In this document: positions 1 to 64,000 of the stretch, piece after piece
Layout: each line of letters starts with the position of its first letter
Numbering within the stretch: the first letter of the stretch is position 1
Origin: Malacoraja senta
Lineage: Eukaryota
Assembly (NCBI GenBank): GCA_038087875.1
Contig: CM075988.1
Coordinates: 11,162,001 to 11,226,000, forward strand
DNA length: 64,000 nucleotides
Reading direction: 5' to 3'
Notes under the pieces: generated by a model
Databases searched by the model: none
Seen by the model: the letters and a program-made list of their open reading frames with translations, nothing else
What the model was told of the DNA's origin: nothing
Program-made: the position numbers and the translations under genes

Positions 1-185
1 ATAATCTTTACCAAAGCCAATTAACTGACAAACATGTAAGTCTTTCAAATGTGGGAGGAAACCGGAGCACCGGGGAAAACACGCGGTTACATCATGCACA
101 TACAAACTCCGTACAGACAGCACCCATAGACAGGATCTAACCCAGTCTCTGGCACTGTAAGGCAGCTACTCTACTGCTGCACCTC
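1..185 (-). mobile_element. HE1-type tRNA-derived SINE, 5' part (cut by window edge)
   Basis: Reverse complement matches the head and core of the SINE copy at 53660-53950. Confidence 0.8.
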
Positions 186-559
186 ACATTGTGATTTAAG
201 ATAGCTATAAATTGGATTTATTGATAATTGTTAAGAGCAAATGTAAATAAAAGATTTTAAGTTGTGCACTTGATTTGCTTATTTTCTCTTCAAACAGTGA
301 TGATTACAAAATCAGGTAACTTGTATGGAGAGAGGAAGAGTTAAGGTTTCAGGACAATGACTTTTCAAGAAAGTGAGGTACAGGATGGTGGCTGAGTTAA
401 CTAAACCAATGAGTCATTCACATATCTAGCAATGGGAAAGATGAAGTAGCTTTTTCCCACTTGCATCAATTATATCTTTGACATCCTGTACCAATTTTGG
501 TTTCCATACCTCTGCTTTTGATTTTGAACAAGTGAATGCAGTTAAAAGAAGAAGTGTTC

Positions 560-1570
560 ATTGTGGAAAGGAGGGGAACAGTTGGAGCATAAATTCAAGG
601 AAGAAGTAAAAGGACCCTCAGACCATCTTTGTGTGGGATGGTGTAGAGAGATTGTATGGCTATTATGAAGATGAGATGTCATGTATGTAAGTGAGAAAAA
701 GGTGGACAAAAAGGAAAACATATATAGAATTAAGGCAGTAGGAAATAGGTTATTTGGGACAAGAATATGAAAGGCTTGCTGTGCTTTCATAGGTTGGAGC
801 ATTAAACATAAGTCAGGAAGTCATGATGCAGCTTGAAAGGACTTTGGTTAGGTTACATTTGGAGTATTGTGTGCAGTTACATAGATACATAGAAATTAGG
901 TGCAGGAGTAGGCCATTCGGCCCTTCGAGCCTGCACCGCCATTCAATACGATCATGGCTGATCATCCAACTCAGTATCCCGTACCTGCCTTCTCTCCATA
1001 CCCCCTGATCCCTTTAGCCACAAGGGCCACATCTAATTCCCTCTTAAATATAGCTCATCCCATTACTAGAAGGATGTGGAGACTTTGGAAAGGGTGCAGA
1101 AGAGGTTTACCAGACGATGGCTGGATTAGCAGGTATTAGCTACAGGAGGAGGTTGGTCAGACTTGGATTGTATTCTCTGGAATGCTAAGGGTTAAGGGAG
1201 GACCTGATAGAAGTGTATATAATGATGAGAGGCATACATAGAGTAGATGGTTAGAATCTTTTTCCCAGGATCCAAAAATCAAATACAAGAAGGCAAAGCT
1301 TTCAGGTGAGAGGGGCAACATTTAAAGGAGGTGTGTGGGGCAAGATATTTACACGGATGGTAGTGAGTGTGTGGAATGCATTGCCAGGGGAGGTAGTTGA
1401 AGCAGATATGTTAGTGGCATTTAAAATATTTTAGATAGACAAGTGGATATGTTTGGAATGGGGGGATATGGATTATATGCAGGTAAATGTGATTGTCTTG
1501 GCATCATATTCAGTATGGACATTGTGGGCCGAAGGGCCTGTTCTTTGAGCTGCACTGTTCTATGTTCTTT
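560..1570 (+). mobile_element. Old CR1/HER1-type LINE 3' fragment, interrupted by a younger CR1 at 879-1054
   Basis: Degenerate translation RTLVRLHLEYCVQ, followed by a 3' tail gggccgaagggcctgttc...ctgttctatgttc. Confidence 0.75.
879..1054 (-). mobile_element. Young CR1 LINE extreme 3' end, antisense nested insertion
   Basis: Near-identical to the reverse complement of the 56040-56220 CR1 3' UTR, including the (tctatgt) microsatellite tail. Confidence 0.9.
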
Positions 1571-2654
1571 TAATAATCAGAAACAGGCTGTGCATGGATA
1601 GGGAACTACAAGGCTGGAGACTATGGGGAAATGGTCTCCAGTAGAAATAAGGCCAGTGACTCTCTGATGTTCACTCATGGGATTATGATCTAGTGGCATG
1701 CATGAAAATATGCCAGAGAGCCTTTGTGTAGTTGAGGTTTATGTGACTCCAGATTTCTTTCCCTATTCTGAAATGCAATTTGACTTTTTGAATAATCCAA
1801 GCATTTTCTGTTTTTATGCTGCATTTCCAGCTCTAATTTCTCTGTTTTTCATAGCCTTTTGTGCAGCAGAGTTTTAAATTGCTTCCCTCTTTTACTCTAC
1901 ACGTCTACTTCCTTTGATTGTGTCATAGAAGCAAGAAATCTCAAACGTAATAGAAAAAAAGCAACATGCAGTAATAATAAACCATAATTTTGGAGATTCT
2001 GGGAGTTTGAATAGCTGGGACAGGTGCAAAGGAATGACCAGTTCCCCTCCGCACCCAGACCTGTGCTCATGACACTTTGAACAAGTAGTTGACAAAGGTA
2101 TGAGAGAAGTGAAGGGTTATTTGTGAGGCACTGAATGATACCATGGGCGAAGTGTATCAAAAGATAGAAGTTGTTGTTGCTGCTCCAACAAATTATTTGA
2201 TCAGGATTTTGTTTTATTTGTTCGACGCAAGAGATTGTAGATGCTGGAATCTGGAATAAAAACATCTAAATAGATGGAGAAGCTCAGCAGGTTGAGCAGC
2301 ATCAACGGAGGGGGGATGAAATGTTAACATACTTGATTGAGACCTTCATCATTTGTTAGCTAGCTAAGTATGAAGAAATGCAGCAGAAAATGTTACATAT
2401 TTTTATTGTACATTTGCAAGTAGACTATTGGAAGTAATGCTGTAATCAAGTCGATTTTGATGTGTACACAAGTATGGTGGGGTGCAGGAATAAAATCTTG
2501 CTTGTAACAACATCACAGGGCACATGGACTCAGGCACTCACAAAACTATACATAAATGATACATTATATTTCTTAAAGAAAGAAGATTGTGCAAAAAACA
2601 TAATTAGAGAAACATCACAGTAGTGCAGTGTAGTTTCATTGGCGAGGTAGGATC

Positions 2655-3700
2655 TTATGGAATCATATCGAAACATATAACATTCTTAAGGGATTGGACA
2701 GGCTAAATGCAGAAATAATGTTCCCCATGTTGAGGGAGTCCAGAACCAGGGGTCACAGTTTAAGAATAAGGGGTAGGCCATTTAGAAACATAGAAACATA
2801 GAAATTAGGTGCAGGAGTAGGCCATTCGGCCCTTCGAGCCTGCACCACCATTCAATATGATCATGGCTGATCATCCAACTCAGTATCCCGTACCTGCCTT
2901 CTCTCCATACCCCCTGATCCCTTTAGCCACAAGGGCCACATCTAACTCCCTCTTAAATATAGCCAACGAACTGGCCTCGACTACCCTCTGTGGCAGAGAG
3001 TTCCAGAGATTCACCACTCTCTGTGTGAAAAAAGTTCTTCTCATCTCGGTTTTAAAGGATTTCCCCCTTATCCTTAAGCTGTGACCCCTTGTCCTGGACT
3101 TCCCCAACATCGGGAGCAATCTTCCTGCATCTAGCCTGTCCAACCCCTTAAGAATTTTGTAAGTTTCTATAAGATCCCCTCTCAATCTCCTAAATTCTAG
3201 AGAGTATAAACCAAGTCTATCCAGTCTTTCTTCATAAGACAGTCCTGACATCCCAGGAATCAGTCTGGTGAACCTTCTCTGCACTCCCTCTATGGCAATA
3301 ATGTCCTTCCTCAGATTTGGAGACCAAAACTGTACGCAATACTCCAGGTGTGGTCTCACCAAGACCCTGTACAACTGCAGTAGAACCTCCCTGCTCCTAT
3401 ACTCAAATACTTTTGCTATGAAAGCTAACATTTAGGACTGAGATGAGGAAAATCTTTTTCACCCAGAGAATTGTGAATCTGTGGAATTCTCTGCCACAGA
3501 ATGCAGTGGAGGCCAATTCACTGGATGTTTTCAAGAGAGAGTTAGATATTGCTCTTCGAGCTCACGGAATCAAGGGATATGGGGGAAAAGAGGAAACGGG
3601 GTACTGATTTTGGATGATCAGCCATGAACATATTGAATGGTGGTGCAGGCTCGAAGGGCCGAATGGCCTACTCCTGCACCTATGTTTCCATGTTTCTAGG
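2655..3700 (+). mobile_element. CR1 LINE 3' fragment (second subfamily) split by an antisense CR1
   Basis: 2655-2785 and 3429-3700 join into a continuous CR1 ORF2 C-terminus and 3' UTR similar to 21270-21775. Confidence 0.85.
2786..3431 (-). mobile_element. Young 5'-truncated CR1 LINE (ORF2 C-terminus, ORF 2880-3431)
   Basis: ORF contains LVRPHLEYCVQFWSP and VVNLWNSLP; (gaaacata)n tail; catttag duplicated at 2779-2785 and 3429-3435. Confidence 0.95.
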
Positions 3701-5874
3701 ATAGGGTTGTGCTGGTTGGTTCAATAACCTCTTACTTGGAGGAAAATAGCCATCCTTTTTCTCGTGAGATACTGCCTGACCTGCTGACCAGCACCTTGTG
3801 TCTATCCTTGGAGAACATATCTCTGATTCCATACAAAAGTGATTTCTGCCGATACTTTCATCTTCTAGTCATGAAATCTGGACCATGACTGGAAAGTTTG
3901 AAGGAGTTTTGGTAGAGGAAAGACCGCACGGAGTATGTTGAGGCAAAGCTGGACTTGAGGAAGATGGGCTATTTTTTATGTCTGGAGTCAAATGCAACAT
4001 CACAGACAATTGTGCAAATCACAGAGCTATGGCACAGCTCTAGTTAATTGCATCTTTTACAAGGTCCTTGTAATCCTTTGGCATTTCCATAAGAAATGGA
4101 AAGGGAGGCCGTGACTGATAGTGAGTGATTGAGTGTCTTCTGGGACTTCAAGTAGTCTTCATTGCTTTCTCCAGTTGCCATTATTTAGCCATTGTGTGAC
4201 TAGTATCAATCACCCAGAAACATTCATGAAAGAACCGTGCAGCATTAATGTATTTTTCATCACCTCTGAATAAAGTTTCACTCAATTACAGATATTGGTG
4301 AATTGAATTGCCAGAAACATAAATCTTACAAAACCTTGATTCATAATCCTGGATCTTTGCAAAAAATAAAAGAAATGACTTATTTGTACTTGCTGATATT
4401 GTGTTGGAAGGGTAAGTAAATTGGGTTAAAATTATGGTTTACTGTTAGCAGCAAAGAAATAAACACAGTATAAGTTGTTAAGAAATATTTAATGCTTCAA
4501 TGAATAACTTGTCAAGAACAGACAAAGTATGTGGGAGGATTTTTGGATGAAGAATGGGTTTAATCGGTGACAAAATCTGCCCTGAGAGTAGACGCCAAGA
4601 TTGCAATTCAGTTGGTATTTCAGATGATGCCACAAACATTGAGCTCTGCACAAGATTTATGAATGCAGATAGAGCCTTGAGTCTAGATTAAATGGTAACC
4701 TTAAACTTACTCTGGGCTCTTTGCTGAGCACACTGAAGCCACACTGAAGCCAGTAACATGTGGCTCAATTATGACATTTGCTTTGAAGTTGTATTCCGCC
4801 TTTGGTTGTCCATTGGTTGTCCGCCCACTTTACTCGTCTTTAATTCACTGACAAATATTCTCAAAATTCTGAATGTTTCCTTCTCAGCAGGAGGTTCTCC
4901 CTTTCATTTTTTTAAACTTTTGTTTTTGCAAAACTTTCCTTTGACTTTCTTGCATGGTATGTGCTTATAAAAAGTAGAACGTTGGCAACACATGAAAGAA
5001 ATAGAATTATGCAAAAAGAAATTCATGATTTTTACCGTGGTTTTAAAATCCCTATCTGTTACAGTGGAATCTTGTGTTTGGCTTTGTGGGAATATTTTCA
5101 GTGCTTTGTGTACATCCTCCTGTCTGCACCACAGTAAGCCAAATGAAAGCCTCCGAGCTCAAAAGCAATGAGAAAATAACTTTAGATCTGCCTGTAATCT
5201 AATTAGCCACTTCATGCTGTTAAGTATCGCCCCAAAGGATATTTTCTGAGCTGTACCACAAACCAGTTTTTATGCTGAACCAATTTATAAGAACTATGAG
5301 CAGAGTTTTCATTTGACAATCTTTGCTTGTTGACCACAAGCTGTGAAAATGCACAGCTGCGAATTGTAGGCTGTTGGTCTGCACTCTAATATCAAGTGCA
5401 ATAAAATCTTTGCTTTCACTCTTGCATAATAATGCAGTCTTTAATGAGTCTTTCTGCTCTGCCTCCAGTTATGAAAGTCCCTCACTTTGATATTCCTCAT
5501 CAAGTACATCTCTACTACCTGACTCTCATTTAGAGTCTCCCCATGATGGAGTAGGAGTACAAAGTTCCTCATCTCTTTCTGCATACAGTAACTCCTTTCT
5601 GCATGAAGTGGTGAAGATAAATTAGATCTGTTTCTATTAGTGCTTCAACAAGAACACTTTCACAGTGAATTCATATCCAATTAAAGGGGCATCCATAATT
5701 TGCATGATATTCCTTATGTATTATATACACTGAACATTAACCCCACTTCAGTCTTTTTCCTTTGACTCGTGTGAAAATTATAATGGAACTCCAATTGTGG
5801 TCTTCACTGTAAATGATCTCGCATTTTTAAAATAAACCTTTGTTCATTTTAAAATGAATTTGTTCTCAGAAAAT

Positions 5875-6530
5875 GGTGAAATTTGACAATGCCAGTGTTT
5901 ATTGCTCATTGTTGTTTCCTTCAACAAGGTTGTAAAAGTTGCGCTTGCTGAGTTACTGCTGCCCTTGTGGTGATAATTCTTGCATTATGATTTTAACTGT
6001 TGAATTCTAGGATCATAAGCCAGCAACAGTGAACGAATGGGGCACCATGTCCAAGGCAGATTGGTGTATGAATTGAAGATGACCTTATTCCCATTATGTA
6101 TAGAGAAGGAGGAAGCACTTTCAGTATAAACTTGGTAGGTTGCAACAGGATGTGTTTTGCTACGACATAGCAGGGATGGTTTGATGTAAAATATTGACTC
6201 ACTCACCAACTACAAATTGAGCAATTTATTTTATAATTGCAGGTGGTTTTAATGAATACCTCGCTGCTCATTGTGAATAACTGTTATTACATTGCATTTC
6301 TGATGAGCTGCAGTACAGAAGGATCATCAAAGAGATCCCAGCATCAAAAAATAAATGGGTCATGCATATGTAAAGATTCACCATTGTGTGGATGGCTGAC
6401 TTTAAGGACATTTGTGATGTCATTGTGATGCCACGCTGATCATTGTTCCCCCTTTCACACTGGTTCAGTGTAATTCCACTTTCACATCCACTCCTTAGGC
6501 ACTGAGTGCAATCTTCTCTTTTCGAATAAC
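5875..6530 (-). mobile_element. Ancient degenerate LINE 3' region (CR1-group)
   Basis: Patchy similarity by eye to an old chondrichthyan LINE; related pieces at 13215-13560 and 53010-53290. Confidence 0.4.
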
Positions 6531-6622
6531 ATGAGAAACCTTTAACCACCTAACAAATTGTTTTTATTTTGTCAGAGTATAGAACAAAGCCTTTAAAAGT
6601 AGTTTTCCATTGGACTGAAATT

Positions 6623-8107
6623 TCTTAAAGAAACCTGGTCTTGATCCCTCCTCTCTCATTAACTACCGCCCCATCTCAAACCTCCCCTTTCTTTCAAAAA
6701 CCCTGGAGCGCATCGTCGCGTCACAACTTCATTCCCACCTCCTCGCGTATAACCTATTCGAACCCCTCCAATCTGGCTTTCGCCCCCTCCATAGCACAGA
6801 AACTGCTCTCCTCAAAGTCCTCAATGACCTCCTTACCTCTGCTGACTCTGGCTCCCTCAATATCCTCATCCTCCTCGACCTGAGTGCAGCCTTCGATACC
6901 GTCAACCACAACATCCTGCTCAGCAAACTTAGGGACCTTGGCATTGAAGGTTCTGCACTCAGCTGGTTCCGTTCTTACCTTTCCAACCGATCCCACTTCA
7001 TCTCTCTCCATAACCACACCTCTGCCACAGCCACTATCACTCAAGGCGTTCCCCAAGGCTCCGTTCTTGGTCCCCTCCTCTTCATCATCTACATCCTCCC
7101 CCTTGGTCATATACTCCGTCACTTCAACCTGGACTTCCACTGCTATGCTGATGACACCCAGATCTATCTCAGCACCAAGTCCCCCCACCACCCCCCTCTC
7201 TCCCATATCAGCCTATCAGCCATCAAATCTTGGATGCAACTCAACTTCCTTAAATTAAACAGTAGCAAAACAGAATTTCTCCTCATTGGCTCCAAATCAA
7301 CACTCACTAAAATTAACAACCCCACTCTCACTATCGACGGCACCACTGTCTCCCCATCTCCTCAGGCACGCAACCTTGGCGTGATCCTTGACTCAACCCT
7401 CTCCCTTGAGCCTCACATCCGCCATGTTGTCAAAACATCATTTTTTCACCTCCGCAACATTGCAAAAATCAGATCGTCTCTCACACCCCCCGCTGCTGAA
7501 AGACTCATCCATGCCTTCATCTCCTCCCGACTGGACTACTGTAACTCTCTTCTTTTCGGAATCAATTCCAGCAGCATCAAACGACTCCAACTGGTCCAAA
7601 ATGCAGCCGCTCGACTCATTACCCACACCAAATCCTGGCACCACATCACCGCAGTTCTCAAACAACTTCACTGGCTTCCCATTTCCCACCGGATCACCTA
7701 CAAAATCCTGGTCCTCACCTACAAAGCCCTCAACAACCTGGCCCCCCCTTATCTCATTGACCTCCTCTCCCCCTACCAACCCTCACGGTCCCTCAGATCC
7801 ACATCAGCTGGTCTCCTCTCCACTCCGAAATCAAACCTCTGCACTTTTGGAGGCAGAGCCTTCTCCAGGGCAGTTCCCAGGCTCTGGAATTCCCTCCCAC
7901 AACCGGTCCGAAATTCTGAGACCCTCACCATCTTCCAGTCCCGCCTCAAGACCCATCTCTTCACCTCTGCATACCCTTAGTCCCATGTTCCCCTCCCCTC
8001 TGTCTTACTGCTCTATTTTGTTTTGTTTATTCCTGACTCTCAATTGTAAAGCGACTTTGAGTCCCGAAAAGCGCTATATAAATAAAATCTATTATTATTA
8101 TTATTAA
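6623..8107 (+). mobile_element. Young 5'-truncated L2 LINE with (ATT)n tail and 40-bp flanking duplication
   Basis: RT-encoding frame; L2-type tail taaagcgactttgagtcccgaaaagcgctatataaataaa(att)n; direct repeat at 6583-6622 and 8108-8147. Confidence 0.95.
6625..7980 (+). pseudogene. L2 ORF2 reverse transcriptase plus C-terminal domain; stop-free frame lacking the N-terminus
   Basis: Hand translation gives NYRPISNLPFLSK, QSGFRPLHSTETAL, LLDLSAAFDTV, GVPQGSVLGP and CYADDTQIY (7141), in frame with the listed ORF 7234-7980. Confidence 0.92.
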
Positions 8108-8244
8108 AACAAAGCCTTTAAAAGTAGTTTTCCATTGGACTGAAATTAAACTGGACTATTTAAAGCTGCTTATTATTGAAGTTGAAGGGCACATGAGGTG
8201 TTTTGGATGTAGTTTGTTTAAGGCCTTGAGACCTTCCTGGTATA

Positions 8245-8513
8245 TTTTAGTTTATTGTCATGTGTACTGAGGTACAGTGAAAAGCTTTTGTTGCATGCTA
8301 ACCAGTCAGCAGAAAGACAATACATGATTAGAATCAAGCCATTAACAGTGTATAGATACATGATTGAGGAATAAAGTTTAATACAAGGTAAAGCCAGTAA
8401 AGTCCGATCTAAGATAGTCCGAGGGTCACCAATGAGGTTTGATAGTAGTTCATGGCTGGACTCTCATAGGATGATTCAGTTGCCTGGTAACAGCTGGGAA
8501 GAAACTGTTCCTT
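8245..8513 (-). mobile_element. Rex1/Babar-type LINE 3' end
   Basis: Minus strand reads RNSFFPAVTRQLN (ORF end) and finishes in a tgacaataaa tail. Confidence 0.7.
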
Positions 8514-9019
8514 GCAATGGATCAATAGGATGAAAAGCCTCAACCCAACATGTCTCTAATCCATGTTCTCCTGAAAAGTTATGACTCTAGCACTCTGTTT
8601 CTTCCAAGATATTTTGTGATCTGTAATGAAGGCGATATAGAAATAGAAATTAACTTCAACATGGGAGTGAAAGACATTATATTTTGCTGTTTGAGGAGAA
8701 CATATAGCATTTTGAAACCTTGAAGCAAATAGTTTAAGAGTTCAAATTAACAAATCATTACAATATAATGCAGGAACTGCTTGATATATGGATCATACTG
8801 TGGAGGAGGTGGTGGAAACAGATGTGATTACTATGTTTAAGAGGAGTTAAGACAGACACTTAAAAAAGGCAAGACTAAAAAGGGTATGGTCCTGATGCAG
8901 GCAAATGGGATTAGTGTCAGTGGACAATAATATCAGAATGGAGGTTGCGATTTGCTGGGACATTTCCGTTCTTCATGTCCCTATGACTCTGATACAAACA
9001 AAGCAACACAACACAAAGA

Positions 9020-9585
9020 GAATGCAGACTTTTATTTCTAGAGGGACAGAATGAACAAACATAATTGTTATGTTGGATTTGGTCATCAAACTGTCTTGAG
9101 TTCATGCATGCTACAGCAGAGCACATCACCAAATGATAGAAGCAGTAGAATAGATGTGAGGCTGTGCCAGAACTGTGTTGTTATTTCTTTCTGGAAAGAA
9201 TGAACAGACTGATTCTCTTTTCCCCAGAAAAGAGAAGGCTGATGTGTCATGTGCATGCGTAATGTGTTGTTAATACTGTAGTATAAAGAGGCTTAAGAGG
9301 GTAGAGACAATGGGAAGGTTTATATTTTCAGGAGATTTAAAAACCGAGGAAGCAATAATAAGACAGTTATAAAATTCAGGAGGAATATTTTGCCTGGAGA
9401 ATGGTTAGAATATGGAGTTGGCTGCCTTCTGGAATTGTTCTGTCAAATTGCTTCAATCCATTCAGCTAAATAAATCGGAAAGAAATAGATTGCATAATCT
9501 GCTGCTGAGGTTTGCTGAATAAAGTTGGATGAGGCTCTGTGGGTCATAAACATTGGCAAACAACAGCTGGCTTGTTTATTTGCTG
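9020..9585 (+). mobile_element. Highly decayed CR1 3' fragment
   Basis: Residual colinear similarity to the CR1 ORF2 C-terminus. Confidence 0.45.
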
Positions 9586-10067
9586 AAAATGATAGTTGGC
9601 ATTATCGTCAGTCTCACAAACTTAAATAAGCTTTTGACAGGAAAATCCTAACAGGCACATGCTTTTTTATCTTATCATTTTCAATGTCTCTGAAAATAAA
9701 TGTATTTTTCTATCTTATGCTGTAAAAAGGAATATATTTCTTGTCGTTTTGCATTACCGTTTACAAGTGTTGCAGTCATATATATTTGCACTGCTCGACT
9801 GCACAATTGTTTAGAATTGATCACAGTGCCACAGTCCTTTATTTATACAGCATGAAGTTGCACAAGGGTTTTTTAAATGTAGTTTGAAATCATCCAAGGA
9901 TATCGGGATGGTATTGAATTACATACCATAATCAGATTAATTCTTAGAAATGTTCTTCCTACCAATGCAACCAGCTGCAAAAAATGTCAAATCTCCAAAC
10001 AAGAAAATGGTGAGCTTCTAAAATGTTCTTAATCTGAATGAATGCAATAATCAAACTCCCCAGAATT

Positions 10068-10160
10068 GTGGACACAAAACGCTGGAGTAACTCAGCGGGA
10101 CAGGCAGCATCTCTGGATAGAGGGAGCGGGTGACGTTTTGGATTGAGACCCTTCTTCAAC
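10068..10160 (-). mobile_element. Penelope-derived short terminal-repeat unit
   Basis: Matches the ctgaagaagggtctcgacccgaaacgtc...gagttactccagc unit found beside the GIY-YIG ORF at 38928-39443. Confidence 0.75.
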
Positions 10161-11389
10161 TACCATTCCTTGAATGGTAGCCCGACAGACAATAGACCAA
10201 ATGTTCTTTTTTCTTAATAATCAAATTAGATACACCCAAATTACTCATCCCAACTCAGCAGCAGCACCAAAATCTATGCCTTAATTTGCTTATTTCTAAG
10301 GCATGGTAACTGCACTTCAAAATGCAATCCACCCCAAATTCAAGAAGGCGTTTTTTTTTAATGTCTCATTAATACAAAGTGACTTTGAAGAAATAAGAAA
10401 GTATTTCCCAAAATACACTGGCCTCCGTTCTCAAGATTAATATTCTACATATTGCATAATAAAGTTTGGAAAGACATAAAGAAGATTCATACTCAGTTAA
10501 TCGCCACACCAGTAATTAAGCTTTTAAAACTTTTAAGTATCCTATTCACCTTAATTTGAAATGCATTTTATGGGAAAAGCCATTGAACTACTTGTATGTG
10601 ACTGGAGGTTATAGAATTTAAGATAGATTTGTCACAGAAATTACTTGGTTTCTCAGTTGCCCTTCACACTTACTTGTTGAACAGTCAGAACAGGTCAGTA
10701 CTGAAGTACGTTATGTTGTAATTGAAAAGTGGATGAGCCTCACGGAAACCCATTTATAAAATTACATTACAGTTTTAAAATTGGCTCATTCCCGTTTGAT
10801 TAATGAACTTGTTCAAATTGATGAGGGTAGATTCAATTTCTCTTAAAAAATCCCTTTGAATTTTCTAGTCCCCAAAAAAAGAATTTCAGCAAGATTCACT
10901 CTCCAATGTTATAGACATTTTCTCAACACAAATTGGGTACTTTATAAAAGCACTGAGATGCATACGTAATGCTCCCTAAATGTCCTATTTGCCAGTACTG
11001 ATTGCAGTTATCTCCAAATAGTAAGTGCTGGCTACAACTCTTCCTTGATGGGATGTTGGTGACAGAAAAATTAGTTGTCGTGTTCGTTTTGGTTTTGTTG
11101 GTAGTTCCAACATGTTATTTTAACATTAAAGAATCCCATTGTGAACCCAATCATCAAAAGATCACCAAATTTAAGCACAATTTGCATTGAAATTCAACCA
11201 AATAATATTACTGGTCACTTCTTAATCCATGCCTGAAATATGGTGACTTCCATTTTCACAACATTGATTGGTCAAACATTCTTGCATTTACATGATACCT
11301 GTGAAATCAGGGTAAGTATATTGCATCTGCAACTGATCACATTTTCCCATGGGTCATGTCACCAGACAGCAATATTGATAAGTAATACA

Positions 11390-11843
11390 AGTTGCCAGGA
11401 TACAAGAACGTGAGCTTTTGGGAGAGGGTGAGCAGACTGGGACGCTATTCCTTGGAACGCAGGAGGATGAGGGGTGATCTTATAGAGAGGTTTACAAAAT
11501 CATGAGAGGAATACATCGGGTAGAAGCACTGACTCTCTTGCCCAGACTTGGGGAATTGAGAACTGGAGGACATAGATTTAAGGTGAGGGGGGAAAGATTA
11601 AATGAGGACCTGTCGGGTAACTTTTTCACATAAAGGTTGGTGGGTGTTTGGAATAAGCTGGTGGTGGAGATAGTTGAGGCATGTGTTATTGCAATATTTT
11701 AAAACATTTTGACAGGTACATGGATACAACAGGTTTAGAGGGATATGCAGGCAGGCGGGACTAGTGTAGTTGGGACATGTTGACTGGCATAGGCAAGTTG
11801 GACCAAAGGGCCTGTTTCCACACTTTAAGACTCTATGACTATG
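11390..11843 (+). mobile_element. HER1/CR1-type LINE 3' fragment
   Basis: Decayed RRMRGDL-like coding, with a tail gggcctgtttcca...ctctatgactatga shared with the SINE tails. Confidence 0.8.
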
Positions 11844-11899
11844 AATTTCAGCTATAGCATATCCCACTGCAACCAAGTAGGATATCTACTTGATAGATA

Positions 11900-12035
11900 C
11901 CCTACTTAGTAGTCACAGTTGGGTATTGCTGGGTGTGGGTCCGTTTCTTACATTGCAGTAGTTTTAACAGTTGCTACGTTGGCTGCAGTATCTTAGATTG
12001 TGGGAGGTGCTGTAGAGCTCCTACTTTGTCTTTTT
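11900..12035 (+). mobile_element. Possible ancient Deu-domain SINE 3' part
   Basis: cgtttcttacattgcag...ttggctgcag...ggtgctgtaga resembles a SacSINE1/AmnSINE-like 3' region; highly diverged. Confidence 0.3.
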
Positions 12036-13214
12036 GTATTGTGAGAGGCATTAATTACACTGGTCAAAAGTGGGAAGAGGATTCCTGAAGAGGACTGCCA
12101 AGAAAGGTTGGCACCACACTGAAGTTGTATTCGGAATGCAGTTAATCAGCATGTGCCTGTCCCTGCCTGTGTTATACCATTCAATTCCATCCATTTTTAT
12201 ATTAATGTGCCCTTTAGCGATACACCAGAGGTGGCGCAAGATGAGAAAAACTTGAATGTGATATATAGTGTCATTAAAAATAGTTCCATGATGTAAGGCA
12301 TTGAATTCCAAACCAGTTGCATGGAGTTTAGCAACCTGATATAATTTATTCTATTAAAGAGATGGCATTCCTAGCTGCCATCATTTCTACTGATAGATTA
12401 GGATATCAGAAATGGAATGAAGGCAGCAAATATGATTTTCAGTCAAGGCTGTGTGCACTTCTACTGCCGAGTAATGGGAGTCTAAGATTGTGATGAAATT
12501 GCTTTCAGACAGGTGGGCTAATTTTAACATGCTCCGTATTAAACTATAGTTTTCAGTGAGAATAGAAATGGATGGTTTTCATCCCCTTCCACTTCATCAT
12601 ATAAATGAGTTCTGTATTTGACACAGTCTTTGTCACTTGATATAAAATGAAATTGTAGTCTCTATAAAACAAATACGATGTGCCTCAAAGCTGCACGAGA
12701 TGTGTTTGAGCTAATGGTTTCTGCAGTAAATCCCTGGAGAATACGACACACAGAGAGACAGGAAACGACTTGTGGAAGTCTACTGTACTGTGGCATCTTC
12801 AAAGTTGTTCAAATGTTGTGCGAAGAGGGAGGTTAGATCAGATAGTTCAGGAATACAGCTCGGTCTGATGTCACATCAAAAGGGTGTGAAGATGGTTAGC
12901 AGTGTGGCTCTGGCCATGAATAACCAGATTGAAATAACATTTAGGACTTGTGGTGGAACCAACTTCAATGTCTGCACCAAGCTAAATATGAGGTTATTTG
13001 TTATTCATGTCACTGAGCAGGTCATTGTTTATTATTGATCTCTCATTACCTCTCAAAAGGTAATGGTGAAACTAATTCTTGTGGAGAATTTGTTTTTGAT
13101 TCTCACAAACCAGTTTTCCAAGGGATCCTGCTTGTTATTCAGTCAAAGGCTGCCTTAATGCCAAGAACAATCACTCATTGTATATCTATGGAATTTAGCT
13201 CTTTTTTCCCCACT

Positions 13215-13560
13215 TTTTGACCAAGGTTGCAGTAAGGACTGGAGTAAAGCAGTACTGGTAAAAACACCCAAGCACCAATAAGCAAGGTATTAGTGAGTAA
13301 AGCGTGTTCGATTGCACTGTCAACAAGCCTATCCATTATATATTTGATGACTGAGAGCAGGCTGATGGAAACTAATAGGCTGAATTGGATTTATGCTGCT
13401 TGTTATGGACAGGATGTTTGAGGGCAATTTTCTGCATCGTCAACTAGATGCCAACATTATGGTTGAACTGGAAAAGCTTAGCTGGAGACGTGTTTAATTC
13501 TGAAGGACATATTTGGCACTGCAATTGAGATATTTTTGCAACACATAACCATGCTGCAGC
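13215..13560 (-). mobile_element. Ancient LINE RT fragment
   Basis: Minus strand retains a decayed remnant of the NYRPISLLS region (catcagcctgctctcagtcatc). Confidence 0.5.
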
Positions 13561-13987
13561 CCTTTCTTAACAAATAATGATGTGATTAGAACTTGATGAG
13601 ATGAGGATTTATGATGGCAGAGATATCTAGAGGATCCAAAATAATGAATCTAATCTATCTGAAAAAGGTCATAAATCATTAGTTTTGTTGTTAATGTGGA
13701 TGCTGGGTTCCACCATTATAGAGACTAGGAATTATCATCGAGCCTGAATCATCGAGTCTGAAGAAGGGTTTTGGCCCGAAACATTGCCTATTTCCTTCGC
13801 TCCATGGTTCTGCTGAGGTAATTTGTCCTTCCATTGCCTTTCCACCCCAGCTGCCTCTGACTTATGCACCTGTCTTGCCTCCTCTAACAGCTCTGCTCTG
13901 CACTGACTCATAATCAGTCATGAAAAAATCTTGGATGACAACTGAAAGCTAATATCACAAGTACCATTTGATCCAAGATATTCATGT

Positions 13988-14270
13988 CTGTGTAGAAAGG
14001 AACTGCAGATGCTGGTTTATCCCGAAGATAGACACAAAGTGTTGGACTAACAGTGTGTCAGGCAGCATCTCTGCAGAGAAATGATGGGTGACGTCTCGGG
14101 TCAGCACCTTTCTTCAGACTGAAAGTAGAGGAGAGGGAACTTGAGGTAAGAAAAGGCCAGAACAAAGCTGGACCGGCAACAGATGAACAAGGAAGAGTGG
14201 AGCACATAATGGTCCATTGTTGGCTGACCAAGGAAGGGTGGGGCCCACAATGGTCCATTGTTGGGTTTTC
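13988..14270 (-). mobile_element. Penelope-derived repeat
   Basis: Terminal unit tgtagaaaggaactgcagatgctgg...ttcttcagact plus upstream body. Confidence 0.75.
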
Positions 14271-15489
14271 TGACTTGCCACGACCTGTTTCCAAAGAGGA
14301 CTACATTGGCTCAACTGAGTGAGCCACATCTTTCTGTTTGTTGAAGGTTCACAGGGGATTAATTTCCTCCAATGACTCCAAAATCAGAGTAAATCTATTT
14401 TTTATTTCAGCAGCTTTTAAGCAAGGTTAGAGAAGCCCCGTTGGGAATGAAAAAGAGCACATGGGACATTAATTGTGTATGAGAAAATTACTAATGTTAT
14501 TAAAAAGGACACAGGCAGCGCAGACCTGAGATGAAACTCTGAACAGCATCTGAGGCTTTTCTTCGTTCAAGCACATTCCCTGATGTTGCGTCTCAGTATG
14601 CATTCTGTTTAACCAACCTCACAACAGCACAGTGATTTTCCTTTGCGGCATCAATGAAAATCAAGAACGATTTCAAAGAAACTACATTACTTTAATTCAA
14701 AACACAAAGGTTGTCAATTTGCTCAGGCACAGTTAATGCTACAGCAAACAGAAGGGGCCTCTGCACAGCAGCTGGGTTATTTCCTGCATTGAAACAAAAT
14801 GGCAACAAGCAAACTAAATACGCCTTCAGTACTGTGGTTTACTGAAGCTGTTAAAACACCATTTGAAATTTTATGCAGCATATTCATTAAAATTTCAGTG
14901 GAAACTAATTCATCATGAAGTGCTGTCGCTGAGAGGAAAGGTCTCTGAGGAATGGAGGATGCAGGCAAGTTAGGATGCTGGTAAATTTTAGTGGTCAAAA
15001 GAGAGGAATCTTCAGTTGCAGTTTGGCAGGAAGACCCAAATATATTTCGAGACAGGGAAGATGGGGCAATGTCACGACAATGGGCATAAATCCACCTTTG
15101 TGGAACATAGAAAATAGGTTGTTTGAAATTGGACTTAATGCATGTGAGGGAATTTTGTTTTTTTGGAGGAAGGGCTGTCTTCAAATTGAAATGAGAAAAT
15201 ATATGTGAAAGTCCAGTGAAAGACAAGTAGGTGGATGAATCGAGACAGTTTGAGTCATGACATCACCTGGTGGAGGAAGCCTGCAACTGCAATGCGATGG
15301 TTTTAGCTTCACAAAATATCAACATGAAAATGTAACGTGAAGATCACAACGTTGGAATTGTATCTGAATGGTGCATGGTTATTTGCAATATTTTGAACAT
15401 ATTAGTTTATTGCCTTCAACTTTGCCTCTAATTAGCATATCTATGTATAATAAAATAGTACATCTATGTGTCAGGATCTGTCACATGGA

Positions 15490-15980
15490 ATTACAAATGG
15501 AAACAGGCCCTTCAGCTCACCAAGTCCACTCTGACATCGATCACCCATTAACACTAGTTGTATGTTAATCCAATTTTGCATCCACTCCTTACACACTCGG
15601 GGCAATTTACAGACACCAATTAACCTACAACCCTAGGTAGACAAAATGCTGGAGAAACTCAGCGGGTAAGGCAGCATCTATGGAGAAGATGCTGAAGAAG
15701 GGTCTCGACCCGAAACGTTGCCTATTTCCTTCGCTCCATAGATGCTGCCTCACCCGTTGAGTTTCTCCAGCATTTTTGTCTACCTTCGATTTTACAGCAT
15801 CTGCAGTTCCTTCTTAAACCTACAACCCCTACATGTCTTTGGGATGTAGGAGGAAACCAGAGCATCTGGAGGAAACCACCGTGGTCAAAGGGAGAGCGTG
15901 CAAACTCCACACAGACGGCACCTGAGGTCAGGATCAAACCTGGGTTTGTGACGCTGTGAGGTAGCAGCTATGTCACTGCA
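15490..15980 (-). mobile_element. HE1-type SINE carrying a nested Penelope-derived foldback unit
   Basis: SINE core and head on the minus strand, interrupted at 15634-15816. Confidence 0.85.
15634..15816 (+). mobile_element. Palindromic Penelope-derived mini-element with 12-bp TSD
   Basis: Arms at about 15636-15689 and 15735-15784 are inverted copies around a hammerhead-like core; aacctacaaccc at 15622-15633 and 15817-15828. Confidence 0.85.
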
Positions 15981-17325
15981 CGAATGTGCTTGGGGACCAT
16001 GAGAAACACACTGCACCTCAGCAGAATCTACAATGGCAAACACATACGTTAATGGTGCATGCTGTTCTTTGATATTTGGTTGATGACATAAAGGCTGTGA
16101 TTATTATTTTATTGCTTTTTGATCGTAAAATTGTACAGGGATTGAATAAAACATAGAAAATAGGTGCAGGAGGAAGCCGTTTGGCCCTTCGAGCCAGCAC
16201 CGCCATTCATTGTGATCATCCACAATCAGTAACCCATGCCTGCCTTCTCCCCATACCTCTTGAATCCGCTAACCCCGAGAGTTCTATCTAACTCTCTTTT
16301 AAATGCATCCAGTGAATTGGCCTCCACTGCCTTCTGTGGCAGAGAACTCCACAAATTCACAACTTTTAGTCGTTTATTCCTACTCTTTGTTTCCTGTCTG
16401 CCAACCAATTCTCTATTCCTACTCTTTGTTTCCTCTCTGCCAACCAATTCTCTACCCCCAATATCATGTGCTCTAATTTTGCCCACTAATCTCCTGTGTG
16501 GGACTTTATCAAAGGCTTTCTGAATGTCCAGATACACTACATCCACTGGCTCTCCTTCATCCATTTTACTTGTCACATTCTCAAAATTCCCAAAGATGAA
16601 TCAAGCAGGATTTCCCCTTCATAAATCCATGCTGACTTGGACCAATCCTTTTACTGCTATCCAAATGTGCCGTTATTACTTCTTTAATAATTGACTCCAG
16701 CATCTTCCCCACCACCGATGACAGGCTAACTGGACTATAATTCTTTGTTTTATCTCTCTCGCTCCTTTCTTGAAAAGTGGGATAACATTAGCTACCCTTC
16801 AATCCACAGGAACTGATCCTGAATCTATAGAACATTGGAAAATGATCATCAATGCATCCATGATTTCTAGAGCCACTTCCTTAAGTACCCTGGGATGCAG
16901 ACCATCAGGCCCTGGGGATTTATCAGCCTTTAGTTCCATCAGTCTACCCAATACTATTTCTCGCCTAATGCAAATTTCTTTCAGTTCCTCTGTATCCCGA
17001 GATCCTCTGTCCTCTAGTTAGTAGGGAGATTGTTTGGGTCTTACTTAGTATAGAGAGAAACAAAGTACCTGTTCAACTCTTCTTCCATTTCGTTGTTCCC
17101 CATAATAATTTCACCTGCTTCTGCCTTCAAGGGATCCACATTTGTCTTTACTATTCTTTTTCTCTCACATATCTAAAGAAGCTTTTATTATCCTTCTTTC
17201 TATTCTTGGCCACTTTACCCTTCTACTTCATCTTTTCACCCCGTATTGCCCTTTTTGTTGTCCTTTGAAAGTTTCCCAAACCTCTGGCTTCCCGCTACTC
17301 TTTGCTATGTTATATCCTTTTCTTT

Positions 17326-18240
17326 TCATTTTATTCCATCCCCAACTTCCCTTGTCAGCCACGGTTGCCTCTTACTCACCTTAGAATCTTTCTTCCTCTT
17401 TGGAATGAAATGATCCTGCATCTTCTGGATTATGCCCCAAAAATCCAGCCATTGCTGTTCCACCATCATTCCTGCTAGGATCCTTTTCCAGTCGACCTTG
17501 GCCAGCTCCACTCTCGTGCCTTCATAATCCCCTTTGTTCAACTGCAACACTGACACTTTTGATTTAACCTTCTCCCTCTCAAATTGCAGATTAAAATTTA
17601 TCATATTATGGTCACTACCTCCTAGCGGTCCCTTTATCTTGCGTTCCCTTATTAAATCTGGTTCATTAGACAACACTAAATCCAGAATTGCCTTCTCTCT
17701 GGTAGGGTCCAGTACAAGCTGCTCTAAGAATCCATCTCGGAGGCACTCTACAAACTCCCTCTCTTGGGGTCCAGAGCCAACCTGATTTTCCCAGTCTACC
17801 TGCATATTGAAATCTTCCATAACCACAGTGGCATTACCTTTGTTACATGTCTATTTTAACTCCTGCTGCAACTTGCACCCTATTTCCAGGCTTCTGTTTG
17901 GGGTCCTGTAGATAACTCCCATTAGTGTCTTCTTACCTTTACAATTCCTCAATTCTATCCACAGCGACTCAACATTTTCAGTCCCAATGTCACTCCTCAC
18001 AAGGGACTGAATTTCATCCCTCACCAACATAGCTACCCCACCTCCTTGGCCCACCTGCCTGTCCTTTCTATAGGATGTAGAACCCTGAATATTCAGTTCC
18101 CAGTCCCAATCCTCCTGCAGCCATGTCTCTGTAATCCCCACAATGTCATATCTACCAATCTCTAATTGAGCCTCAAGCTCATCCACTTTACTTCTTCTAC
18201 TTCGCACATTCATATATAATACTTTTAATCCATTACTCAC
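17326..18240 (-). pseudogene. CR1 ORF2 apurinic-like endonuclease (disrupted)
   Basis: ORFs 17851-18240 and 17326-17826 carry ETWL, DFN, LDLV and SDH motifs. Confidence 0.88.
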
Positions 18241-18419
18241 CTCACTTTCACATTGATTCCTATTTCATTTGGCCATACTCTCCTATCCCTACGTGAGCTT
18301 TCTGTCCCGTTAATTCTGGTGTCTCTCTTAATTTTTCCTTTACTCTTTTTCCCTTTAACTCCATCCTTGTATTTCCAATTTGTCTCCCCCACCACACTAT
18401 TTAGTTTAAACCCACCCGT

Positions 18420-19291
18420 GTAGCTGTGGCAAACCTGCCTGTCAGAATGCTGGTCCCCCGCCAATTAAGGTGCAACCCGTCCCTTTTGTACAAATCACCC
18501 TTATCCCAAAACAGATCCCAGTTGTCTAAGAATCTAATTCCCTGCCCCCTGCACCAGCTCCTCAGTCACACATTCAGCTCCCCTATCTCCCTGTTCCTGC
18601 CCTCACCAGCACGAGGAACTGGAAGCAAACCGGAGATAACCACCCTGGAGCTCCTGCTTCTTCCGAGCTCTCTAAAGTCGCTGCAGAATCTCTTTCTTCT
18701 TCCCGACATCATTTGTGCTGACATGCACTACCACTTCCGGCTTCTCACCTTCATCCTTGAGGATGCCCTGCAATCTGTCTGTGACATCCTGGATCCTGGC
18801 ACCAGGGAGGCAACACACCATCCTTGAATCCCACCTGTTGCCACAGAAACCCCCGTCTGTATCTCTCACTACGGAGTCCCCTACTACCAGGGCTCTGCCT
18901 GAAGTCTGTCTCTTCGACTTTGCTTCAGCGCCACGTTTTGACTCGCAGACCTGTCCGCCACTCAGTCTGGCAGTGTCTTCTGTCCCGACAGCTTCCAAGA
19001 GGGTGAACCTGTGTTCAATAGGTACATCCTCATCACCCATCTTCTCTCTTCTGGTATCTTCAGTGTAACAATCTCGCTGTAGGTCATGTCCAGGAAACTC
19101 TCGTCTTCCCAGATGATCCTCGGGTCATCCAGTTGCCTCTCCAGTGCCCCAACACGGTCCTTCAGGAGCTGAACCTGGACACACTTCCCACAGTTGTAGC
19201 AGCCAGAGGCAGCAGCACTGTCTCTGCCCTCCCGCATCCTGCAAGCATCACACTGAATCAGCTTACTTGTAATTTCTTCACTGCGTCTCAT
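18420..19291 (-). pseudogene. CR1 ORF1: zinc finger, leucine zipper and SGNH/GDSL esterase-like domain (frameshifted)
   Basis: ORFs 18962-19291 (CDAC...CGKC...LERQL) and 18672-19040 (GDS, CLPGA, VVHVSTND). Confidence 0.85.
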
Positions 19292-19639
19292 CCTCTACAA
19301 CTTTTGGTGTAGTCTCCTCACCTCGGCTTCCTCGCCGAAGACTCTCGAGCCAAAGACTCGCACTTTTCTCACAAGGCACTTCCCTTGACAAAGCCCCTCC
19401 CCGACAGGCCGCTCCCTTTCTCAGCCAATTCCTGCACTCACTCCTTCACCTGCCACTCCTTTGCTGAACTTGAACCCAGCAATGCGATATCTGCTTTTAC
19501 TTTTCATGCCTTCTCACCACAATTCTGCACTTTAGCTCCAACAATCTTCCTTCGTGAGTGGAGCCAGTCTTCAGAGTTAATAGAAACTCTTCCCTCTCCA
19601 GCACCAATGATACCCCAGATCCAAGGTTACCCCGACTTT

Positions 19640-19842
19640 GAGTGTAGGGAGGAACTGCAGATGCTGGTTTAAATCAAAGATAGACACAAAAAGCTGGAGT
19701 AACTCAGCAGGTCATTCAGCATCTCTGGAGAAAACGAATAGGTGTCGTTTTGGGTCAAACCCCTTCTTCAGACTTCGACCCGAAATGTCAGCTATTCCGC
19801 TGAATGACCCGTTGAGTTACTCCAGCTTTTTGCGTCTATCCC
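19640..19842. mobile_element. Penelope-derived foldback unit
   Basis: A minus-strand unit is joined to a partial plus-strand copy (gatagacacaaaaagctggagtaactca ... tgagttactccagctttttgcgtctatc). Confidence 0.8.
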
Positions 19843-19854
19843 GATGTGGTGCTG

Positions 19855-20310
19855 CAGAAACTAGATGATGCTTTAATTTATGCACACTCAAAACTCAATC
19901 TCTGATTCATCATCAGCTTGATCACCAAAGCTTACAAGACTTGAACTCAACATGTAGTCTGAAGAAGGGTCTCGACCCGAAATGTCACCCATTCCTTCGC
20001 TCCATAGATGCTGCCTCACCCGCTGAGTTTCTCCAGCATTTTTGTCTACCTTCGATTGTTCCAACATCTGCAGTTCCTTCTTCAGCATGTAGAAGAGAAA
20101 GGTTCTCCGCCAGTTTGTGCCGCTGTACAACACCTCCCTCTGACAACAAAGATTCATGACGAGACCTTGAAAATGCTGGCCACTTCTCAGATTCTGTGGC
20201 TCTGCCTCGCAGAGGAGGTATACATCAATGATGAAATTAATTATATCGTCAGTGCACCAGCACTGTTGTTGGATGATTGAGGAGAAGGGTGTATAAGGAG
20301 CAAACCCACG
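19855..20310 (+). mobile_element. Decayed RTE-clade LINE RT fragment with nested Penelope unit (19958-20085)
   Basis: Cross-frame translation DDA..AHS, KVLRQ, KIHDETL, INDEIN, LRRRV is typical of RTE ORF2; the nested unit is flanked by catgtag (19951-19957, 20086-20092). Confidence 0.65.
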
Positions 20311-20750
20311 GACTCATCTACAGATGGTGCAGGAGTTGCCTGACAAGGCAGATGGATGGATGGCTTGTGAAGTGCTGCGCTCCTTCTGTCGATGTTGCTG
20401 GGCTTCGACGTGTTGCTGAGAGATGGATGTTGGAGTGAACCAGAGAATCTCAAGTCCATTAATTCTAGAGGCACAGCTGCAGAGGCTTTGGACTGTGATG
20501 GCAAAGCCCACAGAGTGAGATGATAATGCATTCGGTTTGGCCTTTCAGAGGAAGATGGACTCACAAGCTTGTTCTTTGAGACTGGTTGTCTCCTGCCTGC
20601 CTGTCTCTCTTAGGGTAATGACATTGATGTCAAAGCGTCTTGAGTTCCCAGGCGACGATACCAGGGAGATGTGTAGGTCTGCCGATGCTCTTTTGGTCTA
20701 TGAGGGCTGTGGTGTTCCAGGTGCTCAACTTTGTATTGCGGAGTCAATAG

Positions 20751-21020
20751 TTTTTTTTATATAAAATTAAATATGCTCAATTATTTACAATAGTATTTGC
20801 ACAACAAACTATAACAATACACACACCACCATAATACAAAATTGTCAAGTATTCCTTGCTACCAAACATCAAATCACTATATTACAATCCTGAACCAGGA
20901 TACAGCCGATGCCCCGCGATGTCCAGCGGTCCCAGAAATACTCCATGTTGTCCGTGGATAATGTGTGTTCTTGTTCAAAGGATACCTGGGCACGAACGTA
21001 ACCCTGGAAGAGGGTTGATG
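20751..21020 (-). mobile_element. Tx1-like (L1 group) LINE 3' end with poly(A)
   Basis: Minus strand translates LFQGYVRAQVSFEQEHTLSTDNMEYFWDRW...IVI-stop, followed by a 3' UTR and an A-run (T-run at 20751). Confidence 0.75.
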
Positions 21021-21269
21021 GTTTCTTTGTGTGGCAACCATAGCACAACAGTTTTCACAGAGTTTTAGTGGCAAAATGGTACCAAGGTTGATTGGAGACC
21101 AGGTTCTGCTGCATAGATATTAATGCTCAGACATTAGTGGGCATGAGCAGGTGCCACCCAACAAGTACACATGGCCACATTATATGGGGATCTGAAAAGT
21201 GGACCAGGTGAGCAGTTTGAATTGGAAACTGGAGACCAGAACAGCGTGCGTGTTTGTGAGAGTGAGAGG

Positions 21270-21775
21270 TGATATCTTGCTGTTGAAGGAGTGCAGCGTA
21301 GGTTCACCAGGTTAATTCCTAGGATGGCGGGACTGACGTATGATGAAAGAACGGATCGACTGAGCTTATATTCACTGGAAATTAGAAGGATGAGAGGGAA
21401 TCTTATAGGAACATGTAAAATTCTTAAGGGATTGGACAGGCTAAATGCAAGAAAAATGTTCCTGATGTTGGGGGAGTCCAGAACCAGTGGTCACACTTTA
21501 AGAATAAGGGGTAGACAATTTTGGACTGAGATGAGGAAAAACGTTTTCAACCAGAGAGTTGTGAATCTGTGGAATTCTCTGTCACAGAAGGCAGTGGAGA
21601 CCAATTCACTGGATGTATTCAAGAGAGAGTTGGATAGAGCTCTGAGGCCGAACAGAATCTCGGGATATGGGGAGAAAGCAGGAACGGTGTACTGATTTTG
21701 GTTGATCAGCCATGATCATACTGAATGGTGGTGCTGGCTCGAAGGGCCGAATGGCTTACGCCTGCACCTCTTTTC
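21270..21775 (+). mobile_element. CR1 LINE 3' fragment (ORF 21291-21695)
   Basis: QRRFTRLIP...VVNLWNSL followed by the CR1 3' UTR. Confidence 0.92.
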
Positions 21776-22239
21776 TGATATTTATATCACAGTTAGTACA
21801 TAACACTATGAACATAATACATAATTCTGTGCTGGTTGATCTGCCGAGCAAAACTCTTGTTCATATTTTTGTCAATATTTCTTACATATTTGTCATTCAT
21901 TATTCAAATACCAGCACGAAAATAATTTAAAAACAGCAAGTTTAGTGTAAGTTGACCTTTATCCATTAAATGCTTTATTTTCAGATTAATTTGTCTGTCA
22001 AAAAAATAACTATGTCACTTGTAATTGTATAAACGTGCTTTGTATGAAGATAAGTCCTTATTCTGACCATGTATCTTGCAGCTGAAATGTTTGGAAGTAT
22101 TTTGCTTCCACAGATTATTTGAAAGTATTGTCACTGTATATTTTTTGGTATAAGCATTCCAGTTGGCATGCAGTAAAGTGATAGGAAGACAAATAATCAT
22201 GGATTTGACTTTTATGATGTTGGCTTCAGGGAGATTGCT

Positions 22240-22432
22240 AAATGGAGAGCTCCATTGCTTTCCGAAACACTGCCAATAATGCCTGGATGTGCTGGTGGGG
22301 GATCGTGTAACAGTTCATCCGCGGAAAGGAATTCTCTTGACAAGTAACATTCCCTCCATAACCTTACTTCAGTGATGCATCACTCTAATCTCTGGAATAG
22401 AACAGACCTCACGACCTTCTGACTGAGAAACA
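22240..22432 (-). mobile_element. Possible ancient Deu-domain SINE fragment
   Basis: taacagttcatccg...tctctggaatag...accttctgactgaga resembles a SacSINE1/AmnSINE-like head and core. Confidence 0.4.
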
Positions 22433-22611
22433 ATTGGAAACATTTCACAGTGCCTTAATATTGCATTCAATAAGAAAACACATTTTCTGACTCTGTTGTA
22501 TGGGCAAATATAAAATTCAACCCAAAGACTACCAAACCTCCTGCTATTGAAAGACGCTTGAAATCCAGTCTTGATGAGTTCATTATTTTACATTGTTTTC
22601 TTAACAACAAA

Positions 22612-22896
22612 GGCAACAGTGGTGCAGAGATATTGTTGCCTCCTAGCACCAGAGACCTGGGTTCAATCCTGACTTTGGGAGCTGTGGGGAATTTATACGT
22701 TCTCCCTGTTTTCTCCAGATGCTCCATTTTTCCTCCCACATTCCGAAGAGCTGCAGGTTTGTAGGTTAATTGGATTCTGTAAATTGCCCCCCTAGTGTGT
22801 AGGACATAGAACTAGCGAACGGGTGATCGATGGTTGTCGTGGACTCGGTGGGCCGAAGGGCTTATTTCACTCTGCAAGTCTCAACTAAACTAAACT
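22612..22896 (+). mobile_element. HE1-type SINE
   Basis: B-box-like gggttcaatcc, core ttcctcccacattcc and (aaact)n tail. Confidence 0.85.
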
Positions 22897-25800
22897 CACA
22901 TTATTTGCTCTGACCTTCATGTTGGTTACCTACACACAAAAAAGCATGCAATAGAACATTCTGAAAACAGGTAGATTAATTTTGTAATGACTGCTTTTTG
23001 CTTTTGGGTTTTGCAGCAGTTTCACCACTTGTCCAGAAATCAATACCGCATGGGAAAGGAAATTGAAAAACTCGTTTCACAGGCAGGTTGGGCCATTGAG
23101 AAAATTGGTTGGTTTAAATTACTAATATTCAATTCGAGAGCATTTATCAGCTAATCTGCCTTACTTGAACTCGTGGAAGAACCTAAAATTATTGACAGTT
23201 GAACGACTGATGGAAAGAATAAGTTACAAGTTGTTTCGTGCTCTGAAATTGTCAAAATATGAGATGAAAGATGTGAGCAAAGAACTCGAACCATGTCCCT
23301 GTGGGAACAGTTACTGCAGCTGAAGTGAGGTGATATCGGTTCAGTAAATGAGCAATCAACCTTAGTGATTTTATGCTAGCTTTTGACTGCCACAACGATG
23401 ATAAATAGGAACAAAAATAAAAGTAACACAAGCAGTTTGGAAGTCTTAATCCCATAACAATTTAAAAATATTTTTGTTATTATTGATCGGTCTGCGGCAG
23501 CTGACAAAGTGAAAGAAATTCCACCTCACATTTCAAATAAATATGTGAATTAATAAATAAATTACTTGCTGTTGCAGGGTTTGATGGCTTTCTGACATTC
23601 CTGGTGATCTTTCTTTGCTTTGATCTCGCGTTTTCAAACGGTAGAAAAATATACCATAAATAAAAGTTCCGTTCTGCAGATGAGATATTAATGTGTTGAT
23701 CAGAACTTAAAGGGTAAATTTAAAAAATGAATGCAGGTTTCCAAACTGACCTGAAATGGTTCTAGTATAATTTGATAGTTTACATTTTACTTCCATATGA
23801 AACATAGGAATATTTTTTTCCTTTGAGTACCTGTGATATAAAGATTGAGCTGCTGACACCTGGTTCCATTGGTTTCAATAGTGGCAAGCAGTAGGAGATG
23901 GGGGGAGGTCATACCCACGTACGATGCAAGTTTTTAATATTGCATTAATCCTTTTGTTTTCCTTTTTTTTCATAAAATGGTACAAATTGACAGATGATGA
24001 AGTTTCAAAATAGATTGGGTTGTTTGATTTATTAATCTAATCTATTTTATTGTAGATGTGAAGTCAGTTGCAGCAGTGGTTTGATCCCAGGGAAGAAGGT
24101 TTAATGCATGTGGTCTTGAGATGGTCTCGAGAGCAGAAAAATATGTTCTTAAAAACAAATCCGATCTGTTCTAATTCCCAATCTCACATTCTTGTTGTGT
24201 CTACTTTTCCCTCTTCAGCTGTGTCAAATTGTATTGTTGAATTTAGACCAACATGCCTTCATTAAAAAATGTACAATTTCTTCATTTGATGTTGGCTAAA
24301 ATGTGCCATTTGATGAAAACTAGTTAATTAATAGTAATTAATTCAGATATATAACATCAGGTCTTTTTTAATTATTGGTGGGAAATGTACAAAAGCATGA
24401 GGAATTTAGAATGCTGCTTTTAACAACATTTCTCATGTAGGTTGGAGGAAAATGTGACAAATGTAGGCAGGTGGATTCACGGTAGTTGGGGCATGTTGGT
24501 CAACATGGGTACATTGGGCCGAATGACCTGTTTCTATGCAGTATGACTAAGTTTGTACATTTGCCCTTTGGAACCCAGTTCCAAAACACAGCCAATATTT
24601 CAGTACATTTGCTATTTGCCATAACAGTATAACTTAACCTTAGCAAAAGCAGTAACGTCCATCAAGGTATCTGCTCAATTTCAATCGTACAAAACCCAAC
24701 TATCGCAAATAGTCTGAGTTGCTGCTACTGTTTGAAGGACCAGAATTTAATTCGGGCCTAACTCAAAAAAGTGATGCAGAAAGAGATTTATTATACTTTT
24801 TTAAAAAAACAGACTTAAATTTGCAAAGAATGTGAATAAAACATTCAGTTGTTGACATCTGCTGTACAAATGCCTTATATTAAAGCTAAAGATGACCTTT
24901 CGTTGTTTGACTGTGTGAGAGAGAAACAGTTTGTTTTTGTGTCTTTTTCTCTGATCTGACTGGGCACATGATATCAAAATGTCTCTTCACATCATGATTT
25001 TTACCGTGGCAACCATTTCCGATTAATCAAAAGCAAATGTTTTTGAAAAAAAATATTAGAACAAGTAGCACTCTGTTCAAGAGTGTTAAATGTTGCCAGT
25101 TTTACACCACTGGTACTTTAAACATACAGGAAGCTATCAGCAGTAACTTTTGTTCTGTGTGGGGAAAGAAAGCGATCTATGAAACATTACTCAGCTAGTG
25201 ATGATTGACTTAAACATCAATTGTAATTATACTCACATACATCAGGAATAAATCAAATATTTACTCCGAGCATCATTTTCATGATCTTAAACTTCCACTC
25301 TGTTTGACTACTGTAAACATTTCCATTTGACATCTTGGCTATATTTTAATGTTTATCCAGCAGTGACTTTGGAATTGAAGAGATTACTGTTCAGGGAGCC
25401 CATTATGTAACTTGAATTACTGAAGAAACTATTTTTGGCACTCCCATCATTTTGCCAAGACCATGTTATAATTTGGGATTTAAGAGAGCGATGAACTGGG
25501 AATCTTTAAAATAAAGCATTCTTGATATCACCAACAAGTGCAGCAAATATTTTTATTTATTTATTCTTAGTTGGTAGTGAGCTTGCTTCGTGAAGGTATA
25601 AAAGTGCATTTTTGGCGACATGGTGAGATTACTTGGAATGGCTGCCAAAAGTAATTGGCAGCCATTCCAAGTTGGCAGCCATCCACATGTTATGGAACAT
25701 CCTGTAGGGGAAAGAGCACTCATCTGCAACAGTGGGGATTGACAATTCAAAACACCCAAGTCTTCTGTTAAAGATGGAAATCCCTCAAATCCCGTGGTGA

Positions 25801-26139
25801 TCTTTGACTTTGTCAATTCAACTGTGATCCAACTATGAAAATCCTGGGCATTGAATCTACACCAGGTTCAGTGATTCTACCCACTTCAAAGAAAAGCAAT
25901 ACCTTTAAGGGAAATAGACAACTTACAGTTTTTTAATAAACTGAATTAGCAAAGACCTTTAAATATATTTTATTCTCGAACATTCATAATTCATTTTAAA
26001 TGTGTAATAGCACCAATCATTAACCTCTAGTCTTTTCTACAGTTAAAGTTGGTGAATATGAATGAAATTGAGAAATATTCCAGTGTCCAACAGTCAAAGT
26101 CTAGGGGCAAGCCTAACCAACTGTCCATGTAATTCTGAG

Positions 26140-26672
26140 GTTCTTACAAATTAGGGCCCCATATCTGAGGAAGGATGTGCTCGCTCTGGAGAGGGTCCAG
26201 AGCAGGACTGCAAGAATGATTCCAGGAATGAGTGGGTGAGCATATGATGAGTGTTGGACAGCACAGGGCCTCTACTCGTTGGAGTTGGAAGGTTAAGGGT
26301 GGACCTCATTGAAATTTACAGAACAATGAAAGGCATAGACAGTGTGAATGTGGAAAGGATGTTTCCACTGGTGGGAGAACCTAGGACCCGGAGGTCATAG
26401 CCTCAGAATTAAAGGGTGCTCTTTTAGAAAGGAGGTGAGGAGCAACTTCTTTAGTCAGATGCTGGTTAATCTGTGGAACTCATGGCCACAGAGGGTTGTG
26501 GAGGCCAAGTCAGTGGATATTTTTAAGGCAGAGATGGACACATTTTTATTAGAATGGGTGTCAGGGTTATGGGGAGAATACGGGAAAATGGGATTAGGAG
26601 GCAGAGATCAGCCATGATTGAATGGTGGAGCAGACTCGATATGCTGAATAGCCTTATTCTACTTCTATAACG
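26140..26672 (+). mobile_element. CR1 LINE 3' fragment (third subfamily)
   Basis: APYLRKDV, GHSLRIKG and VNLWNS motifs; similar to 40640-41245. Confidence 0.88.
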
Positions 26673-26989
26673 TGAAGTTATGAAAGGTGAGTACAGGTGG
26701 TAATCTGTCCACCCATGTAGGCTCGGTTTGTTCCCTGGCCCAGATATTGCACGAGATACAAAAGGATGGTGATGGTTGGAGCAGATCTTTAATAGGTTTG
26801 ATGGACTGGTGATTAAATGCACTGTTTTCCACTGGATGGTTTTGGACCTGCACAATGCTGTTAGAAATGCACATACCACAGCATGTGGTGTATATTCCAT
26901 CCTGATCTGCCTCACTTGCAGTAAAGACTTTGGGTCAAAACATAAAATCTCCCAGGACAATTAGAGTCTTAAAGTGATAGGGTGTGGAA

Positions 26990-27352
26990 TTCCCCATTCC
27001 TCACTGTGATGGAAGGCAATCAAGTTCAAACTTCTTCCCCTTTGTCGTCCCGCGGTCGGGGAAGTCAAACCATCCGCAGTTGTGGCGATCAAACCCCCCG
27101 CAGCCGATGATCGAAGCCCCCATCGGGGTGATTGAAACTGGCCGGCTCCAGGAAAGGCCGCCAAATCCACCATGTTAGGCCGCAGTGGGGACGGAGATAC
27201 GGAAAAAAATTGCATCTCCGTTGAGGTAAGAGATTGAAAAAAAATTCCCCCAACCCCTTCGCATAAAATAAACCAAGGAACACTCAAACATACTTTTTAG
27301 CGCATACAAAATAACAAAAAGAACGAAGGACAGACTGTTGGTGAGGCAGCAG
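26990..27352 (-). mobile_element. GC-rich non-autonomous retroelement fragment
   Basis: Shares gccttccatcacagtgaggaatg with the TSD-flanked, Rex1-tailed insert at 32704-32949. Confidence 0.6.
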
Positions 27353-28487
27353 TCCACAGTTAATTAAAATATTAGATTTCATAATTCAAATCACCTGTGA
27401 GCAAAAAAGCATGTAACAAAACAAGTTTTGATTGATTGCAAACGCAAAGTACAAAATAAATTCATCAAAGATTACACCAATTAAAACAAAACTGAGGCAA
27501 GATTTTTCTTGCTACATGCTCTTTGACATCAATTGCAATTAATTAGTATCTATTTTACTGCTGTTGAATGACATTTGAAGGCTAATCTTACATCTGGAAT
27601 GAAAACACAGGGAATTATTAAGATGCACTTTCTTTTTCTTAAAACTTTGCTCTTCAAATGTTCTCCGTTTACTTTGATGAAGAGCTGCCGGGATGATTTT
27701 TCGCTCCTTTTAATGTCTCCATGTTGCAAACTGGAGCGAAACCACTCTTTTTTTGTATTATAACTTAATTATAAGTACAAATTATAACTTAATTCTAAAT
27801 ACAAATTATAAGCGAATCCATCGCTTGGAATATTTTTTGGTTTTCAGGCACAGTACTGCATCGAATAAGTCTTAGTCACTTTGAAGCCCTATTTGCGATG
27901 TAATTGACAACTGCAAACATTGGGAGGACAGAGGGAAAATTTACATCTGATTTTTTTTTCTTTAAGCTTGGGCTGAAATTGGCAACTTGCTGCAAGGCAG
28001 ATTCCCATGTTCTGCAGTGGACCTGCTGTTAAAGACCTAGCTTCAGAATGAAAGCACATTTTTCTTCTTAAACCTAAGGAACACATTTTATATCGATACC
28101 ACTATGTCAGTCTTTTGATTGTGGGCTGGGACATAAGCGTACCATACAGCAGCCTATTTTACAGTGATGACTATTTACTCAGGAGCCATCTGTTCAAATG
28201 GAGTATCTACAAAAGCAAAACAACAGAATTTGTAGACAAAACTATGGTAAACTCATGCAGTAAAGGGGCTGTCCCACTGCAGTGACCTAATCTGCGAGTT
28301 AAGAAGAGTGTCTTCGACCTTCAAGCCCGAGGGCACTCGCCTGGAAAACATGAGCTGGATCGACCGTCAGCGTTGAAACCGCGAGCTGGATCGACCGACC
28401 GCACACACACAAACACATAGCAAGGCGGGAGCCTGGGAAAGCGGGGGAGCGCTGTCTGAAATTCAGACCCGCGATGAAGAGGAAGGT

Positions 28488-28765
28488 AAAAGACGGCTGC
28501 ACAGTGTACAGTAAGTCCTTTAGAGAACACGGAGGGGAGAGAAGGGGAGAGAAGGGGGGAGAAGGAGTGGAGACACTTTTAAGAAGTATAATAAAGTTTA
28601 GCGGGCATTTAACCTACCGGTCAGTTTTCCTTGGTCCTGAAAACTCGAATGAGCCAATCAAAATGCCCGGTCAGCGAAGGAGATTGCCTACGGCTGCCCT
28701 TGACTGCCTGTAACTAAATAGCGACCCCACTGCACTGCACTGCACTACGAGTTAAAAAGAACCAT
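28488..28765 (+). repeat. 278-bp direct repeat, copy 1 (copy 2 at 29808-30085)
   Basis: Line-by-line comparison gives 277/278 identity; the only difference is 28603 g versus 29923 a. Confidence 0.97.
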
Positions 28766-29807
28766 ACATACAGGGATATCAAAAAATAACTCCTGATTTA
28801 CTAGAAGAAGTAATGAATATAAAAGCTGATACACAAAAATTAATAGCATATTTATATAATAGTATCTTAAATATAGATTTACCTGTGACCGAGGTAATTA
28901 GAGAAGAGTGGGAACGGGAATTATTGATAAAAATTACGAAGGCTACATGGGAAAAGTATTTGACATACATTCACAAGTGTTCGATTAACGCAAGACATAA
29001 TCTAATCCAATTTAAAATTTTACATAGATTATATTACTCAAAAACAAGATTAAATAAATGTTATCCAAATATATCGCCCATTTGCGATAAATGTTTAATC
29101 CAAGAAGCAACTATAACACACTCTTTTGTTTCTTGTATAAAACTTCATGGATTTTGGAGTGATATTTTCGAAATATTTACAAAATTATTTAAGACAAAAA
29201 TGGAACCCAATAATGAATTGATTATATTTGGGGTAATGGAAGACGGGAACAAATTGAGCTCATCTCAAAAGTCAATTTTTAATTATGGTTTAATAATAGC
29301 AAAAAAATTAATATTGAAATTTTGGAAAAATACACCAATACCAACGCTCAAAATGTGGATTGCAAGTATGTTGGATACCGCACATCTTGAGGAAATGCGA
29401 TTCCTCCTAATAGATAAATTTGACCAATTCATAACGAGTTGGTCTCCATTTGTCGTCTTTTTGGAAACGTATGGTGCAAAACAGGTGTAAAAGCTAATCC
29501 GTGACTGCGGATGGTCAAGATTATAAATGATCTCCTTCTATTTTCTTTTCTTCTTTTCTTTTCATTTATTCTCTTTCTTCTATTTTCTATGTCTCAACTT
29601 TCTTATTTCATTCTTTATTTTTCTTTTTCACACACTATATATCTCACATTTTTCTATTTTTCATTATCTAACTTTTTTCTTTTTCTTCTTTATTTCAAAA
29701 AATTTAAAAAATAAGAAGCTGTACATAAAAGGTATTATGAAAATATGATTGTATACAATTGTACTTCTAATAAAATAAAAATATTAAAAAATAAAAATAA
29801 AATAAAA
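28766..29807 (+). mobile_element. 5'-truncated L1-clade LINE with poly(A) tail
   Basis: ORF2 C-terminus, T-rich 3' UTR, AATAAA at 29769 and an A-rich tail; flanked by a 278-bp direct repeat. Confidence 0.92.
28813..29490 (+). pseudogene. L1 ORF2 C-terminal domain with CCHC zinc knuckle (225 aa, no RT core)
   Basis: QFKILHRLY, CDKCLIQEATITHSFVSC (CX2CX8HX4C) and AKKLILKFWK. Confidence 0.9.
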
Positions 29808-30279
29808 AAAAGACGGCTGCACAGTGTACAGTAAGTCCTTTAGAGAACACGGAGGGGAGAGAAGGGGAGAGAAGGGGGGAGAAGGAGTGGAGACACTTTT
29901 AAGAAGTATAATAAAGTTTAGCAGGCATTTAACCTACCGGTCAGTTTTCCTTGGTCCTGAAAACTCGAATGAGCCAATCAAAATGCCCGGTCAGCGAAGG
30001 AGATTGCCTACGGCTGCCCTTGACTGCCTGTAACTAAATAGCGACCCCACTGCACTGCACTGCACTACGAGTTAAAAAGAACCATGCCGACCAAATATTA
30101 CTCGCGGTAAATGTTTCAACATGATGAAAAAATATCTGCGACCTAGCTAAGGCCGCGAGTATTTGGGAACTTCCCTCGAGCATGAAGGAAAGTTCCAGTG
30201 ACCTCATAGGACCTCCTAGGACCATGTGTCGACCTTGCTGCGAGTTTGAATCGAGGGAAAACTCGTCTAAACTCACAGA

Positions 30280-30548
30280 GGAAAAGATTTAATAGGGATC
30301 TGAGGGGTAACATTTTCACACAAAGGGCGGTGGGTGTATGGAACAAGCTGCCAGAGGAGGTAGTTGAGGCAGGGACTATTTCAATGTTTAAGAAATAGTT
30401 CGACAGGTACATGGATAGGAAAGGTTTGGAGGGATATGCACCAAGCGCAGGCAGGTGGGATCAGTGTAGCTGGGACATGTTGGCCGGTGTGGGCAAGTTG
30501 GGCTGAAGGGCCTGTTTCCACACTGTATCAATCTATGACTCTGTGACT
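30280..30548 (+). mobile_element. HER1/CR1-type LINE 3' end
   Basis: Same family as 11390-11843 and 41300-41530. Confidence 0.85.
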
Positions 30549-32197
30549 TCACTAGTAACATGCAATGAATGGAGATAGACACGTATTATTTATTATTATC
30601 ACATATGCTGAGATACAGTGAAGAGCTTTGCTTTCTGTGCTATCCAGGCAGTTCATGCCATTACTGCAATCATACTGGGCATGAGTGCAACGGGTAGTGC
30701 AATAGAGAAAATAAACAGATGTAGTATGTAGTGTTGCAGCTACAGAGAAAGTGCAGATGAGAAGAAAAAGTGCAATAGCTGCAACAAGGACAGATATGAA
30801 CAGATTCATTTTCCAGCATAATATGGTCAGTCGAGGTTGGTTACACCATAGGTATGAAATGGTTCACTGTCACAGCTGAGCTGTGTCTTGACAGGAATTG
30901 CCTATTTGTCTTCATTGTGCTCAAAACAGTGGTACACATTCAGCTTTAAAGTGAAGCAAACTGTTTCAGGACCATGGAGAGTACCATTTCAGATCAACTA
31001 CAATTGAATGCCATAAAAGACTGAGGGTGTTTTTGCATTTCCTTTTCATGCCAGCTATTTAATTATCCACTGTTGTTCATAACTCTTCTCGTAAAGCTGC
31101 AGAGCTTTGGTTTAATATGTTGGTTGTGGGATCACTTAGCCACATCTGAAGAAGGTTCGCGACCCAAAACATCACCTATTCATGTTCTCCAGAGATGCCG
31201 CTTGACCCGTTGAGTTAATGCAGCACTTTGTGTCCCTTTTGTGAAGGCTGAATGTACTAACTCTGTACAGACGGCACCCGTAGAGTTAACATTTAAGAGT
31301 TAACTTTTGAGCAATAAAATTGTCTTGGAAAGCTTCATGGGTTGGTGTCTCACCAGGGCAGAGGAAGATATTGTAGCTATGGATGTTGGCAGTTATTTAT
31401 CTCAATCCCAGGACTCATTGCTCTCCTTGGCCCAAACATCTTCAGCAACTTAATTATTAATGACATTCTCTTCCTCCTAAAGTCAGAGCCGTGAATGTTT
31501 GACAATGATTGTACAATGCTCAGTTCAATAACAGCCCAAGAACAACCCCTGCCTGCATGCAGCAAGACCATGGTAACGTTTGAGCAAAGACACGATAAGT
31601 GGAAACATTTAGCAAACAGCACAATGCTGAAATATTGTCCATTTAAATCATCAGTGTTGCTCTGACATTTTTAGATCACATAATAACAACTTACTGCCCT
31701 GGTTCTATATTGAAACATTGTGCCAAATAGATAGCAAGACAAATTATATATAACATGCAAATGACTTAAAATGGGAATCAATTTCCAGGTCAAATGATAA
31801 TGCACCTAAAATCTAATTGCATTGCATTTATTTCTGTTGAAAATATTGCAAGAAAGATTGCATGTTCATAAATATTTCAGTTTCGGCACTTGTAATATTA
31901 AGTAGATTGTAATTTGTAGAGTGTTTCGCAATTTGCTGTTGTTGTCCACTTTCAATTTACTAATACCTGTTCTTGTTGGTGTACCTATCTATTCTATTAA
32001 TAGTCATGTAGGGGCTTGTTGTGTCAATATCATGATTCACATTAATTATAATACATTGAATTATCTAATGGCAGTTAAAGGGCCTGTCCCACTAACGCGA
32101 CATTTCAGCGACTGTCTTCGACCTTTAAGCTCGAGGGCACTCTCCTGAAACCTCGAGCTGGATCTACCATCAGCGATTAAACCGCAAGCTCGATCGG

Positions 32198-32210
32198 GCG
32201 CGTGTGCATG

Positions 32211-32287
<77 letters not shown>

Positions 32288-32337
32288 GCACGCGCGCGCG
32301 CACACGCACATGCACATGCACACGCACACGCACACAC
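32198..32337. repeat. Compound (CA)n/(CG)n microsatellite
   Basis: Directly visible alternating purine-pyrimidine tract of about 140 bp. Confidence 0.97.
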
Positions 32338-32703
32338 CTCATATTCGTAGCATGGTCGACACGTGGTCCGAGGAGGTCTTTGTAACTCTCCTTCCTGCGT
32401 ACTCGAGGCATCAGCATGGTCGCGGCATGTTTTTCAACTTGTTGAAAAATGCCCGCGAGTAAAAAATGGTCGCCATGGCAAAAATCAATGCTTTTTTCTC
32501 GTAGGTTTAGTCGGTAGGTCGAAGTAAGTCAGCATGTTATTCGTAGGTAATCAAGGGTAGTCGAAGGTAATCAAAGGTAGTCAAAGGTAGTCATAGATAG
32601 TCTTCAACATAGTCGAAGGGAGGTCGAAGGAGGTTGTCTTCACTCCCCACTATTCGGAGTCCAATTTTCCCGAAGCTATTCGTAGCTAGTCTTCAACATA
32701 GTC

Positions 32704-32949
32704 GCCGCCGGAGGAGGGAGATGGGGGGCTCGAGGCCCATGACTGAGGAAGAACAAGAAGGGAAGAAATTGAACGTTATTTTCGCCTTCCATCACAGTGA
32801 GGAATGTGTAGGAGTCACTGTGATGGATGTTTATGTCAAAATGTGTTTTTGAGTCTGTTGCTTTTTAAAATTGTATGACTGACCTGGCCAGTGAATTTCA
32901 CTACACCAATTGGTGTATGTGACAATAAATGAACCTTATGAACCTTATG
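32704..32949 (+). mobile_element. Short retroelement with Rex1-type tail and 9-bp TSD
   Basis: Ends in tgtgacaataaa(tgaacctta)2; aacatagtc at 32695-32703 and 32950-32958. Confidence 0.75.
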
Positions 32950-33419
32950 AACATAGTCAAAGGACGTCTTCTACATAGTCGAAGGAGGTCTTCAACATGA
33001 CATTTTTTTCAAACTCTCCTAAACTCGCGAATTAGTTTGCTGCAGTGGGACAGCCTCTTATGCATGTGCATGGTAGATCTGCATTACTTTGATATGAAAC
33101 ATTAATTGTGGAAGTTGGAATAACTTTCGCGACCCAAAACATGCGCATGTTAAATATTTTGTTCCAGATACATCAAAGTTGGAATAACTTTGATGTATCT
33201 GGAACAAAATATTTAAATGTTTTGCAAAATTTAACATGCGCATGTGGTCCTGTCATGTTGATCCAGTCTTAGCTCTTAATATTTTTAGAGATATATGGTG
33301 CTGTTCCTGGTATTCACTCTCAGACTCCTGTGTGATCCAGAATTAGTACCCTGTTTTACTGACAGTGGTGAAATGTGAGATATCGGAGTTTGAATTTACA
33401 CGGTTTGCACAGCTCTGAA

Positions 33420-33760
33420 CTCATCTGTTTCCCTCATTAGAGAAGAAGGAATGTCCAAGGTGTAAGTGATTGTTCATTATGTTGACTGCTTTCCTGGGCA
33501 ACATGAAGTAGAGATGGAATGGATTGGGGGGCAGGGGAAGGGGGAGTTGTTGGTGGTGTGGGATGGGTGAGGTGTGGCTGGTTTGTGTGATGGACAGGAT
33601 TACAGTGTTGTTGCCAAACCAAGATGTGATATATTTCAATAGAAATATTAGCTGGTGCATCTGTAGAAGTTGATATCACTGCTGGAGACACGCTGAACTT
33701 CTTTGGTCTTCTGAAGAAATAGAGGCATTTGGGGTGTGGTGGAGGCTGGGAGGTAATAAG
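33420..33760 (-). mobile_element. Decayed Rex1-type ORF C-terminal fragment
   Basis: CLYFFRRPKKF, NFYRCT and ITSWFGN across frames. Confidence 0.7.
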
Positions 33761-34374
33761 TAGAACCAATAGAGGCTGTTGGCCAGATTAAACCAGGTTG
33801 AGTGTGAATCTGGGAGGTAATAGATGGAGCCACATCAGATGAGGCTAATGGGTAATGGAAGTAGATGTTGGTTCCATTAGTGGTGCTGGGAGGCAGCAGA
33901 TGCCAGTAGGTGACAGATTAAACCACATGGGGAAGGGATAAAGAGTAGATGGAAATAAGATTTTGTTTTCATGTTGTCACGTTGACAAAGGTGTCTAATT
34001 AAATCAGATTATATTATATATGAATATACTTAGGCATACACAAGTACAAATGGTAGCGAGAATAGAAAACATAGCAGAGTGCAGAATATAGTTTCTCAAC
34101 AGTTCCAGAGAAAAAAGTCCAATGTTCGCAATGAGATAGGTTGGGCAATCGGTTCTGCGCTCCAGCTTATGGAAGGACCATGCAGAAGTCAGATAATGTA
34201 GAGGAAGAAACAGGTAGGGAGGGAAAAGGAGGGATGGATAAACCTAGAGGAAAACTAGGTGAACGGGTGACTGTATTGAAGGAAAGCACCTGAAATGTAG
34301 GTTACTTGAAATGGGAAAATACAACATTTGTACCATGGGGTTGCAAACTACCAAGTGGAATATGAGATGTTGTT

Positions 34375-34482
34375 CAAAGTTAGTCCTCGGTCTGAAGAAG
34401 AGTCTCAACTCAAAACCTCAAATCCATGTTCTCCAGAGATGCTGCCTGACCCATTGAGTTACTCCAACGCTTTGTGTCCTTT
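34375..34482 (+). mobile_element. Penelope-derived mini-unit with 14-bp TSD, inserted into an older Penelope endonuclease remnant
   Basis: tatgagatgttgtt at 34361-34374 and 34483-34496. Confidence 0.75.
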
Positions 34483-34554
34483 TATGAGATGTTGTTTGTC
34501 TGATTTGCATTTGGCCTCTCAATATTTAGATTTTCAACCTAGCAACTATCTCTG

Positions 34555-34697
34555 GCTTCTTCTATTTCTTGCGTATGGCGTGCACAGCCTAAAGTTGTAG
34601 GACAACGTGTTCTATTAGATGTATTTGTTTGCGCACGTCGGGTTGATTGCATTAGTCGAAACAGATGGACCACGTGAAGGTTGCAATCTCCCACCCC
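34555..34697 (-). mobile_element. 143-nt non-autonomous retroelement (Ingi/Vingi-like tail) with 10-bp TSD
   Basis: actatctctg at 34545-34554 and 34698-34707; 3' end gccatacgcaagaaatagaagaag; no tRNA A or B boxes. Confidence 0.85.
34645..34697 (-). ncRNA. Candidate minimal HDV-like (CPEB3-like) self-cleaving ribozyme
   Basis: GGGGUGG GA GAUUGCA ACC UUCACGU GGU CCAUCU GU UUCGA CUAA UGCAAUC maps to P1, P2, P3/L3, P1', P1.1, stub P4, J4/2 with C, and P2'. Confidence 0.8.
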
Positions 34698-34789
34698 ACT
34701 ATCTCTGTAATGATGACCACTAACCATATTTCAGGATTATGAAAAATCCTTCCCAATAGTCTGACAGAAAAGAGCAAGACAGGTCAACA

Positions 34790-34885
34790 GTGTCCGAAGA
34801 AGGGTCTCGACCCGAAACATCAACTATTCCTTTTCTACAGAGATGCTGTCTGACCCACTGAGTTACCTTAGCTTTTTGTGTCAAC
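34790..34885 (+). mobile_element. Penelope-derived short unit
   Basis: gtccgaagaagggtctcgacccgaaac...gagttac. Confidence 0.75.
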
Positions 34886-35313
34886 CGTACATGAAATTAC
34901 CAGTTTAAGTCACTGAGGCATTGTAACGGGATGGAGAAATCTGATTGAAACTGCTTTAATGACTTGATTTTGCTTTAAATCAGCAGGGGGTAATGAGTTG
35001 CAAACTAGTTATTGAGCTGACTGTGGTAGTAAAATGCTGCAGTCTAAACAATGCATTTGTAATTGATTCCTTGGGTAAAGACAAAGAGTCAGTTTGTTTG
35101 CCTGATATGGGTACTTGTATCACTGAGATTAATTAATCAGCTTGGTCTTCAGATCAGAAAGCCATGGATCTTTCAGAATTTTGCCTTCCTTAATTTTCTA
35201 CCCACCAGCAAAATTTCCTCCTAAAGATTGGCCACCATTGTAGAAGTATGCAGCATTTTATTGCAGTTATTTTGAAATGGAAAGAAAACATTGCTATTTG
35301 GAAAAAAACATCC

Positions 35314-35592
35314 AGCAAGAAGGGTTTCGGCCGGAAACTTTGCCTATTGTATTTTAAACTTCGCTCCATTGATGCTGCCGCACCCGCTGAGTTTCTCCAG
35401 CACTTTTGACTACCTTCGATTTTCCAGCATCTGCAGTTCCTTCTTCAGCATTTACTCCACTGTATCTCCCATAGAATGAATCTGGCAAGAACAGAACTGA
35501 AGGGCACAAAGTGGTGGAATAACTCAGCTGGTCAGACAGCATCTCTGGAGAACATAGATAAATGCCATTTTGGGTCGAGACCCTTCTTCCTC
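35314..35592. mobile_element. Two Penelope-derived short units in opposite orientation
   Basis: Plus unit at about 35314-35448 and minus unit at about 35500-35592. Confidence 0.7.
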
Positions 35593-35900
35593 CAGAACTG
35601 CCCCTTTAGATTTGAATTATCTGTTCTGACAATTGAATTTTCATATCTAACCATTGCATCCCTCAAACTGTAATCACTCATAAAATAAAATCGAGGAAAA
35701 ACTGCTGATGTAGGAAATATAAAAATAGAAAATGCTGGAAATACTTAGTGGATCAGGCAGCATCTGTGGGAGGAGAAACAGTTAACATTTCAGGTTCAGA
35801 ATGCTTCCTTTTGGGGCGAAGAATAAAGTGTAACTGTGAACCATGACATTTTTGAGATGGAGTAAATGAGTGTTGTTGCAGAACAAGGTTGTGCATGAAA

Positions 35901-36110
35901 TGTGTAGGAAGGAATTGCAGGTGCTGGTTTACACCGAAGATAGAAACAAAATGCTTCAGTAACTCAATGGGGCAGGCAGCATCTCTGGATAGAAGGAACG
36001 GGTGATGTTTAGGGTTGAGACAGAAGGGTCAAGACTCAAAATGTCACCCATTCCTTCCATCCAGAGATGCTGCCTGTCCCGCTGAGTTACTCCAGCCTTT
36101 TGTGCCTATT
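35901..36110. mobile_element. Penelope-derived foldback unit
   Basis: Inverted arms ggcaggcagcatctctggat ... atccagagatgctgcctgtcc. Confidence 0.8.
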
Positions 36111-36414
36111 TAAGGAAATACATGACCTTGAATTAAATGATGGATCCAAGAACATTATGAGAACTCTATCTTCAGAAGGACTGGACAGTTGGAACATACT
36201 TGTGATCCTGAGTTGCTCCATGTTGTAAAAAGTTCCTGGAAATCATCACGGTTTCTTCTTCCTTGGACTTTGTCTGACTTGCTGAGTGTTTCCAGCATTT
36301 CTCTTTGTATTTGTAATCTCTGGTCGTAGGTTAACTTTGTCACATTTGGGTTATTTGGTTCGCTGCTGCCATTTAGTGGTGGTAAAAGGACATTTTGTTT
36401 ACCAAATGATTTAA

Positions 36415-36732
36415 TTTACTTTGGAGATACAGTCTGGAAACAAGCCCTTCGACCCACCATGTCTGTGCCGACCATCGACCACCCGTTCACACTAGCTCTG
36501 TGTTATCCCACTTTCTCATCCACTCCCTACACACTAGGGGCAATTCAGAGAGGGAAATTAACCCACAAACCCACAAGTCTTTGCTGTGTGGGAGGAAACC
36601 GGAGCACCCGGAGGAAACCTACGTGCTCACAGGGAGAATGTGTAAAATCCACATAGACATCGCCCGAGGTCAGGATCAAACCCGGGTCTCTGGTGCTGTG
36701 AGACAGCTGCTCTGCTAGCTGCACCACTATGT
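36415..36732 (-). mobile_element. HE1-type SINE
   Basis: Full-length match to the other copies. Confidence 0.87.
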
Positions 36733-37629
36733 TGCTCAAGTGATAGTTGAGTCTTTAATGCTGATCAGATTGAGAAATAATGGCATTGTTTTATCTTCAA
36801 TTTTGGCAACACGTCTAAAACTGAGATTGATTAAGAAAAATTGATGATGATTGGTGTTAGCACAATTGGCAATACTGAAAACAAGCTATGTACCTACAAT
36901 GTCAATTTGAAAGTGCATGTACAAAGTTAATTCCTGTAAAGACAATTTTTGCATTGATTTCCCCACAGTTTTGATGAGATTGGTTAGTTTAACATCATGG
37001 ATATGCAGGGTATGGAGGGATATGGTTTATGTGCTGGTAGACGAGTAGTTTATCTTGGTATGATATTCGGCAAGGAGATTGTTCCTGTGCTGTACTTTTC
37101 TTTGTTGTTAAATTACTGGCAACCAGATTAAGAAACACAGTTGATATGATGTTGATAGCAAGATAAGTGATCCACCCTGAGATTTTGGGAAGAGGGAAAT
37201 ACAAATGGACACTATCAGGAAAAAGTGGTATAAAGTTGTGTACAGTTTTGTGTCTACATGGACAAGTGTTTGATTATTACATCCTCTGAAAAGGATTTAT
37301 CTTTCAATTGATATGATTCAGATGAAGCTCCAAAGATTTTTGTGACTCTTTCAAATACTTTCATCCTGTTAGTTGTCCACAGCATAGTGTATTTTGCAAG
37401 TGAGAAGATTAAAGTTCATAGAGAAACAGACAAATCCCCTAAAGGTTTAAATATCACTCAGTGGATTAGTTAAGACAAGGATCATCTGTGCTCTGATAAA
37501 AGGATATACATTTGAAATATTGACTGTGCTTCTAATTCCACAAATGCCGCCAAACCTGTGGAATATTTTCAATATTTTTGTTTTCTACTTCCAATTTCCA
37601 GCATCTCATTTTTTTGCATTTGACTTAAA

Positions 37630-37946
37630 TTTAGTTTAGTTTAGTTTAGTTTAGAAATAGAGGCCCTTCAGCCCACCGAATCCATGTCGACCAACGATCC
37701 CCGCACATTAACACTATCCCACACAGGGACAATTGACATTTTTACCAAGCCAATTAACCTACAAACCTGTATGTCTTTGGAGTGTGAGAGGAAACCAGGG
37801 CACCCGGAGAAAACCCACGCAGGTCACGGGAAGAACGTACAAACACCATACAGACAAGCACCCGTAGTCGGGATTGAACCCGGATCTCGGGCATCTGACT
37901 AAATGTCCTTTAAGGCACCAACTCTACCGCTGCACCATCATGCCGC
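37630..37946 (-). mobile_element. HE1-type SINE with (TTTAG)n tail
   Basis: Tail at 37630-37653, then core and tRNA-like head. Confidence 0.87.
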
Positions 37947-38189
37947 TTTATTTTTCTTGGTTAATGACTTTTCATCGGAAATTAAAATGGAGTTAAGGGA
38001 AAGTATCCAGGTTTTTGATCAATAACAGGTGAGATTAAATGACAAAAAGTTTTTAGCAATTTAGCGTGAAACAGGGTTAGTGAATAGCAAAAGGTCGCTC
38101 TGGAAGAAATGTTAGCGGGAGAAATAATATAAATATCTGAAATCATCCAAAGAAAACTGCACTGAATGTGTAAAGCAGATACAGAGGAA

Positions 38190-38632
38190 ACTGATCAGAT
38201 GTTGTTAAACTCAGCACCGAGTAGATAAGAATGTAAGGAGTATATTTGGGAGAGGTCTTGTTTCTTGCGGTCCAACAATTTCGTAGCAGTGCAGGAGCTT
38301 GAACACATTGAGGTCAAGGTGGGAGTCAGCTTGAATACCAGAGTCATTACAGACAAAAGTGTCCTGCAAAACTGTCACTTAATTTGCAATTGTGTGGAGG
38401 CAAAGATCATGAGCAGCGAATGCAGTTTATTCAAATTGGAATAAGTCTATAAAATTCTGCCACCTGGGGAATTTTTCCCAGCATCTTTAAAGTTGAATTA
38501 TACTTAATTAACCCCAGTTCTGACAAAAGATCATTCAACTGAATCTTTAATTCTGTTTCAATTTTCGTTAATGTTCCCTGATCTGCCAAGAATTCATTCC
38601 TTGCCTTTATTTCAGACTTCTAGTGTCTGCAG
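38190..38632. mobile_element. Old Penelope-like element remnant (minus endonuclease region plus plus-strand terminal unit)
   Basis: gagcagcgaatgcagtttattcaaattgg...cacctgg parallels 39378-39438. Confidence 0.5.
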
Positions 38633-38927
38633 GATGTTTAATTGAATTACATTTGGAGTTGAGTTTCTATTTTTATGTAAGTACCGGTAGGTACAATGGG
38701 TATTTTGGATATTCCAAAATATTCCTCATAGTTCTGAGACCTTGAATACTATTCCTCTGCCAAATGGCCTGGACATTAGGAGATCTCCTTGCTTTTGAAA
38801 TTATCTTGGAGTCAGTTGCACTTTGGAAGCAGATAAATCCAGAGTGTTTTATTTACCTGGAAATAACATTTAAAATGCAATTTGCCCTGGGAAAGATTTT
38901 CAGTGCCGAATGAATTTTGGCATTGCA

Positions 38928-39443
38928 GGTGGACAAAAATGCTGGAGAAACTCAGCGGCTGAGGTAGCATCTTTGGAGCGAAGGAATAAGTGATGTTTCG
39001 GGTCGAGACCCTTCTTCAGACTGATGTGAAGGTGGGGGGGAAGAAGAAAAGAAGAGGCGGAGACAGTAGGCTGTGGGAGAGCTGGGAAGGGGAGGGGAAG
39101 GAGGGAGAAAGCAAGGACAACCTGCAATTGGAGAAGTCAATGTTCATACCGCTGGGGTGTAAACTGCCGAAGCGAAATATGAGGTGCTGCTCCTCCAATT
39201 TGCGGTGGAACTCACTATGGCCATGGAAGAGGCCCAGGACAGAAAGGTTGGATTCGGAATGGGAGGGGGAGTTGAAGTGCTGGGCCACCGGGAGATCAGG
39301 CTGGTTAGGGCGAACCGAGCGGAGGTGTTGGGCGAAGTCTCTGCTTGGTCTCCGATGTAGAGCAGCTGACACCTAGCACAGCAGATGCAATAGATGAGGT
39401 TGGAGGAGGTGCAGGTCAGCCTCTGCTGCACCTGGAAGATCAC
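38928..39443 (-). mobile_element. Penelope-like element 3' fragment: GIY-YIG endonuclease remnant plus terminal repeat with hammerhead-like core
   Basis: TCTSSNLIYCICCARCQLLYIG, then a frameshift into FAQHLRSV...PVAQHFNSPSH...RKLEEQHLIFRFGSLHPSGMN; ctgaagaagggtctcgacccgaaac at 39020-38996. Confidence 0.92.
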
Positions 39444-40639
39444 TACTTATTGGGATAAGCTATTGGGATTGAATTGATTCAAAATTCAATATTTCTGGCA
39501 TGGACATGAGCTGCACAAATTAGGACCTCCTGCTGGTTATATGTCAGGTTCTGATGCCATAGTGTACATGCTCATCAAGAACACCAAGCACGTTGACCCA
39601 TTTCGAGTGAACCGATAACTAGGTGGATCTTTTGCATTTCTGCATTAATATTGTTTCACCGTCTCACTTTTAAGAAAAAAAACCTCAATTGAACTTAACC
39701 ATAGTTCTGTAAGCTTTTACTCAAAACTGAGACATTGCGTCAACTGAGTAACTGTTTACATCATAACATTAAGTCAACTGCATCACAAAATGTACATATG
39801 AATCGGACAGCAGGGCATAGCTTCACCTGGTCTGCAGTTGAAATATTTAAAAAACAGAGACATTTACAGTAGATATCAATCAGCCATTGCTTTTGTCACT
39901 TTGTGAATCTGATATCAGAGAATTTAGTCTGAAGAGATCTGTAAGGCAGTGTTCTCCAGACTAACTTTGTGGTTTCCCCAAACAATATATTTATTTGACA
40001 ACTCAAGATATTGATTCCAATATAGAGATGAATCTTTGGAGACTCATTACTGCTTCATGCACTGCCTGGGTCTGATTCCAAACTCATATTGAACACATTA
40101 GGTACAGTGATGGGTTGCAAAGTTCTTCAATGTTCTTTGACAGGAATCCCATAACATGCAAACCAAACCATCTGATGCCTTTCAATTATCCATTTTAGAA
40201 TCAACACCGTCAAGAGTATTGTGTTACTTACTATCAAATAAGGTCACTGTTACTTCCTTCAATTTGATGTCAGAACATATTTTCTATCAAGACCTTATAG
40301 TGAGTGATGGACACTGAACTGTAACTGCAAGATCACAAATTCCTTCAATGGATGGTGTTCCTTCCACAAAGTAATTCACTGTACTGAATAATCGTTTGAA
40401 AGTCATGAATTATCGGCGAAGGGAGTATTGTTCAGGTGGATGAATATCGAGAGGCTCTACAACGGTGGAAGCGTTACAGCTGGTTCCACCTTTCTCCATG
40501 CCTTCACTTCCAGCAGTGTTCACTGGATAACGCCAAATTCTGTTGTGCTGCAGTAAGTAAGAATTTAATTGTTCTATCTGGGACATATGACAATAAAACA
40601 CTGAGTCACAAGACACTCTTGACTCTTGAATTGATTTAT

Positions 40640-41245
40640 TTCAAGAGGGCTAGAATACAAAAACAGGGATGTAATGATGAGGCTCTATAAGGCGCTGGTT
40701 AGGGCGCATTTGGAGTATTGCGAGCAGTTTTGGGCCCCATATCTGAGGAAGGATGTGCTGCCTCTGGAGAGGGTCCAGAGAAGGTTTACGAGAATGATCC
40801 CAGGAATGAGTGGGTTGACATATGATGAGCGTTTGACGGCACTGGGCCTGTATTCGCTGGAGTTTAGAAGGACGAGAGGCGACCTCATTGAAATTTACCG
40901 AATCGTGAAAGGCCTGGATAGAGTGGATGTGGAGAGGATGTTTGGGAAAGTTTAGGACTAGGGGTCATAGTCTCAGAATTAAAGGACGTTCCTTTAGGGA
41001 AGTGATGAGGAGGAATTCCTTTGGTCAGATGGTGGTGAATCTGTGGAATGCATTGCCACAGAAGGCTGTGGATTCCAAGTCAATGGATATTTTTAAGGCA
41101 GAGATAGATAGATTCTGTGTTAGTACGGATGTCAGCGGTTATGCGGAGATGTCAGGGGTTAGGAGGGAGAGATGGATCATCTGTGATTGAATGGCAGAGT
41201 AGACTTGATGGGCCAAATGGCCCAATTCTTCTCCTATTACTTATC
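40640..41245 (+). mobile_element. CR1 LINE 3' fragment (ORF 40674-40955)
   Basis: LYKALVRAHLEYCEQFWAP motif and 3' UTR; preceded by a Rex1-type tail at about 40540-40630. Confidence 0.9.
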
Positions 41246-41299
41246 AACAAATTGATAAACCAACCTGATCAGCTGTTTCTTGGTCAGCATGGCTCATTG

Positions 41300-41532
41300 A
41301 CTCAGAGTCACAGAGTCATACAGCGTGAAATCCGGTCCTTCGGCCCAACTTGCCCACACCGACCAACATATCTCATCCACATGTCCCACCTGCCAGCATT
41401 TGGCCCATATCCCTCTAAACCTGTCCTATCCATGTATCTGTCATTATTTTTTTTATATTGCGATAGTCCCTGCATTGCAACTACCTCCTCTTGCAGCTCG
41501 TTCCATACTCCCACCGCCCTTTGTGTGAAAGG
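41300..41532 (-). mobile_element. HER1/CR1-type LINE 3' end
   Basis: FTQRAVGVWNELQEEVV motif; reverse complement of the 30300-30548 family. Confidence 0.85.
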
Positions 41533-41871
41533 AGTCAGCACGCTCCTTGGCAGATCGAAGCACAAAACAGTTGTTTGCACACAGAGTATAATTGTGGACA
41601 AGCACACATCTGTCACTTGTAATTTCATCTTGTCCCTCTTTCAAAGGCAGGGATACCTCTGGAGGTGACAGCTGTGCAGTTTTGTTTAGATCATTCCCTG
41701 CACTAAGTGCAGGTGAGAGGCAGTGGCACAGAATTATTTTCTTCAGTTAATCAATACTAAAAGCTTTTAGGTTAATACCATTGACCTTGGAATTCTGTGG
41801 GCACGGGATTGTTCGATGGGTGTCGCTGTGAAACTCCTGATGTAGCAACTGAGGTTATGTTTCCCTCATCC

Positions 41872-42867
41872 ATATTAATGATCTGGATGAGGGAATTGAA
41901 GGCAATATCTCCAAGTTTGCAGATGACAGTAAGCTGGGGGGCAGTGTTAGCTGTGAGGAGGATGCTAGGAGACTGCAAGGTGACTTTGATAGGCTGGGTG
42001 AGTGGGCAAATGTTTGGCAGATGCAGTATAATGTGGAGAAATGTGAGGTTAGCCATTTTGGTGGCAAAAACAGGAAAGCAGACTATTATCTAAATGGTGG
42101 CCGACTAGGAAAAGGGGAGATGCAGCGAAACCTGGGTGTCATGGTACACCAGTCATTGAAAGTAGGCATGCAGGTGCAGCAGGCAGTGAAGAAAGCGAAT
42201 GGTATGTTAGCTTTCATAGCAAAAGGATTTGAGTATAGGAGCAGGGAGGTTCTACTGCAGTTGTACAGGGTCTTGGTGAGACCACACCTGGAGTATTGCG
42301 TACAGTTTTGGTCTCCAAATCTGAGGAAGGACATTATTGCCATAAAGGGAGTGCAGAGAAGGTTCACCAGACTGATTCCTGGGATGTCAGGACTGTCTTA
42401 TGAAGAAAGACTGGATAGACTTGGTTTATACTCTCTAGAATTTAGGAGATTGAGAGGGGATCTTATAGAAACTTACAAAATTCTTAAGGGGTTGGACAGG
42501 CTAGATGCAGGGAGATTGCTCCCGATGTTGGGGAAGTCCAGGACAAGGGGTCACAGCTTAAGGATAAGGGGGAAATCCTTTAAAACTGAAATGTGAAGAA
42601 CTTTTTTCACACAGAGAGTGGTGAATCTCTGGAACTCTCTGCCACAGAGGGTAGTCGAGGCCAGTTCATTGGCTATATTTAAGAGGGAGTTAGATGTGGC
42701 CCTTGTGGCTAAAGGGATCAGAGGGTATGGAGAGAAGGCAGGTATGGGATACTGAGTTGGATGATCAGCCATGATCATATTGAATGGCGGTGCAGGCTCG
42801 AAGGGCCAAATGGCCTCTACACCTGCACCTAATTTCTATGTTTCTATGTTTCTATGTTTCTATGTTT
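41872..42867 (+). mobile_element. Young 5'-truncated CR1 LINE with (TTTCTATG)n tail
   Basis: SKFADDSKLGG at about 41909; ORF 42021-42596 ends at a premature stop; octamer tail at 42833-42867. Confidence 0.95.
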
Positions 42868-43874
42868 GTGGAACTGTGCTGTAATCCCCACATGGGGAGC
42901 ACTGAAAGTGGTTTGAGACCAATTTGGTTCCACAGCCAATGCAAAATACAAATAAATAAACAGAATCATTACTTTGAATCAATGATGATGAAGCAAAGAG
43001 GGGGGGAAAGCATAGTATTTCACAACAGCAGCAGAGTGTACGTGTTGTAAACCTTGAAGCTTAAACTGCAAACTGCTGCTGCTTGGCAGGCAAACTACTT
43101 TGATGTGGAGATTACATAATGACCCTTTACTTCAGGCCAGCTTCCAGCAGCTTCGTCAGGCTGTTTGGAGGATGTAGAAAAGGTTCAGGACATAACTTAT
43201 TGATGCAAAGTCTATCAATTAAAAATATATTTGTGGATAGTTGTTCTGAAATCAAGTCCGTCTATCCATCATTGAAGAGAAAAAGTCCTGATAAATATTT
43301 GCGTAAATAAAAGATGGAAGCACTTCATTTGGTAGTTGAAACTAATTCAACGTTTTATTTGATGTTTCTCTTGTTTCTCTTGTTTCTCCACGGACTTAAG
43401 CTGCAAAGTCAGTGGAAAGTCTTGTTTATACAATTAAAGTGTCTGTTTAGGTTAGTTTCTTGTCATGAGTACCGAGGTACAGTGAAATGCTTTACTTGTG
43501 TGTTGGTACTTGATGACAATCAACCCATCTACAGTGTACAGAGGGTTCCAATTTCAATGCTTTTCTGAGATTTAGGACAGAAATTGATCTTTGTATTATC
43601 AGTGGGAACGCTATCTGTGTACTTGGCTCTTACTAACAAACTGTACCGAGTTTTTCTACAGCAAATCGTAAAGTGGTAGAGGAACTCAATGGGGCAGACA
43701 GCATCTGTGGAGAGAATAGACAGAGGTCATTTTGGGATGTGATCCTCCTTCAGATTGACGACGAGGAGGGCAGATAGCTGGTTGACAGGAGAGGCGGGAG
43801 GAAAGGGTGGGACATGACAAACAAATGACAGATGGATCCAGATAAGGATGTTCCAATCACCCCTGCAATAGTAA

Positions 43875-44082
43875 AAACAAAGAACTGCAGATGTTGGTTA
43901 ATACACAAAAGGATGCAAAGTGCTGGAGTAACTCAGCAAGTCGGGCAGCATTTCGAGAGAACATAGATAGGTGATGTTTTGGGTAGAGACCCTTTTTAAA
44001 GTCTGGAAGAAGGGTCTCAACCCAAAATGTCACCTATCCATGTTCTGCAGAGATGGTGCCTGATCTGCTGAGTTACTCCCAC
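43875..44082. mobile_element. Penelope-derived foldback unit
   Basis: ggagtaactcagca...aacatagataggtga is inverted relative to tcacctatccatgtt...tgctgagttactcc. Confidence 0.75.
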
Positions 44083-44559
44083 AATATCCTTCAATTTCCT
44101 GCATATTCATGTGCCCATCCAAAAGGCTCTTAAATGCCACTATTGTATCTGCCTCCACCACCACCCCAGGCAGCACGTTCCAGTCACTCATCACCCTCTT
44201 GCCCGCACACTCTTTTAAATGTTAAAACTATGTCCTCTAATATTTGATTTTTCCATCCCGTGGGGTGTTAAGGAAGCTTGGTTCTGCTCTGGGAGAGGAA
44301 TTGATTCAGCAGTAGACTGAGTTAACAGGGTTTGAGTTCCATTTCTGTTAACAGCACCAGAACTACTTGTATTTAACAAACAATGAAAATAATTAAATGC
44401 TGGAAGTTTTGTTCCGAAGTTCTGGCAGTTACAGGAAGGTCCACACCAACAAATCCAACTCATCATATCCTATCGCCAGAAACTCCTCTCCAATGTCTCC
44501 TCAAACCTTCTCACCTTCAGATGTCAGCTCTTGCTTCAAGTGTCTTAAGCTTGTGATTA

Positions 44560-45362
44560 AGAAGATATACTTGTCTTCATAGGTCGAGGCATTGAGCCTA
44601 AGAAGTCATGGTACAGCTTTAGAGAACTTGTGTTCGACTGCATTTGGGGTATTGCAAGTACATTACAGGAACAATGTGAAGAGTTTGGAAAGACTGCAGT
44701 AGAGTCTTTATGTGGAATTATGCCTGGATTAGGGGATATTAGGTACAAGGAGAAGTTAGGCAGACTTTGATTATTTTATAAATTCTTGTGATAGGAGCAG
44801 AATTTGGCCAAGCGGACCATCAAGTCTACTCCGCCATTCAATCATGGCTGATCTATCGCTCCCTCCTAGCCCCATTCTCCTGCCTTCTCCACATAACCTC
44901 TGACACCCAAATCAATAATCTATCTATCTCTGCCATAAAAATATCCATTGACCGCAACTCCACAGCTTTCCCAAGACCACCAGAGGTTGAGGGAAGACTT
45001 GATTGAAACATGTTCAATATGAGATGCATAGATTGGATGGACAGTCGGAATATTTCACCCAGTATAGAAAAATCAAATCCTTGAAGGCATGGCTTTAAGG
45101 TGAGAGGCACAAGGTGTAAAGGAGATATGCAGGGCAAGATTTTTACACAGAGGGTGGCGAGTGCCTGAAATGTGCTTCTGGGTGTGGTTGAGGCCGATAT
45201 GAGAGGGACATTTAATATAATTTTGGATGGGCTAATAGGTATGCAGTGAATGGAGGGATATGGATTATGCACAGGCAGTCAAACATTTGTCTTGGCATCA
45301 TGTTCGGCACAGATATAGTGGGCTGAAGGGCCTCTTGTACTGTACCGTTCTATGTTCTTTAT
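44560..45362 (+). mobile_element. Old CR1/HER1 fragment with antisense CR1 3' end nested at about 44788-44970
   Basis: Colinear with the 760-1570 family; the nested piece matches 56570-56740. Confidence 0.75.
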
Positions 45363-45889
45363 GTGAGAATCTGATTGGAAGGCATATGCAAACCATACCG
45401 TTCGTTGTGACTGTAACGCATCAGTAGTGAATGTCCCCTTGAAAACCATCAAAGCCAGCCTGAAGATTCACTTTCCAGTCAAGGTGACACTCTGAATAGT
45501 TGCAGTTTCAAGAAGTTGCTTTGACTCAGTCAGCAGAGGCTACAAATGGAAAATGCAGCTGGCTGGTCTTGAATGACATGGTGGCAGTTCAGATTGTGCT
45601 TGTATCCACTTTGCCTGCAGAATCTTCAAAGGAAACCACAAAACTGTTGAATTTCCCTTGTGATTATTCTGCTGGGGTTTTTTATATGCTAAAAGTGAGG
45701 GTGCGCTGTAAAATGCCTTGAGGGAAAGAAAATTACACCGCTTTGAAATAACTGGGAAAGTCATTGTTATAGATCTGGAGCTTCACGAGAAATAAATTTG
45801 ATGGCCTAAATATGACTGCGTCATTTTAGATTTAATTATCTATTCTGTGCTGAATGTCAGACAGACTTGCTGCCCCTCCCCTTCATCAG

Positions 45890-46105
45890 CCCTCTGGTTG
45901 TCTCCTCCCCTCCCCTAGCCCTCAGGCTCCTCCTCCGCCTTTTTCCTTTTTTCCTTTCTTCTCCACACCCCCTATCAGTCTGAAGAAGGGTTTTGGCCCG
46001 AAACGTTACCTATTTCCTTCGCTCCATAGATGCTGCTGCACCTGCTGAGTTTCTCCAGCATTTTTGTGTACCTTCGATTTTCCAGCATCTGCAGTTCCTT
46101 CTTTA
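45890..46105 (+). mobile_element. Penelope 3' terminal region
   Basis: Pyrimidine-rich leader, then agtctgaagaagggttttggcccgaaacgtt and the standard tail; similar to the reverse complement of 38928-39070. Confidence 0.85.
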
Positions 46106-46642
46106 AGACTTCATAACTATGCAGCCTAACAGGTAAAGCAGTCCTATGCCGGATGTTGCAAAAGTAGGATGAAAGATGACTTTCACCTTCGTTAACAATG
46201 AGTGCACATCAAATTCAAGAGACTACTGTCTCTTGAGCCCAACAGTGGTAAATCCGTTCACGGAATCATCACTTCCATGTTCTGACTAAGGTTGTAAATC
46301 AGTACTGCATTTGTTGTCAGCTGTTTTGCACTTGTGATCAATTCGTGGATCGTGAAAAAGCAGGTTAAGAATACTTAAACTTGCATCTCTCCCAGTAAAT
46401 TGAACAGGATCTGGCCCCATATGGATCATATTTACCTTTGACTTTATAATGCACAGAAATCATAATGTGTTTTTGAAGGTCACCAAGAACATTAGATTTC
46501 TAAACTAGTGCATTTAGTTTCCTCATTTTATGATGCATAGCCACTATTTTTTTTGGTCCTCATTCCATTCACTACTGTTGTTTAAACTAATATTGACAGA
46601 ACTTGATCTCAATTAATATTTTGGTGGATGGTTCAGCAATAA

Positions 46643-46964
46643 ATTAGTTTAGATTAGTTTACAGATACAGCGCGGGAACAGGCCCTTCAGCCCATCGAGT
46701 CTGCAGCACCAGCGATCCCCGTGCATTAACACTATCCTACACACACTAGGGACAATTTACACTTATACCAAGCCAATTAGCCTACAAACCTGTACGCCTT
46801 TAGAGTGTGGGAGGAAACCGAAGATCTCAGAGAAAACCCGTGCGGTCATGGGGAAAATGTACAAACTCTGTCCAGACAGCACCCGTAGTCGGGATCGAAC
46901 CCGGGTCTCTGGCATTTCAAGTGCTCTAAGGGAGAAACTCTTCCGCTGCGCCACCATGCTACCC
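46643..46964 (-). mobile_element. HE1-type SINE
   Basis: Full length; B box gggttcgatcc on the minus strand. Confidence 0.88.
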
Positions 46965-47329
46965 TAATTGCATGAAAATTGCAGTTTCAAGAAGTTCTCC
47001 ACACAAACATCTGAATGAACTTTTAATTTAGTGTTGCAAATAAACCTTGGTTATTGATTTAATAATTTGAATGCAAATAAGTATATCAATAGTAAATCAC
47101 TCAATTTATGTTTTTTTAGTATTTCAATACACTTATCACAATTCAATCAATCATGAATGATTAAGACTATGTAGGACTGTCAGGAGTGCATTGAGGCAAA
47201 TGTAGTGTCTAGCATATCAATTGTTGGACGCCATTTGATGGTATCTATGACATGCTTCACGCCTACAAATCGCAGTCTACAAAGGTTAAATTATAATGAA
47301 AACTAAGTGCCCTTAACTATTTTTTTGTC

Positions 47330-47538
47330 TACTGACATTGATGATTGTGTTTCTTATTTTCTTTTGGTGCTTTTGAAATTGAATTCTGTCCTTGATTTGT
47401 GTACTGTGGTGTTTTTTTATTTAATTTATTCCGATTATGTGTTTTTTTGTTTTGTTGTGATTCTATGCATTGTAAGGTGTCCTTGGGTTTTAGAAAGGCG
47501 CCAGTAAATAAAATGATTATTATTATTATTATTATTAT
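47330..47538 (+). mobile_element. L2-tailed element 3' end with (ATT)n
   Basis: gtaaggtgtccttggg...gaaaggcgcc...aataaaatg(att)n, the same tail as 62570-62640. Confidence 0.75.
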
Positions 47539-48194
47539 GAGCTTCCTTTAATTCTGCCCAGAGAATGTTGGTAGTCAGACCCAGTTTGATCTCTTGGAAC
47601 CCTGGTGAGAGCTTCTTTCTTGGCATATATGCATCTCATTCAGAGATCCTAAGCTTCCTCAAAGAAGCTGCTTAATTAACCATGCTTTCAGGTTTCAGAG
47701 GTTTAAAGAGACATGCAAATTCTCTGCAGTAGTTTTGCCACTGATTCAACGTCTCAAGGATCGAAGTGTGACCAGTAGTTCAAGTAAATAGTAGAGGGAA
47801 GGACTGTTATGAAACGAGTCAAATAGAAACCAGCTATTTCCCATTGAAATGGGATCAGTAGAGTTTATGGAATCACACAACCATGCAAGGGGATGGTTGG
47901 CTGATTATGCATGTCTCTCTTTGCAACCGCTGTCCAATTAGTCGCACTTCTCTGCCCTTTCCCTCTTGTTCTGCAGTTTGTCCCCAATTTGGAAAACTAT
48001 ATCAATGTGATTTGTTGTGTAGGAGCATGCAATTACTTTATCGGAAGCCTGTTGCCGAAAGTTGCTATTCATAACATCTGGTTTTGGTTCAATTTTATTT
48101 TTAAAAACGATTTATGAGGTACATCAATTGTAATGTACTTTTACATTCTGTGAGGGTTAAAACCTACACTTGTGATGTTTTTTGAAAGTTTTTA

Positions 48195-48665
48195 AGTGTG
48201 GCAGATGGGATAGAATTCAGATAGTGAGAAGTAATGCACCTTGGAAAGTCACATTTATGGTGGGACTTGTGGAGTGAATGGTAGGGACTTTGCATTGATG
48301 TTCATGTTATCGGAGCAGAATTGGGCCATTCGGCCCATCAAGTCTACTCCACCATTCAATTATGGCTGATCTATCTTTCCCTCTCAACCCCATTCTCCTG
48401 CCTTCTCCCTATAACCCGTGACACCCAGAGACACTTACAAAGGGAACTGGAAGTCCATAGCCCCCTGAAAGTGAAGACACAGGTGAATCGTGTTGTAAAG
48501 AAGACATTTGATATGCTTTGCCTTAGACCAAGGCATTGAGCATAATCGTTGGGTGTTATGTTGCATGTGTACAAAACATTAGTTAGTCCACACTTGAAAT
48601 ATTAAGCACAGTTTTGGTCACCACATGACAAGAAGAATGTGGTAACAAAAGAAATTCATCAGGCC
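48195..48665 (+). mobile_element. Old CR1 fragment with antisense CR1 tail nested at about 48305-48427
   Basis: YKTLVSPHL-like remnant; nested 3' UTR on the minus strand. Confidence 0.65.
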
Positions 48666-49183
48666 ATTGTAAGTTGTCCCCTGGGAAGTAGGTGAGTGGT
48701 AGAATCTTGGATGAGTTGATGGGAATATGGGGAGAATAAAATATGGGATTAATGTATGATTAGTGTAAATGGGTACTTTATCATTGGTGTAGACTTGGTG
48801 GGCCATTGGACTGGTTTTTTTTTCAAAGTCTATCATGATAATTAAATTCTTCCCTTGTCTCCCATTCCTCATGTCAAGCATACTTATCTACTTCAGCATT
48901 ACACTTGTTGGCAACTTTTTAACCCAGCCCTATACTTTGTGATTCTGTCATGAGCAAACAAAATTGCATGATTAAAATGTTGTCCTCTTGGTGTTTGAAT
49001 GAAGTGTAATTAATTATTGACAAAACTGAAACCAGATTGACTTAGAACTATTTTATGTGAAGATTTATTTTCAAGGAAGTTGACCAAGATATTTAGGAGG
49101 AAACAAAAACCTTAAACTTCAATTTCTTCCTTTCTGAGATTGTGACAATTTCTCCAGGTATTGCAAAAGGCTATATGTGGTTC

Positions 49184-49251
49184 TAAAGCGACTTTGAGTC
49201 CTGAAAAGCGCTATATAAATAAAATGTATTATTATTATTATTATTATTATT
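49184..49251 (+). mobile_element. Tail-only L2 insertion (about 68 bp)
   Basis: Nearly identical to 8047-8106: stem-loop plus (ATT)n. Confidence 0.85.
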
Positions 49252-49464
49252 AAAGTAATAACCTTTTCAGTGAAATTTTCCAGAAAATAAATAACACTGT
49301 CTTCTGATTCAAATCATTGTGGCTAGTTCAAAATGTTATTTGTATGTGAATAAATGTTAAATTTGATTAATGAGCTATTTAAAGCATGGAATATTTTTTA
49401 ACTACAAAATAATATATTCTCTAACAATTTTACTTTATTATGAATTCTGCACCAATTTCTCAAT

Positions 49465-49576
49465 TATCTGCATGATAAATTTGCTTGTCAAAACTGTGTG
49501 CATGTTACTTGGTTACTTAGTGCAAATTGGGGAGAGGCTGCCACAGGCTGTCCATAAACCTGTTGAGAAGGAAGAT
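49465..49576 (+). repeat. 112-bp inverted repeat arm (partner at 51011-51122)
   Basis: Manual alignment shows 7 mismatches and no gaps. Confidence 0.95.
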
Positions 49577-49577
49577 A

Positions 49578-49886
49578 GGTTTAGTTTAGTTTAGAGATGC
49601 AGTGCGCAAACAAGCCCTTCAGCCCTCACACTGACCAGCGATCCCCTCAAATTAACATTACCGTACACACACTAGGGACAATTTTACATTAACACCAAGC
49701 CATTTAACTTACAAAACTGTAAGTCTTTGGAGTGTGGGAGGAAACTAAAGATCTCGGAGAAAACTCATGCAGGTCACGGCGAGAACGTACAAACTCCATA
49801 GAGACAAGCACCCGTAGTCAGGATTGATCCCCGGTCTCTGACGCTGTAAGGAAGTCGCTCTACCGTTACGACACTATGCTGCCACT
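49578..49886 (-). mobile_element. HE1-type SINE
   Basis: (TTTAG)n tail, core and head. Confidence 0.87.
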
Positions 49887-50844
49887 ATTATTAATCATAT
49901 TGCTCTCAATCCATGAAGATACAATTAATGGCTTTTGTGTTAGATGTGTGAGGAGATTTGGAAGGATGGCTGTCCCTCAGTTCTGTGTCCTTTTGTATGA
50001 AGGGACACCTAATCTATATTTATGCTCCTAACTGATAGTAAAATACATGAAGGTTCTTGACCCTGCACCGTGGAGTCATTTTTAACCAGATAAAATACAA
50101 ACCATAATTCAATTGCCTGTTCATGATCTCACACACTGCTGACTACCCCTCCCACTCCCAGCACTGACTCTCAATTACATCATCCATTGGGCTCCATGTC
50201 ATTAACACCTGGCCCCAAATGATGAACTCTAACCTCGCTACCTCCCGTTCTCCCCAGAGGTCTCACACATGATACTGAAATTCCCCCTCAATTCTCAACT
50301 CATGTCCCAGTAGCCCTGATCAACTCAGCCCAACAACCGCTCCGCCGCTCCAAATTAAATTCAAAGCAAGGAGGACTGAGTCGTCCTAAAGATTTCTACC
50401 TCACTTAGATTGTGCAGGTCAAGAACATAGAAACACGGGGAAGTCGCCAGCCAATCAATGGAATTATGGCCAATTGCGTTATAAATCCTTTTGTACGAAA
50501 ATAGCTCAGACTTAAATTTGGCATTTGTCCTAGGTTAAATTCCAAGCTTCTACCACTTAGTTCAACAAAAACTCTGAAAACCTCAGTTCAAATCTTTGAC
50601 TGGGTTCACAAACCTAAAGTCTGAAACCAGTGTAAATATTTACTCTCTGCTAGTCTATTTTGCCTGTGGTCTTTATATTGGTACCTCCTTATAATTTAAT
50701 GCCATCCTCATATGTCAGCACATGGACATGTTTAACATAATCTTTCCTTAATAGCAAGCCCTTGTTTTGATTTGAGTGATAGGTCCAAGAGGGTTTTAAA
50801 TAAGTTGTAGCCCTTCAGTATCCAGTAGCAGTATATTGTTATAT

Positions 50845-51490
50845 TAAGTCCACAGAGCCTTTGTGCTGGTTGCATCAAGGTTCTGTGCACCCCTCAGCAT
50901 GTTTCCTTGACCACGCAGTGTACAATCTTCATCATTTGCTCGTGAACAGCTTTGTCACTGAAAGAGCAATCATTCCAGGAAGAAAAGGAAGCACTGTTTT
51001 TTGCAGCTGCATCTTCCTTCGCAACGGGTTTATGAACAGCCTGAAGCAGCCTCTCCCCAATTTGCACTAAGTAACCAAGTGACATGCACACAGTTTTGAC
51101 AATCAAATTTATCATGCAGATATTCCTGCTGTAACTTATATGTTTCAGCATGCATCCCTGGGACCAGCCCGCAGAACACAGAGTCATATGTTAAACAACT
51201 GATAGAAATCAACCATGACAAAGATCACTGCACACCTTTCTCCACAACGGCATGTTCCAATAGAAGGCATTAGATAGTCTCATCCCATTCATAGTGTAGC
51301 GTTGTGATGTTGCAGAGACTTTGGCTTTGCATTTGAGAGAAAAGGTCCCTTGCAAACACTCATTGCTGCTCAAAGCCAACGTCTTACCAACAGTGTTATG
51401 CAGTTTCAAGTGACAGACAATGTTTAGGGGACCATTGATTAAATGGAACAACGTGGTATGCCGTCTGACCACAATGTGGTGATAATTTAC
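50845..51490 (-). mobile_element. Decayed Tx1/L1-group LINE ORF2 C-terminus interrupted by the 112-bp segment
   Basis: Minus strand reads DSVFCGLVPGMHAET before the insert and LLFQ...MLRGAQNLDATSTKALW after it. Confidence 0.6.
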
Positions 51491-51594
51491 CATGTTAGAT
51501 TCTGAGGCACCTAAGTATCTTTTAGCAAAGAGGTGGAAAACTTAGTTCATAGGTTTAAATTTGGTACCAAAAATGCAATTTGATTGAATGTTTT

Positions 51595-52020
51595 GAATTG
51601 AATTGAATTAGTTTTCTTTAGTTTAGAGATATATTGCGGAAACAGGTCCTTTGGCCAACCGAGTCCGTGCCGACCAGTGATCCCCACGCACTAACACTAT
51701 CCTACACACACTAGAGACAATTTACAATTTTACCAAGCCAATTAGCCTACAAACCTCTACGTCTTTGGAATGTGGGAGGAAACCGGAGCTCCCGGTGAAA
51801 ACACATGCAGGTCACAGGGAGAATGTAAAACTCCTTATAGACAGGACCTGTAGTCAGGATCGAACCCGGATCTCTGGCGCTGTAAGGCAGCAACTCTACT
51901 GCTTCACCACCTTGCCGCCCCGAATTGATTTGAATTAAATTGAAAGATACAGCATGGAAACAGGCCCTTCGACCCACCTGGTCCATGCTGTCCATCGGTC
52001 ACCCATTCTCACCAGTTCGA
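51595..52020 (-). mobile_element. HE1-type SINE followed by a second SINE tail fragment
   Basis: Full copy at about 51595-51921 and a second tail at about 51925-52020. Confidence 0.85.
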
Positions 52021-53009
52021 TGTAATCCCTAACATTGAGTTTCTGTGGGACTCAGGGCTACTGGCTTTATAAGGTAAACAATTGGATCTTACAGCATTGT
52101 TCGTGACCAGGACGTTTAAATGGGCTTTCCCACCCAAAGCCCCAAAGCTAATGACTGTCTCTATCCTTCCCCCAACCACCTCTCCCCGTCCATTGATTTC
52201 CATGTTCCGAACTCTATTGCCACCATTGGTTTCCCCAATTGCCAGCTTGCCACCCAAAACAGTTTGCTAGCAAAGGAGAAACAAAGAATAATGATGATAT
52301 GATGGCACCATTAGATTTGGCCGGACCTCCATTATCCTTCAATGAAAGGTCCAATCTGAGTTCCCATCACAGTTGGAGTCATTCATGAAAAAATTTCACT
52401 TCTGCCGGAATAAAAATTAATTATTCCATTAAAGTATTTGAGCAGAGAATGTGCACAAATCAATGCTGGGAAGGGAAGCATATTTAAGTGTGTAGTTTTC
52501 AGTTATTTTGTGTGGATATTCAGCTGATTTATGTTAAGGCTGGAACACGTTTTAAAATTGCTGCTCTTTCTACATATGCAGGTTGTGTCTGCCGTATATA
52601 ATTCTATTGAATGATCTGTCATGTTGGAAAAATCAATACATTATTCTTTTAGCATGATTTGGAGACCTAATTGTTCATCAGTAAATAACTATTACCCTTA
52701 ATGAAGGGGAAAAACAAAACAGATTGCTGGGGAAAATCAGCAGGCCAGGCAGCTTCTGTGGAGGAAAATGGAACAGTATTTTGTGTTAGGACCCTCCTTC
52801 ACACTGATGGGGAGCAGAGCAGAACTTCTTCAAAGTGGGTATAGTTTGTTGAGATTTTGCAGTGGAGCGGTAAAATAGAGACACAAGAGGCTTCACATGT
52901 TGGGATCTTGACCAAAGATTGCTCACAGTTTCAGCATCTGCAGACTCTTGTGTCTTCTCCCTAACTGAGGGCACCAACATAAATTATTTTTGGTCAATTT
53001 ATCCTATTG

Positions 53010-53290
53010 TTACCTGGACCAGCCACATACATTTCTCTGCTCACGTGAAGAGGTTGGAGGCTGAGTATACTTCAATAAGTGACTCAATCTGACACCCTTA
53101 AGCCATTCCCACAATTTACAAGGCATATCCCCAGAATGTGACAGAATGCATTGCATTGGTCTGGTTGTGACAGAACCACCAAATTAAGAAGATCAACTAA
53201 CTACTCCTTAGCACGCCATTTATCAGCATTCAACACACCACTGATTAGTGGTAAAGAAGGCATCTGCTGTGTTGATTGATTCATTGGTTG
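53010..53290 (+). mobile_element. Ancient LINE C-terminal fragment
   Basis: WTSHI and TIYKA remnants. Confidence 0.45.
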
Positions 53291-53402
53291 AAGCCTTGAG
53301 TACAGTAAACCATTGTTTTATGGAACTCTTCATAAGGATTTTGGTTATAGCGGACAGACCTACTGACCTGCACTGTCAGGCTGGGCTGCCAATGCCACAA
53401 TC

Positions 53403-53530
53403 ATTCTGAAGAAGGGTCCCGACCCAAAACTTACCCATGTTCTCCAGAGTTGCTGCCTGACCCGTTGAATTACTCCAGCACTTTGTGTCCTTTTGTGTAT
53501 TAACCAGCAACTGTAGTTGTTTGTTTCTAC
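53403..53530 (+). mobile_element. Penelope-derived short unit
   Basis: tctgaagaagggtcccgacccaaaac... standard unit. Confidence 0.75.
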
Positions 53531-53659
53531 TATTTATATGGTGATAATCCCTAACTTGGTTATTGCAGACAATCGGCAACAACCATTCCATTTAAGCTTC
53601 TCTGACAGAACATCCCAACTATTTCATCTCGACCAGTGAGAAATACAAAAATAAAGTAA

Positions 53660-53950
53660 GGGTGGCACGGTGGCGCAGCGATAAAGCTGCTGCCTTATAG
53701 CGCCAGAGACCTGAGTTCGATCCTGACTACAGGTCCTTATCTGTATGGAGTTTCAATCCCCAGTTTCCTCCCACACTCCAAAGACGTACAGATTTGTAGG
53801 TTAATTGTCTTTGTATAATTGTAGATTGTCCCCAGTGTGTGTGGGATAATGTAGGGGTGTTTGGGGTGATCGCTGGTCTGTGCAGACTCGATGGGCCAAA
53901 GGGCCTGTTCCCGCACCATATCTCTAAAGTAAACTAAACTAAAACTAAAC
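53660..53950 (+). mobile_element. HE1-type tRNA-derived SINE with Pol III A and B boxes
   Basis: A box tggcgcagcgat at 53671-53682, B box gagttcgatcc at 53713-53723, LINE-type tail and (aaact)n. Confidence 0.9.
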
Positions 53951-54129
53951 ACATCAGAGTTCTCTCCCAAGTAATGGACCATTCTGCCTTGACTATCTTT
54001 CACAGATCTTTCATTGCCACACGGAATAAAATCTTATAACTCTGTCATAGAGCATGTGTAGGGTAGGGCATGGTGAGTATTTCTTTCCTTTACAACTCCA
54101 CCAACATGTACGAATAGAAACAAGTCCCA

Positions 54130-56222
54130 CGTTCTAAAAGGGTTGACGGTGGATATGCAATGGAAGGCATTTAAAGACTGCATGGATGAACTACAAAAAT
54201 TGTTCATCCCAGTTTGGCAAAAGAATAAATCAGGGAAGGTAGTGCATCCGTGGATAACAAGGGAAATCAGGGATAGTATCAAAGCAAAAGATGATGCGTA
54301 CAAATTAGCCAGAAAAAGCAGCATACCAGAGGACTGGGAGAAATTCAGAGACCAGCAGACGAGGACAAAGAGCTTAATTAGGAAAGGGAAAATAGATTAT
54401 GAAAGGAAACTGGCAGGGAACATAAAAACTGACTGCAAACGTTTTTACAGATATGTGAAGAGAAAGAGATTAGTTAAAACAAATGTAGGTCCCTTGCAGT
54501 CAGAAACAGGTGAATTGATCATGGGGAACAAGGATATGGCAGACCAATTGAATAACTACTTTGGTGCCGTCTTCACTAAGGAAGACATAAATAATCTGCC
54601 GGAAATAGCAGGGGGCCGCGGGTCAAAGGAGATGGAGGAACTGAGTGAAATCCAGGTTAGTCGGGAAGTGGTGTTGGGTAAATTGAATGGATTAAAGGCC
54701 GATAAATCACCAGGGCCAGATAGGCTGCATCCCAGAGTACTTAAGGAAGTAGCTCCAGAAATAGTGGATGCATTAGTGATAATTTTTCAAAACTCTTTAG
54801 ATTCTGGAGTAGTTCCTGAGGATTGGAGGGTAGCAAACGTAACCCCACTTTTTAAGAAGGGAGGGAGAGAGAAAATGGGGAATTACAGACCAGTTGGTCT
54901 AACATCGGTAGTGGGGAAACTGCTAGAGTCAGTTATTAAAGATGGGATAGCAGCACATTTGGAAAGTGGTGAAATCATTGGACAAAGTCAGCATGGATTT
55001 ACGAAAGGTAAATCGTGTCTGACGAATCTTATAGAATTTTTCGAGGATGTAACTAGTAGAGTGGATAGGGGAGAACCAGTGGATGTGTTGTATCTGGACT
55101 TTCAGAAGGCTTTCGACAAGGTACCACATAAGAGATTAGGATACAAACTTAAATCACACGGTATTGGGGGTTCAGTATTGATGTGGATAGAGAACTGGCT
55201 GGCAAACAGGAAGCAAAGAGTAGGAGTAAACGGGTCCTTTTCACAATGGCAGGCAGTGACTAGTGGGGTACCGCAAGGCTCAGTGCTTTATTTACAATTT
55301 ATATTAATGATCTGGACGAGTGAATTGAAAGCAACATCTCCAAGTTTGCGAATGACACTAAGCTGGGGGGCAGTGTTAGCTGTGAGGAGGATGCTAGGAG
55401 ACTGCAAGGTGACTTGGATAGGCTGGGTGAGTGGGCAAATGTGGACTAGGAAAAGGGGGTGGGTGAGTGGACTAGGAAAAGGGGAGATGCAGCGAGACCT
55501 GGGTGTCATGGTACACCAGTCATTGAAAGTAGGCATGCAGGTGCAGCAGGCAGTGAAGAAAGCGAATGGTATGTTGGCCTTCATAGCAAGAAGATTTGAG
55601 TATAGGAGCAGGGAGGTTCTACTGCATTTGTACAGGGTCTTGGTGAGACCACACCTGGAGTATTGCGTACAGTTTTGGTCTCCAAATCTGAGGAAGGACA
55701 TTATAGCCATAGAGGGAGTGCAGAGAAGGTTCACCAGACTGATTCCTGGGATGTCAGGACTTTCATATGAAGAAAGACTGGATAGACTTGGCTTATACTC
55801 GCTAGAATTTAGGAGATTGAGAGGGGATCTTATAGAAACGTACAAAATTCTTATGGGGTTGGACAGGCTAGATGCAGGAAGATTGTTCCCGATGTTGGGG
55901 AAGTCCAGGACAAGGGGTCACAGCTTAAGGATAAGGGGGAAATCCTTTAAGACCGAGATGAGGAAACACTTTTTCACACAGAGAGTGGTGAATCTCTGGA
56001 ACTCTCTGCCACAGAGGGCAGTTGAGGCCAGTTCATTGGCTATATTTAAGAGGGAGTTAGATGTGGCCCTTGTGGCTAAAGGGATCAGGGGGTATGGAGA
56101 GAAGGCAGGTACGGGATACTGAGTTGGATGATCAGCCATGATCATATTGAATGGCGGTGCAGGCTCGAAGGGCCGAATGGCCTACTCCTGCACCTATTTT
56201 ATATGTATCTATGTATCTATGT
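54130..56222 (+). mobile_element. Young 5'-truncated CR1 LINE (about 2.1 kb)
   Basis: Tether and RT region, 3' UTR and (tatctatg)n tail; same subfamily as 2786-3431 and 41872-42867. Confidence 0.96.
54143..56122 (+). pseudogene. CR1 ORF2 RT region; 659-codon open frame, but the catalytic motif is out of frame and mutated
   Basis: KSPGPD, NYRPV, QHGF, YLDFQKAFDKV and GVPQGSVL are in frame; YINDL...KFANDTK lies in another frame between about 55288 and 55470. Confidence 0.9.
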
Positions 56223-56567
56223 TTTTAATGTTAATGCCTTATTTCAGCTTTTATTTTCAATGAAAAAAAAAAATCTTGAAACTATTGTGCAGTCAGAAAA
56301 CTGCTGAATTAGATGTAAAGAAAAAGTTAAACTTCCTCATTGTAAACTATTATTTTGAGCATCCTTGATTCCAGCTGAAATATCATCTTGGTCTTTAGAG
56401 AAAATAAAACTTCAGCAAAGCAAATTTATTATGAGAATAAATGCAATGAAAGCAACAAAACAGAACAAGCATTTGCAAATTTGAATCGTTAAAATTGTGA
56501 TCAGTCAAAAGATATGCTGCTGTTGCAGTCGACAAAACTGTGTACACCAGGATGATAAGATCCAAAA

Positions 56568-56905
56568 TGATAGGAACAGAATTAGGCCATTCGGCACATC
56601 AGGTCATTCAATCATGACTGATCTATCTCTCCCTCCTAACCCCATTCTCCTGCCTTCTCCCCATAACCTCTGACACCCGTACTAATCATTAATCTATGTA
56701 TCTCTGCCCATAAATACATCCACTGACTTTGTCTCCACAGCCTTCTGTAGCAATGAATTCCACAGATTCACCACCCTCTGACTAAAGAAATTCCTCCTCA
56801 TCTCCTTCCTAAAAGAATGCCCTTTAATTCTGATGCTAAGTCCTCTAGTCCTAGATTCTCCCACTCGTGGAAACATCCTCTCCACATCCACTCGATCCTA
56901 GCCTG
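56568..56905 (-). mobile_element. CR1 LINE 3' fragment (third subfamily)
   Basis: ORF 56694-56891 contains FFSQRVVNLWNSL. Confidence 0.9.
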
Positions 56906-57079
56906 TTGATGTTGATTTGATTTTAAAGCCTCACATCATACTGTTGATCAGTTTGTATGCCTGTGTCATAGACTAAAAGACGAACCTGGGATGAATGAAC
57001 TCAGGAAAATTACAATTGGGAGAAGCGATATGGAAAAAAATTCTGGGAGCTACAGACTGGTACGACTCTGTGTCCTGAA

Positions 57080-58975
57080 AGCTTCATTCTGGGGTGATAA
57101 ACAGCGAGGCAAGGGTGAGCACTGGTTTTAATTGTGCAAGATTGTCCAGATTCTGAGATGGTCTATTAATTTGAAATATAGCAAACGTAACTCCTTTATT
57201 TAAATACAGAGAGGACAGTGAGCAAGAAACCATAGATCACACACATTAACGTCTGTTATAGGGAAAGTAGTTAAAGCTTTCATTAAAGATGACATAACAG
57301 GCACTCATAAAAAAAATCAAAGTAAATAAGGGAACCAAATTGGCTTGATGAAAGGAAAATCATGTTTCACCAATTTATTGCAGCTTTTTAAAGCAGACAT
57401 TCACTGGATAAAGGGAAACTAATGAACATCGTATTACAGAAGGCATTTAATAAAGTGCTGAATCAAAGGTTATTACAGAAAATAATGCTCATGATGTACA
57501 CCCTTGCGTAAATTAATTGAATCAACCATGCACTCGGATAAAACGAGGTATATATATACTGTACATGTCGCAGGGCTACCTTTTATTCATTATCATCGCA
57601 CCATTATGCCTTTAGTACATTATGTGTATTAGTATAGATAGAAGCCAGCAGGAAATAGCGGAGACTTGCATGAGTCTTACTCCAGTTGACAAGATGCATA
57701 GAATGTTGTAACACAGGGATCACGGCTGGACATTAAACCTATAGTAATTTATACAAATGGCATGGAGGAAGGTGGTTCAGTAGCCAAATTTGCTGAGAAC
57801 AATGCAATTGGCAGGAAAGTAAATTGGCAAGAGGACACGTCGGCCACAGAGGGATATGGACAGTTTAAGCGAGTGGGCAAAGATCTGGCAAATAGGGTAC
57901 AATGTGGGTAGATGTGAATTTCACCATTTTGGCAGGAATAATGAGAAATAAGCAGATTATCTGAGTAGTGAGAGATTGCAGAAGGTCCTGGGTATTCTCA
58001 TGCATGATCTGTAAAAGGATTGGCAGCAATGACAGCAATCTAATTAGGAAAGCCAACAGATCACTATTGTTGATTGTACGGGGAATGGAATGCAAAGATA
58101 GAGAACTAACTTTATATGGGACATTCGCAAAAACATATCTGGAATACAATGAACATAATAGGTCTTGAAGAAAGGATGCAAAAAGGTGTTACGGTATCGA
58201 TGCATTATGGATCGCCGCGTAGAAGCCTGGGTTGGGGACCAGCCGAGACCTCGCAGGTCGGATGGAGGAGCGGGGCCTTGCGGGTCAGAGCCCAGGTCAG
58301 CGGAGCGGAGGACGGCGCCCGTGGCTGGGGCCGGGTCGGCACCACGGAGGTGTGAATTGGGGTGTCGACAGCAGTGAGGCCTCGATGCCGGTGAAGCGTC
58401 GGCAGCAGTGAAGCCTCGAGACAATCGGTGGCGGTAAAGCCTCGCGGCAGCGGCGATACATTACGGGTCGACCCATGGTCGATGATAGCTTGGAGGGGCC
58501 GCCGTGGGGGAGGTGGGCTTAGAACAAAGGACAATGTGGACCCGGCGTGGGAGAACTACTGGGGGGGGGGGAGCAAAAGTGGGAGCCGGTGTGCTTTGTA
58601 GTTTTGTCAGTGCCGTAGGTGGCTGCTTTTTGTATACATTGGGTATGCAGCAAATAATCTCACTGTGCCTAGTCACATGACAATAAAGTATTCCATTCCA
58701 AATATGTTGGAAGTGGTTCAGCACTGGTTATTATATGAAGATAGATTGGACAGCTTAGTGTTCCATCTGCTGGAGTTTCAAAGAGAGATGAATTAATTGG
58801 AATTTAAGATCCAGAGGGCTCTCAATAGGAAAGATGTAGAATGGATTTTTCTTCTGATGGGAGAATCTAGAAATGGAAATCATTGATTCAAAATAAATGG
58901 TCACTCATTGAAAACAGAGATGCCATGCTCTTTTGTCCTTTAAGGGGGTCATGAACCATCAAAATAATTTTCCTC
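57080..58975 (+). mobile_element. Old CR1 RT region with nested inserts at about 57500-57620 and 58190-58700
   Basis: Colinear remnants KGKSCFTNLL, QKAFNKV, AKFAE, LSEWAKIWQ and IRKAN. Confidence 0.75.
58190..58700 (+). mobile_element. GC/CpG-rich non-autonomous retroelement with Rex1-type tail
   Basis: Ends in ctcactgtgcctagtcacatgacaataaagtattccattcca. Confidence 0.7.
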
Positions 58976-58982
58976 AAAACAC

Positions 58983-59077
58983 GGTAGACACAAAATGCTG
59001 AAGAAATTCAGCGGGTGAGGCAGCATCTATGGAGAGAAGGAATTGGCGACGTTACGGGTCGAGACCCTTCTTCAGAC
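58983..59077 (-). mobile_element. Penelope-derived short unit
   Basis: gggtcgagacccttcttcagac boundary. Confidence 0.75.
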
Positions 59078-59371
59078 AAAGCACATTGGAAGCCGAATGC
59101 ATAAATGTTTCAGGTAGACTTGGATAGATCCTTGTAAGGAAAGAATGAAAGATAACTGGAGATTGGCAGGACAACAAAACTGAGGTAATAATCAGATCGG
59201 TCACGACCTTATTAATCGTCGATGTGCTGCGTGGAGTCATGTCGCCTACTCTTAATTTGTATGCCTGCATGACTCCTTTTAACTAAGTAAACTATGACGT
59301 GTCCTAAATTTATGATTTTATGCTTCTTTTCCTGACAAATACCAGACTTCTGGCTACCCATTTGTTTCAAA

Positions 59372-59530
59372 AAAGATAGATGCATAAAGCTGGAGTAACT
59401 CAGCAGGACAGGCAACATCTCTGGAGAGAAGGAATGGGTGCAGAGATGCTGCTTGTCCCATTGAGTTACTCTAGCTTTTTGTGTCTATCTTTGGTTTTGG
59501 TTTAAACCAGCATCTGCAGTTCCTTCTTTC
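59372..59530. mobile_element. Penelope-derived foldback unit lacking the hammerhead core
   Basis: aagatagatgcataaagctggagtaactca is inverted relative to tgagttactctagctttttgtgtctatctt. Confidence 0.75.
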
Positions 59531-59807
59531 CCATTTGTTTCAATTATTTTAACAAAACACATGAAAGGCGTTCAAGCTATTTTCACACATAGCTTATTGC
59601 TCCTAGAAGCACCATTGTACAGGACATTATCCATGGTTCAAAATTGTATTTGAGCAATAATATTGCAAAGGACATCCAAAAAGGTGGCCATCTCAACTTT
59701 ACACTATTAATTAAATAAAAAATTGTTTTAAATGTTCATGTGCGTTTCTGAAAGCAAATGCAATGTTAAATCACAATAGTATTCATATTATACTTGGAAA
59801 TATGTTA

Positions 59808-60000
59808 CCTGGAATCGGATTTTGTCGGACTTTAGTGGACGTTATTGGAATTAGACTGAACTTTCTTGCACTAAACATATCCTTTATCTACACATTGTGC
59901 ACAGCTTGATTGTAATTATGTTTAGTATTTTCTTTGACTGGATAGCAAGCACCAAAAAAGCTTTTCATTGTAGCTTGGTACACGTGACAAAAGTAAACGA
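59808..60000 (+). mobile_element. Rex1-type 3' UTR
   Basis: Reverse-complement similarity to 8245-8410; ends in acacgtgacaaaa. Confidence 0.65.
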
Positions 60001-61477
60001 TACGACATGTGCTTCAGTTTGATACACAATTTGATACATGAGTACACAAGGAGTGGATGCTGCTACTGATCAGGTGATGATGGTGGGAAAGTGGGATGAG
60101 GATGATGGTAGAATAAATACAGAGAAAGATAGAGGAATGCTGTACATTTTAAAGGCGTTGATACTTACAAGGAAGATAGAAGCAAAATCTATTACGAAAA
60201 TTTCATAGCAATTTTCATACGAATATGTTTATAAATGTTTGAAAAGGAAAACTGCTGGGTTATGATGGCAGGGGGTGGATGAAAGAAGCAGACTGGATTA
60301 ATTAGAGGACACCTTCAGCGCTATTAAAGTAAGAATGTGCTGAACGAACACCTGTGCTCTGGCTATGACTGCATTGAATATAATAAGTATAGGGACAAGT
60401 AATAGTATAAGTACAAGTAATAGTAATAATATCAGGACTCAGCGGACTGGAAGACCTAGTTCCAGACAGCATCTCTAAACTAAACTAATATGGTTTGGAG
60501 TTATGGACGTCTGTAGCTTCCCACATCACCCATCCGAAATAGAGAACATGAATCAGGCTCAGTTGATCAAAGGGCCTGTTGCCACACAATATCTCTAAAC
60601 TAAACAAAATGGATTAAACTAAATATGGTTTGGAATTATGGAAGTCTGTGACTTCCCACATCTGAAATAGACATGGATTATTGACACGACTGGGGGAAAA
60701 AATTACCACAACTTAGTTGCACATTATGTTCTGATGGTACTAATGAAGTTCAATGCAAAGTTCATATAACAAGTGATGGTGTACCACAATCAACCAATTG
60801 TGCCTGCTATTGTTGTTGGACAATATTCTGAGGACAATTAAGCAACGTAGATGGCTTTCCCTTCATCTATATTCCAGCGAAATGAACTATTTAATCAACA
60901 TGACAAATTTGTTCAACTCATGCAGAAGAACTGTATCATCTCTACAAAATATTTTTCCAATTGAAGAACATTTTATTTGTAGATTGGGAGTTTCAGCTGC
61001 GATGTCCCACATCCGTGTTGGTTGACAAGACAGATATTGGATCTATATTGGACAAGAAATGCTGTTTGAGAAAAGGTGAAGTTCAGGGAGACACAAAACA
61101 TGTTGTCCTTCCACAGGGCAGTGCAACGGTGCCAAGGATTGTAACACAAGGACGTAATTGATAATTTTACTACCGTGAGCAGTTTTGTTATTACATAACT
61201 TACCCTGCCAATAACTTCCCTTGGAAAGGGTGCTGGAACTAGGGGTTGCTGTTTCAAATGAAGAATTAACTATTTAGGCTTCAGATAAGAAGATATTTCT
61301 TTGCATCTTTTATACATCAGATAATGTCCATGCCATGCATACATATTAGCAAACCAATAGTACAACCAGCATAACCTAAGTATTAAGGAAAATGCAGTTG
61401 GCTTTTAGATTTGATTAAACTTGAGCATTCTGATCACAAAAACACATTGCAAGATGCAATAGGAATTTTGGACCAGC

Positions 61478-61505
61478 ATATATATATATATATATATATA
61501 TATAT
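61478..61505. repeat. (TA)n microsatellite
   Basis: Directly visible. Confidence 0.97.
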
Positions 61506-61654
61506 CGTAAATGCAATATAAAACAACTCAACCATTTTTTTAATGCCAGCAATTTTTCATTGATAACAGAGAATTGAAAATGCATTTTCGATGTTATTGT
61601 TTTACTCATTCCATTTTTATTGTCAATATTTTGCCTCATGGTTTAGATGTGGTA

Positions 61655-62002
61655 GTTTGGTTATGTTTAGAGATACAGCATGGATACAGCATAGAGAACA
61701 GGCCCTTCGTCCGACCAAGTCAACACCGACCATTGATCATCCGTTCACACTAGTTCTATTATCCCACTTTCCTGCCTACATACACTACTGGAGCCAATTT
61801 ACAGAGGGTTACAATTAACCTACAAACCCGCACATCTTTGGGATGTGCGAGGAATCCGGAACACCCGGAGAAAACCCACGTGGTCACAGGGAGAACGTGC
61901 AAACTTAACACAGACAGACAGCACCTGAGGTCAGGATCGAACCCGGGTCTCTGGAGTTGTGAGGCTGCAGTGGCTCTACAAGCTGTGCCACTGTGCCGCC
62001 CC
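61655..62002 (-). mobile_element. HE1-type SINE
   Basis: Full-length match. Confidence 0.87.
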
Positions 62003-62394
62003 TATAAAAAATATCCATGAATGGAATTACTGAACCGATAGTTACTGAAAGGCTGCAGCCTACTTCAATACTATTGCTTCTCAAGTGTGTTGGGGTACTC
62101 TTGATCTTTAACAAAATATAATAACTTCCCCTTCAGGGCAAATAAAATAATGATGTAATGGCAAAAGCATGTCCCAGTTGCCACAACAGCAGAAATATAA
62201 GAGCAGGAACTGCTTGAGCAGGTCTAGTGAGGTAATCTTGTACGCGCTGACACTCTCATTTAACGTCATCAGCGGATGGTTATTTATTCTATGAAATCAT
62301 ATTTCGAGGCCTGCTACCGTGAATAGGATTGCTCACTTAAATCTGTTGGCTTTGCACTCTTGGTTTCTGGCTAGCTTGTCTCATACCAAAGCAC

Positions 62395-63610
62395 TGAGGT
62401 CTGACTGTGGGTGCTGTCTGTACGGAGTTTGTACGTTCTCCCTGAGTCCGTGTGGGCTTTCTCTGGCTGCTCCAGTTTCCTGCCACGCTCCAAAGAAGTA
62501 CAGGTTTGCAGGTTTATTGGCCTCAGTAAGATTGTGAATTGTCCTTAGTGTGTAGCGTAGTGTTGGTGTATAATAATAATAATAATAATACATTTTATTT
62601 GTGGGCGCCTTTCAAGAGTCTCAAGGACACCTTACAGAATTTAACAAGTAAAAAACATATAATCGGAGTAAAATAAATTATAAAGACATCACCAATACAC
62701 AAATTAAAGACAGAATTCGATCCAAAGACAAAAAAATCAGAAACACAATGTGAAGAGAGAGCAGCGGCAGCTAAACCGCGCCAGCGTACACTCTCCCTTC
62801 CGACAGCCATCTTGGACACAGACTAAATAGTCACTTACACACAAAAATCACCCCCCCACAATGGTTACCACTGTGGGGGAAGGCACAATGTCCAGTCCCC
62901 ATCCCCAGTTCTCCCAAAGTCAGGCCTATTGAGGCCTCCGCTATTGCCTCTACGGAGGCCCGATGTTCCTGGCCGTTCACGCCGGGTGCTGTTGCCCCGG
63001 CGTCGGGAGAGTCCTCTCAGCGACTGGGCCACCTGGAACGGCCGCATTCCTTACCGGAGACCGCGGCTTCCGAAGCCGACAAGGCTGCGCCGGTTTGGAG
63101 CTCCCAGGCTCCCGATGTTGAAGTCGGCGCCGCCCGCTCCTCTTCGCAGACCCGCAACCCGGAGGTGTTGAACTCGGCGGTCACAGCTCACTGGAGCTCC
63201 AGCGCGTCGATCCAGCGCGGCGACCCAGGCAAGGCATCGCCCGCTCCGCTCCGCGATAGCGCTCCAGCGCTGTGCCGCCACCGAAGCCAAGGTGCTGGGC
63301 GGTCCCCGCCAGGAAACGGCGCTCCAGGCCCGCTGGTAGGCCACGAGGACGGGTCGACGGGGCAGCCCGGAGAAAAAGCTGCCTCACCGACCAGGTAGGG
63401 ACCTAGAAATATAGTTACCCCCTTCGCCCTACATTAAAAAGTCGATTTCTCCCACAAACAAAACACAGGACTCACTAGAACTACAAAAAAAAAGTGAATT
63501 AAACGGACGGCTGCTGTTTAGCAGCCGTTCCCCAAGATGGCTGGTCGGGATGGACTTGGTGGGCCAAACAGCCTTTTTCCAGAAGAGACTGTGTCTCTAA
63601 AGTCTAAACA
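62395..63610 (+). mobile_element. HE1-type SINE split by a roughly 970-bp antisense element
   Basis: Core at 62395-62569 resumes at about 63542 and runs to the tctctaaa tail. Confidence 0.75.
62570..63541 (-). mobile_element. CpG-rich non-coding retroelement with L2-type tail and (ATT)n
   Basis: Minus-strand 3' end gtaaggtgtccttgagactcttgaaaggcgcccacaaataaaatgt(att)n; GC-rich body without RT similarity. Confidence 0.75.
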
Positions 63611-63649
63611 TAACATAAGAAATGTTATGTGATAAGAGTAACATTTTGG

Positions 63650-64000
63650 AGGACCAAGAACCAAGAGGCTGCATATAGAGCATTGCATTCAGTTCTGGGC
63701 ACAATGTTATAGGGAAGAAATTGTAAAGTTGGAAATGGTACAGAGAACACTTACCAGGATGTTGCTAGAGGTGTACAAAATTATGAGAGGAATAGATCTT
63801 GAGGGGCAACATTTTAATTCAGAGGGTGGTGGGTGGATGGCACGAGCTGCCATGGGAGGAAGTTGAGGCTGGTACATTTGAACGGGTACCAGGATAGGAA
63901 AGATTTAGAGGGATAGGGCCAAATGCAGACAGGCCGAACTACTCTAGATGGGACATGTTGGTTGGCATGGGTAAGTTGGGCCAAAGGGACGGCGTCCATG
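63650..64000 (+). mobile_element. HER1/CR1-type LINE 3' fragment with internal deletions
   Basis: EHCIQFWA remnant and HER1-type 3' UTR. Confidence 0.8.

What the first reader, a model, noticed from the sequence alone, without database searches (positions are those of the whole stretch)
34555..34697. 143-nt retroelement whose 5' end is a minimal HDV/CPEB3-like ribozyme
Seen: a 10-bp TSD (actatctctg, 34545-34554 and 34698-34707) defines the element exactly. Its first 53 nt on the minus strand read GGGGUGG-GA-GAUUGCA-ACC-UUCACGU-GGU-CCAUCU-GU-UUCGA-CUAA-UGCAAUC. P2 is a perfect 7 bp. P3 is ACC/GGU around a 7-nt loop. P1 has 6 bp closed by a G-U wobble. The J4/2 CUAA places a candidate catalytic C at 34655, and P4 is reduced to a stub. 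Established: this is the HDV nested double-pseudoknot order, UUCACGU is the L3 of the CPEB3 ribozyme, and HDV-like ribozymes process the 5' ends of R2, L1Tc/Ingi and related retroelements. Inference: this is a promoterless SINE-like element that cuts itself out of host read-through transcripts and borrows an Ingi/Vingi-type RT via its GAA-rich tail. Caveat: the P1 3' strand is 1 nt shorter than the 5' strand, so this copy may be impaired or may cleave one base in. I cannot tell whether the family is already catalogued.
Basis: partly seen in the sequence, partly recalled or inferred. Interest (0 to 1): 0.88.

Follow-up and report, generated by a model that had tools for sequence, protein, structure and literature searches.

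The report
Ribozyme-headed mini-LINE of a ray genome
This 143-base repeat is a stripped-down copy of a jumping gene (a Vingi-type LINE) that keeps only the LINE's two ends, and its first 54 bases fold like the self-cutting HDV/CPEB3 ribozyme, which most likely trims the RNA to its exact start.

Summary

The element belongs to a family with about 1,300 or more first-look candidates in a 1.94-Gb genome. The 54-nt majority head occurs 152 times exactly. That majority form has a perfect 7-bp P1 with a G1·U wobble. The window copy has lost one base there.

I found the autonomous partner, a compact single-ORF APE+RT LINE. It starts with the same ribozyme plus 26 further shared bases. It ends with the same ~50 bases and (GAA)n tail. 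The element is therefore a bipartite non-autonomous LINE, not a pol III SINE.

Sister LINE families in the genome start with ribozymes that score 47-64 bits on Rfam's mammalian CPEB3 model, whose cut-off is 35 bits. Genome-wide, 39 matches exceed the cut-off.

Across six families, 18 of 25 base pairs show double changes. A model built without family 1 still finds its intact heads.

Repbase Vingi 5' ends printed in a 2018 supplement carry the same motif.

Self-cleavage itself is untested. The window copy is probably impaired.

The parts
34698..34707 (.). Target-site duplication, copy next to the element's 5' end (ACTATCTCTG on the + strand)
   Evidence: Exact 10-bp repeat seen. The automatic TSD search gives 10 bp abutting G1 for L001, which is this copy.
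34545..34554 (.). Target-site duplication, copy next to the element's 3' tail
34555..34697 (-). Whole 143-nt bipartite non-autonomous LINE ('SINE-like') copy
   Evidence: Repeat family: 1368 first-look candidates, 40 scored at 91-100% identity. In the 52-copy alignment, conservation steps up sharply at G1.
34645..34697 (-). HDV/CPEB3-type ribozyme head, 53 nt in this copy and 54 nt in the family majority
   Evidence: Parse. Covariation across six families. Model R1, built without this family, finds intact copies at 26-31 bits but does not find this copy at E<=1.
34691..34697 (-). P1 5' strand GGGGTGG; G1 at 34697 is the predicted first base after the cut
   Evidence: Among 51 distinct copies, 36 have an exact TSD of 8 bp or more, and 34 of those lie within 2 nt of G1.
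34682..34688 (-). P2 5' strand GATTGCA
   Evidence: Pairs 7/7 with 34645-34651. 6 of 7 P2 pairs change on both sides across families.
34669..34681 (-). P3 (ACC/GGT) with the 7-nt L3 TTCACGT
   Evidence: L3 is identical to the L3 of the Rfam CPEB3 consensus. T20, T21, C22, C24 and T26 are invariant in 28 sequences.
34663..34668 (-). P1 3' strand, damaged in this copy (CCATCT; the family majority is CCACCCT)
34656..34662 (-). GT (invariant G37 and T38 of the alignment) plus TTCGA, which stands in place of P4
   Evidence: The linker matches the one in minimal-P4 family 6, GTTTCCACCAA.
34652..34655 (-). J4/2 CTAA; candidate catalytic C at 34655
   Evidence: The C is conserved in at least 90% and the following A is invariant in 28 sequences. 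The second letter varies: T, G or A in other organisms' contigs and T, G or C between the families of this genome.
34645..34651 (-). P2 3' strand TGCAATC
34619..34644 (-). 26 nt shared with the partner LINE's 5' UTR just after its ribozyme
   Evidence: L094 (C8:19401600-19402300) reads ribozyme + AACCCGACGTGCAC.AACAAATAGAT and then diverges. A 45-mer spanning this junction has 114 genome matches with up to 3 mismatches, against 0 for the control.
34606..34618 (-). 13-nt linker of unknown origin between the two LINE-derived parts
   Evidence: It is present in neither the LINE 5' end nor the LINE 3' end.
34555..34605 (-). About 50 nt shared with the partner LINE's 3' end: its last codons, the TAG stop, a short 3' UTR and a GAA-rich tail
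   Evidence: 29 of 30 LINE loci (L062-L091) end in a recognisable form of ...TTGA[TC]CTACAACTTTAGGCTGTGCACGCCATACGCAAGAAGAAG, several with internal deletions; L087 diverges at once after TTCATC. The ORF ...AWMSTLDLQL* runs into this part.

Best explanation
The element is a bipartite non-autonomous derivative of a compact single-ORF LINE of the Vingi type. It keeps about 80 nt of the LINE's 5' end and about 50 nt of its 3' end, joined by a 13-nt linker.

The first 54 nt of the family form a minimal HDV/CPEB3-type double pseudoknot. It has a 7-bp P1 with a G1.U wobble, a 7-bp P2, a 3-bp P3 with L3 UUCACGU, J4/2 C-N-A-A, and P4 reduced to a stub.

Most likely mechanism (inferred):
1. The element is transcribed as part of a longer RNA.
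2. The ribozyme cuts just 5' of G1. The RNA then begins with a compact knot.
3. The shared 3' end with its (GAA)n tail is bound in trans by the partner LINE's protein.
4. Target-primed reverse transcription copies the RNA up to G1. The new copy has a precise 5' end and 8-14-bp target-site duplications.

Shown here: the family structure, both shared ends, the sharp 5' ends, the fold's covariation, and homology to Rfam-grade CPEB3-type ribozymes.

Inferred: cleavage, dependence on read-through transcription, and trans-mobilisation.

The window copy has a 1-nt deletion and a C>T change in the P1 3' strand. It is an old insertion and is probably a poor ribozyme or an inactive one.
For: Family and ends.
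- 1368 first-look candidates; 40 scored, 36 of them starting at query base 1-2.
- 152 exact copies of the 54-nt head.
- 36 of 51 distinct copies have an exact TSD of 8 bp or more. 17 of these abut G1 exactly and 11 are ambiguous by one base.

Partner LINE.
- A 23-mer upstream of the shared 3' part has 399 genome matches with up to 2 mismatches.
- 30 loci show the classic staggered 5' truncation with a common 3' end.
- RVT_1 scores E=2e-30.
- The closest full-length protein, P0001, is 1019 aa with APE+RT, 76% identical, on a 3344-nt contig.
- The 5' end of a near-full-length copy carries the same ribozyme and the next 26 nt. That junction has 114 matches.

Fold.
- The MFE fold of the 54 nt alone gives P1+P3.
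- In 28 sequences of six families, 90.8% of cells pair, against 36-48% when partners are slid.
- 18 of 25 pairs change on both sides. The covariation score is 0.412 against at most 0.103 for slid partners. 0 of 500 shuffles reach any of the four measures that exceed control.

Homology.
- Sister families score 47-64 bits on RF00622, cut-off 35, in 8 of 9 loci.
- Genome-wide, 39 of 59 scored matches exceed the cut-off, against 0 in 14 control genomes.
- Model R1, built from families 2-6 only, hits 19 family-1 heads in the set searched (18 SINE copies and the LINE 5' end L094), each spanning all or all but the first 2-4 nt of the 54-nt head, at 26-31 bits with rough E of 1e-5 to 3e-4 in 189 kb. 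L030 reaches only 16.3 bits.

Other organisms.
- Contigs of four other organisms hold the element with the same boundaries.
- Inside the head, the only variants at 10% or more are A32>G (keeps U5 paired as U.G), G42>A (in the stub) and T45>G/A (the N of C-N-A-A). 12 of the 17 difference rows (15 substitutions, 2 indels) lie at 10 places downstream of the head.

Precedent. HDV-like ribozymes process the 5' ends of R2 and L1Tc and of their non-autonomous derivatives (abstracts; PMC5786205 section 23).
Against: - No cleavage assay was done, and no RNA run was available to test 5' ends.
- Rfam finds no HDV or CPEB3 family in the window copy, even at E<=10. It finds none in intact family-1 copies at E<=1.
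- The window copy is also missed by my own model.
- Within this genome's copies the head is not better conserved than the rest: 4.3% against 3.0% differences from the majority in 52 top-scoring copies. This is expected for dead insertions, but it gives no support.
- The covariation rests on about six lineages. The first P1 pair is not standard in 11 of 25 cells.
- A loose structural descriptor alone gives 3 chance hits in the 128 kb of both window strands.
- A sharp 5' end would also follow from a fixed transcription start.
- E-values of model R1 are rough.
Confidence: 0.85

Rival explanations
1. The conserved 5' knot is kept for a job other than self-cleavage. It could be an internal promoter read at the DNA level (as Pr77 of L1Tc is), a protein-binding or translation-start module, or a protective 5' cap substitute. 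On this view the minimal-P4 form of family 1 no longer cuts.
For: - The L1Tc head is both a promoter and a ribozyme (abstract of PMC3383444).
- In the LINEs the knot sits only about 30-85 nt before the ORF start.
- The title of Ruminski et al. 2011, seen only in reference lists, links such ribozymes to translation initiation.
- Family 1 falls below the Rfam threshold.
- Sharp 5' ends fit a fixed transcription start as well.
Against: - The catalytic-core letters are invariant or nearly so across six families: C in J4/2, the AA after it, C22 in L3, and GU after P1.
- Helices covary in just the way the catalytic fold needs.
- A second family with the same minimal linker still passes the Rfam CPEB3 cut-off at 36-44 bits.
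- These roles do not exclude cleavage.
Confidence: 0.1
2. It is an ordinary pol III SINE whose 5' end is set by an internal promoter, and the HDV-like parse is a coincidence.
For: - Short length, high copy number and a precise 5' end.
- GTTTCGACT loosely resembles a B box. This is my recollection of the consensus and comes from no tool.
Against: - No tRNA, 5S or 7SL match at E<=10, and ARAGORN finds nothing.
- The same head starts a protein-coding LINE.
- Covariation and model-based homology support the ribozyme fold.
Confidence: 0.02
3. The copy L094 that links ribozyme and LINE is a chance juxtaposition of a SINE inserted next to a truncated LINE, so the element and the LINE share only their 3' ends.
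For: Only one near-full-length family-1 LINE 5' end was read in full (L094). It is a decayed copy: the two matched pieces of that copy show 14 TGA and 1 TAA in frame.
Against: - The junction from ribozyme end into LINE-type 5' UTR recurs 114 times with up to 3 mismatches, against 0 for the control.
- It is also present, inverted, in L095 and L096.
- Sister LINE families 2 and 3 likewise start with their own ribozyme just upstream of intact ~1000-aa ORFs.
Confidence: 0.03

Closest known systems
NARTc/L1Tc and RIME/ingi of trypanosomes (Ingi clade): non-autonomous elements that keep the LINE's first 77 nt, which act as an HDV-like ribozyme and as a promoter
   Same: Both are bipartite non-autonomous LINEs made of the 5' and 3' ends of the autonomous element, with an HDV-like ribozyme as the very 5' end. 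Vingi is the sister clade of Ingi (PMC5786205 section 23; abstracts).
   Different: The host is a cartilaginous fish. The ribozyme is of the CPEB3 sequence type with a stub in place of P4. Promoter activity was not examined. Vingi is absent from the list of six ribozyme-bearing clades in PMC5786205.
R2 SIDEs (R2-derived non-autonomous elements with the R2 5' ribozyme)
   Same: Internal-deletion derivatives that keep the 5' self-cleaving ribozyme and the 3' end the protein binds (abstract of PMC3414825).
   Different: R2 is site-specific for 28S rDNA and uses a restriction-like endonuclease. Here insertions are dispersed and the partner has an APE endonuclease.
Vingi non-autonomous derivatives (the internal-deletion derivatives of Vingi-1_EE; SINE2-1_ACar and SINE2-1_AMi carrying Vingi 5' parts)
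   Same: The same LINE clade gives rise to bipartite non-autonomous elements. The Repbase Vingi 5' ends printed in the supplement carry the same GCGTTCACGTCGCG...CCCTGTCAG...CTGCGAAT motif as sister families 2-5 here.
   Different: Those papers treat the 5' part as 'Vingi 5'-UTR' and do not call it a ribozyme. This is a new family in an elasmobranch, with different helix sequences and minimal P4.
Mammalian CPEB3 ribozyme (Rfam RF00622)
   Same: Identical L3, the same helix lengths (P1 7, P2 7, P3 3), GU after P1 and C-N-A-A in J4/2. Sister LINE heads in this genome score 47-64 bits on the model.
   Different: The CPEB3 ribozyme is a single-copy intronic element of mammals with a full P4. Family 1 here is a multicopy retroelement head with a stub P4, and it scores below E=1 on RF00622.
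Minimal HDV-like and theta ribozymes
   Same: HDV-like core with P4 reduced or absent (abstract of 10.1101/2023.06.13.544163 in the listing).
   Different: Those are bacterial or phage examples beside tRNAs. This one heads a vertebrate retroelement.

Membership tests
HDV-like self-cleaving ribozyme (nested double pseudoknot) | P1 of about 7 bp starting at the first nucleotide after the cut, closed by a G1.U wobble | tested here: met
   The family majority GGGGTGG/CCACCCT gives 7/7 pairs with G1.U. In the window copy only 6 pairs remain, G1 is unpaired and one base is deleted.
HDV-like self-cleaving ribozyme (nested double pseudoknot) | P2 crossing P1 (a pseudoknot), with its 3' strand at the end of the motif | tested here: met
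   GATTGCA/TGCAATC pair 7/7. Across families 94.5% of cells pair and 6 of 7 pairs change on both sides.
HDV-like self-cleaving ribozyme (nested double pseudoknot) | A 3-bp P3 with a 7-nt L3, directly followed by the P1 3' strand | tested here: met
   ACC-TTCACGT-GGT is followed directly by CCACCCT. 2 of 3 P3 pairs change on both sides.
HDV-like self-cleaving ribozyme (nested double pseudoknot) | P1.1 between an L3 cytosine and the G after P1 | tested here: inconclusive
   C22 and G37 are present and invariant in 28 sequences. With no variation there can be no covariation test.
HDV-like self-cleaving ribozyme (nested double pseudoknot) | Catalytic C in J4/2 just before the P2 3' strand | tested here: met
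   CTAA precedes TGCAATC. The C is conserved in at least 90% and the next A is invariant. C is found at family position 44 in 51 of 52 copies.
HDV-like self-cleaving ribozyme (nested double pseudoknot) | Site-specific self-cleavage that depends on that C | not testable with these tools
No run is on record as RNA and only contigs were available.
Rfam RF00622 CPEB3_ribozyme | Score at or above the gathering cut-off of 35 bits | tested here: not met
   Family 1 (the window copy, L011, L021 and LINE L094) gives no match at E<=10 or E<=1. Sister families 2 and 3 score 47-64 bits in 8 of 9 loci. Families 4-6 score 36-54 bits in the whole-genome search (loci read).
Rfam RF00622 CPEB3_ribozyme | Homology to bona fide members, shown by a model that excludes the candidate | tested here: met
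   R1, built from families 2-6, finds intact family-1 heads at 26-31 bits with rough E of 1e-5 to 3e-4. The window copy is not found at E<=1.
Bipartite non-autonomous LINE | The 5' end is shared with the 5' end of an autonomous LINE | tested here: met
   L094 carries the ribozyme plus 26 nt identical in order. The junction 45-mer has 114 matches.
Bipartite non-autonomous LINE | The 3' end, including the tail, is shared with the same LINE | tested here: met
   29 of 30 LINE loci end with a recognisable form of the element's last ~50 nt and (GAA)n, several with internal deletions; L087 diverges.
Bipartite non-autonomous LINE | No ORF, target-site duplications, dispersed copies | tested here: met
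   The element is 143 nt. 36 of 51 copies have a TSD of 8 bp or more. Copies lie on many contigs.
SINE in the strict sense (pol III head) | A head derived from tRNA, 5S, 7SL or snRNA | tested here: not met
   No Rfam match of these kinds at E<=10. ARAGORN finds 0 genes.
Vingi clade of non-LTR retrotransposons (for the partner LINE) | A compact single ORF with APE and RT and no RNase H | tested here: met
   P0001 (76% identical, 1019 aa, on a 3344-nt contig) lists only PF03372, PF14529 and PF00078. The genome copies are decayed. A CxCx8Hx4C motif lies at the C terminus, with a weak zf-RVT match at E=0.002.
Vingi clade of non-LTR retrotransposons (for the partner LINE) | The 5' end resembles the Repbase Vingi 5' ends | tested here: met
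   Compared by eye only. Vingi-2_Gav 2-74, Vingi-4_Crp 1-64, Vingi-1_BF 8-69 and Vingi-2_SPur 395-451, as printed in the supplement, share the core and layout of families 2-5 here.
Vingi clade of non-LTR retrotransposons (for the partner LINE) | The RT groups with Vingi reference proteins in a tree | not tested
   No reference Vingi, Ingi or RTE proteins were available to the tools.

The most novel reading that the evidence does not exclude
A CPEB3-family ribozyme is the standard 5' terminus of Vingi-clade LINEs across deuterostomes: ray here, and crocodilian, amphioxus and sea-urchin Repbase families in print. On this reading, the single-copy ribozyme in the mammalian CPEB3 intron is the domesticated head of an ancient Vingi insertion. 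The 143-nt element shows how far that head can be trimmed (P4 to a stub) and still be propagated.
Probability: 0.5. Interest if true: 0.8.

Novelty: new member of a known kind. Interest (0 to 1): 0.66.

Why it matters
Ribozyme-headed LINEs and their stripped-down derivatives are known (R2, L1Tc/NARTc, RTE), so the element itself is a new member of a known kind. Three points go further.

1. It places the Vingi clade among ribozyme-processed LINEs. A 2018 survey lists six such clades without Vingi, although it prints Vingi 5' ends that carry the motif. In the library searched, no paper links Vingi to a ribozyme.

2. LINE heads in a cartilaginous fish pass Rfam's 'mammalian CPEB3 ribozyme' model by a wide margin. 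This makes the origin of the CPEB3 ribozyme, open since 2006, directly testable as a retrotransposon domestication.

3. Vingi-1 of the green anole is being developed as a gene-insertion tool with its native 5' UTR retained (review PMC13708176, passages). Knowing that this UTR type is probably a self-cleaving, end-protecting knot bears on template design.

Tried and rejected
- Rfam on 34400-34850 at E<=10 gave only chance hits (UCA1, two snoRNAs). The whole window at gathering scores gave nothing.
- A 60-nt DNA search with the head returned 0 candidates. The tool skips very common words, so this is uninformative.
- A search with the 3' 62 nt returned only copies of the element itself in 30 of 30 loci.
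- 'Not-SINE' patterns placed after the head or after position 93 gave 1 and 6 hits. The two I read (L061, L093) were deletion variants, not LINEs.
- Fetching 6 kb upstream of LINE copy L078 showed that copy to be truncated and yielded nothing.
- The partner LINE was finally reached through a loose-end consensus in the laid contigs.
- No RNA holder was listed. All runs were contigs, so 5' ends, strand and expression could not be tested.
- My structural descriptor found 3 loose chance hits in the window. It missed the damaged window copy.
- The 5' regions of two LINE families at 48% identity (L097, L098) showed no clear full ribozyme. L097 gives a 33-bit partial match without an evident P1 5' strand.
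- The bacterial promoter/terminator scan found nothing and is not relevant to a eukaryote.
- Pfam on 73 window ORFs (10, 63) found only LINE domains and no host gene.
- Earlier-findings look-ups returned nothing relevant.
- Two papers were not held: PMC3002237 (Kojima 2011, Vingi) and PMC3308841 (Ruminski 2011). These may already state some of what is inferred here.
- Structure prediction and complex tools were not used because the feature is an RNA.
Full report
**1. The observation**

The minus strand of window 34555-34697 is a 143-nt unit. It is flanked by the exact 10-bp repeat ACTATCTCTG at 34545-34554 and 34698-34707.

Its first 53 nt read GGGGTGG-GA-GATTGCA-ACC-TTCACGT-GGT-CCATCT-GT-TTCGA-CTAA-TGCAATC.
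- P2 is a perfect 7-bp helix.
- P3 is ACC/GGT around a 7-nt loop.
- P1 has six pairs, with G1 left unpaired.
- The C of CTAA lies at 34655.

**2. A real repeat family with a sharp 5' end**

The window's genome is 1.94 Gb in 6182 contigs.
- The 143 nt give 1368 first-look candidates. All 40 scored hits are 91-100% identical, and 36 of the 40 start at query base 1 or 2.
- I aligned 52 distinct copies, which are the best-scoring ones and so a biased sample. Column conservation jumps from about 0.3-0.4 to above 0.9 at the first G.
- Of 51 distinct copies, 36 have an exact target-site duplication of 8 bp or more within -2 to +4 nt of G1. 17 abut G1 exactly. 11 are ambiguous by one base or lack G1. 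6 have one or two extra bases.
- The tail is (GAA)n.

The majority form of the P1 3' strand is CCACCCT, which gives a perfect 7-bp P1 closed by G1.U. The window copy has lost one C; 5 of 52 copies have a gap in that C run. It also carries a C>T change. The 54-nt majority head occurs 152 times exactly, against 0 for the reversed control.

**3. Finding the partner LINE**

Direct attempts failed.
- The 3' 62 nt found only copies of the element.
- 'Not-SINE' patterns found only deletion variants.

No run is on record as RNA. I therefore laid contigs of four other organisms.
- All four hold the element, in 1020, 133, 727 and 90 contigs.
- Cover is confined to the element. Diverse loose ends begin exactly at G1.
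- A minority of contigs join the last ~45 nt to a different, conserved upstream sequence.

A 23-mer from that sequence has 399 matches with up to 2 mismatches in the genome.
- The 30 loci fetched show staggered 5' truncation with a common 3' end, and 29 of the 30 keep a recognisable form of that end...CTACCC-TTGA[TC]CTACAACTTTAG-GCTGTGCACGCCATACGCAAGAAGAAG(n).
- An RT ORF (RVT_1, E=2e-30) runs into the shared part and stops at that TAG. A CxCx8Hx4C motif lies near its end.
- The closest full-length protein, P0001, is 76% identical and 1019 aa long. It has APE and RT domains only and sits on a 3344-nt contig.

A near-full-length but decayed genomic copy lies at C8:19402165 to about 19404980. 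It begins (T)GGGTGGGAGATTGCAACCTTCACGTGGTCCACCCTGTTTCAACTAATGCAATC. Next come the 26 nt that follow the head in the 143-nt element, after which it diverges into LINE 5' UTR. A 45-mer across that junction has 114 matches with up to 3 mismatches, against 0 for the control.

The 143-nt element is therefore LINE 5' end (~80 nt) + a 13-nt linker + LINE 3' end (~50 nt). This is a bipartite non-autonomous LINE. It has no tRNA, 5S or 7SL head.

**4. Is the head a ribozyme? Comparative evidence**

Rfam finds nothing in the window copy, even at E<=10. It also finds nothing in intact family-1 copies at E<=1.

The genome holds related LINE families at about 40-48% protein identity to P0001, several with intact ORFs of about 1000 aa. 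The 5' ends of one such family read GGGGATC-AA-GGTAGAA-GCG-TTCACGT-CGC-GATCCCT-GT-CAAGTAAT-loop-ATTACTTG-CGAA-TTCTACC. Upstream flanks are unrelated between copies.

These heads, and those of a third family, score 47-64 bits on RF00622 (CPEB3_ribozyme, cut-off 35) in 8 of 9 loci. Over the whole genome, 51 of 59 scored candidates match at E<=1e-3. 39 are over the cut-off, and none of 14 control genomes rings.

Twenty more loci revealed families 3-6. One of them has a minimal P4 whose linker, GTTTCCACCAA, parallels the element's GTTTCGACTAA.

I aligned 28 sequences, of which 26 are distinct. I left out copies truncated within the motif: L104, L107, L109-L111, L119, L125, L128 and L130. On this alignment the HDV-type structure behaves as follows:
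- 90.8% of cells form standard pairs, against 36-48% when partners are slid and 75.8% in shuffles.
- 18 of 25 pairs change on both sides.
- The covariation score is 0.412, against at most 0.103 for slid partners.
- 0 of 500 shuffles reach these values. The count of pair types is the exception (243 of 500 shuffles reach it).

Between family 1 and family 2:
- P1 positions 5-7 are TGG/CCA against ATC/GAT.
- P2 is GATTGCA/TGCAATC against GGTAGAA/TTCTACC.
- P3 is ACC/GGT against GCG/CGC.
- L3, the GU after P1, and C-N-A-A stay fixed.

A covariance model built from families 2-6 only (A2, R1) finds 19 family-1 heads in the set searched: 18 SINE copies and the LINE 5' end L094. Each hit covers all, or all but the first 2-4 nt, of the 54-nt head. 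Scores are 26-31 bits, with rough E of 1e-5 to 3e-4 in 189 kb. It does not find the damaged window copy at E<=1.

**5. Evidence that cuts the other way**

- Cleavage is untested.
- Inserted copies show no extra conservation of the head: 4.3% against 3.0% differences from the majority. This is expected for dead copies but lends no support.
- The covariation comes from about six lineages.
- The first P1 pair is non-standard in 11 of 25 cells, partly because family 6 starts with T.
- A loose structural descriptor alone hits 3 times by chance in the window.
- A fixed transcription start would also give sharp 5' ends.

In the four other organisms, the only variants inside the head at 10% or more are:
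- A32>G, which keeps U5 paired as U.G;
- G42>A, in the stub;
- T45>G/A, the variable letter of J4/2.

By contrast, 12 of the 17 difference rows (15 substitutions and 2 indels) lie at 10 places downstream of the head. This fits constraint on the source genes, but it is modest evidence.

**6. Which LINE clade, and which host**

The best named relatives of an unrelated LINE ORF in the window are elasmobranch proteins, the top one 85% identical to a stingray entry. The host is therefore a cartilaginous fish, probably a ray.

Section 23 of Kojima 2018 (PMC5786205) states the following.
- Only RTE, Ingi, Vingi and R2 are known to give bipartite non-autonomous LINEs.
[quoted passage not shown] Vingi is not listed.

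The supplement of that paper (passages read) prints the 5' ends of four Repbase Vingi families:
- Vingi-2_Gav (2-74)
- Vingi-4_Crp (1-64)
- Vingi-1_BF (8-69)
- Vingi-2_SPur (395-451)

By eye, all carry the same layout and core as families 2-5 here. Vingi-2_Gav also shares P2 (AGCAGAA/TTCTGCT) with the Rfam CPEB3 consensus printed.

I could not build an RT tree.

**7. Mechanism**

Shown:
- family structure;
- both ends shared with the LINE;
- precise 5' junctions;
- a conserved, covarying double-pseudoknot head homologous to Rfam-grade CPEB3-type ribozymes.

Inferred:
1. The element is transcribed within longer RNAs.
2. The head cuts 5' of G1.
3. The knot protects the new 5' end. In the LINEs it sits about 30-85 nt before the start codon.
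4. The LINE protein recognises the shared 3' ~50 nt plus (GAA)n and copies the RNA to its first base.

**8. Novelty**

Ribozyme-headed LINEs and their bipartite derivatives are known, so the element is a new member of a known kind.

In the library searched, no paper links Vingi with a ribozyme or with CPEB3. The relevant searches were:
- 6 papers hold both 'Vingi' and 'ribozyme'; I read passages in two of the three on transposons, and neither assigns a ribozyme to Vingi;
-;
-;
- passages.

Two key papers were not held and may bear on this.

The boldest reading is that the CPEB3 ribozyme family is the ancestral head of Vingi LINEs, and that the mammalian CPEB3 ribozyme is a domesticated Vingi head. 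Nothing here excludes it, and it is directly testable.

Noticed in passing
L099, L101-L103, L105, L106, L108, L113, L115 (e.g. G000:C1:217550485-217550568): A sister LINE family, about 40% identical in protein to P0001 and with intact ~1000-aa ORFs, starts exactly at GGGGATC... with a 73-nt ribozyme. It scores 47-64 bits on Rfam's mammalian CPEB3 model, and the upstream flanks are unrelated between copies.
   Followed up: yes
L121, L123, L127, L129, L131 (family 6): This is a second minimal-P4 ribozyme family (54 nt, linker GTTTCCACCAA). It still passes the CPEB3 cut-off at 36-44 bits. Its first letter is T rather than G in 4 of 5 copies, which the G1.U rule does not explain.
   Followed up: partly
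L100 (G000:C4:35489600-35490200) and L109: The 5' end of a family-2 LINE carries three to four tandem partial repeats of the ribozyme's first half (GATCAAGGTAGAAGCGTTCACGTCGC) before a complete unit. This could be template slippage at the RNA's 5' end.
   Followed up: no
L095 and L096 (G000:C4466:192700-193400, C2339:49100-49800): A family-1 LINE copy has its 5' UTR and ribozyme segment inverted relative to the ORF, in a twin-priming-like arrangement. It is present as duplicates on two contigs.
   Followed up: no
element positions about 60-68 and 113-121 (window about 34577-34638, minus strand): The LINE 5'-UTR-derived ACGTGCAC and the 3'-end GTGCACG are complementary. The MFE fold of the whole element pairs them in an 8-bp long-range stem, so the two LINE ends might contact each other in the RNA.
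   Followed up: no
window 34420-34480 and 34790-34880 (+): Two copies of another abundant repeat (...agagatgctg.ctgaccc..tgagttac...) flank the element within 250 nt. The same repeat also flanks other family copies (L028, L073).
   Followed up: no
window 6619-8107 (+), 17326-18264 (-), 28756-29490 (+), 54077-56122 (+): These are unrelated LINE fragments (RVT_1, APE and zf-RVT domains). The 681-aa ORF at 54077-56122 is 85% identical to a protein annotated in a stingray. That places the genome among elasmobranchs.
   Followed up: partly
L097 (G000:C1:165944040-165944600, minus strand): The 5' region of a LINE family 48% identical in protein gives a 33-bit match to my ribozyme model. The match overlaps the predicted ATG, and no P1 5' strand is evident.
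   Followed up: partly
one search hit list: LINE reverse-transcriptase proteins about 42-49% identical to the window ORF are filed under bacterial names (a Carnobacterium and a Symploca record). These are probably animal DNA in bacterial or metagenome assemblies.
   Followed up: no
G000, one search list: At least 17 of the 114 junction matches end in ...GTTTTTC instead of ...GTTTTGG. They lie on small unplaced contigs, which suggests a separate subfamily or a segmentally amplified copy.
   Followed up: no
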